Below, in pieces: positions 1 to 64,000 of a stretch of 64,000 nt of DNA. Position 1 is the stretch's first letter. Every line of letters starts with the position of its first letter. Under the pieces are notes generated by a model. That model did no database searches. It saw only the letters and a program-made list of their open reading frames with translations, and was not told the origin of the DNA. Position numbers and translations under genes: made by a program. Source of the stretch: Candidatus Parcubacteria bacterium (GTDB lineage: Bacteria > Patescibacteriota > Minisyncoccia > Phycocordibacterales > Zambryskibacteraceae); the NCBI GenBank assembly GCA_019661895.1, contig JAIFWO010000001.1, positions 1,181 through 65,180 of the forward strand, read 5' to 3'.

Positions 1-1
1 C

Positions 2-583
2 ATCGCCATCCCCGGCTCCGGACTCTCGACCAAAGTGCTCCATCCGCGTTCCAATCACGCTTTGGCACAAGAGATGGTCGAGGCTGGAGGAGGTCTCCTC
101 TCAGAATACGACGACGAGATGCCAGCCGGCGTTTGGGCCTTTCCAAAAAGGAATAGGATCATGGCTGGGATGTGCCACGCCACTATCGTCATTGAAGCGG
201 GTCACAAATCCGGCACGCTCATCACCTCCCGTCTCGCCACCGAATACAACAGAGAGGTCGGCGCGGTGCCTGGACCTATCTACTCCTCGACCTCGGAAGG
301 CCCGCATATGCTTATCCGCCTCGGTGCGGCTCTTATCCGAGATGCGGCCGATGTCTTGGAACTTCTTGGACTCAAGAGTGGCGAGACCGGGACCCTTTTC
401 GATACCAACGACCTTACGGACGATGAGAAAGTTTTCATAAATCTTTTAGCCGAGCCTTGTGAGCGCGACCTCTTAGTCCGTAATTCAAAATTTGAAATCT
501 CCCGCGCCAGCGCCACTCTATCTTTGCTCGAAATCAAAGGCTTGATCGCGGAAGAACTTGGTGAAGTGAGAAAGACGTTTTGA
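2..583 (+). CDS. dprA: DNA-processing protein DprA (5'-truncated by window edge)
   Basis: FPKRNRIMAG, IEAGHKSGTLIT and VPGPIYS motifs; C-terminal winged helix LSLLEIKGLI; lies upstream of topA as usual. Confidence 0.93.
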   Translation: MAIPGSGLSTKVLHPRSNHALAQEMVEAGGGLLSEYDDEMPAGVWAFPKRNRIMAGMCHATIVIEAGHKSGTLITSRLATEYNREVGAVPGPIYSSTSEGPHMLIRLGAALIRDAADVLELLGLKSGETGTLFDTNDLTDDEKVFINLLAEPCERDLLVRNSKFEISRASATLSLLEIKGLIAEELGEVRKTF

Positions 584-647
584 TACACCTCACCCGCACT
601 TCGTGTCTGCCCTCTCCTTAATAAGGAGAGGGTTGGGTGAGGTGTAT
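583..647. repeat. REP-like nested palindrome between dprA and topA
   Basis: ATACACCTCACCC (583-595) / GGGTGAGGTGTAT (635-647) perfect 13-bp inverted repeat enclosing CCCTCTCCTTA/TAAGGAGAGGG (610-632). Confidence 0.75.
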
Positions 648-687
648 ATATTTGCATTTACATTCTTTCTGTAGTATTTGTTACGTG

Positions 688-2886
688 ATGCGTTTACTTA
701 TTGTCGAATCGCCAAGTAAGGCGAAGACCATAGAAAAATACTTGGGCAAGGACTTCCGCGTGGTGGCCTCGGTCGGCCATGTGCGTGATTTGCCGAAGTC
801 TCAGAAGACTGCCATCGACATCGCAGCGGGCTTCGTGCCCCACTACGAAGTAGTCAAGGGCAAGGAACACGTCATCTCGGAGATAAAGTCTCTCGTGAAG
901 AAAGCCGACGAAGTCCTCCTGGCCACCGACCCCGACCGTGAGGGCGAGGCTATTGCTTGGCACATCAAGGAGGCCGTGGGCCTCAAAGCGCCCAAGCGCA
1001 TCGTCTTCCATGAGATTACCAAGGAAGCGGTCGAGGAGGCTCTCAAGCACCCTCGTGAGATAGATAACGATTTGAAAGAGGCTCAGGAGGCCCGCCGCGT
1101 CTTGGACCGCTTGGTCGGCTATGACCTCTCGGGTCTTATATGGAAGAAGGTGCGTTACGGCCTTTCGGCTGGCCGTGTGCAATCCCCTGCTTTGCGTATC
1201 ATTATGGAGCGCGAGCGTGAGATCCGCGCCTTCAAGCCGGAGACCTATTGGAAGATATTTGCCCTTCTTCGCCAAGGCTCATCAGGACAAACTGCAAGTA
1301 TGCAGTTTGAATGCTCTGTCGAACCAAGAGAGAAAAAGGAGGTCGAGAGAATCCTCGATGAAGGCAAAAAGGGTTCGTGGAAAGTGACGGATATAAAGGA
1401 GACGGAGGTGAAGAGGGCTCCGCGCCCACCATTTATTACCTCGACCCTTCAGCAAGCGGCTTCCTCACGACTCGGCTTCGCACCCTCGCGCACTATGATG
1501 GTAGCCCAGCGCCTCTACGAAGCCGGACACATTACGTACATGCGTACCGACTCGACCAACTTGTCTGTTGCTGCCAAACTTGAGATTCAACATGTGGTGA
1601 ATCTCAAGTTTGGTCCCGAGTATTTCGAGGGACATATCTTCGCGAAGAAGAGCAAAAACGCGCAGGAGGCTCACGAAGCCATCCGCCCGACGCATATGAA
1701 TGTAGAAACGGCTGGGTTGACGGAGGAGCAGCACCGTCTCTACAAACTTATTTGGCAGCGCACGCTCGCCACGCAAATGAAGGACGCCTTGGTGATGCGC
1801 ACCAAAGTGGTGGCAAATATTGAAGGAGCCATTATTCCAGACTTCTGGCTGAATGGTTCAAGAATATTATTCGACGGCTGGACCAAGGCCGACCCCGCCG
1901 CGCAGGGAGAAGATGTCATCTTGCCAGCACTTAAAGTCGGTGAGAATTTGGATTTGAAAGATATCTTAGCGGAGCAGAAAGAGACCGAGCCGCCCGCTCG
2001 TTACTCGGAAGCCGGCCTAATCAAGGAACTCGAGAAGCGCGGTATCGGCCGTCCCTCCACCTACGCCTCTATTATCAAGACCATTGTCGATCGCGGCTAT
2101 GTGGAGAAGATTCAAAAAGCTTTGAAGCCGACTGATACAGGCGACGTGGTCTCGAGCTTCCTTGAAGACAATTTTACCAATTACATATCAGATTCCTTTA
2201 CCGCGGAGATGGAGGATGAGCTCGACGACATTGCGACCGGCAAGCGCACTTATCTTAAAACTCTCAAAGATTTCTATGGCCCCTTCAGCAAGGAGTTGAA
2301 GGAGAAGGGTAAACTCGCTAAGGCCACTGACCTCGGTGAGGCACCGGCGGAATTTAAATGTCCGAAGTGCGGCTCCTCGATGATCGTGAAGCTTGGTCGC
2401 GGGGGCAAATTCCTTTCTTGCTCGCGCTTCCCCGACTGCACAGGATCCTTGACCATGGAAGGCGTCGAGATCAAGAAGGATGAACCAATTGGCACAGACC
2501 CCGAGAGCGGTTTGTCTGTATATCTCTTAAATGGCCGCTTCGGTCCATATGTCCAGCTCGGTGAGGATAGCGGCAAGGGCAAAAGTAAAGTCAAAGCCAA
2601 GAAAGCCTCAGTGCCGAAGGAGAAAGATCTCTCAAGCGTGGCATTGGCTGACGCCCTGCATTATCTATCTCTCCCGCGCGAGCTCGGTGCACATCCTGAA
2701 ACCGGCGAGAAGATTACGGCAAACATCGGCCGCTTCGGCCCGTACATTGCTCACAACACCAAACCTAAGGCAGACTTCAGATCTCTTAAGACCGACGACG
2801 TCTATAAGATCACCCTCGCCCGCGCCCTTGAGATCTTGAAGGAGCCGAAGAAGATGAGAGGATTCAAAAAGAAAGCTAAACAGTAA
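688..2886 (+). CDS. topA: DNA topoisomerase I
   Basis: TOPRIM LLIVESPSKAKTI, ATDPDREGE, SAGRVQS, ITYMRTDS active Tyr, one C4 zinc ribbon, GRFGPY C-terminal repeats; likely start ATG 688. Confidence 0.97.
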   Translation: MRLLIVESPSKAKTIEKYLGKDFRVVASVGHVRDLPKSQKTAIDIAAGFVPHYEVVKGKEHVISEIKSLVKKADEVLLATDPDREGEAIAWHIKEAVGLKAPKRIVFHEITKEAVEEALKHPREIDNDLKEAQEARRVLDRLVGYDLSGLIWKKVRYGLSAGRVQSPALRIIMEREREIRAFKPETYWKIFALLRQGSSGQTASMQFECSVEPREKKEVERILDEGKKGSWKVTDIKETEVKRAPRPPFITSTLQQAASSRLGFAPSRTMMVAQRLYEAGHITYMRTDSTNLSVAAKLEIQHVVNLKFGPEYFEGHIFAKKSKNAQEAHEAIRPTHMNVETAGLTEEQHRLYKLIWQRTLATQMKDALVMRTKVVANIEGAIIPDFWLNGSRILFDGWTKADPAAQGEDVILPALKVGENLDLKDILAEQKETEPPARYSEAGLIKELEKRGIGRPSTYASIIKTIVDRGYVEKIQKALKPTDTGDVVSSFLEDNFTNYISDSFTAEMEDELDDIATGKRTYLKTLKDFYGPFSKELKEKGKLAKATDLGEAPAEFKCPKCGSSMIVKLGRGGKFLSCSRFPDCTGSLTMEGVEIKKDEPIGTDPESGLSVYLLNGRFGPYVQLGEDSGKGKSKVKAKKASVPKEKDLSSVALADALHYLSLPRELGAHPETGEKITANIGRFGPYIAHNTKPKADFRSLKTDDVYKITLARALEILKEPKKMRGFKKKAKQ

Positions 2887-3856
2887 AGTTCTTGATCGAG
2901 TAGAGATCCTCGTCATCCGATGCTTCCATGATATTTTCGGCGCCTTCGTTGGCCAGCATCTTCTCCTCTTCCGTCAGAGGTACGGCTGCCTCGGGAGCGG
3001 CGTCAAGTTCGGTCTGCACCTTCTCTTCGATCTTCATGGGCTCTTGAGAGAGTTTATCAAGAAGGCTGCGGAGATCCTCTGGCGAGAAGAAGTCGATAGT
3101 AAGTTTGCCTCCATTCTCTCGCTTCTCGATGTGCACTCTGGTACCAAGAGACTCCTGGAATCTCTCCTCAAGATCAACAAGCTCTGGGTCCATCTGCTTC
3201 CTGGCACGCTCCGTGGCAATCCGGCGAGCGATCCCCTCGGCGTCACGGACATTTAACTTTTTATATAAGATTTCTTTAAATAGAGTGTCCTGTTCCTCCG
3301 GCCTATCGGTGAGCATCATGAGGGGCCTGGTGTGGCCTTCGGTGATCTTCCCTTCCGCCAGGGCTTGGAGCATCGGCTCGGGCAACATGAGGATGCGTAA
3401 GGTGTTGGAGACGTACTCGCGGCTCTTGCCCACCTTCTTGCCGATCTCGGCGTGCTTGAAGCCGAATTCTCTGGCCAACTTTTCAAAAGCTCTGGCTCGG
3501 TCCACCGGATTCAAATCCTCGCGCTGGATGTTCTCAATGATTGCCAATTCGAGCTTCATGAGATCCGTTTCCTCGCCGTTCCTTACTTGAGCTGGGACTT
3601 GCGAGAGACCGGCAAGTCGAGCCGCGCGCAAACGTCGCTCGCCGGCGATGAGCTCGTACTCGGTGGCCAAGCCGCCTTCCGGCTTCTCGACCTCTTTGCG
3701 CGTGACCACGAGGGCTTGGAGGACGCCGTATTGGCGAATGGAATCCGCCAAGCTCTTAAGCGCCATCTCATCGAACTCGCGCCTCGGCTGGTAAGGATTC
3801 GGGTGGATCTTATCGACTTCGATCCAAAAGATTGCTTCACTAAAGCGTTCTGACAT
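2876..3856 (-). CDS. parB: ParB/Spo0J chromosome partitioning protein
   Basis: PNPYQPRREF, IAGERRLRA (GxxR CTPase box), IENIQREDLNP, HTH VGKSREYVSNTLR. Confidence 0.95.
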   Translation of the reverse strand: MSERFSEAIFWIEVDKIHPNPYQPRREFDEMALKSLADSIRQYGVLQALVVTRKEVEKPEGGLATEYELIAGERRLRAARLAGLSQVPAQVRNGEETDLMKLELAIIENIQREDLNPVDRARAFEKLAREFGFKHAEIGKKVGKSREYVSNTLRILMLPEPMLQALAEGKITEGHTRPLMMLTDRPEEQDTLFKEILYKKLNVRDAEGIARRIATERARKQMDPELVDLEERFQESLGTRVHIEKRENGGKLTIDFFSPEDLRSLLDKLSQEPMKIEEKVQTELDAAPEAAVPLTEEEKMLANEGAENIMEASDDEDLYSIKNFTV

Positions 3857-3872
3857 GAGTGTATTCTAACAA

Positions 3873-3955
3873 ACAATGGACAATGAACAATGGACTATCG
3901 ATTTTGAGTTTTCTGGTTTATATTGTAAATTGATGATTGTTCATAGTTTATTAAT
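3873..3955. repeat. Two inverted arrays of degenerate heptamer repeats
   Basis: ACAATGG ACAATGA ACAATGG ACTATCG (3873-3900) facing TATTGTA AATTGAT GATTGTT CATAGTT (3921-3948). Confidence 0.6.
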
Positions 3956-3956
3956 T

Positions 3957-4040
3957 GCCGGAGTGGCGGAATGGTAGACGCGCACGACTCAAAATCGTGT
4001 CTCGCAAGGGGTGGAGGTTCGAGTCCTCTCTCCGGCACCA
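3957..4040 (+). tRNA. tRNA-Leu(CAA)
   Basis: Acceptor GCCGGAG/CTCCGGC, anticodon arm CACGA-CTCAAAA-TCGTG, long variable arm, GTTCGAG T-loop, encoded CCA. Confidence 0.96.
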
Positions 4041-4096
4041 CAGATAAAAGGATCGGGTTCATCCCGGGCTTTTTATCTGTCGAGGAGGACGAGAAA

Positions 4097-4167
4097 GCCG
4101 GAGCACGACGGTGCGAGGCGGGGTCGCGGAAATTTCCAGCGGGAAATTATCTGTGACCGAGTCCTCT
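4097..4167 (+). repeat. tRNA-linked structured element, copy 1 (core plus duplicated T-arm sequence)
   Basis: GCC-GGA-GCAC/GTGC-GA-GGC-GG-GGTCGCGGA...TCTGTGACC followed by CGAGTCCTCT, identical to tRNA-Leu 4020-4029. Confidence 0.8.
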
Positions 4168-4201
4168 AGCACAATATATTAAATTCCTATAGTGTATCCC
4201 C

Positions 4202-5098
4202 ATGAAGCCGAAAGTATTGGTGATAGTAGGCTCGACCGCTTCGGGGAAGAGCGCTTTGGCGGTACGACTTGCTAAGAAGTTTAATGGCGAGGTGATTTCA
4301 GCTGATTCTCGCCAGGTGTATAAAGGTTTAAATGTCGGGACGGGCAAGATTACGAAGAAAGAAATGAGCGGTATTCCCCACCACCTCCTCGATGTGGCCG
4401 ATCCTAAAAAGCCATTCTCCGTCTCGGATTACAAAGAACTGACTGAGAAATCTATACGATATATCGTATATAAAGATAAACTGCCCATTATCGTCGGAGG
4501 TGCAGGATTTTACATAGATGCGATAACCGGTCGTGCTACCCTACCGGAAGTGCCGCCGAATAAGAAGCTGAGGAGAGTTTTAGAAAAGAAATCAAAAGAA
4601 GAGTTGTTTAAGATACTCAAAAAGAAAGACCCGAAGAGAGCCGAAATTATTGATAAAGATAATAAGGTAAGACTCGTACGCGCGCTTGAGATCGTAGAAG
4701 CTTTGGGAAAAGTACCTGAGATAAAAAATAATAAAATAAATAATAGGAAATATATTTTCATCGGCCTGAGGCCGGAGCAAAAAGAGCTTGAGAGGAGAAT
4801 TTATAAACGCTTAATAGAGCGCCTGCCAGGCATGATTAGGGAAGCTAAATCCTTGCGCCGGAAAGGCCTAAGCATAAAGAGAATGGAAGCGCTCGGCCTT
4901 GAGTATCGCTATCTGGCGAGATTCTTACAAAACAAGATTACCAAGGAAGAATTCGTCACCCAACTCTTCGCCGAGATTAAAAAGTATTCCAAGCGCCAAT
5001 GGGTGTGGTTTAAACGCAATAAAGAGATTGAGTGGTTTGAACCTAACGAGTTCAAAGAGATTGCGAAATATGCTAGTATCTCGCTCAAGGGCGATTAG
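4202..5098 (+). CDS. miaA: tRNA dimethylallyltransferase
   Basis: GSTASGKS P-loop, ISADSRQVYKGLNVGTGK, IPHHLLDV, YSKRQWVWF. Confidence 0.97.
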   Translation: MKPKVLVIVGSTASGKSALAVRLAKKFNGEVISADSRQVYKGLNVGTGKITKKEMSGIPHHLLDVADPKKPFSVSDYKELTEKSIRYIVYKDKLPIIVGGAGFYIDAITGRATLPEVPPNKKLRRVLEKKSKEELFKILKKKDPKRAEIIDKDNKVRLVRALEIVEALGKVPEIKNNKINNRKYIFIGLRPEQKELERRIYKRLIERLPGMIREAKSLRRKGLSIKRMEALGLEYRYLARFLQNKITKEEFVTQLFAEIKKYSKRQWVWFKRNKEIEWFEPNEFKEIAKYASISLKGD

Positions 5099-5159
5099 TT
5101 TAGTGGTAGAACAGCGGTCTCCAAAACCGCTGGCGAGGGTTCGATTCCTTCATCGCCCG
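5089..5159 (+). tRNA. tRNA-Trp(CCA), overlapping the miaA stop codon
   Basis: GGGCGAT/ATCGCCC acceptor, GCGGT-CTCCAAA-ACCGC anticodon arm, GTTCGATT T-loop. Confidence 0.95.
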
Positions 5160-5212
5160 CAATGATCCGCAAGAATGTCTGGGAGACATTCGCGTGGAGT
5201 ACCAGCGCGTGT

Positions 5213-5320
5213 GCGAGAAGGAATCGAGAGCCGCAGTCCCGCTTCAGACGGGACGAGGCGGGGTCGAGCAAATCCCGAGCACGGGATTATGCGTGACCGA
5301 TTCCTTCATCGCCCGCAATG
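5213..5320 (+). repeat. tRNA-linked structured element, copy 2 (antisense T-arm, core, 23-nt duplication of tRNA 3' end)
   Basis: 5298-5320 is identical to 5142-5164; 5213-5227 is antisense to the tRNA T-arm/acceptor; the conserved core lies between them. Confidence 0.85.
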
Positions 5321-5350
5321 TAAGAAAAAGCCCGGTTGCCCGGGGATTTC

Positions 5351-5524
5351 TTAGGCCTTCTTCTCTTTGTAAACCGTATGCTTCTTCGCGATCGGATTGT
5401 ACTTCTTGACTTCGATCTTGCCTTCGACTGACTTCTTGTTCTTGGTCGAATAATAGGTGTGGCCCTTGCCGACGCCCTTCGGGTCTCCGACGGAGACGAG
5501 CTTTATGAGGTGATCTTGTGACAT
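5351..5524 (-). CDS. rpmG: 50S ribosomal protein L33 (cysteine-free form; below ORF-track cutoff)
   Basis: Manual translation MSQDHLIKLVSVGDPKGVGKGHTYYSTKNKKSVEGKIEVKKYNPIAKKHTVYKEKKA*. Confidence 0.93.
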   Translation of the reverse strand: MSQDHLIKLVSVGDPKGVGKGHTYYSTKNKKSVEGKIEVKKYNPIAKKHTVYKEKKA

Positions 5525-5591
5525 AGGTTATAAGAATACCCAATATGTCAGATTTTGCAAGTAGAGCCAAAATGCTCTAGAATGACCTCAC

Positions 5592-5677
5592 GCGTCGGTG
5601 GTAGAGTGGTCAATTACAACAGACTGTAAATCTGTCGGCTTCGGCCTACGCAGGTTCGAATCCTGCCCGGCGCACCA
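5592..5677 (+). tRNA. tRNA-Tyr(GTA)
   Basis: GCGTCGG/CCGGCGC acceptor, ACAGA-CTGTAAA-TCTGT anticodon arm, variable arm, encoded CCA. Confidence 0.96.
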
Positions 5678-5720
5678 ATACGAAACAAGGTGCTTAATGC
5701 ACCTTTTTCGATTGGTGCGA

Positions 5721-5782
5721 GCCGGAGCGCGACGGCGCGAGGCGGGGTCGCAGAACTTTTCAACAGAAAAGTATCCGTGACC
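5721..5782 (+). repeat. tRNA-linked structured element, copy 3
   Basis: GCC-GGA-GCGC/GCGC-GA-GGC-GG-GGTCGCAGA-ACTTTTC/GAAAAGT-A-TCCGTGACC. Confidence 0.8.
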
Positions 5783-5895
5783 ACAAATACACTTATTTTC
5801 TTAAATAGTAATTGCTTTTTGCCACTCGTAAGCTAGTATGAGGACAGAGCCAGGAAAGGCCAGTTCTATTCAAACCCCATACTGAGGAAACAGGC

Positions 5896-7122
5896 ATGAG
5901 CAACATCATCGACTACTTTGTGAACAGGGACCAATTCGACCTCGCCATTGCCCTCACCAAGCATATGCCGGGAAGCGATCGGGAAAAGCTGCTTGGTCAG
6001 ATCCTCGCACGCGCCCTCAACGAACGGCAAGACGAGGCAGCTACACAAATCTTAGAAATGCTTGGTCGGCCGATCACGGACTCAGAACGAGCGGCGAGCT
6101 GTCGAGCAAGGCTGCGCCAGAGAAACCGTTCTTTAGTGAAGGGTGCTCGGGATGTGGCAGAGCAAGTAACGGACGATGCGTTGCGAGCCCAGTTGCAAAG
6201 AGAAATAGACGTGTCCTGCCTTCATTACGGATTCGTAGAAGAAGTGTCTGTTATGTCGCCGGAAGAAATCATCGACTGGGTCGCCGAGCATCTTCGTCGT
6301 TATGACTTCGAGGCAGTGGTGAGTCCAATCATTAAGTTTTTCTCGATCGACTTCGAGCCTCTTCTCAAGAAGATGCGGGCTGAGGCAGTGACGGCCGGCG
6401 ACTTCGATCTAGCGAGTCGGATCGCAAGCATTTCTGGACAAGGTCTCCAACTTGGCGAACTCATCGAACTTTTCGGAGCGTGCAAGAGCAAGCTGGAGAA
6501 GGATCTAAGAGAGTCCTCTAACAGTCTGTACAGAATGGAAAAACTTGTCAAACTCTTGCCGACCCAGAATAGGAAGTCAGCCAGAAGGTGGATGATTGGT
6601 ATCCATATCCGAGCAGGCAGGACCCGTGACGCTCGTGAGCTTTTGGAAAGCTTGCCCGAGAGAGAGCGGGGCCTCTTTGCGGAACGAATTCTCGCTCGGG
6701 AACTTGATCCTCGGGAGGGAGTCTCGTTTCGAGATGTGTGGGAAACGGAAAAATACTTGGGGAGAGAGCTTACGCTTGATGAAGTGCGCAAGAGGCTCAC
6801 CTTCGTTTTTGTCGACAAAGGTGTGCATTTACGCTTCATCACACGTCTGCCCCAAGCAGAGCAGCCACCTTACCTCGAAAAGTTTGTTGAGGACAAGGTT
6901 AGGTCTCATGACTTACCCGCTGCACTTGAGGCCACTCGGCTCATCCCCCGTGATCTTAAGATCGATGAGCTCTTCACTATGCTCTACAAAGCTAGTGGAT
7001 CATATGATCTCTGGTGTTGCCAACGGACTCCAGAACCACGCATGGTAGAGTCAAGCAGGCAAGCAATAGAAGAGATTGCCCGGCACATCGCGAGTCGATC
7101 TGTTCCCACGCAAGTTGCCTAA
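5896..7122 (+). CDS. Hypothetical alpha-helical repeat protein
   Basis: 408-aa ORF with SD-like GAGG; recurring GRxLTxxE-like motif; hairpin terminator at ~7144-7174. Confidence 0.75.
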   Translation: MSNIIDYFVNRDQFDLAIALTKHMPGSDREKLLGQILARALNERQDEAATQILEMLGRPITDSERAASCRARLRQRNRSLVKGARDVAEQVTDDALRAQLQREIDVSCLHYGFVEEVSVMSPEEIIDWVAEHLRRYDFEAVVSPIIKFFSIDFEPLLKKMRAEAVTAGDFDLASRIASISGQGLQLGELIELFGACKSKLEKDLRESSNSLYRMEKLVKLLPTQNRKSARRWMIGIHIRAGRTRDARELLESLPERERGLFAERILARELDPREGVSFRDVWETEKYLGRELTLDEVRKRLTFVFVDKGVHLRFITRLPQAEQPPYLEKFVEDKVRSHDLPAALEATRLIPRDLKIDELFTMLYKASGSYDLWCCQRTPEPRMVESSRQAIEEIARHIASRSVPTQVA

Positions 7123-7249
7123 CTGTTGTTCCTTGCGATGTCATCCCGCATGTCTTTCAACATGCGGGAGTTTTATATGGGGCACCCTTGAATAATTTAA
7201 GTATAGGGTTCAGAATGGTGCTGGATCTAACTTAACCGGAGAGTCTTTT

Positions 7250-7729
7250 ATGCAAAAGATTGAAGACTTCTTCGGTTTGGCGAAGAAGTTGGCACATTCA
7301 CGATGGTGGTTGTATGAGATCCTCCCACGAGAGGATTACGAACAGGAAGCCTTCCTGGCCTTGGTTCTGGCGTGGGAGAAATTTGATCCCGCTCGAAGGC
7401 TCAAATTCAGCACTTATGCGTATTATCGCATTAAGGGCGCCCTCATCAACGCCGAACGCACTTGGCAAAAGTTCCACCGGAAAACTGGATCTTGGCCTCG
7501 ATTCTCAACCTATAATTTGAATTTCCGGTTCAAGGGGATGACTGAGGCTGATCTCGAACCTCTTGTGGATTTGTTTGAAGGCGAATGGTTCACTGTACCG
7601 GCGAAGATGGTCTTTCTTGAGGGATGTACGGTCGCCGAGACTGCGCAGGCCTGCGGGTATACCAAAAACGCGGTTCATCAGGCTTGTTCCTACTGGCGAA
7701 GAAAGCTGGTGAAGGAACTTGCGAGTTGA
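7250..7729 (+). CDS. Minimal sigma-70 family sigma factor (regions 2 and 4)
   Basis: DYEQEAFLAL...FDPARRLKFSTYAYYRIKG (region 2, FliA/SigF-like) and C-terminal HTH EGCTVAETAQACGYTKNAV. Confidence 0.8.
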   Translation: MQKIEDFFGLAKKLAHSRWWLYEILPREDYEQEAFLALVLAWEKFDPARRLKFSTYAYYRIKGALINAERTWQKFHRKTGSWPRFSTYNLNFRFKGMTEADLEPLVDLFEGEWFTVPAKMVFLEGCTVAETAQACGYTKNAVHQACSYWRRKLVKELAS

Positions 7730-7787
7730 AGAGTCTCATTTGAGACTCTTTTTAATTTACAAAGAAAAAGACCGGATCACTCCGGTC

Positions 7788-8138
7788 CTAGTGCGAGTCG
7801 GCAAGGGCTTTTTGATCCTTCTTCTTTAGCTCCTCTGTCCACAGAGTAGCAAAGTTGATGGGAGGACGAGTTTGTTCGTCCTCGAAGCGTTTGAGCACTT
7901 CGGCAAGAGTGTAGCCGCGCAAAATTGCCGCGTCTACAGGATCTGCGAATTCGAGATCGTGAGTGGCGGCGACCTCTGCGGCGGGCTTGCCTTTCTTGCC
8001 ATTTGGCCGCGGTAGGCTCTTAAGGAAGTCCTGCCACCCATTTTCGGTACCGATCGTACCCTCATTGGGTTTGGAATTGCGACATTCGCACACAAGGTCT
8101 TGTCCGTCGACACGACGAACTCGAATGAACTCTATCAT
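7788..8138 (-). CDS. Hypothetical protein
   Basis: 116-aa ORF followed by bidirectional hairpins (7730-7787). Confidence 0.6.
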   Translation of the reverse strand: MIEFIRVRRVDGQDLVCECRNSKPNEGTIGTENGWQDFLKSLPRPNGKKGKPAAEVAATHDLEFADPVDAAILRGYTLAEVLKRFEDEQTRPPINFATLWTEELKKKDQKALADSH

Positions 8139-8201
8139 CTTTAAACCCCCGATTGATGTTATCCTGAGATATTGTCGCAGACTTACTGTAGAGCCACAAC
8201 T

Positions 8202-10788
<2,587 letters not shown>

Positions 10789-10830
10789 ATTTATAGCCTT
10801 ATTATATGCAATTTTCTAGGAAAATCAAGT

Positions 10831-11628
10831 CTAATGAGCCTGGGAAAGAAGCTTTTGGATGGGAGCAATGGTCAGGTAGGTACTTGGAGGAAGAGTGAGG
10901 TCGTCGTTAGAAGTCTTTAGCCCAACAAGCTCGCCGGAGAGGTTAAGGAGCATGCCTCCGAAGGTCTCGCCTGCGGGGTTCACGTCGGTAGTAGCATGCG
11001 AGGTGTCGACATCCACGGAAAGGACACGCCCAACTGCCACCGATGTCTTCTCGGTACCCTCGAGGGCAATGACAGTTTGGCCTAGCTTGGCCTCAATTTT
11101 AGAGACGCCGACGGTCGGAAATCCTTTCGTCGCATGAGCTGGATCGGCTTGGATCTTGAAGAGCGTTAGATTAGCGATCTCGCTCGTGCTTACAAGCGCG
11201 GCTGGCAAGGTGGTGCCGTCGGCAAGAGTAATACTGTAAGAACCTCCGGCAATAAGCTCGCGCTTGTCTGAGAGTACGAAGCCGCTCTTGGTCACGACCA
11301 CGCCGAGGGCGTAGAACTGTCTGTTGCCGCTGGCGTCGATGGGGGTATGGATGCGCACCAAGGCATCAGCGCCCTTGGCAGTCGAGCTCTGGATGGCCTC
11401 GTCGACGCCGACGATAGTGACCTCGCGCACGGTGTTGGTCGAAGTGGCGCTTGGCACGACCTTCTCGACGGTATGCTCGATGACGCGATCGATAGTTTGG
11501 GTAACACTCTGAGGAGCCTGGGCCAGGAGCGAGGTGGTAATAATACCCGTGGCAATAGAGGTGATGAAGCTTATAAGAAGCGTGAGCAAAATGATTTGCG
11601 TCTTTGTAAGATCTTCTACAGTGACCAT
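10831..11628 (-). CDS. Membrane-anchored trypsin-like (HtrA-type) protein, probably catalytically inactive
   Basis: N-terminal TM helix; GVVVTKSGFVL and GGMLLNLSGELVG fold motifs; catalytic His and Ser positions not conserved. Confidence 0.7.
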   Translation of the reverse strand: MVTVEDLTKTQIILLTLLISFITSIATGIITTSLLAQAPQSVTQTIDRVIEHTVEKVVPSATSTNTVREVTIVGVDEAIQSSTAKGADALVRIHTPIDASGNRQFYALGVVVTKSGFVLSDKRELIAGGSYSITLADGTTLPAALVSTSEIANLTLFKIQADPAHATKGFPTVGVSKIEAKLGQTVIALEGTEKTSVAVGRVLSVDVDTSHATTDVNPAGETFGGMLLNLSGELVGLKTSNDDLTLPPSTYLTIAPIQKLLSQAH

Positions 11629-11635
11629 AAAGCGA

Positions 11636-12703
11636 TTATATCACCACTTCCCTTAAGAGACGAGCGGCCTCTAAAACATCTTTCTTGCTCGTCTCCGGAC
11701 CGAAGGAGAAGCGCAAGGCCTCCCGCTCCTCTGTATTAATATTCTTGCAGGAACTTCCGGTAGAGACGCAGACACCGCGCTCATTTAATTTGACGGCCAA
11801 GAATTCGTGGAGAAGTCCCGGGAAGGACATGCTGACAATACTCGGCACGCTCAGAGCGGGAGAATTGAAAATGGCTTGGGGCAAAAGTCTCTTTACCTCC
11901 TCTATGAAAGTTTTCTTGATACTGCTTAGCCTTTCAAATTGCTCCTCCCTCTGACCCTGAGCCTCTTCGAGCGCTTGGGCGAACTCCTTTATAGCCTCCA
12001 CATTCTCCGTACCAGGACGCAATCCCCTCTCCTGCCCTCCGCCAAAGAGGATTGGTTTAATCTTTACCCCAGGCCGCACGACGAGGAGCCCTGCCCCCTT
12101 CGGACCGCCGACCTTGCTGGCATCAAGAGTCATGAGATCAACGCCGAGCTTCAAGACGTCGACAGAGAGCACGGTGGCCGCTTGGCTGGCATCGGTGTGG
12201 ATATATGGGAGCTTACTCCCCCGTTTCTTCCTATATTCTTCTACAAGACGAGAGATCTTAGAGATCGGATGCACGGCTCCAGTCTCGTTGTTGACGTACA
12301 TGAGAGAGATGAGCACCGTACTCTCTTTAATGGCATGCAAAACTTTTTGCGGATCAAGAGTGCCGTCCTCTCTCATATCTACCACGCTCACCTCTCCGCC
12401 GCGCCGTACTACTTCCTTGGCACACTCGCGCACGGCCGGATGCTCGACGTTCGAGATAACGATATGCGGTTTTAATATTTTTTCTCTATGCGCTTCGAAG
12501 ACTCCGAGAAGCGCAAGATTATCCGACTCCGTTCCTCCAGAGGTAAAGATGATGTCTCGCGCTTGGACATGAAGCACTCGGGCGATGCGCGTGCGAGCTT
12601 CTTCGAGCGCGTGCTTAGCCTCTACCCCCTCGTCATATATGGCTGAAGGATTCTCCCGCCCAGCCGCATGGTCGAGGAAGATTATTTTCTTAAAGAGATT
12701 CAT
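11636..12703 (-). CDS. Cysteine desulfurase (IscS/NifS family)
   Basis: FTSGGTESDN, VEHPAV, HTDASQ, PLP Lys in DASKVGGPKG, catalytic Cys in STGSSC. Confidence 0.92.
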   Translation of the reverse strand: MNLFKKIIFLDHAAGRENPSAIYDEGVEAKHALEEARTRIARVLHVQARDIIFTSGGTESDNLALLGVFEAHREKILKPHIVISNVEHPAVRECAKEVVRRGGEVSVVDMREDGTLDPQKVLHAIKESTVLISLMYVNNETGAVHPISKISRLVEEYRKKRGSKLPYIHTDASQAATVLSVDVLKLGVDLMTLDASKVGGPKGAGLLVVRPGVKIKPILFGGGQERGLRPGTENVEAIKEFAQALEEAQGQREEQFERLSSIKKTFIEEVKRLLPQAIFNSPALSVPSIVSMSFPGLLHEFLAVKLNERGVCVSTGSSCKNINTEEREALRFSFGPETSKKDVLEAARLLREVVI

Positions 12704-12779
12704 GGTTGAAAGATAACACATTTTCATATTTTTATTTGGGCTTTTGTTTAGCCATTTTTCGTGTTATTATGAACTTCTT

Positions 12780-14264
12780 ATGAAGGTATCTCGTCCTCCA
12801 GTGGTGGCGGTCATGGGACACATCGACCACGGCAAGTCGACGCTTCTTGACTATATAAGGAAAAGTAATGTGGTCGAGAGCGAAGCCGGCGGCATTACCC
12901 AGCACGTCTCGGCCTACGAGATCACTCACCCGCGAGAGGATGGCCGCCCTGCCAAGATCACCTTCCTCGACACTCCTGGGCACGAAGCCTTCCAGGGCAT
13001 CCGCGCTCGCGGTGCACGCGCGGCCGACATTGGCGTGCTGGTCGTCTCAGCGGAGGACGGGGTGAAGCCGCAAACGCTCGAGGCCTATAAACGCATCCAG
13101 GAATCCGAACTCCCCTACATTGTCGCTATCACCAAGATAGACAAGACTTCCGCGGACATTGACCGAGCCAAGCAATCTTTGGCGGAGAATGATATTTTCG
13201 TCGAAGGATACGGAGGCGACGTACCCGTAGTAGCCCTCTCTGCCAAAACGGGTGAAGGGGTGAAAGAACTTTTGGACATGATCCTTCTCATTGCAGAGCT
13301 CGAGAACTTCGTGGGAGAGCACGACCGCTGGGGCTCGGGCACTATCATTGAGAGCCGCTTGGATCCAAAGAAGGGCATCACCATCGTAGGCGTGATCAAG
13401 GACGGCACAGTGAGCGTTGGACAGGTGGCCGCCTCGGCTGGCGCTATGGCACCGATCCGCTTCCTCCTCACCGCCGAGGGCGAGCAGGTGAAGACACTCA
13501 CCTTCTCCTCCCCGGTGCAGATCGTCGGGTGGGACAACTTGCCTCAGGTCGGTGCCGTCTTCGAGATATTTGATGACAAAGTAGCCGCGCAATTTTATGC
13601 CGAGTCGGAAGCGGCCAAGTCGCACACAAGGAAGACGGAGGTGAAGATCGAGGAAGGCATGACTATCCTGCCGATCATCCTCAAGGCCGACACAGCCGGG
13701 AGCCTCGAAGCTATTCATTATGAACTTGGCAAACTCTCGCACGAGCGCATCGTACCGAAGATCGTCCTCTCCGCTGTCGGCACGGTGAGCGAAGGCGACG
13801 TGAAGAGCGCCATGACCACCGAGGGCACGAAGATCTTCGGCTTCAATACCAAAGTCGATCCGCAAGCGGCCGCCTTGGCGGAGAGGAGCGCGGTGGTCAT
13901 CGAGACCTTCGATATTATCTATAAACTCACCGAGAGAGTCGAAGCTCTCCTCTTAGAACAAGAACCGCGCATCCAGGTCGAGGAGGTGGCGGGCTCCGCC
14001 AAGATCCTGAAGGTCTTTAGCATTCAGAAGGACAAGCAAGTGGCGGGCGCCCGCATGCAGTCGGGCATGTTCGAGAAGAATGCTTTGGTCCGCATCATGC
14101 GGCGCGAGGAAGAGATCGGCCGCGGCAAAGTCAAGGAACTCCAGCAATCGAAGATCGACGTCGATACTGTCTCGGAGGGTTCCGAGTTCGGCATGATGCT
14201 TGAGGCCAAGGCCGAAGTGGCTCCGGGAGACATTTTGGAGAGGATCATCGTGGTGACCAAATAA
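12780..14264 (+). CDS. infB: Translation initiation factor IF-2 (short form)
   Basis: [35 protein letters not shown]. Confidence 0.97.
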
Positions 14265-14290
14265 TTGCCGAAATAATTTGCCAAAATAAC

Positions 14291-14617
14291 TTGAAAGAGA
14301 TCAAACGAGAGAAGATCGAGGAAATACTCCACCGCCTGGCGGCGCAGTTCGTGCGCGAGGAGTCTACCAACGCCTCGCTCATTACCGTCACTCGCGTCGA
14401 GATGACTCCCGCCGGCAAGGTGGCGACCATCTACTTCACTACCCTCCCGGACTCTGGCCAAGATACCGCCGAGAAATTCTTAGACCGGAAGACTCCCGAG
14501 TTCAAACACTATGTCCACGAGCACTCGCGCCTAGGCATCATCCCCTATCTCAAATTTAAAATCGATTACGGCGAACGCAACAGACAGCGCTTGGATGAAT
14601 TAGGAAGAGGGTCTTAA
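14291..14617 (+). CDS. rbfA: Ribosome-binding factor A
   Basis: Follows infB; ITVTRVEMT and IPYLKFKID motifs. Confidence 0.85.
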   Translation: MKEIKREKIEEILHRLAAQFVREESTNASLITVTRVEMTPAGKVATIYFTTLPDSGQDTAEKFLDRKTPEFKHYVHEHSRLGIIPYLKFKIDYGERNRQRLDELGRGS

Positions 14618-14639
14618 TTTGTGATAATGTAGTTCAATC

Positions 14640-14714
14640 GGCCTAGTCGCCAAGTAGTAAGGCAACTCTCTGCAAAAGAGTTATACGGCGGTGCGATTCC
14701 GCCCTAGGCCTCCA
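14640..14714 (+). tRNA. tRNA-Cys(GCA)
   Basis: GGCCTAG/CTAGGCC acceptor, ACTCT-CTGCAAA-AGAGT anticodon arm, encoded CCA; T-loop TGCGATT is atypical. Confidence 0.92.
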
Positions 14715-14735
14715 GCTTCGCATATGCGGAGCATT

Positions 14736-14819
14736 GCCCGAGTGGCGAAATTGGTATACGCGCAAGACTTAAAATTTTGTGGCCGCAAGGCCGTGTGGGT
14801 TCGATTCCCACCTCGGGCA
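14736..14819 (+). tRNA. tRNA-Leu(TAA)
   Basis: GCCCGAG/CTCGGGC acceptor, CTTAAAA anticodon loop, variable arm. Confidence 0.95.
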
Positions 14820-14821
14820 CT

Positions 14822-14892
14822 GCGAGATTAGTTTAGTGGTAGAACTGGTGCTTCCCAAGCATCGGGCGCGAGTTCGATTCTCGCATCTCGCA
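14822..14892 (+). tRNA. tRNA-Gly(CCC)
   Basis: GCGAGAT/ATCTCGC acceptor, TTCCCAA anticodon loop. Confidence 0.95.
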
Positions 14893-14941
14893 TTTAGAGC
14901 AGATTGAAAAATAATCGCATTTCTGAAATACTAGTCATTGC

Positions 14942-15014
14942 GCGCCCATAACTCAGTCGGTAGAGTAGCCGCCTCTTAAGCGGAATGTCGTTGGTTCGAA
15001 TCCAACTGGGCGCA
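14942..15014 (+). tRNA. tRNA-Lys(CTT)
   Basis: GCGCCCA/TGGGCGC acceptor, CTCTTAA anticodon loop, GTTCGAAT T-loop. Confidence 0.94.
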
Positions 15015-15063
15015 CAAAAGACACAAACATCCCGCCTGCGCGGGATTTTGTGCTTTTGTGCGA

Positions 15064-15151
15064 GGCGCAGGTATATCGAGGACAGCGGTCCGAGATACCG
15101 AGCCGGGGTCGAGAAAAATTATGAACGGCGGTGAATAATTTATTCGTAACC
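15064..15151 (+). repeat. tRNA-linked structured element, copy 4
   Basis: GGC-GCA-GGTAT...ATACC-GA-GCC-GG-GGTCG...TAACC; closing stem swapped (GGC/GCC) relative to the other copies. Confidence 0.75.
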
Positions 15152-15180
15152 ACCGAAATATGATACTATTCGAATATATT

Positions 15181-15261
15181 GCCGAGGTGGTGAAATGGTA
15201 GACACGCCAGTTTTAGGAACTGGTCCCGTAAGGGGTGGAGGTTCAAGTCCTCTCCTCGGCA
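15181..15261 (+). tRNA. tRNA-Leu(TAG)
   Basis: GCCGAGG/CCTCGGC acceptor, CCAGT-TTTAGGA-ACTGG anticodon arm. Confidence 0.95.
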
Positions 15262-15374
15262 CAGCTCATCCGTATTTGACTTTGCCTCAATTCCATGATA
15301 CAAGTAGTTAAGACTCGTTGTTTAAAAAGAATTCTCGCTGAAGGACAGCACCACTCACAACAGGAGACTGCAAA

Positions 15375-16532
15375 ATGGCAGCCAGCGAACAAAAAGTGCC
15401 CGAACAGAAGGATGGCATAACTATCTCGAAGCCGCCCGAGGCTCAGATGTTAGCCGTCGTAATCGGCAAGAATGGAATCGGCGGACTTGATCAGATAGTG
15501 GCTTCCATTAAAGGCTACCACTTCCTCTATCAAGAGTATGCTACAGATCCTCACGATCCGGCCACTGATGTACTCGATGAGTGGCAGAAGTGGGAGCTCT
15601 ACCCGGACAAAGATCCGGTGACCAAAGAGGTTTACTATGACCCGAGGAAAAAGAAACCCGATGTTCTTGAGAAAGAACTCGGCTTGATCCTCTTCGGTCC
15701 CGGTCGATCTCTCCACATTCCAAAGATCAAGTACTCAAAGTGGGAGAAGAAGCCGGGCGGTACTGAGTTCGAAGTGACCTCGAAGGATCGCTTGGACTCG
15801 CCGTATTTCTTCTTCCAGTACACCATGGCGATCCCCGCCGTTAAGGTCGAGATCGAGGGAAACGCGACTGTCGACATCATTGTCAATATCGTTATCCGCT
15901 TGATCAACCCCTACAAGGCTATCTTCCTTGCCGGTGGATTCGAGTCACTGGTCGACGCTGCAGTCGAAGGAGCAATCCGAGAGCACGTCAGCCAAGAAGG
16001 GTTCGAGAAGCTTAAGAAGGAGCTGGAGCAAAGCAAAGAAGGCTTGAACCATCGGATCATGGAGTTGACCAATCTGGCGCCCGCTACCCCAACTCCTCAA
16101 GCTCTCACCCAAGGGAACGCACCAGGTCAGGCAGACGTAGATGACGGCGGGTTCCGCCATAAGTTTGGCATCGAGATCATCCATGTCAACTTCGTCCGCT
16201 TCGATCTCTCAGAGGGAAATGCAGAGTTCAAAAAGGCTCTCTCGCAGAAAGCTATCAATAAGCTCAATGCGGAAGCTGCGGATGACAAGAAGCGAGAGAC
16301 CATCACGCTAGCGCAAGGAAAGGCAGAAGGTGCCAGGATCATGACCGAGGCTTATGGTAGCGGTGAGGCTGCGGCTCAGGTTCAGCAGTCTGAGAACTAC
16401 GGTGAGGCTATCCGAGACACTCAGGCCACAACTGTTGTCATTGGTGGAACGGGCACGCCCATAGGTATTACCACACCCTCTGGTAATCCTCAGGACCGCT
16501 CTCGCCGAGACAGAGATAGAGGGAGAAGTTAG
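15375..16532 (+). CDS. SPFH/band-7-like domain protein
   Basis: SD AGGAG; beta-rich VDIIVNIVIRLINPYKA, FGIEIIHVNFVRFD, followed by an Ala/Glu-rich coiled coil (AQGKAEGARI). Confidence 0.7.
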   Translation: MAASEQKVPEQKDGITISKPPEAQMLAVVIGKNGIGGLDQIVASIKGYHFLYQEYATDPHDPATDVLDEWQKWELYPDKDPVTKEVYYDPRKKKPDVLEKELGLILFGPGRSLHIPKIKYSKWEKKPGGTEFEVTSKDRLDSPYFFFQYTMAIPAVKVEIEGNATVDIIVNIVIRLINPYKAIFLAGGFESLVDAAVEGAIREHVSQEGFEKLKKELEQSKEGLNHRIMELTNLAPATPTPQALTQGNAPGQADVDDGGFRHKFGIEIIHVNFVRFDLSEGNAEFKKALSQKAINKLNAEAADDKKRETITLAQGKAEGARIMTEAYGSGEAAAQVQQSENYGEAIRDTQATTVVIGGTGTPIGITTPSGNPQDRSRRDRDRGRS

Positions 16533-16573
16533 CCATTTTTAGGCAGCCGATTCGCAAGGATCGGCTTTTTCTA

Positions 16574-16601
16574 TTGACAATAATGCTATATATGATATAA
16601 T
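16574..16601 (+). promoter_or_regulatory. Sigma70 promoter
   Basis: TTGACA-16 nt-TATAAT upstream of the 16649 ORF. Confidence 0.75.
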
Positions 16602-16648
16602 CAAACAAGACATCTGTTTGCTCTCTTACACTCAATTCCGAGGTTAGT

Positions 16649-17719
16649 ATGACGGCTCCCAGTAACCCACCGGGCCAACAGTCACCGCTTGCAGGCGCAA
16701 GAGGAAACCTTCCTCCGCGGCCACAGACTCCAGTAGGCAGCGGCTCGGCCATCGGGAGGTTCTTGAAAAAGTGGCTAGTGGATAACGCGAAGTGGACTTT
16801 GCCGCCACTCATCGTCGCCGTCCTCATCGCCAGTTGGATTGTCTACACGATGGTAGGCCACGGAGCATTGAAGTTTGCCTTCACGTTCCTGGGCATTCTT
16901 CTTGCCTTTGGCCTCTACCACCTGACACATCAGACAGTCGGACAGCGATTCAACATGCCCGGCGTCAGATCGTCGATGGTGATAATCGTGTTGATGATCC
17001 CGATCTTCTGTTGGTTCTTCTGGGCCATCAAACCAGAATGGTACGAAGGCTGGAGAAATTCAACCTTCTTCCCACTCATGATCATCACGGCCTTGGTTCT
17101 TGGATGGCTCTCTGGTTCGAAGAACTCAGTAGCCAATGTGGCACGTACAGCTCTCATCCTGCTCTGTCTCGTTGCCATCGGCAAGGGCGCTTACGAGAAG
17201 GTCACCCAAGAACGGGATGAGCAACAAAAGAAAGAGGCGGCTAAGCAAGTAGCCGAACAGAAAGCACGCAGCGATGCTCTCGCCAATGCCGTCTACATCA
17301 TGTCGGAGACGGACAGCGCCAGGTGCATCGACACTTCGTTCGTCGTCCCGGTCGATAGCAGAAAAAGAGCGATCATTCCCGCCGGTAAGTACCGGACAAC
17401 GTTCTGGAGAGTCGGACACACCTTGCCCTATGGCATTACTGGCGACGACGGAGTTGAAGTCGAACTTTGGCCTCAGAGCCAGACTCCGGTGATGATGTCA
17501 GACTCAAAAACCTGGCAACTGCGGGCCTTGGATGGAAAGACGGGAGAGGTCACAGTCCGCATCTTCCCAGACACTGCCAAAGGATTTCCGATCGAGATGT
17601 GTCCAAAGGCAAAGATAGCGCCCGCGGACACGACCCATGGCACTGTCCCTGATACTGTCCAGAAACCTCCGCTCCCAAGTCCGCGTTTACCACTACGCAA
17701 AGCCGCCACCCTGTACTAG
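16649..17719 (+). CDS. Hypothetical multi-pass membrane protein with C-terminal soluble domain
   Basis: About 5 hydrophobic helices in the N-terminal half; stop codon inside terminator hairpin 17700-17730. Confidence 0.75.
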   Translation: MTAPSNPPGQQSPLAGARGNLPPRPQTPVGSGSAIGRFLKKWLVDNAKWTLPPLIVAVLIASWIVYTMVGHGALKFAFTFLGILLAFGLYHLTHQTVGQRFNMPGVRSSMVIIVLMIPIFCWFFWAIKPEWYEGWRNSTFFPLMIITALVLGWLSGSKNSVANVARTALILLCLVAIGKGAYEKVTQERDEQQKKEAAKQVAEQKARSDALANAVYIMSETDSARCIDTSFVVPVDSRKRAIIPAGKYRTTFWRVGHTLPYGITGDDGVEVELWPQSQTPVMMSDSKTWQLRALDGKTGEVTVRIFPDTAKGFPIEMCPKAKIAPADTTHGTVPDTVQKPPLPSPRLPLRKAATLY

Positions 17720-17746
17720 GGTAGCGGCTTTTTTCTTAGATTTTTC

Positions 17747-18028
17747 TTAGAACTGTATATACTGCTCGTGCTGGTTAGCGCTGTTGGTGATGCCGAAGGT
17801 GCCGAGAATGAGGTGGATGATGCCGTAAGCGCTAAACATCACGAACATGCCAATGAGTCCGAAGACGAGCTTCCTCTTACCCTCCTCCCTCCCTGCATCT
17901 GTCTCGGCCGTGGCCAGGAATTGCACCACTCCAACAAAGAAGACGAGGGTTGCAACCGCAAAGAGAAAGATGATGAGCGGGTTAAGGATAAACTGATTGA
18001 TCTTGTTTAGAAACTCGTTGATCGGCAT
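17747..18028 (-). CDS. VirB2/TrbC-like (CPR T4SS-type) pilin
   Basis: Two hydrophobic helices separated by REEGKRKLVFGLIGMFVM. Confidence 0.8.
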   Translation of the reverse strand: MPINEFLNKINQFILNPLIIFLFAVATLVFFVGVVQFLATAETDAGREEGKRKLVFGLIGMFVMFSAYGIIHLILGTFGITNSANQHEQYIQF

Positions 18029-18030
18029 TA

Positions 18031-18381
18031 CTATCGATTGCCGTTGACGGTAGGAGTAGTAATGTTGGGAGCCGTGTCAGGATTGACGCCAAGAGCGTTA
18101 CCGATGAATCGGACCAGACCCCAGACTGAGACCATGACGAAGAGGGCGATGATCGAGTAGATCATAAGGCTCTTGGCTTCCTTCCTCTTCTCTTCATCAT
18201 CGGCACTAAAGATAAACTTGGCCAAACCCCAGAAGAAGGCCAGAAGGGCCAAACCGACGACGATCGGGAGAGCGGTGTTGACCAGGGTTTTGAGGCCCAA
18301 GAGCAGGTTGTTAACATTCTGAAGTTGGGCAAAGGCGAGGGAGGGAGCGAGGGCAAGAGCTGCAACTATATACTTTTTCAT
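18031..18381 (-). CDS. VirB2/TrbC-like pilin with signal peptide
   Basis: MKKYIVAALALAPSLAFAQ signal; FFWGLAKFI...KEAKSLMIYSIIALFVMVSVWGLV. Confidence 0.85.
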   Translation of the reverse strand: MKKYIVAALALAPSLAFAQLQNVNNLLLGLKTLVNTALPIVVGLALLAFFWGLAKFIFSADDEEKRKEAKSLMIYSIIALFVMVSVWGLVRFIGNALGVNPDTAPNITTPTVNGNR

Positions 18382-18461
18382 AATTAATATTTGTTTGTAA
18401 TACCTAATGGTATGCATCTATGATACTCCACATAGAAGAGAAGGCAATGAGGAAATCCCCA

Positions 18462-18830
18462 CTATCGGGCCGGGTTGCAGATCTGTCCAATAACGGGATC
18501 TTGGGTGCAAATCTGGTTGTTATTCGGGATAGGATTCTGAAGACCTGGGTCAGGAGAGATGTAGACTTCGAGGCCTAAGGCTACCCCGATGAAGCGGACC
18601 AACCCCCAGACTGAGACCATGACAAAGAGGGCGATGACGCCCCAGAGCATTCTATTCCTACCCGCCTCCTGACTCTTCTCATCGCCAGACTTGAAGAGGA
18701 AGGTAACCATACCCCAGAGAAATATAAAGATGGCCACAGCCGCCGCAAGCTCCAAAAGGATATTGATGCTGTGTCCTAGGGCGATGATAAGATCTTTAAG
18801 GCCGCTGATGGCTTGAGCAGAATTCTCCAT
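18462..18830 (-). CDS. VirB2/TrbC-like pilin
   Basis: FLWGMVTFL..SGDEK..GRNRMLWGVIALFVMVSVWGLV. Confidence 0.85.
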   Translation of the reverse strand: MENSAQAISGLKDLIIALGHSINILLELAAAVAIFIFLWGMVTFLFKSGDEKSQEAGRNRMLWGVIALFVMVSVWGLVRFIGVALGLEVYISPDPGLQNPIPNNNQICTQDPVIGQICNPAR

Positions 18831-18831
18831 A

Positions 18832-19149
18832 CTATTGGGTTCCTTTAATAGGAAGGTATGGAAGACCGAAGGGGCTAAGACCGTAGCGAGTATTGTTAAA
18901 ACCTAAGTCATTGAAGAAAAGACGGATAATCCCCATAAATGATACGAGGACGAAGAGGGCGATGACGCCCCAAATCATAAACTTGCGGCCATCGGTATGG
19001 CTCTTCTCATCGCCAGACTTATAAATAAATTTGATAAGGCCCCAAATGAAGAGAAGAAGGGCGAGGGCCGCTAGAACCGGAAGAGCGGTGTGAATGAGAT
19101 CAAGGAAGAGGAGAACGACGTCTTGGAGTCTATCAGGTGTCTGTGCCAT
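18832..19149 (-). CDS. VirB2/TrbC-like pilin
   Basis: FIWGLIKFI..SGDEK..GRKFMIWGVIALFV. Confidence 0.85.
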   Translation of the reverse strand: MAQTPDRLQDVVLLFLDLIHTALPVLAALALLLFIWGLIKFIYKSGDEKSHTDGRKFMIWGVIALFVLVSFMGIIRLFFNDLGFNNTRYGLSPFGLPYLPIKGTQ

Positions 19150-19547
19150 TAAAATTGATTTATTGTGCCTTCGATAACATTAGCGATGACATATGAGCCA
19201 AGGAGTACGGCTGTACCGATAGACGTATAGAGAAGCGCGGTGGTGGCCTCCTTGATCTGATTCTCATTGCCTCTCGCCATGACATATTTAAAGCCAGACC
19301 AGATAAAGCCGAGCACTGCTAGGACAGCACCTATGGGCAAGACCACGGTGTCGATGACTTTCTTAAGAAATTCTGGAAGGGTGTTTCCTCCCTTAAATGG
19401 ATTCGGAAGTGAGGTACCGCCAGGCGTGCTGCCGACCGCATCGGGTCCAGATGGTGTCCCGCCTCGCGCATCTTGTGCGTGCACCAGCGTAATTGAAAGC
19501 ATGAAGAGAAGAATGAAAGCTAAAAAATGTGGAAAAATCTTTTTCAT
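19149..19547 (-). CDS. VirB2/TrbC-like pilin with signal peptide
   Basis: Signal peptide ending VHA/Q; FIWSGFKYVMARGN...EATTALLYTSIG. Confidence 0.85.
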   Translation of the reverse strand: MKKIFPHFLAFILLFMLSITLVHAQDARGGTPSGPDAVGSTPGGTSLPNPFKGGNTLPEFLKKVIDTVVLPIGAVLAVLGFIWSGFKYVMARGNENQIKEATTALLYTSIGTAVLLGSYVIANVIEGTINQF

Positions 19548-19894
19548 TATCTTACGAGTGAGTAATCACTATATAGAAGTGTACTGGTAATAGTGTACAC
19601 CACCACCCATGCGACAAGGATGATGACATAGCCCGTTAAGACGCTTCCGGCCATACTCTTGGCCTTATCCAAGGCGCCCGGCTTGCCGTTAGAAGTTATA
19701 AGGATAAAGCCGATCATCACACAGGCGACAACCGTAAGGAGAGTCGCCAAGACCGTAATATCATTTATCACAACCTTGATGAGATGAATGACATCAGCGA
19801 AGCCGCACTCATGGTTGGCATCTCCCGCCTCCTTGGCACCACATACTATGAGCGGATCCCAGACTCGGTTTGCTAGGGCTAAGAGATTATTCAT
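19547..19894 (-). CDS. VirB2/TrbC-like pilin with N-terminal Cys pair
   Basis: PLIVCG...ECGF; GFILITSNGKP..LDKAK...IILVAWVVV. Confidence 0.8.
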   Translation of the reverse strand: MNNLLALANRVWDPLIVCGAKEAGDANHECGFADVIHLIKVVINDITVLATLLTVVACVMIGFILITSNGKPGALDKAKSMAGSVLTGYVIILVAWVVVYTITSTLLYSDYSLVR

Positions 19895-19971
19895 CCCGTT
19901 AGAAATTTACTAAATAAAATATTTATCATTAATCTTACCTTGACTTCTTTGACTTGTTTATTTCTAACGGG
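19895..19971. mobile_element. Miniature inverted-repeat element, copy 1
   Basis: CCCGTTAGAAA ... TTTCTAACGGG termini flanked on both sides by ATTCAT (ATGAAT on the minus strand). Confidence 0.75.
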
Positions 19972-19973
19972 AT

Positions 19974-21260
19974 TCATTGCGATTCTATAATACTTCTCAT
20001 TGTACCATCGGCGGTCGAGAGTGCCTCGCCGCTCCTGGCCCGGCCCGAGGTCACCGAGGTGATCATGTCGGCAAACAGGCTCTTAGTCTTAACGGGATTA
20101 GGATCGAGCCATCCCTTAGACTGTATAGCCGCATCGTAGAAGATGGACTGCACTCCGTCCCCAGGCTTGTTGGAAAGAAGATCGCGCCTGGCTGGAGGCA
20201 AGCCGACGACGGAAGCGAGCGCCGAGACAGAAGCGCCTGAGGCGAGCTTGGTAGCGGCCACTAGGTCGGCCGCCTGGTTCCTGGAAGTTCTGACCAGAGC
20301 AATGCCGTACAGCTTGCCGTATGTCATGGTCTTCCCCGCCACGCGTGATTGAAGGACGGGGGTCACGCCGACGCTTAAATTGGGATTCTTGGCCTTCAAT
20401 ATCGGCAGCTCACTGGCAAAGCCGATGTAGAGAGCGCTGTCGCCAGAGACGAAGTTGGTCTGGGCGGAAGAGAGTGAGCGATTCCAGCTATAGAAGGGCT
20501 TGGCCGGGTTAGCAAACTGAGTGTAGAAGTCGAGAGCCGCCTCGCCCGGTGGCACTGGGAGGTTGAAGCTCTGGGTAAACTCGGGAGTCAGCCCGCCGCT
20601 TTGCATATCGGTAATGGGAGTACCGGCTTGGAGCATGAGCAGAGAGAGGATGTCCTTGGCATGAGGGATGTTGGTGGCCTCGCCGAGAGCGATAGCACTC
20701 TTCTTGATATTGCCCGCGGCATCCTTAATGGTGAGTTTGTCGGCGTAAGCGTAGAGCTCGTCCCAATACTTGGGCGCTTGGGCGATGGCAGCGCTATTCA
20801 ACAGGTCGCGATTGGTATAGAGGACAAGCGGGTCGACAAAGAGCGGCAGGGCGTAGATGCCCGAGAGGCTGGTGAGGAGGCGGCCCTCGTCTATGAAGGT
20901 CGAGTCGAAGTCGCTTTGCTTCACAGCACTAAATGGGATGAGGGTAAGCTTGTTGCGCTCTTGCCACACTTGATCCTGGCTCACGATGACGAGGTCCGGT
21001 CCGCGGCCCTCGGCCAGGGCTCCGGTAAACTCTTCGTCGAAGTTCTCCGGCGAGATCTCGACATAGTTAATGGAGAGGGTGTTGTCCTGACTCAAGGCGG
21101 CCGCGTTCATGAAGTTCTGGAAGTCGGTGATAGAGACCGGACCCCAGATGGTGACGTTGGCTACGGCCTTGCTCGAGCCCTTAGAGAGGGAGAAGACGAG
21201 AACGCCCGCCACAATAGCCACTCCGAAGATAGTAAGAAGGATGATCTGGAACTTGGACAT
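19974..21260 (-). CDS. Extracellular solute-binding protein (sugar-ABC family 1-like), membrane anchored
   Basis: N-terminal TM helix; ALAEGRGPDL, IYALPLFVDPLVLYTNRDLL, PKYWDEL. Confidence 0.85.
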   Translation of the reverse strand: MSKFQIILLTIFGVAIVAGVLVFSLSKGSSKAVANVTIWGPVSITDFQNFMNAAALSQDNTLSINYVEISPENFDEEFTGALAEGRGPDLVIVSQDQVWQERNKLTLIPFSAVKQSDFDSTFIDEGRLLTSLSGIYALPLFVDPLVLYTNRDLLNSAAIAQAPKYWDELYAYADKLTIKDAAGNIKKSAIALGEATNIPHAKDILSLLMLQAGTPITDMQSGGLTPEFTQSFNLPVPPGEAALDFYTQFANPAKPFYSWNRSLSSAQTNFVSGDSALYIGFASELPILKAKNPNLSVGVTPVLQSRVAGKTMTYGKLYGIALVRTSRNQAADLVAATKLASGASVSALASVVGLPPARRDLLSNKPGDGVQSIFYDAAIQSKGWLDPNPVKTKSLFADMITSVTSGRARSGEALSTADGTMRSIIESQ

Positions 21261-21343
21261 GCTTACAAATATTGTAGCACCTGTTTGACAAAAACAAACT
21301 GTTTGTATAGAACAGAGCTAGCGAACGCTCATTGGAGAGGCAT

Positions 21344-21640
21344 ATGCGCCAAAGGGTAAGGAACGAGGATATCTACGACCCCAAGCTCCTTCGGAAGAAA
21401 AAGGGGCATCGTCAAAGCAAGGTGCAGGTCTGGAGGCAACTGCCAGTCAAATGGAGAATTGTCATGGCGGCAAGCGTCCTTGGTCTCTTTGGAGGGCTTA
21501 CTTATTTGTCCTTTAAGCCTAACGGCTTATTCTCGAGGACGCAGAACCTCTTCGCACAACAAGTAGACAGGATCACGCCGCACCACAAGCACCGCACCAC
21601 CTCAAGCAAGAAAGCGCCTGTACACGAATCGGGTCCGTAA
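21344..21640 (+). CDS. Hypothetical basic single-TM protein
   Basis: TTGACA promoter at ~21285, SD GGAG, one TM helix, stop inside a hairpin. Confidence 0.6.
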   Translation: MRQRVRNEDIYDPKLLRKKKGHRQSKVQVWRQLPVKWRIVMAASVLGLFGGLTYLSFKPNGLFSRTQNLFAQQVDRITPHHKHRTTSSKKAPVHESGP

Positions 21641-21655
21641 CCACGGGCCTTTTTG

Positions 21656-24091
21656 TTATAAACAAATAAGCGAAGCGAGGCGGTCCCCTTCGCGCAGCTT
21701 CATAATGCGCACGCCTTGGGTCGAGCGGCCAAGGACCGGAATCTCTTTGATATCGACGCGCACCACTTGGCTCTTCTTAGAAATAGCGACGACCTCAGCC
21801 TCTTCCTCCGTCACGATCTGTGAGGCGATCACGGGTCCGGTCTTCTGCGTCACCTTGGAGGTAAGTATGCCCGAGCCTCCCCTGCCTTGGATCTTGTACT
21901 CACTAAGCTTGGTGCGCTTGCCATAGCCGCTGGCAGAGATGACGAGCAGGTGGGCGTCCTTCCAAGCCTTCTTGATGGCATGAGCGCCGATGACTTCGTC
22001 ACTCTTATCGAGCTTCACCCCTCTTACGCCGCCAGCGGTCCTACCCATCTCGCGGATATCCGACTCCTTGAAGCGGATCGACATGCCCTCCTTCGTCACC
22101 ACCGAGACGTCGTCTCCCTTCTCCACATGCGAGACGGAGATAAGCCGGTCTCCCGCATCAAGGCGGATGGCGATGATGCCAGAGGAGCGCACATCGTGGA
22201 AGGATTTGGCCGAGACCTTCTTGGTCGTGCCATCCTTGGTGACCATAAGGAGCGAGCCCTCAATACTCTTCAGGCTGTTGGGCATGGGCAAAATGCTTGT
22301 CACGCGCTCATCGTCTCCAAGAGCGATAAAGTTGACGATCGACTTGCCCTTGGTGGCGCGCTTCCCCTCCGGGATGTCATACATCTTGATCTTGTAGGCC
22401 TTGCCCTTGTCCGTGAAGAAGAGGAGATCGGAGTGAGTGGAAGCAGTGAGGAAGCTAGTGACAAAATCTTCTTCCTTAGTATCGAGGTCGACGACGCCGA
22501 CGCCGCCGCGCTTCTGGCGCTTGTACTCGTCTGGGTTGGTGCGCTTGATGTAGCCGCCACTTGTTAAGACCAGAGCATTCTCCTCATCGGCAATAAGGTC
22601 CTCGACCGAGAGCACTTTGGCCCCGCCCTTTATCACCTTGGTGCGGCGATCGTCTCCGTACTTCTCTTGTACGTCTACCAACTCCTTCTTAATGAGCGTG
22701 CGCATCTTCTTCTGCGAGGCAAGGAGCTCGCGCAGGGAGTCAATAAGGATTTGTACTTCTTTGAGCTCGTCCTCCACCTTCTTCCTCTCAAGACCGGCGA
22801 GCTTCTGCAAGCGCATCTCGAGGATCGCTCCGGCTTGCAGGTCGGAAAATTTGAACTTCTGCATCAAATTGCTCTTAGCCTCCTCCACCGACTTCGAGGC
22901 GCGGATGACCTTGATCACTTCTTCGATATGGTCGAGAGCCTTCTTCAGGCCAAGTAAGATGTGCTCGCGGGCCAAGGCCTTCTCGAGGTCGAACTCGGCG
23001 CGGCGCTTCACCACCACCTCACGATGCTTGATAAATTCTTGGAGCATCGACTTCAAGGAGAGCGTCTGCGGCACGCCGTCGACGAGAGCCACGAGGTTGA
23101 AGTGGAAGACTTCTTCGAGCTGTGTGTGCTTGTAGAGGCTATTCAAAACTTTCTGCGGCTGGCTCCCCCGCTTTAGATCGATGACGACGCGAATATCTTT
23201 GGTAGATTCGTCGCGTAAGCCGTTGATGCCCTCAATCTTCTTCTCTCGATGAAGCTCGGCGATCTTCTCGAGCAGGGTCGACTTATTGACTCGGTACGGG
23301 ATCTCGGAGACCACGATCTGGAAGGCTCCCGCCTTCGTCTCGACGATCTCGGCCACGCCGCGCGTTACCACGCCGCCGCGGCCGGTAGCGTAGGCGTGAG
23401 CGATATCCTTCTGATTAAAAATAATTCCTCCCGTCGGGAAGTCGGGACCCTTGATGTATTCCAAAAGGTCGTCGGTAGTGGCCTCCTCGTCGTCAATGAG
23501 ACGTACCGTGGCGTCGATGACCTCGCGCAAGTTGTGCGGAGGGATGTTGGTGGCCATACCCACGGCAATGCCGAGGGTGCCGTTAAGCAAGAGGTTGGGT
23601 ACCGCAGCCGGCAGGACGGCGGGCTCCTTCTTGGTCCCGTCGTAGTTGGGGCGGAAGTCGACCGTGTTCCTCTCGATATCGGCGAGAAGCTCTCCGGCAA
23701 TCCGGCTCATCTTGGCCTCGGTGTAGCGGTAGGCGGCGGCCCCGTCGCCGTCGATCGAGCCGAAGTTGCCTTGGCCGATGACCAGCGGGTAACGCGTGGC
23801 GAAGTCTTGAGCAAGCTTGACCATGGCATCGTAGACCGAGGCGTCGCCGTGCGGATGGTACGAGCCCAGCACCTCTCCGACCACCGTGGCGCTCTTACGG
23901 GTCTTGGCCGTGGCCGAGAGGCCGATCTGGTTCATGGCAAAGAGAATGCGGCGATGCACCGGCTTGAGTCCGTCGCGCACGTCGGGCAGGGCGCGATCGG
24001 TGATCACCGACATAGCATAGTCGATAAACGACTCCTTCATCTCGGAGACGATCGAACGGGCTACTACTTTGTCGTGAGTCTTATCGTCCAT
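21656..24091 (-). CDS. gyrA: DNA gyrase subunit A
   Basis: [29 protein letters not shown] active Tyr, GyrA-box QKRGGVG, beta-pinwheel repeats. Confidence 0.98.
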
Positions 24092-24094
24092 TGT

Positions 24095-24430
24095 TTATTG
24101 TTCATTACTCAGAGCTTGATCGCGCGCTTCTTGGTAGCCACCGTTCAATTGGCTGAAGCCTGACTTGAAGGCCTCGAAGGAAGACTCTACTCCGGACTTC
24201 AAATTTTCGAAAGGGGTGACGCCGTCTGGCACATTCACGGCCTCGCCGGCCCCGACGACTGCGGCAAGATTATTTTGATCTTCCTGCGTGGCGACCACGC
24301 TCGTCTGGCCGAAGTGCACGAACGACCAAATGGCAAAGATCATGAGCGTCACTGCGCCAGAAACCGAGAGCGCGAAGGCTCGTTTGTGCGAGTGGGGTCT
24401 CTCCTTCATTGTTTCGATATATTTTCTCAT
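24095..24430 (-). CDS. Hypothetical single-TM protein
   Basis: Basic N-terminus plus one TM helix; tightly packed upstream of gyrA. Confidence 0.7.
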   Translation of the reverse strand: MRKYIETMKERPHSHKRAFALSVSGAVTLMIFAIWSFVHFGQTSVVATQEDQNNLAAVVGAGEAVNVPDGVTPFENLKSGVESSFEAFKSGFSQLNGGYQEARDQALSNEQ

Positions 24431-24436
24431 ATAAAT

Positions 24437-24991
24437 TTATTCTTCTTTAAGCACGATAATCTCCCCTTCCTTGCCCTCCAAATCCTTCTTCTTGATCACG
24501 AGTTTCTCTAAGGGGCTTGCTACCTCGCTGCCGCCCTCCTTCAGAAACTTTTTCAAGCTCTCTTTATCATAATGCATCGGGATAGAGATGCTCGGCTCGA
24601 GCGAGACGGCGAGCTTGTACGCGCCCTCGGGCGTGAGCGTATCAACCGGCACGAAGAGGATATCAATGTCCTCGAGGTGCTCCTTGGTCTCCTTAGGCAA
24701 CTCGGCTTGGGTGAGCGGTCCCAAGAAGCACATATTCATCCCCTCGAAGCTCACCATATAGATGGTGTTGATGCGCTCACCGCTTTTAGAAAGGAAGCCT
24801 TTAATGCCAATATCCTTCACCTCATACTCGCCGGGGCCGTTGACGATAAAGCCTTTGCCCCCGCCGGCAAACTCGGAGGAGCTTATGAGAGTGATATCCG
24901 AGGCGCTGCGCGAGTTGGTGGGGTTGACTGAAATAGAGAGCTCGCCTTGAGAGATTTTGAAGGCTTCGCCTCCTTGGTACGTGACTATCAT
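24437..24991 (-). CDS. MBL-fold (beta-lactamase superfamily) protein lacking metal-binding His motif
   Basis: GPGEYEVKDI, NTIYMV, DILFVPV, IPMHY; no HxHxDH. Confidence 0.75.
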   Translation of the reverse strand: MIVTYQGGEAFKISQGELSISVNPTNSRSASDITLISSSEFAGGGKGFIVNGPGEYEVKDIGIKGFLSKSGERINTIYMVSFEGMNMCFLGPLTQAELPKETKEHLEDIDILFVPVDTLTPEGAYKLAVSLEPSISIPMHYDKESLKKFLKEGGSEVASPLEKLVIKKKDLEGKEGEIIVLKEE

Positions 24992-25080
24992 AATCCTCAT
25001 TTTAGCATAAAATCCGAGCTTTTACCAGCCATTTTGTGGTATAAAAGGACTAGAACTGTTCCCCATCTCACGGAGGCGAG

Positions 25081-25473
25081 ATGCCATACCTAGCTCGCAA
25101 GATAGGTCGTGACTCCGCAATCATTTTTGCCATTGTGGTTGTCCTCATCTTCGCCTTGGCTCGACTTTCAAAAGCCCAAGAGCCGGCAAGGGTGGCGCGA
25201 GACACGACCACGACGAAGATCTGCGCCCAGTTTATAAGTCTCGGTGATCCATTTCTGGAATCCGACAACACCATCGCTCTCTTTGTCAGACGTGATGGTA
25301 ACAAGGACACGACGCTTCTCGCGCCGAGAAGAGTCTACAATCGGCATCAGATCATCTTGCTGAATTGGTACAATTTCGTCTACGCCGACAATGAGCTTGT
25401 CGACTACAAGGTCTTACCGTTCCGCCGTAAGTGTCCGGAGACATATCAGGCCCAAGCGACCCCTACTCCGTAG
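25081..25473 (+). CDS. Hypothetical membrane-anchored/secreted protein
   Basis: SD GGAGG, N-terminal hydrophobic helix, stop in hairpin 25458-25478. Confidence 0.7.
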   Translation: MPYLARKIGRDSAIIFAIVVVLIFALARLSKAQEPARVARDTTTTKICAQFISLGDPFLESDNTIALFVRRDGNKDTTLLAPRRVYNRHQIILLNWYNFVYADNELVDYKVLPFRRKCPETYQAQATPTP

Positions 25474-25501
25474 GGGTCTTTTTATGACTTTATAGATGTG
25501 C

Positions 25502-25530
25502 TTGACAAGAAATTAGAATAGGTGTATAAT
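25502..25530 (+). promoter_or_regulatory. Consensus sigma70 promoter
   Basis: TTGACA-17 nt-TATAAT. Confidence 0.85.
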
Positions 25531-25536
25531 AGTACA

Positions 25537-25893
25537 AGAGTGGATAACCCTCTGGCACAGCTGTAGAGCTAGTGCTAGTGTAGTCCATAGACCCGTTCCT
25601 CAATCAACCCATCGACAAATGGAGGCTCGACGTTCACCCAAGGCCAACCTTGGGCTCGCAACTACTCCCACCGATGAATCGCGCTACCGGTCCTTACGTA
25701 GTCCTCACCTCCAAACCGGTGCGCACCGCGACAACCGAGAAAAATCGTTTGATTCAGCTCGCAGACGCGAGCCGGCAGTCAGAGGCCACTGAGCCCGGGT
25801 GCCCGCGATCGACTTCAGAAAGTCCGATCGCGGGCCTACCCAAACGCGAAGATCCAACCCCACCCACCCACGCATTGCGTGGGCTTGTTATTT
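25537..25893 (+). ncRNA. Candidate structured ncRNA (~350 nt), family unknown
   Basis: Lies between a consensus promoter and a terminator-like hairpin CCCACGC/GCGTGGG; contains several strong hairpins; no convincing CDS. Confidence 0.45.
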
Positions 25894-25992
25894 ATGTTAA
25901 TTTAACTTGGTTCTTTATTACCCCCGCTTTTCGTATCCCCTCTTGCTTCGGCAACCATTCATAAGCCAGAGGGCCGGGAGCGGCTCAAACAT

Positions 25993-27087
25993 TTGAACGA
26001 TACACAAACACTCGACCCCGTAAACAGCGAGGTCATGCAGAAATTAATGCTCGAGGTCCCCGAGCCACCCAAGCTCGATGACGTCATCGAGGGACCCGTC
26101 ATAGCCATAGACAAGGGCGCGGTCTATATTGACCTGCCCCCCTTCGGCACCGGCATCATCTTCGGCCGAGAGTTCATGAACGCTCGCGACATTATCAAGA
26201 AGATCAATGTGGGCGACACGGTAGCCGGCAAAGTGGTCGGCATGGGCGGCCTTGAAGGCTACATCGAGATCTCTCTCAAGGAGGCCCGCCAAGCGCTCAT
26301 CTGGAGCGAGGCTGAGGAAGCTATCCGCGAGAAGCGCGTATACGAACTGGCTATTACCGACGCCAACAAGGGCGGACTGATCATCAATTGGCAAGGCATC
26401 CAGGGCTTCCTCCCCGCTTCTCAACTCAAGCCGGAGCACTATCCTCGCATCGCCGATGGAGACAAGGATAAGATCCTCGACGAATTGAAGAAGCTCGTGG
26501 GCGTGAAGCTCTCCGTCACTATCATCGGCGCTACGCCGAAGGAGGGCAAATTGATCTTCTCTGAGAAGTCGCCTGAGACCAAGAATAAGGAAAATATTAT
26601 TGCCAAGTATACGCTTGGCGACGAAGTAATGGGAGAAGTGACGGGACTCGTCGACTTCGGCATCTTCGTCAAACTTGAAGAGGGCTTGGAGGGCTTGGTA
26701 CACATCTCGGAGATCGATTGGGGCTTGGTCGAGAATCCGAAGGCTATGTTCAGGATCGGCGAGAAGGTCAATGTCAAGATCATCGAGATCAAAGAGGATA
26801 AGATCTCCCTCTCTATCAAGGCCTTGAAGGAGAACCCTTGGAAGGAAGCCTCCGAGAAGTATAAAAAGGACGACGTGGTCGACGGCGTGATCATCAAGTA
26901 CAACAAGCACGGCGCCTTGGCCTCGATCGAGGAGGGTGTGGCCGGCTTGGTCCACGTCTCGGAGTTCGGCTCGGAAGAGAAGTTGAAGGAGAAGCTCGAA
27001 ATGGGCAAATCCTACCCCTTCAAGATCACTCTTTTCGATCCTAAGGAGCAGAAGATGGCTTTAAGTTTCGTAGAGAAAAACAAATAG
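25993..27087 (+). CDS. rpsA: S1 RNA-binding domain protein (ribosomal protein S1-like, 4 S1 domains)
   Basis: GFLPASQL, FGIFVKL..GLEGLVHISEI, GLVHVSEF repeats; TTG start after a structured leader (~25923-25984). Confidence 0.88.
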   Translation: MNDTQTLDPVNSEVMQKLMLEVPEPPKLDDVIEGPVIAIDKGAVYIDLPPFGTGIIFGREFMNARDIIKKINVGDTVAGKVVGMGGLEGYIEISLKEARQALIWSEAEEAIREKRVYELAITDANKGGLIINWQGIQGFLPASQLKPEHYPRIADGDKDKILDELKKLVGVKLSVTIIGATPKEGKLIFSEKSPETKNKENIIAKYTLGDEVMGEVTGLVDFGIFVKLEEGLEGLVHISEIDWGLVENPKAMFRIGEKVNVKIIEIKEDKISLSIKALKENPWKEASEKYKKDDVVDGVIIKYNKHGALASIEEGVAGLVHVSEFGSEEKLKEKLEMGKSYPFKITLFDPKEQKMALSFVEKNK

Positions 27088-27188
27088 AAAATAGTTAATA
27101 AGAAATAACAAAAACTCTGGACTCTCCAGAGTTTTGTTATTTGGTCGAAAGGGGTTATGGTAGAACCAGACACAACAGTGGAGATCCC

Positions 27189-27374
27189 ATGGACGCAGAA
27201 TGGATCGTCGAATATGACGGACGCCCGCGCGGTTGGATCCGCGAACATCACGGACAAGTGACCATCCCGGGAGAATCGGAGGAGGTCGTCCGCCGAAGAG
27301 CGGAGGCCGACCTCGGCAAAGATTACATCATCACCAAGATATATCGGGATACCAAATCCAGCACCACGGCCTAG
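27189..27374 (+). CDS. Small hypothetical protein
   Basis: SD GGAG before ATG 27189; stop within hairpin 27364-27380. Confidence 0.5.
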   Translation: MDAEWIVEYDGRPRGWIREHHGQVTIPGESEEVVRRRAEADLGKDYIITKIYRDTKSSTTA

Positions 27375-27434
27375 CCGCGGTTTTATTTATACTACGATAT
27401 ATCGTAGTGACAATGATAAAGAAAAGCCCATCTC

Positions 27435-27662
27435 TCATTTTGAAAGATGGGCGCGGAAGAGGTGCGTGAGCGGCGGGCTCCAGAGGTTCGTGCCCTCGTG
27501 CTGGAAATAGCCTTGCAATTTCTGCACACGGCACTGCTCGCACTTAGCGTCAGTGCAATCATCCATGTGCATGGCGTTCACGAATACGATGACCGGATTC
27601 GTATCCATCGGCGGAATATCCGGACACATTGTTGCGTACTGCACAGCCAAGTGGACTGACAT
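27435..27662 (-). CDS. Small hypothetical Cys/His protein
   Basis: SD AGGAG; HxxxCxxxxCxxC motif. Confidence 0.5.
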   Translation of the reverse strand: MSVHLAVQYATMCPDIPPMDTNPVIVFVNAMHMDDCTDAKCEQCRVQKLQGYFQHEGTNLWSPPLTHLFRAHLSK

Positions 27663-27732
27663 GGGCGATCTCCTGTTGAGTCTGGCGCAATTATACTAAT
27701 TTTATAAATTAAGTCAAGAAAAGCCGCCCATA

Positions 27733-27963
27733 TCAGGCGGTCGATTCCGACTCCTTCATGATCAAGAAGATGGCTATCGAGGCGTTGTGTGCGCACTTGT
27801 CATTCCAGCACTTATCGCACACGCGCTTTCCACTACCATCATCGTAGAACGCCGCATCCTTCCTCGTAAAATCTTTGACACGGCAGATACCACAGCGGAC
27901 AATCTCCGTATCCTTAAACTGTGCCACCGCATCGCGGTAAGCGGTCGAACGCGGGTTACTCAT
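27733..27963 (-). CDS. Small zinc-finger-like protein
   Basis: SD GGAGG; CGIC...CDKC. Confidence 0.6.
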   Translation of the reverse strand: MSNPRSTAYRDAVAQFKDTEIVRCGICRVKDFTRKDAAFYDDGSGKRVCDKCWNDKCAHNASIAIFLIMKESESTA

Positions 27964-28058
27964 ACTGCCTCCCCTCTAGTCTGCATTCAGAATATGCCTA
28001 TTTGTAAAAACTTCAATGGAGTGATAGGGTCGAGATAGACCCCTATACCGAGGACACA

Positions 28059-28625
28059 ATGCACATCCTTCTACCGAAGATTTATCCAGCCTCCCTACCT
28101 GGCCGTTACACTTTCTTCTTGCTTGGACCCATTAAAGGCGGCGGAGCGTGGCAACACACTGCTTGTCTCGAGCTGAAGAGGCTGATACAACAAGAGCCGT
28201 TACAAACGGAAGACTTCACTGTCGTCGTCCCATGCCGCTGGCAAGCCGATCATGCACTTGCACAATATTTTATCCCTGGTATTCCTCGAGATGTACGCCA
28301 GACTGACTGGGAACGTACTTACCTAGAGAAAGCGGCTACGGACACCTGCGGTTGTATCATAGGCTGGTTGCCCTGCGAGGATAAAATAAATCCTCGTAAC
28401 GACGGTCAGCCATACGCACGAGATTCATACGGTGAGATTGGTGAGTGGAGAGGGAGGATGATGTGCGACAAGACCTTGCACTTTTGCCTCGGCGCAGAAG
28501 AAGGCTTCCCGGGCCTCGATGTGATGAAGAGCAATTTCGAACTAGCTCTCAACCGTCGGTTCACTATCTACGGAAGTCTGGACGAAACGCTTCAGAAGGC
28601 TTATGAGATTGTCGATCCTGCTTAG
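28059..28625 (+). CDS. Nucleoside 2-deoxyribosyltransferase-like protein
   Basis: FLLGPIKGGGAWQ, QTDWE, ARDSYGEIGEW motifs typical of NDT-like fold proteins. Confidence 0.65.
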   Translation: MHILLPKIYPASLPGRYTFFLLGPIKGGGAWQHTACLELKRLIQQEPLQTEDFTVVVPCRWQADHALAQYFIPGIPRDVRQTDWERTYLEKAATDTCGCIIGWLPCEDKINPRNDGQPYARDSYGEIGEWRGRMMCDKTLHFCLGAEEGFPGLDVMKSNFELALNRRFTIYGSLDETLQKAYEIVDPA

Positions 28626-28699
28626 AAATTAAGTGGGATTTTTGTTTGCAAAAATTCAATCAGATGATAAGGTCAGAATAGACCAACAAGTGAGGAACA

Positions 28700-29155
28700 A
28701 TGATTACTTATGCAGAGACCCAAATCGCGCCTGAGGATCTCGTTCTCTTCAGATCTATCCGGCATACAGTAAACCATCTCCCGCAACTTGACCTCGGTGC
28801 CACGAAGGATGGAAACGACGTCGAAATGTCATGCCACCTGCTTGCCGAGGCCGTTGCTCGAGTATGGAACCTCGAGGTTGCACATGGCGTCTTCCTTAAA
28901 GGATACAACCACAGCTGGACAGTCACCTCTAACAAAAATGTCATCGATGTGTACCCGGTGGCATCAGTTGGAGGGCCAATAATTTACGACGGATCAGCCC
29001 TGACGGTTCTCCGTCAACTATTCAATCCCTTCTCGCCGTCCAATATCGAAGCGAGGTATGGGAAAGACTTTGGGAGCATGTGGTTTGAAAGGGCTGTTGA
29101 CACCTTGGCTCTCCAACTCCACAAACTTTCACGCCTCTCCCCCGCTCAGCAGTAA
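28700..29155 (+). CDS. Hypothetical protein with Cys/His/Asp motifs
   Basis: SD GAGG; SCHLLA, NHSW and IDVYP resemble a transglutaminase/papain-like triad (weak). Confidence 0.6.
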   Translation: MITYAETQIAPEDLVLFRSIRHTVNHLPQLDLGATKDGNDVEMSCHLLAEAVARVWNLEVAHGVFLKGYNHSWTVTSNKNVIDVYPVASVGGPIIYDGSALTVLRQLFNPFSPSNIEARYGKDFGSMWFERAVDTLALQLHKLSRLSPAQQ

Positions 29156-29221
29156 GAGCGGGGATTTTTATTTTGTGATACCTTAATACGCAGAATTTTG
29201 TACACTCACAGGAGAAGTGGC

Positions 29222-29620
29222 ATGACTCATCAGGCACCAAACGATCGCAACGACATGTTCGTGTTCGTACTCCTCATGGAGTCAGGGAAATATACGCTCT
29301 CGTACGAAATCATTCAGAGCATGATCCATCCCTTCAAAGCGGCCTTAAGGCTCCAAGGCGTAAGAGTAAACGGTCTGGAACGGCAAACGGTTCACGAAGC
29401 TCTGGTAGAGGCTGTCGATCTGGGCCTTGCCCGACACTCTCGAGAAAACTCTTTGAACGTGTACTGGGTCAACAATGAGTTAATCAAAGAGTATATGCTG
29501 CGAGCTCATAGCGATCTGACTGCTGAAGAGCTTGCGTTCGCCAAGGAAGCGGCGAAGATTGCTGTTGCAAACACCTTTAGACCAAGGGTCAATGGCACAA
29601 AGAAACTGCCCGCTCTCTGA
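29222..29620 (+). CDS. Hypothetical protein, possible winged helix
   Basis: SD AGGAG; VHEALVEAVDLGLA...VYWV. Confidence 0.6.
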   Translation: MTHQAPNDRNDMFVFVLLMESGKYTLSYEIIQSMIHPFKAALRLQGVRVNGLERQTVHEALVEAVDLGLARHSRENSLNVYWVNNELIKEYMLRAHSDLTAEELAFAKEAAKIAVANTFRPRVNGTKKLPAL

Positions 29621-29694
29621 GCGGGTTTTTTACTTGCAAAACTTATAAAAGTATGGATATATATGTCTAGACAGACCCCACCAGAGGAGAACTC

Positions 29695-30123
29695 ATGAGC
29701 CACCCGGGAGGAAAGTCCTTGGAGGCAAGTGAAGTCTGCCTCCTCTTGCTACAATGCTTCGACGAAGAGAATGTCGCCGACATCGAAGTGGATGGATTGA
29801 CTCATGCGTTCGGCTACCTCATTAACCTGCTCCTCGAAGCTGGCGTCATCAAGAAGTCTGGCCTGACGTATAGGCACGAGCCATTCAGATATGAGGTCGT
29901 CACGGCGGTGATCGAGAACCTGGTTGAGAAAAAGATCGCCACCGTAAGTCACGAGGGCCACACTGAGATGCTCGAGCTTGGTCCTGGCACTTGGGGTCGC
30001 ATCGAATCGCTTCTTCGGGAGCGCGGGATGTCGGCTGAGGACAAGCGAGCGTATCTGCCGTATTGCCGCAAGGCCTTCCAATACTACAAGGGCGACATAC
30101 GCTCTTACGGCTGCGATGAATGA
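29695..30123 (+). CDS. Hypothetical protein, possible winged helix
   Basis: SD GAGGAG; VTAVIENLVEKKIA...MLEL. Confidence 0.6.
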   Translation: MSHPGGKSLEASEVCLLLLQCFDEENVADIEVDGLTHAFGYLINLLLEAGVIKKSGLTYRHEPFRYEVVTAVIENLVEKKIATVSHEGHTEMLELGPGTWGRIESLLRERGMSAEDKRAYLPYCRKAFQYYKGDIRSYGCDE

Positions 30124-30207
30124 TCGCAGCTTTTTTATTGCAAAATTACTTAAAGTGTGGTTAAATATGAAAAGACAGCACCCATCATCTTCTTGCCAGG
30201 TGAGACA

Positions 30208-30651
30208 ATGCCGACAACACCCACTCACTCTCTTATCGACGCACTTCCCGAGAGAGACCAGCGCCGCTTCACCTTCATGCTTGAAGCGCTCTTCGACCTC
30301 TGGAAAAACAATCAATCGAGCATCGAGCGGCCCCTCTTCAGTCGGATGCTCAGAGAAGTCCTCAGGTATGTGCCGGCTGCCTACCGAACAGCTCTCGGCT
30401 CATTGGTCCACGAAAGTGATCCTTGCGACAAAGCCCTCGTCATCTTGCTTGAGGAAGCAACACGACTCGGATTCATCCGCTTCGACGCGGATCACGACAC
30501 TATTTATCTCAACAGCGAGATGATAGTGGGCCTCCGAACATTTCTCAATCAAGGAAAAAGGTTTTACCTCGACATTCTGGGTCCCATTCGGATAGGCATC
30601 AAATACTACCTGCGAGAGATTGCTCTTGAAAGCCGCCGCGACGATACTTAG
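30208..30651 (+). CDS. Hypothetical protein, possible winged helix
   Basis: AGGTG SD; LVILLEEATRLGFIRF...TIYL. Confidence 0.6.
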   Translation: MPTTPTHSLIDALPERDQRRFTFMLEALFDLWKNNQSSIERPLFSRMLREVLRYVPAAYRTALGSLVHESDPCDKALVILLEEATRLGFIRFDADHDTIYLNSEMIVGLRTFLNQGKRFYLDILGPIRIGIKYYLREIALESRRDDT

Positions 30652-30662
30652 TCGCGGTTTTT

Positions 30663-31190
30663 CTATGAATTAAACTGGGTCATGGCCGTCTGGAGACCCT
30701 CGGCAGAGAGAGTCTCGACCGCTTCGACGACTCTCTTCAAAACCTTTTTAAATATGAGCGCCTCTTTGGGAGAAAACTTTCCTAAGATATGGCGCTCCAC
30801 ATTCTTCTCGCCCAAAGGCTTTTTAATTTTGCCGCTAGGCGTCACAGGCGAAATGCCGATGCGAACACGGATAAAAGCCTCTGTCTTAAGCGCTCTGATG
30901 ATAGATTCGATGCCTTTGTGCCCGCCTGAGCCGCGATTGTAAGAAATCTTCATGGTTCCAAGCGGCAAATCGAGATCATCATAGATAATCACGAGCTTCT
31001 CGGCAGCCTTTTTGCTCTTTATTACCTTAGCCACGCCGCTTCCGGATTTATTCATGAAGGTGTCGAGAGAGATGAGCTTGATACCGTCGATTTCCTTCTT
31101 CGACAAAGCCTCGAGAGCCATGCGGCCTGTGTTATGGCGAGTCTCGGCGTAGGCCTCACCGGGGTTCCCGAGCCCAACGATTGTGTACAT
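30663..31190 (-). CDS. pth: Peptidyl-tRNA hydrolase
   Basis: IVGLGNPG..YAETRHNTG, FMNKSG, YDDLDL, GSGGHKG. Confidence 0.96.
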   Translation of the reverse strand: MYTIVGLGNPGEAYAETRHNTGRMALEALSKKEIDGIKLISLDTFMNKSGSGVAKVIKSKKAAEKLVIIYDDLDLPLGTMKISYNRGSGGHKGIESIIRALKTEAFIRVRIGISPVTPSGKIKKPLGEKNVERHILGKFSPKEALIFKKVLKRVVEAVETLSAEGLQTAMTQFNS

Positions 31191-31220
31191 TCGATAAGTA
31201 TAATACAATCTAGCGAAATT

Positions 31221-31784
31221 ATGGATCCAATGGAAAATTCTTCGAAGACTTCGACCTCGTTTTGGAAAGAATTGCTAAAGCTCGTCGCCATCGCGGCCAT
31301 TGTGGTCATCCCCTTCCGTCTCTACATCGCTCAACCCTTCATCGTCGACGGCGCCTCCATGGACCCGACCTTCGAGACAGGCCAGTATCTCATTGTCGAC
31401 GAGGTTACCTACCGCTTCCACCCTCCAGTACGAGGCTCGGTCCTCATCTTCAAGTACCCCAAGGACCCTTCGAAGTATTTCATTAAGCGCCTGATCGGCT
31501 TACCAGGTGAGACTGTCACCATAGAGAACGGCGTCGTGACGATCGTCGAACCGAATAAAGAAACGCTCACCCTCGACGAGCCGTACGTGAAGCTGGCTAA
31601 GTCCGAGACCTCTACCTATCGCGAGCTTGGACCCGACGAATACTTCGTCATGGGAGACAACCGCGCGGGTAGCGCCGACAGCCGCTTCTGGGGACCGGTG
31701 CCAAAGAAAAATATTATCGGCCGACCGATCCTGCGCGTGTGGCCCTTCAGCCTATTGCCTGGCAACATCAATGAATCCCATTAG
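31221..31784 (+). CDS. lepB: Signal peptidase I
   Basis: TM helix, GASMDPT catalytic Ser, FIKRLIGLPG catalytic Lys, MGDNR..SADSR. Confidence 0.96.
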   Translation: MDPMENSSKTSTSFWKELLKLVAIAAIVVIPFRLYIAQPFIVDGASMDPTFETGQYLIVDEVTYRFHPPVRGSVLIFKYPKDPSKYFIKRLIGLPGETVTIENGVVTIVEPNKETLTLDEPYVKLAKSETSTYRELGPDEYFVMGDNRAGSADSRFWGPVPKKNIIGRPILRVWPFSLLPGNINESH

Positions 31785-31855
31785 AAAGCACAACAAAACA
31801 AGTTTCCAAGATAAATATTTGTATATGAGCGTTATTAGCAGTACTTTCTAACGGG
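31777..31855. mobile_element. Miniature inverted-repeat element, copy 2
   Basis: ATGAAT-CCCATTAGAAA ... TTTCTAACGGG-ATGAAT. Confidence 0.72.
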
Positions 31856-33028
31856 ATGAATCCAACTAAATCTTCAACCGCCATAAAAGAGAGCGAGGCC
31901 TCGACCCGCGCATTTGTTATCGGCATGAAGAAAGTGGAGATAGACCGCGCCCTCTACATCGCGGCCCACTTCGGCTTCACCCCTATCGAGGCACCGAAGG
32001 TAACGGAGAGTGACGCCAAGATGGTGGAAGACTGCGCGGAAGTAATCGAGAGAGTGCCAGGCCGCTTCGTCTGCGACCCCACAGAGAAGGCCGCCTTCTT
32101 GCGCACGTATATAGAGAAGGGCTTGGTCTCGCACCCGCACCCTATGGCTCTCGCCTGGCACAAGGGACATAACTATTCTCTGGAGCTTATCGGCTTCCCC
32201 TTCGGCGTGGCCGAGGCCAAGCTCATCCGTACCGCGCTCTCGATCTTAAACGAGGAAGGCTTCAAGAATTTGGTGGTCGAGCTCAATACCATCGGTGACA
32301 AGGAGTCCATTACCGCTTACGAGCACGAGCTTCATAACTTCGTGCGTAAAGTTCATCACACCCTCTCAGCTGAGGCCAAGAAACTTGTTAAAGATAATAT
32401 CTTCTCAGTCGCGGCCATGCCCGAGGTCGACATCCCGCTCCCCTCCTCGATCTCCACTCTCAGCATTCAGAGCCGAGCGCAGTTCAAGGAGGTGCTCTCG
32501 TATTTGGACGCGCTTGGGGTCGACTTCCGCTTCGCGCCGGGACTTGTGGGCAACAAGCACTTCTGCTCTGAGACTTTGTTTACCATTAGAGACGCGGACA
32601 ACACGCTCCTGGCCGGAGGATATCGTTACTCGCGCCTCTCCAAACGCTTCGGATTCAAAAAGGAGTTACAACTCGTCGGAGCCACCGTCTATTGCGATCT
32701 TAAAAAGGATTCGGCCAAGAAGGTGTACAAGGATCTGCCCAGACCCAAGTTCTACTTAGTCCAACTCGGGCGCGAGGCCAAGATGAGAGCCTTGCCGCTG
32801 ATCGAGCTCCTTCGCACGCACCATATTCCTATCTACCACTTCTTAGGCAAGGACAAGATCACCGCTCAGATGCAGACCGCGGACAATCTCCGGGTGCCGT
32901 ATATCTTGATCATCGGACAAAAGGAGGCTCTGGAAAATACTGTCACCATCCGTAACACCTCCACCCGCGCCCAAGACACCATTCCTTTGAAAGACTTGCC
33001 CTTCTACCTCAAGAACCTGCCGTTTTAG
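31856..33028 (+). CDS. Degenerate histidyl-tRNA synthetase paralog with HGTP anticodon-binding domain
   Basis: FGFTPIEAP, GFKNLVVELNTIG, AGGYRY, C-terminal QMQTADNLRVPYILIIGQKE; class II motif 2 is not recognisable. Confidence 0.75.
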   Translation: MNPTKSSTAIKESEASTRAFVIGMKKVEIDRALYIAAHFGFTPIEAPKVTESDAKMVEDCAEVIERVPGRFVCDPTEKAAFLRTYIEKGLVSHPHPMALAWHKGHNYSLELIGFPFGVAEAKLIRTALSILNEEGFKNLVVELNTIGDKESITAYEHELHNFVRKVHHTLSAEAKKLVKDNIFSVAAMPEVDIPLPSSISTLSIQSRAQFKEVLSYLDALGVDFRFAPGLVGNKHFCSETLFTIRDADNTLLAGGYRYSRLSKRFGFKKELQLVGATVYCDLKKDSAKKVYKDLPRPKFYLVQLGREAKMRALPLIELLRTHHIPIYHFLGKDKITAQMQTADNLRVPYILIIGQKEALENTVTIRNTSTRAQDTIPLKDLPFYLKNLPF

Positions 33029-33057
33029 TTGACATTTATACCGAAGGGTGATATAAT
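33029..33057 (+). promoter_or_regulatory. Consensus sigma70 promoter
   Basis: TTGACA-17 nt-TATAAT with extended -10 TG. Confidence 0.8.
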
Positions 33058-33092
33058 GCTCACAGAGCAGCCAAACCCCAACCGGACGGCAA

Positions 33093-33392
33093 ATGAGAAC
33101 CCTCGTCGAGCTTGAAGTCCCAGCTCAGGATGCAAAGTGCAGCAGTAAGTATTACCTCAAGGAGTGCCCGCACTTCCCCCTCACTCTTGCGCAGCCGCAG
33201 GGGTTGTGGATGCCCAAGGGAACAGGCACCCTTGGATCCTTCGTCTTCAAATCCATTTTTGGAAATGAAGAAGACAACGCCCTCGTGGTCTGCTTCAGAC
33301 TCAACGGATATCCACCCGATGAAGAAATTGCAAGGAACCTTGGGGATGAGCTCACGAAAGTAGGCTGGGTTGAGGGTCAATACGAATTCTAG
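33093..33392 (+). CDS. Hypothetical protein
   Basis: 99-aa ORF downstream of a consensus promoter, followed by a hairpin at ~33409-33440. Confidence 0.6.
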   Translation: MRTLVELEVPAQDAKCSSKYYLKECPHFPLTLAQPQGLWMPKGTGTLGSFVFKSIFGNEEDNALVVCFRLNGYPPDEEIARNLGDELTKVGWVEGQYEF

Positions 33393-33488
33393 TACTTGAC
33401 CACCTATCAGCCGGATGAACGCATTGCGTTCATCCGGCTTTTCCATACTTGCCTCTACTGTATAGATGTGCTAAAGTACGCGGACCTC

Positions 33489-33740
33489 ATGATAAATATT
33501 GAAGTCGTAAAAGGTAATAACGAAAACAATCTAAGCGTCCTCAGGCGCTTCCAGAAGCGCGTCCAGGGAGCCGGCATTCTGACCAAAGTCCGCTCACGCC
33601 GCTACAGCGAGCGCATCAAAAGCGAGAATGTCAAACGCGCGAAGACCCTCTCCTACCTCAAGAAGAAGGAGAATATAAACGAGCTCTTGAAGCTCGGCAA
33701 AATGAATGAACTCCAGAAATTTGGCAAGAAAAGACGATAA
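33489..33740 (+). CDS. rpsU: 30S ribosomal protein S21
   Basis: ENNLSVLRRFQKRVQGAGIL..VRSRRY..KS. Confidence 0.85.
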   Translation: MINIEVVKGNNENNLSVLRRFQKRVQGAGILTKVRSRRYSERIKSENVKRAKTLSYLKKKENINELLKLGKMNELQKFGKKRR

Positions 33741-34155
33741 GATCGAGGACTTCTCCATCCAAAACTTGACTAAAGCGAAAGGCACACCCGAAGGTGCGCC
33801 TTTCAAAGCTACTAAACGCAAAGTCTTAGGCGACTCTTACAGACTCTCATTAGTCCTCTGCGGTGACGCCCTCTCGCGCCGACTCAACCGCGCGTACCGC
33901 AAGAAAGATAAGCCGACCAATGTCCTCGCCTTCCCTCTCTCAAAAGATTCTGGAGAAATTTTCATAAATCTGAAGAAAGTTAAACCCTTTAGCGTCGAAT
34001 TCCTCTTTATCCACGGGCTCCTTCATTTGAAAGGAATGGAACACGGCGCTACAATGGAGAGAAGAGAACAAGAACTCTTGAAAAAATTTTATGGCCCGCC
34101 ACATCGCAGCCGGAATCGACATCGGAACGTACCAAGTAAAGGCGGTCATCGCTGA
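33706..34155 (+). CDS. ybeY: rRNA maturation endoribonuclease YbeY (start uncertain)
   Basis: LNRAYRKKDKPTNVLAF, GEIFI, HGLLHLKGMEH. Confidence 0.92.
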   Translation: MNSRNLARKDDKIEDFSIQNLTKAKGTPEGAPFKATKRKVLGDSYRLSLVLCGDALSRRLNRAYRKKDKPTNVLAFPLSKDSGEIFINLKKVKPFSVEFLFIHGLLHLKGMEHGATMERREQELLKKFYGPPHRSRNRHRNVPSKGGHR

Positions 34156-35296
34156 GGAACTTGTGCTTGAGAGCGGACGCGTCATGCCGAAGATCATTGG
34201 CACGGGCACGAGCGAGTCGAAGGGTCTCCACCAAGGCTACATTACGAACCAAAGCGAGGTGACCAGAAGCGTGCGCGCCGCGGTGGCCGCCGCCGAGAAG
34301 GCCGCCGGGGTCGAGGTCAAGCGCGCCTTCGTCTCGGTGGGAGGCATAGGGCTCTCGGGCGTGGCTACCACGGGCTCTACGGCTATCTCTCGAGCCGACC
34401 TTGAGATTACACCTCTCGATATCGAGAAGGCTTCCGAATCGGCCGAGGCGGCTATCCCCCACGCTCTCTCTTTGAACAGAAAGATCATCAACACCATTCC
34501 TCTGGAATGGAAGCTCGATGGCAAGACGGCCCTTGGTAGGATCGAGGGTTCGAGAGCCTCGAAGATCGAGGTCAAAACTCTTTTCATAACTTGTCTGGAA
34601 CATCACTTGGAAGACCTCATCGGTTCCGTCGAGGAAGCTGGCATCGAAGTGGTCGACGTGGTAGCCGCGCCTATTGCCGCCTCGTTCGTCACTCTCTCTA
34701 AAAAGCAGAAGAAGGCCGGCTGCGTATTGGCCAATATCGGCGCGGAGACGCTCTCGATCGTAGTCTTCGAGAATTCTAATCCCATTTCCTTAGAAGTCTT
34801 TGAGATCGGCTCGATGGACATAACCAACGACATCGCTCTTGGCTTGAAGATCCCTCTCGAGGAGGCCGAGTCGATCAAACTTGGGAGCGTGACCCGCACC
34901 ACCTACCCGAAGAAGAAGTACGAAGACATCGTGGCCGCCCGACTCTCTGACATGTTCGAACTGGTGGAAGGGCATTTGAAGAAGATCGGCCGCAACGCTC
35001 TCTTGCCGGCGGGCATCATCATTACCGGCGGCGGAGCGGGCATCATGGGAGTGAGAGACGCCGCCGAGACGGCCCTCAAACTTCCCTCGAAGATCGCTGA
35101 GATCCACTTCGGAGATGTGGAGAAGCATGGGAGCAAGGACTCCATCTGGTCGATAGCCTTCGGCCTAGCCATTGTCGGCTTCAATTCTGAGAACGAGCAA
35201 GGCTCGGTCGGCCTCAAACCCGTGGCCAAACTGGCCGCCTCCGGCAAGCGCGGCATGCGCACCCTCTCTGAGTGGTTCTCCAAATTCCTACCATAA
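34091..35296 (+). CDS. ftsA: Cell division protein FtsA
   Basis: GIDIGTYQVKAVI, NIGAETLS, ITNDIA, IITGGGA, amphipathic C-terminus WFSKFLP. Confidence 0.96.
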   Translation: MARHIAAGIDIGTYQVKAVIAEELVLESGRVMPKIIGTGTSESKGLHQGYITNQSEVTRSVRAAVAAAEKAAGVEVKRAFVSVGGIGLSGVATTGSTAISRADLEITPLDIEKASESAEAAIPHALSLNRKIINTIPLEWKLDGKTALGRIEGSRASKIEVKTLFITCLEHHLEDLIGSVEEAGIEVVDVVAAPIAASFVTLSKKQKKAGCVLANIGAETLSIVVFENSNPISLEVFEIGSMDITNDIALGLKIPLEEAESIKLGSVTRTTYPKKKYEDIVAARLSDMFELVEGHLKKIGRNALLPAGIIITGGGAGIMGVRDAAETALKLPSKIAEIHFGDVEKHGSKDSIWSIAFGLAIVGFNSENEQGSVGLKPVAKLAASGKRGMRTLSEWFSKFLP

Positions 35297-35352
35297 TTTT
35301 CTATATCTGCTAGTATCTCTGAGGACACTTTGACCTTTCACAAGGAGATGCA

Positions 35353-36399
35353 ATGCTCTCAGAATGTATTCATGACGAGACAACCGCCGAAGCTAACCAA
35401 CACATCGGGTGCTTATCCCACCTCCGCACCGATAAGGGACGCAGGATCCGTGATCACAGTCCCGAAGAACCGATCCTCATTCCAAATGATTTTATTTCGG
35501 ACCGGTCAAGAATCACCTCGTCGAAAGCGTATAGACTGATGGCCCTCAAGACACAGGTGCTCACCGAGCCTGGTAACCCGTTCATTCGGACACGGCTCGC
35601 TCATGTGCTCGAAGTTGATGCGATCTCGAACATCTTGGCAAATGCGCTCGGGCTCAACGACCACTTGGTATCGGCTATTGCGCATGGTCACGATATTGGT
35701 CATGTACCGCTTGGCCACCCAGGAGAACACTTTCTCGCCAAACATATAGGGCGCAAGGAGTTCTGCCATGAGATACTTGGACCCCTGGTTGCTCAAAAGA
35801 TTGAGCGCAAGGGACAAGGTCTAAACCTCACCTGGGAGACACTCGACGGCATGATGCGTCATAGTGGCAATACCGCCCGTCCAGAGATGACGCAAGAGGC
35901 TTGGGTGGTACGCTATGGGGATAAGTTCGCATACATATTCGCAGATTACAGTGACTTGTCGAAGCGCATGAAATGCCCAATCCCAGCAGAGCTCACCGAA
36001 CTCATGAACAAGTTCGGAATCTCGCAGCGGAGTCGCACTAGCTTGGCCATGGCCGGGCTAATCGTGGAATCTGCTGAGATGAAACGTGTGAGTTTCGAAC
36101 ACTCGGAACTCGCCAAGAATTTCGCTCGGCTACGGGAGCTCATGATGGGCGTATATGTCCATGTCACGGAACAAAGCCTTGGCGGCATTATTGAGCCAGT
36201 GCTCAAATTTCTCGAAACCCTCAACCTCGGTGATCCATATCTGCTATTCGCCCTGATGACAGACAAAGACGTGATATATCTGGCGAATAAATCGAACAGA
36301 AACTTCACACATCTGCAGGATACAGCTCTCGCCGAACGGCTTCCCTATCTTGAATCAATAGGGAAACTCGATCTCTGTAATCCCTACCTCGATTGGTGA
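35353..36399 (+). CDS. HD-domain dGTP triphosphohydrolase (dGTPase)-like protein
   Basis: DRSRI..SKAYRL..KTQV, RTRLAHVLEV, HDIGHVPLGHPGE, GLNLTWETLDG, DKFAY. Confidence 0.88.
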   Translation: MLSECIHDETTAEANQHIGCLSHLRTDKGRRIRDHSPEEPILIPNDFISDRSRITSSKAYRLMALKTQVLTEPGNPFIRTRLAHVLEVDAISNILANALGLNDHLVSAIAHGHDIGHVPLGHPGEHFLAKHIGRKEFCHEILGPLVAQKIERKGQGLNLTWETLDGMMRHSGNTARPEMTQEAWVVRYGDKFAYIFADYSDLSKRMKCPIPAELTELMNKFGISQRSRTSLAMAGLIVESAEMKRVSFEHSELAKNFARLRELMMGVYVHVTEQSLGGIIEPVLKFLETLNLGDPYLLFALMTDKDVIYLANKSNRNFTHLQDTALAERLPYLESIGKLDLCNPYLDW

Positions 36400-36402
36400 T
36401 TT

Positions 36403-36951
36403 ATGACTAATCAACTTATCGAGATCGAGCGCAAGTTCCGGCTGGATAATTTCCATCCGAGCATGATTCCGGCCGATGCAATCCTCACTGAATTGGTACA
36501 AGATTACCTGCTCAGTCCGCCTGGATCGGAGAGGCGTGTACGAGCGATCCAAAGTACCACTGGTATCTGGAAACACATCTACAATGAGAAGGGTCAGACC
36601 GGGGATGTTCGCATACGCACCGAACTGAAACGTGAGTTGAGCGAGGAGGAGTACCGCTCACTTCTAGAAGAAGTGGACCCGCAGCGAGCTACGATTCGTA
36701 AACTTCGGCACACCTTTCCTCACGCTGGTCAGACTCTCGAGCTCGACAAGTATCACGCTATACCAGCTCTTTACATCGTTGAGCACGAGATGGAGCATGT
36801 CGGCGTCGAAGTCGTCAAGCCAGATGGCTGGCAATGGACCGAGGTCACCAACGATCGCGATTATGGTAATTATGCTATTGCTCGGCTCCTCAAGATTGGT
36901 CAAGCGACGAGGCTCGTTAAGACTCCAGCACTTTCTTCCCCACAAGCCTAG
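36403..36951 (+). CDS. CYTH (triphosphate tunnel metalloenzyme) domain protein
   Basis: EIERKF, QDYL, RVR, IRKLR, ELD, VEHE, EVTNDRDYGN. Confidence 0.88.
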   Translation: MTNQLIEIERKFRLDNFHPSMIPADAILTELVQDYLLSPPGSERRVRAIQSTTGIWKHIYNEKGQTGDVRIRTELKRELSEEEYRSLLEEVDPQRATIRKLRHTFPHAGQTLELDKYHAIPALYIVEHEMEHVGVEVVKPDGWQWTEVTNDRDYGNYAIARLLKIGQATRLVKTPALSSPQA

Positions 36952-37066
36952 CTTGTGGGGTTTTTCTTAATTTCAGCTGTTTTTAAACGAAACAAATTGG
37001 CGTAATGTCAACTGTTTCCTTTTACCTCAAGTTTCTGTACTATATTGCCATCGTAACTATACAGAC

Positions 37067-38296
37067 ATGCCACAAGTCAAACCAGAAGTAGAAGCCTTTG
37101 CCCGCATCAAGGTCGTCGGCGTTGGCGGATCCGGGAAGAATGCGGTCAACCACATGATCAATTCGAAGGTCCGCGGCGTTGATTTCATCGCGGTCAATAC
37201 CGATGCGCAAGACCTTCATAACTCCATGGCCAAGAAGAAGGTCCATATCGGCAAGAACCTGACTCGCGGTCTCGGCGCAGGCATGAATCCCGAACTCGGC
37301 AAACGCGCGGTAGAAGAAACGAAGGAAGAGATCCAAGAAGCGATCAAGGGTGCGGACATGATCTTCATAGCGAGCGGCATGGGCGGCGGGACTGGCTCAG
37401 GCGCCGCGCCTATCATTGCTCGCACCGCTAAGGAAGCGGGAGTACTGACCGTAGCCGTCGTGACCAAGCCCTTCTTCTTCGAGGGCCAGCAACGCATGAG
37501 GATTGCCGAGAATGCCATAGAGGAATTGAAGCAGGCTGTTGACGCTATCATCGTCATCCCCAACGATCGCCTGCTCGCCACCATCGAGAAGGATACCAGC
37601 GCCAAGAACGCCTTCGCTATCTGTGACAATATTTTGAAGGAGGCGGTCGAGGGTATCTCGGACCTCATCACTATGCCAGGCATTATCAATATCGACTTCG
37701 CGGACATCCGCGCGGTCATGGAGAACGCCGGAGCAGCCCTGATGGGCATTGGCACTGGCAGCGGCGAGAAGCGCGCCGAGGATGCCGCCCGTGCCGCCAT
37801 CTCAAGTCCCCTTTTGGAAATTTCTATCAACGGCGCCAAGGGTGTGCTCTTCTCCATTGCTGGAGGCGACGACCTCACCATGTTTGAGATCCAGGATGCC
37901 GCCAAGGTCATCACCGAGAGCGTAGACCCGAACGCCAAGATCATCTTCGGTACTGTACGAGATGAGAAACTCAAAAAAGGCGAGGTCAAGATCACCGTGA
38001 TCGCCTCCTCCTTCCCAGAAAATCTCCAACGCCGCGCCACCTCGCTCTTCGGTGCTGGAGCACCGCCAAGCGCTCACAAGGAGCTCGCTGAGGAAGTCAA
38101 CCGCGGTAAGATCTTCAACACCTTCTCGCCCAAAAATGATAAGCAGAATGACAGACAGGAAGAGAAGCGCGACATACCTCCGCCTCAGAAGAAGCCGGAC
38201 ATCGTCCCTCCATCCCCCGCCACTCCTGTTATTGAAGACCCAGACGACGACTGGGGCGCCGTCCCAGCCTTCCTAAGGCGTTCGAAACTTAAATAA
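37067..38296 (+). CDS. ftsZ: Cell division protein FtsZ
   Basis: IKVVGVGG, GMGGGTGSG tubulin signature, NIDFAD, C-terminal VPAFLRR. Confidence 0.98.
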   Translation: MPQVKPEVEAFARIKVVGVGGSGKNAVNHMINSKVRGVDFIAVNTDAQDLHNSMAKKKVHIGKNLTRGLGAGMNPELGKRAVEETKEEIQEAIKGADMIFIASGMGGGTGSGAAPIIARTAKEAGVLTVAVVTKPFFFEGQQRMRIAENAIEELKQAVDAIIVIPNDRLLATIEKDTSAKNAFAICDNILKEAVEGISDLITMPGIINIDFADIRAVMENAGAALMGIGTGSGEKRAEDAARAAISSPLLEISINGAKGVLFSIAGGDDLTMFEIQDAAKVITESVDPNAKIIFGTVRDEKLKKGEVKITVIASSFPENLQRRATSLFGAGAPPSAHKELAEEVNRGKIFNTFSPKNDKQNDRQEEKRDIPPPQKKPDIVPPSPATPVIEDPDDDWGAVPAFLRRSKLK

Positions 38297-38390
38297 GAAA
38301 AACCGCCCTTCGAGAATCTCGGGGCGGTTTTTGTATCGGTTTTTGTATCTTGGCACTTTTCTGATACTCTTATAGCACTAAGAAAAAATT

Positions 38391-39308
38391 ATGTACGACT
38401 TGATCATTATTGGTGGCGGACCGGCGGGGGTCAGTGCGGGCGTATACGCGGCGAGGAAGATGCTTAAGACCTTGCTTATCACGGAATCCTTCGGCGGACA
38501 GTCGACGGACTCGATGGGCATCCAAAACTGGATCGGCACCGTTGAGATCGCCGGACCAGACCTCGGCAAAAGCTTGGAGGCACATTTGCGCGCGTATGCG
38601 GATGGTGTTGTTGATATTAAGACCAATACCCGCGTGTCGAAAATTTCAAAGACTGACAGCAGCTTTGCCGTAGAAGCCGATGGGCAGTCTTATACTACAA
38701 AGACCGTGCTTATTGCGACAGGCTCCTCCCGCCGGAAGCTCGAGGTACCAGGGGCTAAAGAATATGAGAACAAGGGGGTGACGTACTGCGCCTCGTGCGA
38801 TGGTCCCCTCTTCTCTGGCCAAGACGTAGCGGTTGTGGGAGGCGGCAATGCCGGCTTCGAGAGCGCGGCCCAACTCCTGGCGTACTGTAAGTCGGTCACT
38901 CTCTTAAATAGAGGTGAGCACTTCAAGGCCGATGAGATGACGGTGGCCAAAGTCCTTGCCAATCCTAAGATGAAGGCTATCAAAAACGTGGTGCCCAAAG
39001 AGATCAAAGGCGAGAAGTTCGTCAAAGCCCTTGTCTACGAAGACGTCAATACGCATGAGGTCAGTGAGATCGCGGTAAATGGGATATTTGTCGAGATCGG
39101 GCTTATCCCTGCCACGGGCTTGGTGGAGGGTTTGGTACCGCTTAATGAGTACAAGCAAATTATCATTGATCACAAGACTCAACGCACGCAAGTGGAAGGC
39201 ATTTGGGCAGCTGGCGACTCGACCGATGCTCTCTATCATCAAAACAACATCGCCTCTGGCGATGCGGTCAAAGCTCTCGAAGATATCTATCTATATATCC
39301 ACGCATAA
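38391..39308 (+). CDS. trxB: Thioredoxin reductase-like FAD oxidoreductase
   Basis: IGGGPAG, CASCDG, VGGGNAG, WAAGD. Confidence 0.88.
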   Translation: MYDLIIIGGGPAGVSAGVYAARKMLKTLLITESFGGQSTDSMGIQNWIGTVEIAGPDLGKSLEAHLRAYADGVVDIKTNTRVSKISKTDSSFAVEADGQSYTTKTVLIATGSSRRKLEVPGAKEYENKGVTYCASCDGPLFSGQDVAVVGGGNAGFESAAQLLAYCKSVTLLNRGEHFKADEMTVAKVLANPKMKAIKNVVPKEIKGEKFVKALVYEDVNTHEVSEIAVNGIFVEIGLIPATGLVEGLVPLNEYKQIIIDHKTQRTQVEGIWAAGDSTDALYHQNNIASGDAVKALEDIYLYIHA

Positions 39309-39351
39309 GAAAAACCCACCAGGCTTGTGGCCAAGTGGGCATGGAGCTTAA

Positions 39352-40767
39352 CTACGGAATGGGTATTCTTGCTCCGAGGAATACCGCTGACTGCTTCGGC
39401 GGCGGGCATGCGTTGACCGCGCCGACACTCGAACATGCGTACGAACTCGACTTCGAGCCGCAATCTTTGCTGATGATGCAATACCCCGCAACAACCGCAC
39501 CGATCGCCCCACCTATCTTGATGGCCTTGCCCCATGGGAAGTTATCCTTCACATAGAGCGTATCGAAGTGCTGCCGCGTCTCGTAACGATCGTGGACCAC
39601 GACTGAATCACGCATTGTGACCGTGTCGTGGACAACCGTGGTGTCGTGCACAAGCACGGTATCCACTCGTCTGGTCGGTACGATCTTGGCAACCTGCCTT
39701 GAGGCAGTGTCCTTGGTTATTGGGATCCGTTGCTTAGAGGTTGGCCGCTTCTTGGTCGTATCCTGCTGGACCGACTGCTTGACGGCGTTGCCGACCTTCG
39801 CCACTTCGCCCGCGGCAGCAACTTCTGTCTTCGGCTTCGAAGACACGAGCTGTTGCAACTTCTTGACCGAGTCCCGCCACTTGGCATCACGCATACGTCC
39901 GAGGGAATCCTCATACCCAGACTGCGCAACAACAGCGGCTTTCTTGATCGAGTCGACATTCGCCGGCAGTCTCACCGTATCGACATTCGTGACTGTGTCA
40001 TGAATTTCGATAGGTTTAGACTTTACAGCAACGTATTGCGTGTCGACGCGCGCCGGCACTTTGCGTGCCTTAGCGAGTGAGTCAGCCCGAGCTGATGCTT
40101 TGCTTGCGACGAGTTGAACTGCATGCAAGCTTTCTTGCAACTTCTTCTGCGCTGCAGCAGCGTCTGCCAAGGCCTTTTTGAGCGGGCCTGAGTCAACAAC
40201 TGTAACGGTGAGCTGCGGAGTCGGCTTCGGTTCGAGTGCCTTACCAGGACTCATGCCCATGGTGATCAGCGCAGGAGTATCAACTAGCTTATGCTTCGCT
40301 GGATCGAAATCGCCTGCGAGATTCTTGAGCATCGGCTGGTTTGGTCGACTCGGTGTTGCGGATGCATTCGACTTCGGCTTCTCACTTGCACTTTTCGTAC
40401 TTGCGAGCGCCTTGGCCGGTGCCCTCTTCGGCGTATCGTGCATGAGTGAGAAGAGGCTGCACACCTTGCCTGTCTGGAAGAATACTCGAACAGTGTCCGG
40501 GCCGAGTTCGAAAGTAGTTCCGGATACCCAACCAGGCTTCACGTCTATTACATGTCTCAGATGACCGCGGGGGGGGAGCGGGTGAGGCTTGAGCGAGGCA
40601 TCCGGTGCGTCGTAAACGAGTACCGGATTGTTGCAAAGAGCCTTATCGGCCATGAGACTATCCAGCAGCTTCTGCCGGTCAGGTACCACCTTCTCTGGCG
40701 TCTTCACTTGAGCCCAAAGGCCCTGGAAGGCCGTAAAGAGGCCCAAAACTACCAACTTGAGTCGCAT
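39352..40767 (-). CDS. Secreted low-complexity protein with many D-(S/T)-x motifs and a C-terminal TM helix
   Basis: SD AAGGAG, signal peptide, Ala/Lys/Val-rich, VHDTTVVHDTV repeats. Confidence 0.75.
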   Translation of the reverse strand: MRLKLVVLGLFTAFQGLWAQVKTPEKVVPDRQKLLDSLMADKALCNNPVLVYDAPDASLKPHPLPPRGHLRHVIDVKPGWVSGTTFELGPDTVRVFFQTGKVCSLFSLMHDTPKRAPAKALASTKSASEKPKSNASATPSRPNQPMLKNLAGDFDPAKHKLVDTPALITMGMSPGKALEPKPTPQLTVTVVDSGPLKKALADAAAAQKKLQESLHAVQLVASKASARADSLAKARKVPARVDTQYVAVKSKPIEIHDTVTNVDTVRLPANVDSIKKAAVVAQSGYEDSLGRMRDAKWRDSVKKLQQLVSSKPKTEVAAAGEVAKVGNAVKQSVQQDTTKKRPTSKQRIPITKDTASRQVAKIVPTRRVDTVLVHDTTVVHDTVTMRDSVVVHDRYETRQHFDTLYVKDNFPWGKAIKIGGAIGAVVAGYCIISKDCGSKSSSYACSSVGAVNACPPPKQSAVFLGARIPIP

Positions 40768-40898
40768 GAGGAAGCTCCTTCGTGGAAGGTAAACGGTATA
40801 TTACGAAGATCACTCTGATAGGCACTGTATCACGCTCTTTCGCATTTGTAAAGAGCTCTGCACTATAGAGACGTACTGACGAGATAAGGCTTACTTTG

Positions 40899-40971
40899 TG
40901 CGCGATACAGGATTCGAACCTGTGACCCTCCCCACGTCAAGGGGATGCTCTACCAACTGAGCTAACCGCGC
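40899..40971 (-). tRNA. tRNA-Val(GAC)
   Basis: Reverse complement GCGCGGT...CCCC-TTGACGT-GGGG...GTTCGAATCC...ATCGCGCA. Confidence 0.95.
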
Positions 40972-41011
40972 GCAAGTGTTACTTTACACGAAATATAAAT
41001 TTTCCGAAAGT

Positions 41012-41449
41012 CTACTTATTGACCACCAAAGTCTTGGCCAAGATGTCGTGGAGACCTTGCTTCTTAGCAGTGAAGGCCACCATGAGGAAGCCGATGCCAA
41101 GGATAATACCGGAGAGAATCTTGCCGAAGTAGCGGCCAGTGGCTCGAGCAAAGTCGACGCGCGCGCCACTCAGATCAGTGACCTTAATACCAAGAGCCAT
41201 CTTACCAAGCGTGGCCTGATACTTCGAACTCTCAAGAAGAGAATAGTATAGCCAACCAAGAGCGATCTTCACCACTCCGGCACTGGCTCCAAAGCTGGCA
41301 TAAAACTTAGGTCCGTACACAGCGGGTCCATGCATCGGCCAACCTCCAAAGCCGAGTACAGACATGGCCGCACCCACGATCAATCCGTCTAAGATCACTG
41401 CCAAAACTCTCTTCCAAAATCCTGCATATACAACTGTGGTGGTGTCCAT
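41012..41449 (-). CDS. RDD family protein
   Basis: YAGFWKRVLAVILD, QATLGKMALGIKV, QGLHDILAKTLV. Confidence 0.93.
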   Translation of the reverse strand: MDTTTVVYAGFWKRVLAVILDGLIVGAAMSVLGFGGWPMHGPAVYGPKFYASFGASAGVVKIALGWLYYSLLESSKYQATLGKMALGIKVTDLSGARVDFARATGRYFGKILSGIILGIGFLMVAFTAKKQGLHDILAKTLVVNK

Positions 41450-41481
41450 GGTATTTAGATTATAAAATTATTATAGCACTG

Positions 41482-41568
41482 CGGAGGAGGAGAGATTCGA
41501 ACTCTCGAGACCCTTTCGAGCCTGCTGGTTTTCGAAACCAGTGCCTTCAACCACTCAGCCACTCCTCC
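41482..41568 (-). tRNA. tRNA-Ser(CGA)
   Basis: GGAGGAG/CTCCTCC acceptor, CTGGT-TTCGAAA-ACCAG anticodon arm, long variable arm. Confidence 0.95.
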
Positions 41569-41627
41569 GTATAAGCGCTCAAACTATAGCATTTTTGGCA
41601 TTAAATGCTAGTATTAGGCCGGTTTAA

Positions 41628-41699
41628 GGCCCTATCGTCTATCGGTTAGGACGAAAGCTTTTCAAGCTTTAAAGCCGGGTTCGACTCCCGGTAGGGTCA
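41628..41699 (+). tRNA. tRNA-Glu(TTC)
   Basis: GGCCCTA/TAGGGTC acceptor, AAAGC-TTTTCAA-GCTTT anticodon arm. Confidence 0.95.
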
Positions 41700-41702
41700 T
41701 GC

Positions 41703-42743
41703 GTGAAAATTCTTGCCATAGAAACAAGTTGCGACGAGACGGCAATTTGTATATTGGAGGCCACTGGCGAGTTGCCGGAACCTCATTTCAAAGTGCTTGG
41801 CAATTCCCTTCTTTCCCAGATCCATATCCACCAAGACTACGGCGGCGTTTACCCGATGCTGGCCAAGAGAGAACATATAAAGAATTTGCCCGTGCTCTTA
41901 GAGAAGATTTTAGAAGAAGCTGGTGGGATGGAAGGGGTAGATGTAATCGCCGTCACCGCTGGTCCTGGGCTCGAACCTGCTCTTTGGACTGGGATCGAAT
42001 TTGCTAAAGACTTGGGAGAGAAATGGAAGAAGCCCGTGTTACCAGTCAATCACATGCATGGACATATGTTCTCCTTCCTATTCGAGCCATCCGAGCTCGT
42101 CAAATTCCCGGCTCTTGCCCTCCTTGTCTCAGGCGGACACACGGAGATCGTCCTTATGAAGAGCTTCAAGGATTACGAGATCATAGGCAAGACACGCGAC
42201 GACGCCGTGGGCGAGGCCTTCGACAAAGTCGCCAGGCTCCTCGACCTCCCTTACCCTGGCGGTCCCAAGATCTCGGCCTTGGCAGACATGCATAGGCAAA
42301 AGGGTCTCGCTTCAGAGATTATCTTCCCAAGGCCGATGATCAATACCGACGACTTCGACTTCTCATACTCCGGGCTCAAGACCTCGGTACTCTACACTAT
42401 TAAAAAGCTTGGCGTGCTTAACGAAGAGAAAAAAGAGGAAATCGCTCACGCCTTCGAGGACGCGGCCATAGAGGTGCTGATAGAAAAGACGAAAAGGGCC
42501 TTAGACAAATTCGGTGCCTCAACTCTTATCGTCGGCGGCGGAGTCTCGGCCAATCGTTACCTCCAGGAGAGGCTTAGAGGGCTCGCTCTAGAGCTCGCTC
42601 TCGACTTGCGTTTACCTCCACCTGCACTCACCACAGACAACGCGATCATGATCGGTATCGGAGCGTATGTGGCCATACTCAATCACCCAAAGATTTTGGG
42701 CACAACACGAGAGATTACCGCACAAGGCAACCTCGGTATTTAA
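41703..42743 (+). CDS. tsaD: tRNA N6-threonylcarbamoyltransferase
   Basis: ILAIETSCDET, GPGL, VNHMHGH, VSGGHT, TRDDAVGEAFDK, TDNAIMIG. Confidence 0.97.
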   Translation: MKILAIETSCDETAICILEATGELPEPHFKVLGNSLLSQIHIHQDYGGVYPMLAKREHIKNLPVLLEKILEEAGGMEGVDVIAVTAGPGLEPALWTGIEFAKDLGEKWKKPVLPVNHMHGHMFSFLFEPSELVKFPALALLVSGGHTEIVLMKSFKDYEIIGKTRDDAVGEAFDKVARLLDLPYPGGPKISALADMHRQKGLASEIIFPRPMINTDDFDFSYSGLKTSVLYTIKKLGVLNEEKKEEIAHAFEDAAIEVLIEKTKRALDKFGASTLIVGGGVSANRYLQERLRGLALELALDLRLPPPALTTDNAIMIGIGAYVAILNHPKILGTTREITAQGNLGI

Positions 42744-45349
42744 TTATTTCTTCAGCTCGGTCTTCTCGATCTTCGTCTCAACTTTGGCAGGCTCTGTCTT
42801 AACTTCCGTTTTGGTCTCCTTGATGGCGTCTGGGGTAGTAGTGACAGTAGTGGTCTTAGTGATCGAGGCAGGAGGCATTGGTATAGCCGCACTTTTTACT
42901 GAGTACCAATTCTTTATAGCGCTTCTCTGCGGATAGAGAGCCATGGTTATAAGAGAGATCAGAAGAGCGAGGGCAAAAGGCAAGATAAGACACCACTCGC
43001 TTAAGGCCCAGGCAATGGCGATGGCCACCAAGAGGCCGAGAGCCACAGCAACCCACTTAGTGAAGAATCTCTTCTTAGTATTTTCTGGAAGGTCGCTGTA
43101 TAGGACATCCTCAAGGACACTTGCGAGGATATAAAGGACAACAAGGATGAGGAGGAGTTCCCAGAGGCACTGGAAGAAGTTACCAACACCCTTTGGCATT
43201 GAGAATATGGCTGCGGCGAGACCCCTGATATTTTGTCCTTTAGGAGTCGAGGTGGCCTCTCCTACTATCGGTGCCAGAGGGCCGGTACTCGTACCAGACC
43301 CAACCTCACCGCCGGAGGTACTGCCGCCATAGTAACCAGGAGGCAGCTCAGGATTGATGCCTTGGGCTCTGAGGCTCTCTATAAGAGCTTTGTAGGCCAC
43401 AATTTCTTGCTGTTGGGCATCATTTAGCGGATATATAGTCTGGCAGTAGATCTCGTTTATCTTCTTAAGGGTCAAAATATAGACATATCCGGTAGGCTGA
43501 GTAAGGCCCCAAGGAGTCAGGATATCGCTCTGGAATTTGACCTGGAAGGCGGAGACCGCATCAAACGTAGCCTGGTCAAAGACACCTGTAAGGGACACCG
43601 TGTCGTAGCCTTCGATATACTTCAAGAAGGATTGCAGGAGGTAGACTTGGTCTGGGTCATTCACAAAGTCGATGCGCATGTAGTCGTGGAGATACAGGCA
43701 GGCTGCAACTGGATTATGGCTTCCGCCAGTCGAACTGCCGCCCGAAGAGCTGCCGCTACTGCTGCCTCCCCCCCGCCCCCACCACCGCCACCTCCTCCTC
43801 CACCAGGTTGAGTAACGGTGATAACCAAGTTCGTATTTGTGGTACCGCAATTATTGGTAGCGGTGAGAGGGATAGTGTACGTGCCGGCAGTAGTGGGATT
43901 GCCGCTTATGGTGTTGGTACTTGAGGCGAAGCTGAATCCCTCAGGCAGGCTTGAGGTAGCTACGGTGTAGCTGTTAACCGTTGTGCTTGAGAAGGTAAAT
44001 ACATATGCGAAGTTTGCTCCACGCGTAGTGGACACTGATAGCGGACTTGTAAACTCAGGCAATGGGCACGAGCCGCCACCATTGTTCGGATTGGAGACGG
44101 TGATCACAAGGTTAGCTGGAGTATTACCACAATTGTTAGTAGCGGTAAGTGGAATGGTGAAGGTTCCCGCAGTGGTAGTAGTACCGCTTATAGTATTGGT
44201 ACTAGTGGAAAATGAGAGTCCAGCCGGAAGGCTTGAGGTAGCTACAATGAAGTTCGAGACCGTAGTGCTTGAGAAGGTGAAGGTGTAGGTAAAGGCCGAG
44301 CCGACGGTCGTCGAGGCCGCGAGCGAGCTTGTGAAGGCGGGCAATGGGCAGGAACCTCCGCCGGCGGGGATAACATTGACGGTCACAGAGTCGCTGGCTG
44401 TATCGGTACCGTTTGAACACTCAATAGTAATGACCTTAGAAGCATTATCGGCAGGATAATAATCGTGGCCAACACCTATCGGAGTACTCGATCCAGAAGT
44501 CTCAACACTCGAGTTTGCCGGAGAGGTTTGCTGGCAAGAGGTGGCATTTGAGGAGGTCCAGGTATATACGAAGGTATCGCCATGGGTAATGGTGACAGGA
44601 CCATCTGAACCATTAACCTTCACATCCACTATTGGAGTAGTAGTTGCAGGAGGAGTGGTCGTACCACCGCTTAGGTTGATAGTAACAGAGTCGGAAGCAG
44701 TATTTGATCCGTCGCTGCATTCAATAGTAATGATGATCGGGCTCGTTGCAGACGGATAGAAGGTCGTATTGCCCGATCCAATCTCTGGACTTACACCGGA
44801 AGTCTCAATACTAGAATTTTCTGGTGAAGTTTGCTGGCAAGTAGTAGCAAAGGATGAAGTCCAACTGTATGTGTAGGTGCCACCTTGGTTTAAAGTGACA
44901 GGACCATCGGAGCCATTTGCCTTGACGTCTATCAAAACAGCGTTGGTCGGAGGAGGGGTCACTGTCACCGAAGCAAGACTTATAGTTACAGAGTCACTTG
45001 CGGTGTTTACTCCATCAGAACACTCGATGGTAATAACCGTTGGATTACCCTCAGTAGGATAGTAAGGATGATCTGAAGGCACAGGTCCATCTGATCCAGA
45101 AGTCACAACACTCGAGTTTGCCGGAGAGGTTTGCTGACAAGAGGTGGCATTTGAGGAGGTCCAGGAGTATGAAAATGATTCGCCAGAGTTAAGGATGACG
45201 GATCCATCAGAGCCATTGACCTTGAGGTCGACGGATATTGTGGTATCAGCCAGAGCAAGTAACGGCAAGTTACCCAAGACAAAGGTCATAAGGATGAAAA
45301 CCTTACCAATGCGGCCGACAAACTTGTGGCGCTGTATATATGCGTTCAT
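42744..45349 (-). pseudogene. Large surface protein (signal peptide, 3 Cys-paired Ig-like repeats, 2 putative Ig domains, Gly linker, PG-binding-like domain, 3 TM) frameshifted in a G7 tract
   Basis: ORFs 43661-45349 and 42744-43850 join at the poly-Gly linker; C7 run at 43768-43774 shifts the frame. Confidence 0.8.
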
Positions 45350-45630
45350 ATTTCAAACTCTACATTAAGTTATAAGACTGTCAACTGGTACCAAAACTTA
45401 CATGAATGCATAAAGTCCTTATTTATCAACATATTCTAAGACTTTGTCCTTTATAGCTAAAACGTCCTTGAAAGAAAGTGTGAGAAATTAAAAATATTCA
45501 ACCAATGTCTGACAAGATACGACGCTAAATATGATTTGCCAAAAATTCTTAAAAGTGGTGCTAGATTTGTCCTTTTAATATAAGCTTTATACATAAGCCT
45601 AAACTCAAGAATATGCTAAAATAGCCCTAA

Positions 45631-47727
45631 ATGGATGCGAAATTCTTAAAACCCTACTCCCCTGCCGAGACCGAAGGCCGGATCTATAAGCTCTGGGAGG
45701 AAAGCGGCCTCTTTAACCCAGACAAATGCATCGAGGATGGAGTGGCAGACGCTCACGCAGACACCTTCTCAGTTGTCCTGCCTCCTCCAAACGTCACTGG
45801 CACCCTCCACATGGGCAGCGCTCTTATGCTGGCTATCCAAGACACGCTGGTACGCTTCTCGCGTATGCGCGGCAAACGAACCCTTTGGATACCCGGCACA
45901 GACTCGGCCGCCATAGCGACCCAAGCCAAGGTGGAAAAGGACATCCAGAAGTCCGAGGGTAAGTCCCACCACAAACTTGGACGCGAAGAGCTTTTGAAAC
46001 GCATAGATACTTTCGTCGAGGAGAACAAGTCCACCATACTCTCACAGATTCGCGGCATGGGCGCCTCGGTCGATTGGAGCCGCTACGCGTACACCATGGA
46101 CGAGAGGCGCTACGATGCGGTGATGGAGGCCTTCATACGCATGTACGATGCCGGACTTATATACAGAGGCAGTAGGATCGTTAACTGGGACCCCAGAGGC
46201 CAGACGACGATCTCAGATGATGAGATCGTCTATGAGGAGGAGAAGGCGACTTTGTATTATCTCAGATACGGTCCCTTTACCATCACCACCGCTCGTCCAG
46301 AGACAAAGTTTGGCGATAAGTACGTGGTCATGCACCCTGACGATGAGAGATACAAGGATTTCAAGCACCAAGATACAATCGAGCTCGAATGGATCAATGG
46401 TCCGGTGAAGGCAACTGTCATTAAAGACGTCAACATCGACATGGCCTTTGGTACCGGGGTCATGACTATTACCCCCTGGCACGACCAGGTGGACTTCGAG
46501 ATGGCAGAAAGGCATGACCTCGACAAAGAGCAGATCATCGATCAGTTCGGCAAACTCTTGCCAGTAGCAGGAGAATTCTCCGGCATGAAGATCGCTGAAG
46601 CGCGCCCGAAGATAGTTGAGAAGATGCGAGCCAAGGGCCTGGTGGCCAAAGAGGAGCCTTATGTCCACAACATAGCCACAGCTGAACGAACTGGCGGCAG
46701 AATAGAGCCTCAGATAATGAAACAATGGTTCATAAACGTTAATAAGCCTGTCGCCACCCGCGGGAACAATACACTCAAAGAACTGATGCGCGAGCCGGTA
46801 GAGAAAGCGGCCATTGAGATTATCCCGGAATACTTAGACAAAACGTACTTCAATTGGATAGACAATTTGCGCGACTGGTGTATCTCGAGACAAATATGGT
46901 TTGGCCACAGGATACCTGTTTGGTACAAAGGTGAGGAAATATATTGCGGTAATGGAAAGCCTGTGGGAGAGGGCTGGGAGCAAGACTCGGACGTACTTGA
47001 TACGTGGTTTTCTTCGGCTTTATGGACCTTCTCCACCCTCGGCTGGCCAGAGGAGACAGCGGATCTTAAGACATATCATCCAACGGCTCTCCTTGAGACT
47101 GGTTATGACATCATCTTCTTTTGGGTGGCTCGCATGATCCTCATGAGTCAATTCCATCTTGGAGAGGTCCCCTTCCGCACTGTTTACTTGCACGGCCTGG
47201 TGCGTGACAAAGAGGGCAAGAAGATCTCAAAGTCGCTGGGCAATAACATCGACCCGCTCGATATGGGCTTGAAGTATGGCATGGACGCGGTCAGGTTCGC
47301 CCTCATAAGCGGCCAGGCTCCAGGGACCGACTCAAGGATCTCGGAGGATAAGATCAGAGGGTACAAAAACTTCGCGAACAAACTTTGGAATATCACCCGC
47401 TTTATACTTTCTCAGGAGAAAACAGGGGAACTTAAGCAAGAGTTGATCGATGAGCTTCAAGCCCTTATGCTAGACATAACGAAGGATATCGAAGAGTATC
47501 GCCTCCACCTGGCAGCCGAGAAGATCTACCACTACGTTTGGCACCGCTTGGCAGACGAGATCATCGAGGAAAGCAAGGGTAAGCCGGAGTATGGCGCGAC
47601 GCTCTACTATATCCTTGAGAATGTCTTGAAGCTCCTCCACCCCTTTATGCCATTTGTCACGGAAGAAATATGGCAAAGCATATATAATGAAGAGCGTATG
47701 CTTATGGTTAGCAAGTGGCCGATATGA
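45631..47727 (+). CDS. valS: Valine--tRNA ligase (lacks C-terminal coiled coil)
   Basis: PPPNVTGTLHMGS, DWCISRQIWFGHRIP, LDTWFSS, GYDIIFFWVARM, KISKS. Confidence 0.96.
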   Translation: MDAKFLKPYSPAETEGRIYKLWEESGLFNPDKCIEDGVADAHADTFSVVLPPPNVTGTLHMGSALMLAIQDTLVRFSRMRGKRTLWIPGTDSAAIATQAKVEKDIQKSEGKSHHKLGREELLKRIDTFVEENKSTILSQIRGMGASVDWSRYAYTMDERRYDAVMEAFIRMYDAGLIYRGSRIVNWDPRGQTTISDDEIVYEEEKATLYYLRYGPFTITTARPETKFGDKYVVMHPDDERYKDFKHQDTIELEWINGPVKATVIKDVNIDMAFGTGVMTITPWHDQVDFEMAERHDLDKEQIIDQFGKLLPVAGEFSGMKIAEARPKIVEKMRAKGLVAKEEPYVHNIATAERTGGRIEPQIMKQWFINVNKPVATRGNNTLKELMREPVEKAAIEIIPEYLDKTYFNWIDNLRDWCISRQIWFGHRIPVWYKGEEIYCGNGKPVGEGWEQDSDVLDTWFSSALWTFSTLGWPEETADLKTYHPTALLETGYDIIFFWVARMILMSQFHLGEVPFRTVYLHGLVRDKEGKKISKSLGNNIDPLDMGLKYGMDAVRFALISGQAPGTDSRISEDKIRGYKNFANKLWNITRFILSQEKTGELKQELIDELQALMLDITKDIEEYRLHLAAEKIYHYVWHRLADEIIEESKGKPEYGATLYYILENVLKLLHPFMPFVTEEIWQSIYNEERMLMVSKWPI

Positions 47728-48416
47728 GCTTCGAATTCTCCCCCATTATCTACGCCCTCCTCGGAGGCATCTTGCCCGCCTTCGTCTGGCTCCTCTTCTG
47801 GCTCGAGGAAGACAGAGACAATCCGGAACCCAACACCAAGCTCCTCGCCACCTTCCTCGCTGGCATGCTCGCGGTCATTGTGGTCTTACCCTTCCAAAAG
47901 GCTGTGGATAAGATCCTGCCTGGAGCTGGGCCCGTCGCCTTCCTCCTCTGGGCGGTGCTTGAAGAAGGGTTTAAATTTGCCGCCGCCTACTACGCCGGCC
48001 TCCGTGGAGCAGACGATGATGAGCCTCTAGACCCCATGATCTATATGATCACCGCGGCGCTCGGCTTCGCCGCGCTCGAAAACGCGCTCTTCCTTCTTAA
48101 CCCGCTCCTCCAGTCCGACATCACTGGCAGCCTTATTACGGGCAATTTGCGCTTTATTGGCTCGACCCTCCTCCACACCGTCTCCTCCGGTATCATTGGC
48201 ACTGCCCTCGATCTCACCTTCTACAAATCACGCGACGAGCGGGTAGCTTTGGGAGTCTTGGCATTTTTCCTCGCCATCTTTGCGCATACGGCCTTCAATC
48301 TATTTATCTTGAATGAATCCGGCTTTGGCACCTTCCTCACCTTCGCGACCGTCTGGGCCGGCATCACCGCTCTTATCCTCATGTTTGAAAAGGTTAAAAG
48401 TATGATGGTACAATAG
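47724..48416 (+). CDS. PrsW family glutamic-type intramembrane protease
   Basis: PEP, LEEGFK, GFAALEN, LLH, AHTAFN. Confidence 0.92.
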   Translation: MSFEFSPIIYALLGGILPAFVWLLFWLEEDRDNPEPNTKLLATFLAGMLAVIVVLPFQKAVDKILPGAGPVAFLLWAVLEEGFKFAAAYYAGLRGADDDEPLDPMIYMITAALGFAALENALFLLNPLLQSDITGSLITGNLRFIGSTLLHTVSSGIIGTALDLTFYKSRDERVALGVLAFFLAIFAHTAFNLFILNESGFGTFLTFATVWAGITALILMFEKVKSMMVQ

Positions 48417-48434
48417 AGAGGTACTTTATAATTT

Positions 48435-48899
48435 ATGGCACACGAAAAAAGATCCTTTTTTGAACGGTTGACCGGAGCAGTGCGGCTCGAGGATGAGACT
48501 CACTCTTACGCCCCCGAGCCTCAAGCCCAAGCGCCGATCCGCTCTCTGGCTAACAGCTTGTACGAGGAGGAGGATGCCCAACTGACTGTCGATGTCTACC
48601 AGACTCCGACCGAGATCGTCATTAAGACTATGGTGGCGGGAGTCAAGCCGGAAGACCTCGACGTCTCCATTACCCGCGACTCGGTCAGCATCCGCGGCAA
48701 GCGCCAAGAGGACAGGACCATCTCGAGCGAGGATTACTTCCATCACGAGCTTTATTGGGGCTCCTTCTCGCGTACGATCGTCCTGCCGGAGGAAGTCGAT
48801 GTCGATAACGCCGAGGCCATCGAGAAGTATGGCCTCCTCATCCTGCGCCTCCCCAAGATCGACAAGCACCGCCAGACCAAGCTCAAGGTTCGAGGTTAA
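48435..48899 (+). CDS. Hsp20/alpha-crystallin protein
   Basis: VDVYQT, AGVKPEDLDV, WGSFSRTIVLP, GLLILRLPK. Confidence 0.94.
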   Translation: MAHEKRSFFERLTGAVRLEDETHSYAPEPQAQAPIRSLANSLYEEEDAQLTVDVYQTPTEIVIKTMVAGVKPEDLDVSITRDSVSIRGKRQEDRTISSEDYFHHELYWGSFSRTIVLPEEVDVDNAEAIEKYGLLILRLPKIDKHRQTKLKVRG

Positions 48900-48931
48900 T
48901 TGAATAATTTAGACTTTCCCTTATACTAACG

Positions 48932-49174
48932 ATGAATCCAGACGAACGAGGCATGCTTGAGAGGGCGCTAAAGCTCTCTGAGGAGAACAACAAAATCCTT
49001 AGGAAGATGCAGCGAACCGCTCGATGGGCGGCGGTCTGGGGAGTCATTAAGTTTCTGGTGCTTATTATCCCTCTTATTGTCGGCTATCTATACCTGGAGC
49101 CGTACCTTAAGGGTCTTGAGCCATTATTTAAACAAGCTCAGACGGTATTTAGCGGAGAGACATTGCCGAGGTAG
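48932..49174 (+). CDS. Small membrane protein; stop overlaps tRNA-Phe
   Basis: EENNKILRKMQR followed by a TM helix. Confidence 0.7.
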   Translation: MNPDERGMLERALKLSEENNKILRKMQRTARWAAVWGVIKFLVLIIPLIVGYLYLEPYLKGLEPLFKQAQTVFSGETLPR

Positions 49175-49237
49175 CTCAGTTGGTAGAGCATTCCCCTGAA
49201 GAGGGAAGGGTCACCAGTTCGAATCTGGTCCTCGGCA
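49165..49237 (+). tRNA. tRNA-Phe(GAA) with G37
   Basis: GCCGAGG/CCTCGGC acceptor, TTCCC-CTGAAGA-GGGAA anticodon arm. Confidence 0.95.
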
Positions 49238-49288
49238 CATTGTTATAAAGAAAAGAGCCCGATCATCTGGGCTCTTGGTGAGGCTCGA

Positions 49289-49576
49289 CTAGCCTGTTTT
49301 ACGTCTAACGACGTGACGCCGATCGATCCCCTTTGGGATGTTCTCTTTTTGTTCCAGTTTTCGGCGCTCTTCCGATTCACGCATACTTATTTCGTCGACG
49401 ATACGATCTCGAACTTTCTCAGGAGAATCGTGCGGCCAGACTGGCACAGTAACACTATGGAACTGAACCAGTATAACCTCCTCCTCGTTTGTTGCATGCT
49501 CGCTTGCCACTTCGGCAAGCAACTTCGAGTCGACGGCGTTGGCACCTGCGACCAGTCTTGGAATTTTTGGCGACAT
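49289..49576 (-). CDS. Hypothetical protein
   Basis: SD GAGGAG before ATG 49576; shares the hairpin 49254-49278 with tRNA-Phe. Confidence 0.55.
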   Translation of the reverse strand: MSPKIPRLVAGANAVDSKLLAEVASEHATNEEEVILVQFHSVTVPVWPHDSPEKVRDRIVDEISMRESEERRKLEQKENIPKGIDRRHVVRRKTG

Positions 49577-49712
49577 TATAATCTCCTCGCGCTGAATGTG
49601 CTGCTCCTGCCACGACCGATACTGGCGTGAGGAGACTACGTCTAGCAAGTATTATAAATCACTCTAGAATAAAAAATCAAGTGTCAAGAAAAACTGTGGA
49701 TAACTCGATGGG

Positions 49713-49784
49713 TGCTCTCGATAGGAATCGAACCTACATCTCATCCTTAGGACGGATTTGCTCTATCCATTGAGCTACGAGAGC
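49713..49784 (-). tRNA. tRNA-Arg(CCT)
   Basis: GCTCTCG/CGAGAGC acceptor, ATCC-GTCCTAA-GGAT anticodon arm. Confidence 0.94.
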
Positions 49785-49805
49785 GATTTTAGGCTGCGAG
49801 GGCCT

Positions 49806-50060
49806 TTATACGGCTACACCAAGAAGGTCCGTAAGCCTCCTCTGGTCGAAGCCGATAACCACATCTTGATCGTCTATGACAATGACAGGCACGCCAAGCT
49901 GGCCGGACTTATCCATCATCTCCTCTCTCTTAGAGATATCACTCGCCACGTCGTAGTCGGTAAAGGCGATGTGATGCTCGGTAAAGAACTCCTTGGCCAT
50001 GTGGCAGAAGTGGCAGGAAGGGGTTGAATATATTTCTACTTTTTTCCCATTAATATTCAT
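49806..50060 (-). CDS. Glutaredoxin/NrdH-like redoxin
   Basis: YSTPSCHFC, SGQLGVPVI, IGFD. Confidence 0.92.
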   Translation of the reverse strand: MNINGKKVEIYSTPSCHFCHMAKEFFTEHHIAFTDYDVASDISKREEMMDKSGQLGVPVIVIDDQDVVIGFDQRRLTDLLGVAV

Positions 50061-50440
50061 AGTGCAGAGAGTATACCATCCCAGAATCTCTTGTACCAGG
50101 GCTCAGTCGACGAGGCGTCACTGCTGGAGCTCTTGGAGGAGTCGACGATGACTGCCACACGCTCCCCTGCAGCCGAGACGTTAAATTTCTGCTTTATTTC
50201 CTCGTTTATGCCCTCCTCAGTTTTCAATTTGTTGATCTCGGTATTAAGCCGCCTCTCTTCTTCGGACAGGGCGATGGATTTGGCTTCGAGCGCTAAGACA
50301 TCCGCGGCACTTTGGCGCTCTTTAAGCATAATCCCAACAGCCCCTCGAGCCAAAAACAGGGTAAAAACGACAAAAACGACTAAAGCCGGGGTCGAATATA
50401 AACGCTGTTTGATCCGCTGTCTCTTTTGAAGTTCACGCAT
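50057..50440 (-). CDS. Septum formation initiator (FtsB/DivIC-like)
   Basis: TM helix plus coiled coil; EEIKQKFNV..GE. Confidence 0.7.
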   Translation of the reverse strand: MRELQKRQRIKQRLYSTPALVVFVVFTLFLARGAVGIMLKERQSAADVLALEAKSIALSEEERRLNTEINKLKTEEGINEEIKQKFNVSAAGERVAVIVDSSKSSSSDASSTEPWYKRFWDGILSAL

Positions 50441-50474
50441 TGGAAATATCTTATCTCCATGCTACCATACCCCT

Positions 50475-50579
50475 ATGTTCGACAAACGCCACAAGAAGAA
50501 GCTCCACGGCATCATGGTCGTCGTCTCCGTGATGATGATCCTAGGTATGCTCCTACTCTACGTTCCGAGCTTCCGTTAA
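50475..50579 (+). CDS. Small single-TM protein (34 aa; below ORF-track cutoff)
   Basis: MFDKRHKKKLHGIMVVVSVMMILGMLLLYVPSFR*. Confidence 0.55.
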   Translation: MFDKRHKKKLHGIMVVVSVMMILGMLLLYVPSFR

Positions 50580-50580
50580 A

Positions 50581-52803
50581 CTACCTCAACCAATCCCCCG
50601 CCACCCAGCCATCTACTCCTGAGGAGAAGTCTACTTGCCACCAGGTGTATCCTGAGCCAGTCTGTGGTCCAGCCACGATCACTCCGGTTGATCCAGCTTT
50701 CTGCTGGCCCAAAGGCTTGCCTTTGGTGGTAGCCGTAGAGCGGACGTTTACCTTAGAGGTGGTAGTGACGAAGGAGCCGATCCCGAGGATAGTAGGCGGA
50801 GGAGTGCTTGGATCTACGGGAGTAAGGACTGAAACCGGAGAGGATTGAGCGGAAGAGTTGCCGGCAGCGTCCATGGCACTGACCGAGTATGAGTAACTGG
50901 TGCCAGCCACTACCGTACCGTCTGTATAGGAAGTGTTGGTAACCGTGTTGAGAAGCGCGCCGTTCTTGAAGATCTTGTAGCCGGTGACTGCGACGTTGTC
51001 TGTGGAAGCGGACCAAGAGAGATTCACGTGGGTAGTGTCTGAAGCTGTGCCTTGGAGGTTCTGAGGGACAGAAGGAGCCGTGGTATCTCCAGAAGTTGGA
51101 GGCGGAGGAGGAGGGAGGGAGATGGAACCGCTCCAGTCACCGGAGACTGCGCCTCGGGTAGCGTAGAGGACGGCGTCTATGTCTGCTCCTGGGTCAGAGC
51201 CGTCTGAAGCTTTGCCTTTGTATGGAGAGTTGGAAGAGAGGTGGAAGTCGGTGGAGGAGACGAAGCCGATGGCAGCTTTATTCTCAGGGTACATATTGTT
51301 TGGAGGGAGTGTCCAGGCCGCGCAGTATTTGTTCGGATCGCAGACAATGGTATTGTGGTCGAACAGCCAGCTCGGTGATGCCGCATTAAGCGTGGCGGTA
51401 CCATTCGCGCCACTACCAAAGATTGTGTACAGAGCGTCGCCGCCGACATTGTCTTGAATAACCAAGTTTGGCGCTGACGGGTCTATGATGCTCCATGTAT
51501 CGGTACTAAAGCCTGTGTTGTGAATGAAAGTTAAATTGGCAAAGCCATTGACAGTAAGGTACCGCCAAGGTGGGTTGTCTGCCCTCTGACCGACATCGAG
51601 GTTGTTCGCGATGTACAGATTCTTCATAGGAATAGTCGAGGTGTCGTATCTGGCGCTGAGCGAGTATAGTGAGTTTACATTCTTCAGCATGTTATTGCGA
51701 ATGGTGATGTCCGATGTCGTACACCAGCTGCAGCCAGAGTTTGCCGACCAGAGCGCAAAGCCCCAGCCCGCCTGATCTTGCTGCCAACTGTTCTCAAGTA
51801 CGTTTCCTTCGATAAGCACACGTACGCCTGATTTGAATTCAACAAGATTTTTTATCGATCGGTGGATGCCATCATAAGAAGGGTCGCTGGCGCGCCAGGA
51901 GAGCGGTTTGAAGATGTGGTTACCGCGAATTTCAACATCAGATGGAATGAGACCGGTGATATGTGGAGTAAAGCCGCCAATCGCAATGTTCTCAGCGGAG
52001 GCTTCGAGATAATTGTTATTAATCTTGTATGGACCAGGGCCATTACCCATAGTAATGGCTTGGACATCGAAGCCATCGTTCTCACATTTACTAATATAAC
52101 TTTCAACGACGGCACTCCAGGCGCTATGCAGACCAATGCACTTGCGGTTTTGCAACGTATCAAGTCCGTGTACATATGAACGGTCAAGTATCAAATGGTG
52201 AGGAACGCTTGCAAGCGTATTTTGGATGGTTCCTTCAGCAGTTCCGAAGGAAAGGATCTGGTTTACATCAGTAAGGGTTGGGGCTACCGTGACTTCAAGT
52301 CCGATGAGTCGGTAATAGTTCGCACCAGCCTCGGTATCCAAGGTCCAACTGTAATTCTGCCCTGTTTGTATTTTCGCGAGCTGAGATGCGTCGGTCGGCT
52401 TTACTCTCCTACCCTCCGGAGGCAGGGCACCATTGGACTTAATGACGATCCATTGATTGTTAGGGTTAGACTTGTTCCTTAAGACGAAGTTGCCGGTGTA
52501 AGTGGCTCCCGCTTGGAGGACAATGGTGTCTCCAGGCTGAGCGGTATCAAGAGCGGCTTGGAGGTTTCCGCCTGAGGTGACATTGATAGTCTGGCCACTC
52601 TGTGTTGGCATAGTAGTGTCCACGTAGGCTCGAGGGAGCTCGGCGGGGCCGGCAAAGCCGGAGTAGCTTTGGTTCACTGAGGCGGTATTAGGTCTTGATG
52701 CCGGAGCAGATCTGAGTACATATAAAGCGCCGACCAGAACAATAGCGACAAGGAACGAGCCGAATATTGATACTTTTTTCATAAGATTTGTTAAGCTTCT
52801 CAT
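50581..52803 (-). CDS. Membrane-anchored right-handed beta-helix (polysaccharide lyase-like) protein with FN3 and SH3-like domains
   Basis: N-terminal TM helix; LQAALDTAQPGDTIVL, Asn-ladder repeats, DTTAPSVP...WSASTDNVAVTGY (FN3), NVRS...WWQV...GWV (SH3b-like). Confidence 0.8.
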   Translation of the reverse strand: MRSLTNLMKKVSIFGSFLVAIVLVGALYVLRSAPASRPNTASVNQSYSGFAGPAELPRAYVDTTMPTQSGQTINVTSGGNLQAALDTAQPGDTIVLQAGATYTGNFVLRNKSNPNNQWIVIKSNGALPPEGRRVKPTDASQLAKIQTGQNYSWTLDTEAGANYYRLIGLEVTVAPTLTDVNQILSFGTAEGTIQNTLASVPHHLILDRSYVHGLDTLQNRKCIGLHSAWSAVVESYISKCENDGFDVQAITMGNGPGPYKINNNYLEASAENIAIGGFTPHITGLIPSDVEIRGNHIFKPLSWRASDPSYDGIHRSIKNLVEFKSGVRVLIEGNVLENSWQQDQAGWGFALWSANSGCSWCTTSDITIRNNMLKNVNSLYSLSARYDTSTIPMKNLYIANNLDVGQRADNPPWRYLTVNGFANLTFIHNTGFSTDTWSIIDPSAPNLVIQDNVGGDALYTIFGSGANGTATLNAASPSWLFDHNTIVCDPNKYCAAWTLPPNNMYPENKAAIGFVSSTDFHLSSNSPYKGKASDGSDPGADIDAVLYATRGAVSGDWSGSISLPPPPPPTSGDTTAPSVPQNLQGTASDTTHVNLSWSASTDNVAVTGYKIFKNGALLNTVTNTSYTDGTVVAGTSYSYSVSAMDAAGNSSAQSSPVSVLTPVDPSTPPPTILGIGSFVTTTSKVNVRSTATTKGKPLGQQKAGSTGVIVAGPQTGSGYTWWQVDFSSGVDGWVAGDWLR

Positions 52804-52821
52804 CCTATGATTATACCTCAA

Positions 52822-54675
52822 CTATTCCGATCTCATCATCTTCAAAAAGACCTCTTGGGGAATAGCCACCGTGCCCTTGCCGCGCTCGGCCATCTTCTTC
52901 TTACCCTTCTTCTGCTTCTCCCTAAGCTTCATCTTGCGGGTAATGTCACCTCCGTACATGTGCTGGGTGACATCCTTCTTCATGCCTGAGAGTGTTCGTG
53001 AGGCAATGATGCGGCCAAAAGCCTTGGCTTGGATCTTGAGGGTAAACATTTGTCTCGGGAGGAGTTTAGACAGCTTCTCGACCGCTGTCTCTGCTTCAAG
53101 CTCCACCTGCCTTCTGGAAATGACTTTGGCAAAGGCGGCCACTGGCTCGTCGGCTACCACAATGTCCATCCGGGTCACGTCGGCAGCGCGTTCCTCGGCC
53201 ACGTCGTATGAGATAGAGGCAAAGCCCGATGAAGCACTCTTCAATTTATCGAAAAAGCTTCTCATGAGTTCGCGCAGCGGCATGAGGAGAGTGAGCGAGG
53301 TTCTGTCTGCCAGCGTGTGCGTCTCCCCCACCTCGGCCTCATGCTCATAGAGAAGCTGCAAGATTGTTCCCAAATACTCCGGCGGCGTAATGATGGAGGC
53401 CTTGACCCATGGCTCACGCACGCTTGAGACCAAATGATCTTCCGGGAAAAATGATGGAGTATAGATCGTCTCTTCCTTGCCATTTTTGTATGTCACTTTG
53501 TACGTAATAGACGGCAGAGTGATGATAAGCGGCAGGTTAAACTCGCGCCGCAGCCGCTCGCTAATAATTTCCAAATGGAGCATGCCGAGGAAGCCACAGC
53601 GATATCCTCGGCCGAGCACTCCGGAGGACTCTTCCTCAAAGGAGAAGGCCGAGTCGGTGAGCTTGAGACGCAAGAGAGCCTGCTTAAGAAGGGTGAAATC
53701 GTCTTGCGACTCTGGATAGATAGAGGCCCACACCACCGGGCGAGCCTCGCGGTACCCTTCGAGGGCGGGCTCAGTGTCTGAAGCCGCCGAGACGGTGTCG
53801 CCTACCGAGACCACCCCAGGCTCTTTGATCCCGGTGACGATATATCCGATCTCGCCCTCGTTTAAGAATTCGGCCGGCGTCTCTTCGGGAGCGAAGATAC
53901 CCACCTCAAGGGCTTGGAAGGTCTTGCCCGCTACTTTAAATATCAAATTCTCCCCTTTCATGACCTTGCCACGCATCGCTCTCACAAAGACAATCACTCC
54001 CCTATGATTTGAATATTTGAAATCGAAGACCAAAGATCGGAAGGCGCCGAGCGTGTCACGAGAAAAGTCTGGTTGAGCAAGGCGACCCGAAGACTTTTCG
54101 AGAGGCAGGCTCGGCGCTGGAACTTTTGTTACAACAGCCTCGAGAAGTTCTTTTACCCCTTCGCCCGTCTTACCAGAGACTAGCAAAATATCTTTTTCAT
54201 CTACCTCAAGAAGGGTCATGATTTCTTGCTTCACTTCCTCAATCCTCGCTAAAGGTGAATCGATTTTGGAAACGACGGGGATGATGGTTAAGCCGGCCTC
54301 ACGCGCCATGCCAAGGGTGGTCAGGGTCTGAGCTTGTACCCCTTGAGTGGCATCGACAAGTAAGATCGAGCCCTCCACGGCCTTAAGCGCTCTTGAGACC
54401 TCGTAGGAGAAGTCGATGTGCCCGGGGGTGTCGATGAGATTAAGGATAAAATCTGGTCCCTCGCGATGCTCGGGACCTTCAGGATGATAAATCATCCTTA
54501 CGGGTTGCATCTTGATAGTAATCCCCCTTTCGCGCTCGAGCTCCATCGAGTCGAGGACTTGTTCCTTCATCTTCCGCTTCTCGATAGTACCAGTCAGCTC
54601 AAGCATCCTGTCAGCCAAAGTGGACTTGCCGTGATCAATATGAGCAATGATTGAGAAGTTTCGAATATGATCCAT
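52822..54675 (-). CDS. lepA: Elongation factor 4
   Basis: [53 protein letters not shown]. Confidence 0.98.
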   Translation of the reverse strand: MDHIRNFSIIAHIDHGKSTLADRMLELTGTIEKRKMKEQVLDSMELERERGITIKMQPVRMIYHPEGPEHREGPDFILNLIDTPGHIDFSYEVSRALKAVEGSILLVDATQGVQAQTLTTLGMAREAGLTIIPVVSKIDSPLARIEEVKQEIMTLLEVDEKDILLVSGKTGEGVKELLEAVVTKVPAPSLPLEKSSGRLAQPDFSRDTLGAFRSLVFDFKYSNHRGVIVFVRAMRGKVMKGENLIFKVAGKTFQALEVGIFAPEETPAEFLNEGEIGYIVTGIKEPGVVSVGDTVSAASDTEPALEGYREARPVVWASIYPESQDDFTLLKQALLRLKLTDSAFSFEEESSGVLGRGYRCGFLGMLHLEIISERLRREFNLPLIITLPSITYKVTYKNGKEETIYTPSFFPEDHLVSSVREPWVKASIITPPEYLGTILQLLYEHEAEVGETHTLADRTSLTLLMPLRELMRSFFDKLKSASSGFASISYDVAEERAADVTRMDIVVADEPVAAFAKVISRRQVELEAETAVEKLSKLLPRQMFTLKIQAKAFGRIIASRTLSGMKKDVTQHMYGGDITRKMKLREKQKKGKKKMAERGKGTVAIPQEVFLKMMRSE

Positions 54676-54686
54676 GGCACCTTACG

Positions 54687-56366
54687 CTACACGATTTCGG
54701 GATTCTGGGCAATGACTTTGGCCTTCCAGAACTTGGCATGGACAGCTCTCCAGGACTCCGCGAGTTCGCGAGAGCCGAGGAGCCGAAGGACTAAGATCCC
54801 AATGACAATACCTACCATACCCGCTACGAGGCCTTGGAGGAAGATGCCTGGAAGAGTATTGAGGTTAAAGAGCGGCGCGAAGAGGGTAAGAGCAATATGG
54901 CTGGCGTAACCCATAACTACCGAGGCGCTCGAGCATTCAAAGAGAGTCCGCTTAACAGACTTCGAGAATCCGCCATACTCTCGCTCAAAGCCGATCCAGT
55001 GCACCACGCCGTTAATGATCGTACCGACCGAGTAGCCCAAGGGCAGCATAAGCACCGCCGCGCTCCCAGAGAGATCATCGACCTTAAGAAGTGCCGTGAT
55101 GAAATAACGGAAGCCTTCGAAACTGTAAAATACTTTTACAAAGAAATATGTGCAAGCGATCAAGATGCCCGTGGAAGCAAGATTAATAAGCAAGGGCTTC
55201 CTGGTCTGCCCCGCCGAGTAGAAGGCTCTGATGAAAAGAAGTAGCAAACTTTGGAAAAGGGCCGAGACAGAGAAGATGGCCAGGGCGGCGGCGGTGAGTC
55301 GGGTGTCGTCCCAATTGAAGCGGCCCGTGCCGAGGAGCACGCGCACGATCTGCGCTCTTAAGACAATGAAGAGCGCCGTCACCGGCAGAGACCAGAAGAT
55401 GATATGCCGCGTCGTGGTCGCCATCTGTTCGATGAAGCCTTGTATATTTTTCTGCGAGAAGTATCGCGAGAGCGTCGGGAAGACTGCCAAAGAATACGAG
55501 ACTCCGATGATGGAGAGCGGCACCGAAGAAATATTGAAGGAGAAGGAGTATATGGAGATCGACCCGACGGCCATGAGCGAGGCCAAAGAGACTAGAAAGA
55601 TCGTGGATATATGGTTAATGGAGAGCGTCAGGGTGCGCGGGAAGGAGAGCAGCACCACTCTTCGAATGGAAGCGAAGTCGAAGAAGGCCTTGAACCTCGG
55701 CATGAGGCCCATCTTTATCACGTAGGGAATCTGGATAAGGGCATGGAGAAGCGCTCCCAGAGCTACTCCCCAGGCCACGCCCATGACACCGAACTTAGGC
55801 ACAAGAATTAAGACGCCTAGAATAATACCGGCATTGTAGACTACCGGCGCGAAGGCATAGACCAAGAAGCGGTTATAGGCCTGAGTGAGCGAGCCGAAGA
55901 GATTCGAGAAGCCGAGGAATATCGGCGAAAGCAGTAAGATCCTCGAGAGCAAGATGACCTGCGAGAGCGCCTCGCCAGAAAGGCCTTTAAAGAGAATGGG
56001 AGAGAACACCGGGATAAGGAAGTATGCCAGACCGCAGACGATGATGATGAGGAAGGAGAAGAACGAGAAGATATCATTTATAAACTCCTTGACCGCCTCT
56101 CTCCCCTCTTCCTCACGTTCCACGATGAAGGGCACGATCACCGAAAGCGAGACGATCGAGGCCACAGTGACGAACAGGAAGTCCGGAATGCGGAAGGCCG
56201 CGTAGTAGGTATCGAGCTCACTACCGGCACCGAAAACGTGCGCCAGTAAGCGATCTCGCAGGAAGGCCAGCACCTGGCTCAAGAGAGCAAAGAAGCCAAG
56301 AAGATACGCCGCCTGATGGAGAGTGGAGGTCTCCTTATAGAGAAGGGTAAGAAACTTCTTGACCAT
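54687..56366 (-). CDS. murJ: Lipid II flippase MurJ
   Basis: LAFLRD...FGAG.ELDTYYAAFRIPD, RAFYS..QTRKP; about 14 TM helices. Confidence 0.92.
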   Translation of the reverse strand: MVKKFLTLLYKETSTLHQAAYLLGFFALLSQVLAFLRDRLLAHVFGAGSELDTYYAAFRIPDFLFVTVASIVSLSVIVPFIVEREEEGREAVKEFINDIFSFFSFLIIIVCGLAYFLIPVFSPILFKGLSGEALSQVILLSRILLLSPIFLGFSNLFGSLTQAYNRFLVYAFAPVVYNAGIILGVLILVPKFGVMGVAWGVALGALLHALIQIPYVIKMGLMPRFKAFFDFASIRRVVLLSFPRTLTLSINHISTIFLVSLASLMAVGSISIYSFSFNISSVPLSIIGVSYSLAVFPTLSRYFSQKNIQGFIEQMATTTRHIIFWSLPVTALFIVLRAQIVRVLLGTGRFNWDDTRLTAAALAIFSVSALFQSLLLLFIRAFYSAGQTRKPLLINLASTGILIACTYFFVKVFYSFEGFRYFITALLKVDDLSGSAAVLMLPLGYSVGTIINGVVHWIGFEREYGGFSKSVKRTLFECSSASVVMGYASHIALTLFAPLFNLNTLPGIFLQGLVAGMVGIVIGILVLRLLGSRELAESWRAVHAKFWKAKVIAQNPEIV

Positions 56367-56367
56367 C

Positions 56368-58728
56368 TTATTCCTGCGTAGCGGTACTCTTTATGGGAGG
56401 GGTGGAACGCTTCTCGGGCTTCTTGGCGCTGGCCGGAGCTTTGTAGAAGGCGTCATGTCCCGCTTCAAGATTGGCGAGGATAGAGGCTACGTCGGCATTG
56501 TCTGGATTCGACGCAGCCAGGTCCTTAAATTCTCGGATGGCCTCTTCATGAGCCCCGAGTTTGTCCAATGAGAGGCCCAAGAAATATTTGGCGTTGGCAT
56601 ACTCTGGGACGATCTCGACGGCACGCTTCAGAGCCTGGGCAGCACCTAAGTAATCCTGAGTGGTGTACTTAAGAAGGCCAAGCTCGAAGAAGACTCCGGC
56701 ATTGTTGGGAGAGAGGATGGCCGTAGCCTCTGCCGCCTGGATGGCTTCAGCGACATTATTCTCCTGGACGTCGAGTTGCGTGAGGAGGAAGTAGGCGTCG
56801 ACGTAATCCTGCTTCTTCTGGATCGCGCTTTGGATATGGGTGCGGGCCTCTGCGGCGTTCCCATGATCGATCTCCAAACGAGCCATGAGGAGAGAGGGCT
56901 CGGGATTCTCGGGGCTCAATTTTTGCGCTGCTTCATAGGCACCTCGGGCGCTCTCATAAGCACCAGCTACCGCCAAAGGTTTCGGCACTAAGGCGGCGTA
57001 GACTCGGCCAAGTCTCACCCAGTTTTGATAATTGCCGGGATTTACTTTAGTGGCATTGTCTGCAGCCGCGATGCTCTTTTGGAAGACTGCCTGGAATGCA
57101 GTCTGCGTGGCCTCAGGCGTAGTAGTCGGGTTTTGGAGGATGCCTTGCGCTCGGGCAAAGGAGAGCTCGGAAAGCGAACCATAATAAATATCTGCTGGCG
57201 AGAGAGAGATGGCACGATCAAGCTCTGACTCTATCTTGTCAGCAGAGCTACCGACAACTCGGGAGAGGGCCAAAGCTCGCTCGAAGTGGAAGATCGAGGC
57301 CACCTTCTGGTATGAGACAAGCGCCAAAGAGAGTGAGCCGATCCCGATGATGATAATGACGAGGACAGAGGCGAAGTTGAGCGCCGGAGAACTGCGGAAG
57401 TGAAGTGTGCGGGAAGCGATAATACCGCCGGTTGCGGCCGAAGCCACGAAGAGTCCAGTAAAGATGAAGGCCAAAACGAGAAGGGCCGCGCTCGGCACGT
57501 AGAAGAAGGCCGCCGCCCACAAGAAGAGCGCTCCGACAAAAGAGGAGACGATGGCGAAACGCTCGGAGTTTTTAGAAATATTCCTTAGCGATCGCGCCCC
57601 AAGGATAAGAAGGGCGAGAAGAAAGCCAAGCCACATTAACCCACCAAGGAGGCCGGTAGTGGCAAGCATGGTCGGGATGAATCCAACGCCTGCTGGGAAG
57701 GCCACGTTCCAGAAGGTGGTGGTATTGATGGCCGAAGGCTTGTAGAGGAGCCAATCCTGGTCAAAGGTATTTGGCCCTGAGCCAAGGAGAGCCTCTTTGG
57801 CCAAGACCCGCCTAGCTACCGAGATGGTGGAGGAGAAGGATGGACGCACATCTGAGGTAACGATATGGAATTTATTGGAAAGCGCCGCACCAAGCGAACC
57901 TTCTGATAAGAAGGTCGGATTAATGGTAAAGATCAGAGACAGTGCCAAAAGGATGCCGACAGGCACTAAGCGCGAGAGCTTCCAAGTGCTGCGAGCTTCC
58001 ACTGTCGAGCGTTCGACCGTAAGGAAGTAAACCGCGGTGATGAGAGAGACCCCGAGAGTGATATACCAGGCTGTCGAGAAGTTGAGCACAGCCACTAGGA
58101 AGATAGACAGAAGGAAAATTATATAGACGATCGCTCTCCACGACTTGCGCAAGGTGAGCATCTCTAGCGCGAAGATGCAGATGATGGAGAGGAGCGCAAA
58201 GCCGACGGCGTAATCCGTCCAAGCGCCAATGGGACTCGCGGTAGCGTCCGGGAAGGCGCCAAAGACAAATGTATTGCCGCCAGTCGCAAGCTTAACAAGC
58301 GCGAAGACCAGCAAGAGGACCGCCGAGAGGAAGAAGGCGCCATACACCCGCAAGAGTCTCCCGGTATCCGTGACCGTAAGCGCCGACAGAAGAAAAAAGA
58401 TGGAACCCAAGAGCACGAAGGCAAATGTCCCAGTCTCGAAACTATATCCAAAGAGTGAGACCCCCGGAACCGAGCTGCCGAAAGCAGCCAGGAGATAGAC
58501 GAGCGGGAGCGCTACTACTCCCCACAGGACATAAGCTCTGGGGAGAGCAATACCCCCGGAGCGCAAGGCGCTGATCAAAAAGGCAATGAGACCCACAACA
58601 GCGCCAAGAGTAAGGAGTATGACCTTAGCCACACCAAGCGGCGCCAACGCTGTCGGGAGGAAGAATAGAGGAAGCAAGAATACAACAACGAGAAGTGTGA
58701 TGAAGCTGACTTTATAGGATGAATGCAT
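56368..58728 (-). CDS. Multi-TM O-antigen-ligase-like protein with C-terminal TPR repeats
   Basis: About 12 TM helices, LLGSGPNTF, LATTGLLG; TPRs (NNAGVFFELG, YANAKYFLG). Confidence 0.8.
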   Translation of the reverse strand: MHSSYKVSFITLLVVVFLLPLFFLPTALAPLGVAKVILLTLGAVVGLIAFLISALRSGGIALPRAYVLWGVVALPLVYLLAAFGSSVPGVSLFGYSFETGTFAFVLLGSIFFLLSALTVTDTGRLLRVYGAFFLSAVLLLVFALVKLATGGNTFVFGAFPDATASPIGAWTDYAVGFALLSIICIFALEMLTLRKSWRAIVYIIFLLSIFLVAVLNFSTAWYITLGVSLITAVYFLTVERSTVEARSTWKLSRLVPVGILLALSLIFTINPTFLSEGSLGAALSNKFHIVTSDVRPSFSSTISVARRVLAKEALLGSGPNTFDQDWLLYKPSAINTTTFWNVAFPAGVGFIPTMLATTGLLGGLMWLGFLLALLILGARSLRNISKNSERFAIVSSFVGALFLWAAAFFYVPSAALLVLAFIFTGLFVASAATGGIIASRTLHFRSSPALNFASVLVIIIIGIGSLSLALVSYQKVASIFHFERALALSRVVGSSADKIESELDRAISLSPADIYYGSLSELSFARAQGILQNPTTTPEATQTAFQAVFQKSIAAADNATKVNPGNYQNWVRLGRVYAALVPKPLAVAGAYESARGAYEAAQKLSPENPEPSLLMARLEIDHGNAAEARTHIQSAIQKKQDYVDAYFLLTQLDVQENNVAEAIQAAEATAILSPNNAGVFFELGLLKYTTQDYLGAAQALKRAVEIVPEYANAKYFLGLSLDKLGAHEEAIREFKDLAASNPDNADVASILANLEAGHDAFYKAPASAKKPEKRSTPPIKSTATQE

Positions 58729-58855
58729 AGCGTTGTGTTTATGATTAATGGATATATTGTAGCAAAGAAAGCTCTGCTTTGAAGCGAATTTGTGAATTAA
58801 AATAAGGCTAAACAGCAAATTGCAAAAATTTCAAATTCGTGATATAATACACCAT

Positions 58856-59176
58856 GGTGTCGGGTAACTGCTCCATAGCAATATGGGGAGGAAAGTCCGA
58901 ACATTCAGTCCCGACAGTTTTCTCTCGAGAAAAATCGCCGGGACACAGGTAGCAGGTAACGCCTGCCGAGGGCAACCTTAGAAGTGAGAACAGAAACGAC
59001 CCGGTTCAGTCCGGCTGAAACGCGCAAAATCTTTACCCGAATGCAAGGCCGTGTCATTTGCCTGTATGAAAGTACGGATAAATGAAGTGCCGCTCGATCC
59101 TAACGGTGACGTTGGGACCAGATAAATAGTTACCGTTCCGCTTATAGCGGAATACAGAATTCGGCTTATAGACACC
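58856..59176 (+). ncRNA. rnpB: RNase P RNA
   Basis: GAGGAAAGTCC and ACAGAATTCGGCTTA conserved regions, terminal GGTGTC/GACACC pairing, upstream TATAAT promoter. Confidence 0.95.
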
Positions 59177-59178
59177 CA

Positions 59179-59208
59179 AAATCCCGCGCAAGCGGGATTT
59201 TGTTTTCT
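59179..59208. terminator. Bidirectional intrinsic terminator
   Basis: AAAATCCCGC-GCAA-GCGGGATTTT. Confidence 0.8.
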
Positions 59209-59232
59209 TTCTATTTCTACTTTTTATTTGAG

Positions 59233-61722
59233 CTATCTCAAACTATCCACTACCCAGCCATCTGCTCCTGAGGAGAAGTCTACCTGCCACCAGGTATAAC
59301 CGTCGGCTTGCGTAGGGCCAGCCGTAATGGTGCCGATAGCCCCCGCATTCTGGCTACCGAGTTTGAGTCCTGAGGTGGAAGGCGTGGAGCGAACGGTCAG
59401 CCTCTCAGTAGTGGAGACACTAGAACCGATGGCTAGAGGAATCGGAGCTTGAGTCTTTACCATAGAGTCTCCTATGGCCCAGCCGTCTGTACCGGTAGTG
59501 AAGTCCACATTGTACCAGGTGTAGCCTGAGCCTTGAGTGGGGCCAGCCGTGATCTGGCCTACCGCACTCGCACTTTGGGAACCGGCAGGTTTGCCTCCGG
59601 TAGCGGGGGTGGAGCGGATGTTGGTCTTTTGAGTAAGTTGGATCCAGTCTCCTACCTGGAGAGTAGTGGTTGGAGGAGGGGTGGTGGGGGTACCAGTAGT
59701 GTTCGAGACCAAGACTGAGACGCTCTGACTCACAGTGCTATTACCTGCCGCATCTCGAGCGACAGCAGTAATAATGTGCGAACCGTCTGAACCTGCTGTT
59801 GTATTCCAAGAAGCAGTGTAAGGGGGAATAGTTTTCTCGGTATCTACATTGACCCCATCAACCTTGAACTGCACACCCACGACGCCTACGTTGTCTGAGG
59901 CGGTAGCGATTAGGGTGGCTGTACCAACGAGGGTAGTGCCCGCTACTGGAGTAGTAACAGAGACTGAAGGAGCCGTGGTATCTCCAGTAGTAGGAGGTGG
60001 AGGAGGGAGGGAGATGGAACCGCTCCAGTCACCGGAGACTGCTCCTCGGGTAGCGTAGAGGACTGCGTCTATGTCTGCTCCTGGGTCAGAGCCGTCTGAA
60101 GCTTTGCCCTTGTATGGAGAGTTGGAGGAGAGGTGGAAGTCTGTGGAGGAGACGAAGCCGATGTCTGCCAGCGTCACCGGATAAGAGTTGTTAGCAGGAT
60201 AAGGGAAGAGCCATGTTGAGTCCTGATCATTCTTTGAGAGAAGGAAGACGTTATGATCAAAGGTCCACGACTTATTAGTGGCGGAATCAAGTCCTTTTAT
60301 TCCACTTCCAACTGCATTGGTAATGCCATAATAACCGTCGCCAATTACGTTGTCTTGGAAGATAAGGTTAGCTGAGGGAATTGCGGAATCGGGAATCATA
60401 AATGACTCCCCGTGTATAAGCATTGTGTTATGCACGGCAGTAATATTGGAAACTCCGGCAATACTAAACTCTCTCCAGCCAGGATTGTCCGCATTGCGTC
60501 CGTAGTCAATATTGTTGGCAATATAGAGTCGACTCATCGGCACAGCAACTCCGTATACACCACTAAGACCAAATGGGGAGGCCACGTTCTTCAAGATATT
60601 ATTTCTTATGACCACGTCCGAGGTCTCACACCAAGTGCAGCCGCCGTTCTGGTTAACAGACCAAAGGGTAAAGCCCCAACCAACCTGAGCGTCATTCCAG
60701 GCATTTTCAAGCACGTTACCTTCCATAAGAAGGCGCTTGCCAATCTTAAACTCGATAACATTCTTCTCCAGACGAGGGACACCGTCATAGATACTGGTAC
60801 CAGAGCGCCAGGTGAGCGGGCGGAAGAAGTGATTGCCTCGTATCTCCATGTCATTAGGGAGCATGCCTTGGATAGCGGGGTCAAAGCCGCCGAAAGCAAT
60901 ATCTTCAGAAGAGGCCTCGAGGAAATTGTTCACGATCTTATACGGGCCAGGGCCATTGCCACCGGCGATGGCCTGAGTATCATAACCCGCTCCCTCACAT
61001 TGTGAGACATAGGAGTCGATTACCGCGCTCCAGGCGCTGTTGAGTCCAATACAGCGGCGATTCTGAAGCGTGTCATATCCGTGCACATATGAGCGGTCGA
61101 CAACGATGTGATGTGGAATGCTTGCTAAAGTGTTTTGCACTGCGCCATCAGACGTACCCATGGCAAGAATCGTATTTACATCGATAAGTTGGGGTGCGGT
61201 GGTGATCTCAAGACCAATGAGTCGATAATAGTTTGCACCTGGCTGCGTAGCCACTGCGTTGGCGTAATTTACCCCTGTTTGCAATTTGGCAAGCTGTCCA
61301 GCATTAGCTGGAGTAACTCTCCTCCCCTCTGGAGGAAGAGTGCCATTGGACTTAATAACAATCCATTGATTGTTAGGGTTAGACTTGTTCCTTAAGATGA
61401 AGTTACCAGTGTAGGTGGCTCCGGCTTGGAGGACAATGGTGTCTCCAGGCTGAGCGGTATCAAGAGCGGCTTGGAGGTTTCCGCCTGAGGCTACGTTAAT
61501 AGTCTGGCCACTCTGAGAGGGCATAGTAGTGTCCACATAGGCTCGAGGGAGCTCGGCTGGACCGGCAAAGCCGGAGTAGCTGAGGTTGACGGAGGCGGTC
61601 TTGGATTGAGGAGAATTGCGGGTGAGCGGCTTAAAGACCGAGATAATAGCGACTAAGAGCACGAGTAAGGCTAAGGAAGCGATGAGTGGTGATTTTTTCA
61701 TGAAAGCGATAATTTGATTCAT
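59233..61722 (-). CDS. Paralogous beta-helix surface protein with Ig-like and two SH3-like domains
   Basis: Shares near-identical blocks with the 50581-52803 gene; ASDNVGVVGVQFKVDG Ig domain. Confidence 0.8.
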   Translation of the reverse strand: MNQIIAFMKKSPLIASLALLVLLVAIISVFKPLTRNSPQSKTASVNLSYSGFAGPAELPRAYVDTTMPSQSGQTINVASGGNLQAALDTAQPGDTIVLQAGATYTGNFILRNKSNPNNQWIVIKSNGTLPPEGRRVTPANAGQLAKLQTGVNYANAVATQPGANYYRLIGLEITTAPQLIDVNTILAMGTSDGAVQNTLASIPHHIVVDRSYVHGYDTLQNRRCIGLNSAWSAVIDSYVSQCEGAGYDTQAIAGGNGPGPYKIVNNFLEASSEDIAFGGFDPAIQGMLPNDMEIRGNHFFRPLTWRSGTSIYDGVPRLEKNVIEFKIGKRLLMEGNVLENAWNDAQVGWGFTLWSVNQNGGCTWCETSDVVIRNNILKNVASPFGLSGVYGVAVPMSRLYIANNIDYGRNADNPGWREFSIAGVSNITAVHNTMLIHGESFMIPDSAIPSANLIFQDNVIGDGYYGITNAVGSGIKGLDSATNKSWTFDHNVFLLSKNDQDSTWLFPYPANNSYPVTLADIGFVSSTDFHLSSNSPYKGKASDGSDPGADIDAVLYATRGAVSGDWSGSISLPPPPPTTGDTTAPSVSVTTPVAGTTLVGTATLIATASDNVGVVGVQFKVDGVNVDTEKTIPPYTASWNTTAGSDGSHIITAVARDAAGNSTVSQSVSVLVSNTTGTPTTPPPTTTLQVGDWIQLTQKTNIRSTPATGGKPAGSQSASAVGQITAGPTQGSGYTWYNVDFTTGTDGWAIGDSMVKTQAPIPLAIGSSVSTTERLTVRSTPSTSGLKLGSQNAGAIGTITAGPTQADGYTWWQVDFSSGADGWVVDSLR

Positions 61723-61762
61723 GGAATTTATTATACCTCAACTATTCTGAGCGCAACATCTT

Positions 61763-62143
61763 TTATATCCCCACTTGAGTGTTTGAGGTTGTCTCTGGGA
61801 TCGACTCTATCTCTATAATCTTGCCGATGCTTGGTCTATAGAGAATAGCTTTGCGAGCTTTGGGATAAATGAGCACCCTATCCCCCACTTGCGCGCCTTT
61901 GAAGAACGCTTCTCCAGCCAGAGCTTCTGGATCAGAGACGATACCGAGGACTGGCTCATCGCCCTCTGGCAACACCACGAATTTGGAGAGCGTATCGATG
62001 GTCTCTTGGAGGAGTGCGCTCTGGTCTGTAGCATTGCCGGCACTTGGAAGATTAGTAACAGTAATAGTAGAACGCGATCTGTAGTAGAAGTAGCCAAAGG
62101 CTACGACAAGAAGTACGGTGGCGATGAGGAATAGGCGCTTCAT
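61763..62143 (-). CDS. Membrane-anchored hypothetical protein
   Basis: N-terminal TM helix; FFKGAQVGDRVLIY...AILYRP. Confidence 0.75.
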   Translation of the reverse strand: MKRLFLIATVLLVVAFGYFYYRSRSTITVTNLPSAGNATDQSALLQETIDTLSKFVVLPEGDEPVLGIVSDPEALAGEAFFKGAQVGDRVLIYPKARKAILYRPSIGKIIEIESIPETTSNTQVGI

Positions 62144-62144
62144 A

Positions 62145-64000
62145 TTACTTGAGTGAGACGTATGGCTTTAGATCTAAGTCTAGAGTCATACTTCGAAGTA
62201 AAGCGAAGAATCGCTCAAGGAATAAGAATCCTGTATCCCCTCCTCCACCGCCGCCACTGCTACCTCCGCCAGTACTACCACCGCTGCCGCTGCCGCCAGT
62301 ACTGCCTCCACCACCGCCGTTAGTGCCGCCGGGCACGATAGGACCCGAGCCATTACCCTCTCCTCCTGCGCCACCACCTCCGCGAACTGGTCTCGTTTGA
62401 TTAGCCTGAATAATGATCTGCGGCGTAGCCGTATGGGTGAAGTTGGTGACCGAACCAGCATTAGTGAGGCGGAAGCAATACGTCGTCCCGGCCGAGACAA
62501 ACGAGGTCGAGCGCAGGGCGTACTCAAGCTCGGTGAACTGGGAGCTCGTGAGGGCGTGCGCGCTGGTCTGATTGGAACCTGCCTTCAAGTATCCAGCGGC
62601 GAAGGTCTTGCCGTTGGGGTTAGTGAGGCCAGCCGAGTCGGTAGTCGAGGCACTGTCGGAGAAGTATTGAGAGAAGTCCATCACCCAATGGGTACTATTG
62701 GTCTCGGTGGCTGGCACGGCCATCCATGCGGTACACGAGCTCGAGGCCTGCTCAAGTTTATAAGTAATTCCAGAAGCGTTCCCTGCTCCAGCGTTCGAGA
62801 TCACGAAGCGCAAGCGCTTGCGGTCACCAACGTATACGTCGCTTGTCAGAGCTGTATCCTCGCTCGCAGCGTAACTTGCTCCGCTCTCAGAACCGTCGTC
62901 ATTGCGCCAACGATAATGGAGTTCGGTTAAGTTGGGCACATCTGCGACCGCGGGCGTGGCCGGAGAGCCGCTTGGGGCTACACCCGGCGTAGACCAGTTG
63001 CCGTTAGTATCTAGAGTAAAGATCTTGTAATAGTAAGCTGTGCCATTACTGAGAGAGGTGTCTATACATGATGCTTGTAAGCCGTAACATGCCGCTCGCG
63101 AGGCGCCCGAGAGAGTCGAGGTCGAGTACGCAGTTCCTTCAACTGGGGTAAAGGTGATGGCAGAAGTAGAAGCGACAACCATGACTTTGCTCAAATCAGA
63201 ACTACCAGGATTGGTCCAGGAGAGCGAGTTCTGAGTATCACCAGAGCTTACTGTCGAGGCTCCAGGAGAATTTTCTGAACCTACAGAGTAGAAGGTGGCG
63301 GGAGAATTTTGGCTGTTGTATTCAGTGGTCAGCCAATCAGCCGAACGCATACCTTGAGACATGTGTACTTCGTCAACCGAACCAACTACGCCCGCCGCCA
63401 AACCATCGGACCAGGTACCGATGCCAAATGCCCCCGCCGAGTCCGAGACAGTCTGAACACCACTTCCGATTGAAGTGCCGAAGTTGCCATTATCAACTGC
63501 CGTGCCATTGCGGTAAATTTTAAAGTCTCCACTGGCAGCGGTGGATCCTGAACCATTCCAGGTGACTGAGTAGTGGTCCCACTGGCCGGTGGTACCGACA
63601 CTTGAAGCAATACGACCACCGTAGAGAGTGTTGGTAAGATCAGAAACCCAGAAATAGAAGTCGTTAGTGTTGAAAAATCCCATGACATATTCGTAGCCAA
63701 GGCTGTTGTATTTCTGAAGGACGGTACCATCGGTCGTATTGGTGCGGTTGACCCAGGCTGAAAGGGTTATCCCCGAACTTGGAGTAAGAGTGGCTCGGTC
63801 AGCTATCGTAATACCGCGGCCGCTAGCCGTGGAAACTTGCCCGCCAGCAAACGACCCCGCTCCAGCGATTTTACCTGTCGTTGCAGTAGGAGGGCTGGCG
63901 TCAAGCGAGCCGTTGCCCAGACCGGTCGAGTCATTGCCGTTGAGCGTTGTGCCATCGGCCAAGTGAGAGACGTACTTGAAGCTGCTATCCCAGACTCCAG
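62145..64000 (-). CDS. Large secreted protein with LamG/concanavalin-like domain (5'-truncated by window edge)
   Basis: TLSAWVN, WDHYSVTW, IYRNG, GSVDEV...RSADW..TEY; Gly-rich C-terminal linker. Confidence 0.75.
   Translation of the reverse strand, partial: GVWDSSFKYVSHLADGTTLNGNDSTGLGNGSLDASPPTATTGKIAGAGSFAGGQVSTASGRGITIADRATLTPSSGITLSAWVNRTNTTDGTVLQKYNSLGYEYVMGFFNTNDFYFWVSDLTNTLYGGRIASSVGTTGQWDHYSVTWNGSGSTAASGDFKIYRNGTAVDNGNFGTSIGSGVQTVSDSAGAFGIGTWSDGLAAGVVGSVDEVHMSQGMRSADWLTTEYNSQNSPATFYSVGSENSPGASTVSSGDTQNSLSWTNPGSSDLSKVMVVASTSAITFTPVEGTAYSTSTLSGASRAACYGLQASCIDTSLSNGTAYYYKIFTLDTNGNWSTPGVAPSGSPATPAVADVPNLTELHYRWRNDDGSESGASYAASEDTALTSDVYVGDRKRLRFVISNAGAGNASGITYKLEQASSSCTAWMAVPATETNSTHWVMDFSQYFSDSASTTDSAGLTNPNGKTFAAGYLKAGSNQTSAHALTSSQFTELEYALRSTSFVSAGTTYCFRLTNAGSVTNFTHTATPQIIIQANQTRPVRGGGGAGGEGNGSGPIVPGGTNGGGGGSTGGSGSGGSTGGGSSGGGGGGDTGFLFLERFFALLRSMTLDLDLKPYVSLK

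Follow-up and report, generated by a model that had tools for sequence, protein, structure and literature searches.

Four copies behind tRNA genes

The stretch of DNA that we analysed, 64,000 nucleotides from a Candidatus Parcubacteria genome (the window), contains four tRNA genes that are each followed by a hairpin, a stretch that is antisense to the tRNA, and a folded core, all on the forward strand. The genes encode tRNA-Leu(CAA) (3957..4040), tRNA-Trp (5089..5160), tRNA-Tyr (5592..5677), and tRNA-Lys(CTT) (14942..15015), and both ARAGORN and Rfam agree with an earlier note on this sequence as to their identity and location. The note's inner stems, upstream hairpins, and antisense stretches are all present, as is the swapped stem of the Lys copy. 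The four cores are real as well, but the note had each of them one base off: the last C belongs to the host target, not to the element.

In tRNA-Leu(CAA), the target G-T-T is at 4017-4019, and the junction is just before C56 (4020). A terminator-like hairpin (4040..4080) arrives with the element (by eye, there is none at 14 empty Leu sites) and is followed by a guide (4085..4095), which is antisense to the target in the T-loop and covers both of its T bases; a TC-to-GA swap gives tandem G-A pairs. The core (copy 1, 4096..4157) has a stem (P2) with a GGA/GA loop, a GG linker, and a second stem (P3) with a G-T pair and a bulged A, and it ends in GTGAC. The displaced original 3' end of the tRNA (4158..4175) lies between the core and miaA; 10 of its bases are exact and the remainder has decayed. 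In tRNA-Trp, the junction is also before C56 (5142). Here a spacer hairpin (5162..5216; by eye, other genomes have related hairpins behind Trp and Ser genes that are filled) precedes a guide that is antisense to the T-loop and T-stem (5217..5228), the core (copy 2, 5229..5297), and a direct repeat of the tRNA 3' end (5298..5320), whose 23 bases match 5142-5164 exactly.

The other two junctions are before C72. In tRNA-Tyr, the target G-C-G is at 5670-5672 and the junction precedes 5673; the hairpin and guide (5680..5719, with the guide at 5711-5719) are followed by the core (copy 3, 5720..5781) and by a short repeat (5782..5790) that matches 8 of the 9 bases at 5673-5681, the first three without interruption. 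The Tyr guide is antisense to the acceptor end, and the Lys guide is antisense to the acceptor end and the trailer. In tRNA-Lys(CTT), the junction precedes 15013, the hairpin and guide occupy 15021..15062 (guide, 15053-15062), and the core (copy 4, 15063..15150) is a long form in which the base of P2 is swapped to GGC/GCC and the end is GTAAC. Three exact bases of the acceptor end are repeated at 15151..15153.

A direct repeat of the tRNA end, starting at C56 or C72, thus lies 3' of every core (4/4), which the earlier note had overlooked. Because this repeat of the host gene lies to the right of each core, we interpret the antisense stretch as a guide of about 10 bases that closes a three-way junction.

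Fold and distribution of the element

The gene-less core is 62-90 bases long, with [A/G/T]GCC at the left end and GTRAC at the right end, and the whole unit is about 140-170 bases. A 12-base word from the core occurs six times in the window with at most one mismatch (four are exact), as compared to 0.79 expected, and none of 100 shuffles reached six. Across 41 distinct cores of the same length, 98.2% of cells are paired (33-47% in slid controls). In 15 of the 23 pairs, both sides have changed, which was not equaled in any of 500 shuffles, although the shuffle takes no account of relatedness and the structure itself came from these sequences. RNAalifold yields the same fold, with 22 pairs. The strand that folds is the tRNA strand: at one pair in P3, we found G-T 61 times and A-C 3 times. 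The proposal that selection acts on the fold of this strand is supported. The bulged A is present in 167/167 copies, but the first search pattern required that position for most of them; more generally, our search patterns fix the conserved core bases, so their conservation is partly by construction. At gathering scores, Rfam finds only tRNAs in the window, and nothing credible overlaps the cores at E up to 10. Nine other loci with the element had no credible match in Rfam 15 at E up to 5. We also searched titles and the openings of abstracts and found no description of the element.

The family is present in 33 of 41 related genomes and, in a second phylum, in 13 of 61 genomes of Elusimicrobiota, where both of the insertion forms described below occur. 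Genomes of Patescibacteria contain up to about 20 copies (counts from pattern scans of large collections are of the matches listed, so they are lower bounds). The enrichment behind tRNAs in the same orientation that was suggested for the window holds more broadly, as of the 102 copies that lie no more than 140 nt from a tRNA, 101 have its orientation. Within one genus, most orthologous tRNAs lack the element, which is present at 1/15 Leu(CAA), 6/16 Trp (plus one remnant), and 1/11 Tyr genes. Many of the empty Leu sites run directly into miaA, without a hairpin. The element is also found 3' of tmRNA, rplK, rplL, rpsI, and topA, one copy lies in frame within uvrC, and tandem copies occur. In one genome, copies behind tRNA-Gly, tRNA-Arg, and tmRNA have an identical 44-base right part and different guides. 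(These genomes also have many short hairpins inserted at tRNA fragments.)

The plasmid and phage collections contained no match. In IMG/VR, at least 40 loci fit a loose pattern; by eye, one is a true element and the others are chance matches. Coverage in four soil-metagenome assemblies was low and fragmentary, with no usable joint. Loci L061, L245, L246, L136, and L265 were excluded as chance matches or duplicates.

Two forms of insertion

All four copies in the window are of form A, which lacks a native left hairpin. The gene end is rebuilt upstream, followed by about 10 antisense bases that include the two N bases of the target, the core, and the old gene end as a direct repeat. The target before the junction is G-N-N, and the GTRAC right end is joined to host sequence. 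Copies of form A are nearly all on the transcribed strand. The direct repeat varies from 2 to 41 bases, and it is 8 bases or longer in 72/168 copies, versus 2.7% with permuted flanks. The guide pairs with the flank in a single register, at frequencies of 0.69-0.82 at positions 1-5 (permuted maxima were 0.45-0.58; 16 of 185 copies were left out because the parser missed the start of P2). The partner of the guide is present both downstream of the core and in the tRNA. Of the 24 copies at acceptor ends, every one has a guide that matches both N bases, with six different dinucleotides (the permuted mean was 8.1 and the maximum 16). All 24 also have the G before N-N, while only 21 of 35 tRNAs with C72 from the same genomes have that G.

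Among the copies whose 18-base repeat is near-perfect (n = 78, with 8 mismatches in 1,404 positions; a few of these copies are tandem or mis-parsed), the match of the guide extends over 9-11 bases and is at background level beyond that. We considered error-prone copying as the origin of the far part of the guide and rejected it because the identity drops straight to background past about 10 bases. The guide is not always a plain copy, as 26 of the 86 copies whose flank begins with GA have the TC-to-GA swap.

Form B has its own left hairpin, lies inside genes in both orientations, and breaks the gene that it enters. It joins directly after the G, and the two N bases are lost. Forms A and B share the same G-N-N register. 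We identified at least 127 copies and parsed 109 of them (18 could not be parsed), and a G precedes the left end in 107 of the 109. This G could be common to the element and the target. For the 49 parsed copies with an intact copy of the site nearby, the gap is exactly two bases in 46 and zero or three in the other three; for the remaining 60 of the 109, no score was possible because an intact copy was not found in the vicinity.

Interpretation and comparison with known systems

The element takes its closing stem from the gene that it enters and inserts at a fixed G-N-N, so it behaves like a mobile element rather than an RNA that controls tRNAs. We propose, as the best overall explanation and probably the right one, that it is non-autonomous and gene-less, with a two-stem fold on one strand, and moves by an enzyme that acts in trans. 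That it is mobile seems very likely, and the earlier note had offered a non-autonomous element as its second option, which the patchy orthologous sites, the direct repeats, and the protein-coding targets support. The folded species is probably single-stranded DNA, and RNA is a serious possibility. We suggest a scheme of staggered cuts and a cap, whose chances of being correct we consider to be about even. The strands would be nicked two bases apart, with one cut on each side of N-N. In form B, the element would bridge both halves. In form A, it would cap the right-hand half as a hairpin by being joined to its two strands; the target-specific guide would be written when this hairpin is copied or opened, and repair synthesis would restore the tRNA, which would explain how form A survives at essential genes. 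The hairpins left of the guide are common to different tRNAs, which the simple cap model does not explain. More tentatively, this may be a new class of protein-less mobile elements that write a guide of their own at each new target: they would use a staggered two-base cut and a hairpin cap, take about 10 target bases into the left arm, and leave the essential gene rebuilt. Also, single genes may be captured between copies, which would produce arrays of cassettes anchored at tRNAs in ultra-small bacteria.

Neither co-occurrence nor gene neighbourhoods identified a helper enzyme, and none of the enzymes that the earlier note proposed to look for (a recombinase, an HUH nuclease, or a reverse transcriptase) tracks the element. 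Reverse transcriptases are found in 14/41 relatives and are not found in most high-copy genomes (such as G024, G037, G029, and G015), although old copies can outlive their helper. Y1 genes (20/41 relatives), small single-domain GIY-YIG genes (in most relatives, often at tRNA genes), and tyrosine recombinases (one in most relatives and at most one in 38/41) do not track copy number either. With no dedicated integrase, an integron-like reading was set aside as a lead only. Among recombinases, the search by family covered tyrosine recombinases. Of 270 loci with the element, eight have a GIY-YIG gene nearby, two a Y1 gene, and one a reverse transcriptase, and in the loci that we read by eye, none of these was flush with the element. 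The one model match near a reverse transcriptase gene is a sister-family motif after rplS. There was no model match in 30 Y1 loci, whose Y1 genes are flanked by unrelated palindromes of their own, and we saw no core flanking the GIY-YIG genes that we read by eye. When adjacent reading frames were clustered, the clusters consisted of housekeeping genes and translated copies of the element, with no recurring enzyme. A small GIY-YIG (Ssn-like) nuclease is our tentative candidate for the helper (one such protein, of 80 residues, is encoded beside tRNA-Met); some other enzyme or a host enzyme is possible, a reverse transcriptase with target priming is unlikely, and an HUH/Y1 enzyme is less likely still.

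Could the guide be carried by the donor and choose the target by pairing, as in guide selection by IS200/IS605 or TnpA-REP? A single-stranded DNA circle (gene end, hairpin, guide, and core) would then integrate at the junction, and retargeting would occur by mutation of the guide. The fixed guide length of about 10 bases, the shared left hairpins, and the recurring GA swap, which looks inherited, are all consistent with this, and guide-directed cleavage has been demonstrated for IS608 and one REP system (PMC8266576, available portion). Exchange of a circle does not predict form B, which has no guide and loses two bases, nor would we expect identical right parts with different guides in one genome. 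Guides also match unrelated targets (topA and rplL; the one at rplL is the gene end, directly folded back), and the Y1 genes have their own palindromes, so we consider a donor-carried guide to be unlikely. The earlier note's first option was an RNA in the tRNA trailer, kept by the host, that sequesters the T-arm or the acceptor stem and tunes maturation. The strand bias, the strong covariation, and the predicted minimum-energy fold of the Trp precursor, in which the guide invades the T-arm, would fit, as would form A on the transcribed strand. However, this is very unlikely given the empty orthologues, the copies behind other genes, the gene-breaking form B, the downstream partner of the guide, and the end of complementarity after about 10 bases. 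Furthermore, the guide stem has no excess of G-T pairs (22 G-T versus 37 A-C), and GNRA and UNCG loops account for just 5/336 cases, versus 7/35 tetraloops in a rough terminator control.

A tiny retroelement (R2-like, or what is left of a group II intron), whose RNA a reverse transcriptase would copy starting at a nick in the target, would fit with the sequence of form B, which starts with GTGAG (including the target G), ends with AC, and has a bulged A near its 3' end. The folded strand is also the transcribed strand. In the accessible text of PMC2718515, second-strand cleavage by the Bombyx R2 enzyme in vitro takes place 2 bp upstream of the cut in the first strand, and this offset would give an equal two-base loss. 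The same text describes the 5' junctions of Drosophila R2 as mostly blunt and variable, while those of form B are precise. As most high-copy genomes seem to lack a reverse transcriptase, and RF00029 (group II intron domain V/VI) has no match at E up to 10 (cores) or 5 (the nine other loci), we think a retroelement is quite unlikely. Finally, there might be no mobile unit at all, and the one shape might have arisen by convergence, from break-repair scars and template switches that correct palindromes. The many short hairpins at tRNA fragments and the ability of template switching to mimic paired changes favour this, but it is largely refuted by the precise ends, the constant loss of two bases, and an invariant core whose G-T and G-A pairs are shared by two phyla, and we view it as extremely improbable.

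Patescibacteria have tiny genomes and few known transposons. We propose that this is an undescribed mobile element of ultra-small bacteria, or at least that it behaves like one, in tRNA genes and in others. Its footprint (a fixed G-N-N with either two missing bases or a 10-base arm that matches the target) did not match any bacterial insertion chemistry that we know of, so the helper may have a new way of attaching folded single strands to the ends of DNA. The rules at the junction are precise enough to be tested in vitro. The element also accounts for features that complicate the annotation of these genomes, namely duplicated ends of tRNAs, fragments of pseudo-tRNAs, and peptides inserted in frame.

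Integrase islands and prophages enter tRNA and tmRNA genes at the T-loop or the 3' end. Like the islands, the element uses sub-sites before C56 and C72, rebuilds the gene upstream, and leaves the displaced 3' fragment of the tRNA downstream. It differs from them in its size (about 140-170 bases), in lacking an integrase either within or next to it, in bringing along an antisense version of the site, and in having a second form whose insertion destroys that site. We rejected a MITE because the element lacks terminal inverted repeats of its own and a duplication of fixed length: the closing stem of form A is host-derived, the repeats range from 2 to 41 bases, and form B loses two. We also rejected a group II intron: besides the lack of a match to RF00029, the first base is A, G, or T, with the G paired with C, and the bulged A is nine bases from the end (as judged by the consensus from general knowledge).

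REP/REPIN sequences and TIRtrons, as described in the available parts of PMC8266576 and PMC3733652, are also gene-less folded repeats behind genes with a functional bulge and a short guide logic, and the start of P3 (GGGGTCG) is one base off their TIR motif (GGGGWSAS). However, the element has [A/G/T]GCC and GTRAC ends instead of the GTAG tag, those repeats flank a Y1/RAYT gene while 30 Y1 loci had no match to the model of the element, and its target rule differs: G-N-N with loss of two bases, or target duplication with an inverted copy. The NTS/SRM repeats of Ssn proteins, which are GIY-YIG nucleases that act on single-stranded DNA, and CGTC-tagged palindromes share with the element oriented, strand-specific hairpins with a fixed tag at one end (PMC11893778 and PMC3733652, in part). 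A comparison by eye shows that the opposite strand of the element starts with GTCAC, which resembles GTC-W-Y at the beginning of the SRM motif (PMC11893778, same portion). In those portions, SRMs are single hairpins of 20-50 bases that flank a nuclease gene, whereas the element has a two-stem core and a third stem from the host. Its copies were not seen to flank the GIY-YIG genes that we read by eye (8/270 element loci have a GIY-YIG gene), and its tagged strand is the one that folds worse, unlike in Ssn/SRM. In the available text of PMC11893778, the words "tRNA" and "Patescibacteria" do not occur.

R2 (PMC2718515, accessible text) resembles the element in its preference for RNA genes, its fixed 3' junction, and its two-base stagger in vitro, but it is eukaryotic, autonomous, and kilobases long, while the element has no linked reverse transcriptase. 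The GIY-YIG homing endonucleases I-TevI and I-BmoI make nicks two bases apart that adjoin a required G; no gene of this kind is linked to the element. In the part of PMC12774661 that describes these enzymes, the G follows N-N, whereas on the strand of the element, the G precedes it.

Core, strand and sites

The earlier note had described one folded core behind the genes for tRNA-Leu(CAA), Trp, Tyr and Lys. These four genes lie where it had placed them. Behind each, on the same strand, comes the core, whose characteristic word is more frequent in the window than expected by chance. One purine-rich base and GCC open the element, and GTRAC closes it. The next base is T behind rplK and A behind rplL, so we assign it to the host. 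An internal loop (GGA/GA) interrupts stem P2; stem P3 contains a bulged A as well as a fixed G-T pair. The covariation that had been claimed is present: across 41 distinct copies (63 columns), 98.2% of cells are paired and both partners have changed in 15 of 23 pairs, and shuffled and slid controls were far lower. RNAalifold recovered the same fold. Searching Rfam with the core gave no family match.

One P3 pair is G-T 61 times and A-C just 3 times; judging by these counts, the folding strand is the tRNA strand. (The adjacent pair is G-A in 51 of 167.) AGCA and GACG predominate in the loops. Of 336 loops in the element, 5 are GNRA or UNCG; a rough control set of terminators has 7 among 35 tetraloops. 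This composition leans weakly towards single-stranded DNA as the folded species.

The proposed enrichment behind tRNAs is borne out. A tRNA lies within 140 bases for 102 of 165 copies, on the same strand for 101 of these, and farther away for 8. The 55 copies with no tRNA within 330 bases include tmRNA, rpsI and topA ends, truncated contigs, and form B. We compared sites at 20 miaA loci of the genus. In the genus, the element occupies 1/15 Leu(CAA), 6/16 Trp and 1/11 Tyr genes. Many empty Leu genes adjoin miaA directly and have no hairpin, so the hairpin comes in together with the element, and what is repeated downstream is the former gene end.

Two forms and their target

The earlier note overlooked a direct repeat of the host gene behind the core of form A, beginning at tRNA C56 or C72. 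It spans at least 8 bases in 72 of 168 copies (2.7% by permutation). Across the 168 copies, the antisense stretch before the core pairs with this repeat in a single register, and computed folds of the Trp and Leu copies contain a three-way junction. The two bases preceding the junction are mirrored in the antisense stretch as well: in acceptor-end copies the guide matches them in 24 of 24 cases, with six different dinucleotides and always a G before them. In the 78 copies with a nearly perfect repeat, the match extends for 9-11 bases, beyond which it is at background level. The antisense sequence is therefore a short guide specific to its target rather than a full antisense arm. One genome has identical right parts behind tRNA-Gly, tRNA-Arg and tmRNA, with differing guides.

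Form B comprises the many copies (127, of which 109 could be parsed) that have a native left hairpin, TGAG...CGCAA, and lie within the target. The base before the left end is G in 107 of the 109, and the gap is exactly two bases in 46 of 49 copies with an intact site copy nearby. Hence form B replaces the N-N after the G, while form A retains it and mirrors it in the guide. Among the 109 copies, 42 have a tRNA within 250 bases on the same strand, 9 on the opposite strand, and 58 have none. One form-B element (locus L442; L003) is in frame in uvrC and adds a peptide of ~28 residues; others disrupt the start of a glycosidase gene, which restarts downstream. At six loci (L476, L484, L523, L543, L548, L556), a tRNA 3' end occurs three times in alternating orientation (forward, reverse, forward), and the third copy holds a form-B element.

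Proposed insertion geometry and candidate helper

We propose that a single geometry accounts for both forms; its nicks, cap and repair are all inferred. Two nicks, two bases apart, would flank N-N. If the element bridges both halves, N-N would be lost (form B). If the core is instead linked with both strands of the right-hand half, a hairpin would form, and a copy of it would read antisense target, core, target (form A). The gene end would be rebuilt upstream, leaving the tRNA functional. In the rplL copy, the guide folds straight back on the gene end, as the hairpin cap predicts. Alternatively, the donor might carry the guide. Plain copying from the target does not explain why 26 of 86 guides have TC swapped to GA, or why different tRNAs have common hairpins left of the guide, so a donor-carried guide is still a live alternative to the hairpin cap. 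The sequence evidence in part establishes the insertion mechanism.

A co-occurring enzyme had been suggested, but counts of RT, Y1, GIY-YIG and tyrosine recombinase genes do not track element copy number, and we found no recurring enzyme among the neighbours of element copies. The best candidate for a helper may be the small GIY-YIG genes, because they also occur at tRNA genes, in many cases together with a hairpin-split 5' fragment, and because relatives described in PMC11893778 cleave single-stranded DNA next to oriented hairpins. Genes for GIY-YIG proteins of ~80 residues lie between such a tRNA fragment and the intact tRNA at L241 (contig C2 of genome G000, 15337-15549), L325, L315, L303 and L284; a relative, read by eye, sits within a 16S rRNA gene (L306). 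RAYT-like Y1 genes (L170-L199, L452) are mostly flanked by their own 18-24-base palindromes and are TIRtron-like.

Distribution, related units and known systems

This genome has 8 copies by exact pattern and 13 covariance-model matches at E up to 0.01, two of them from a sister family. Among 41 relatives, the model matched 33 (maximum 20 copies) and the strict pattern 24. These counts take in an unpublished genome (G018), the source of 1 of the 168 repeat-scored copies; our conclusions are independent of it. Phylum-wide, the strict pattern matched 22 of 401 genomes, two by chance. Among the matches listed in collection scans, Patescibacteria are the majority, with some Elusimicrobiota; the model matched 13 of 61 genomes from the phylum to which an Elusimicrobia record belongs, and the anatomy is the same as in Patescibacteria.

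The sister family (G000 contigs C20, 17595-17653, and C31, 11301-11359; L435-L438, L294, L166, L421) has the same two-stem shape with other conserved bases. Inverted copies of local AT-rich sequence flank it, and most of its occurrences have no link to tRNAs. Genome G026 has 16 model matches, and the five that were read all belong to this family. Near the motif at L166 (genome G004) is an RT gene, and the 129-residue gene in front of it is similar to a DGR accessory protein. At L284/L424 (genome G001), L420, L433 and L419, single unknown genes are placed between a tRNA and the element, or between a pair of near-identical element units, each of which ends with a decayed tRNA 3' end. This arrangement makes a small cassette array at tRNA-Asp, and likewise near 16519 of G000 C2. 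The tRNA-Asp of the genus (G000 C2 15697-15769; L312, L284) has an unusual T-loop region.

In the window, the Tyr element is followed (5896-7729) by genes for a 408-residue protein with just a weak TPR match and a 159-residue sigma-70-like protein; the content of this slot varies among relatives. Two proteins after tRNA-Leu(TAG) (15375-17719; 385 and 356 residues) have no Pfam match. At 8202-10788 on the minus strand, a ClpB-like frame (named by eye from its translation) is apparently split into pieces of 94 and 762 residues.

Our literature searches found no description of the element, and motif catalogues in supplements could contain one. It is real and uncatalogued, and most likely mobile. 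It fails the defining tests of REP/REPIN repeats, SRM repeats and tRNA islands, but it resembles the two kinds of repeat in being gene-less, folded and moved in trans, and it lands in the same manner as a tRNA island.
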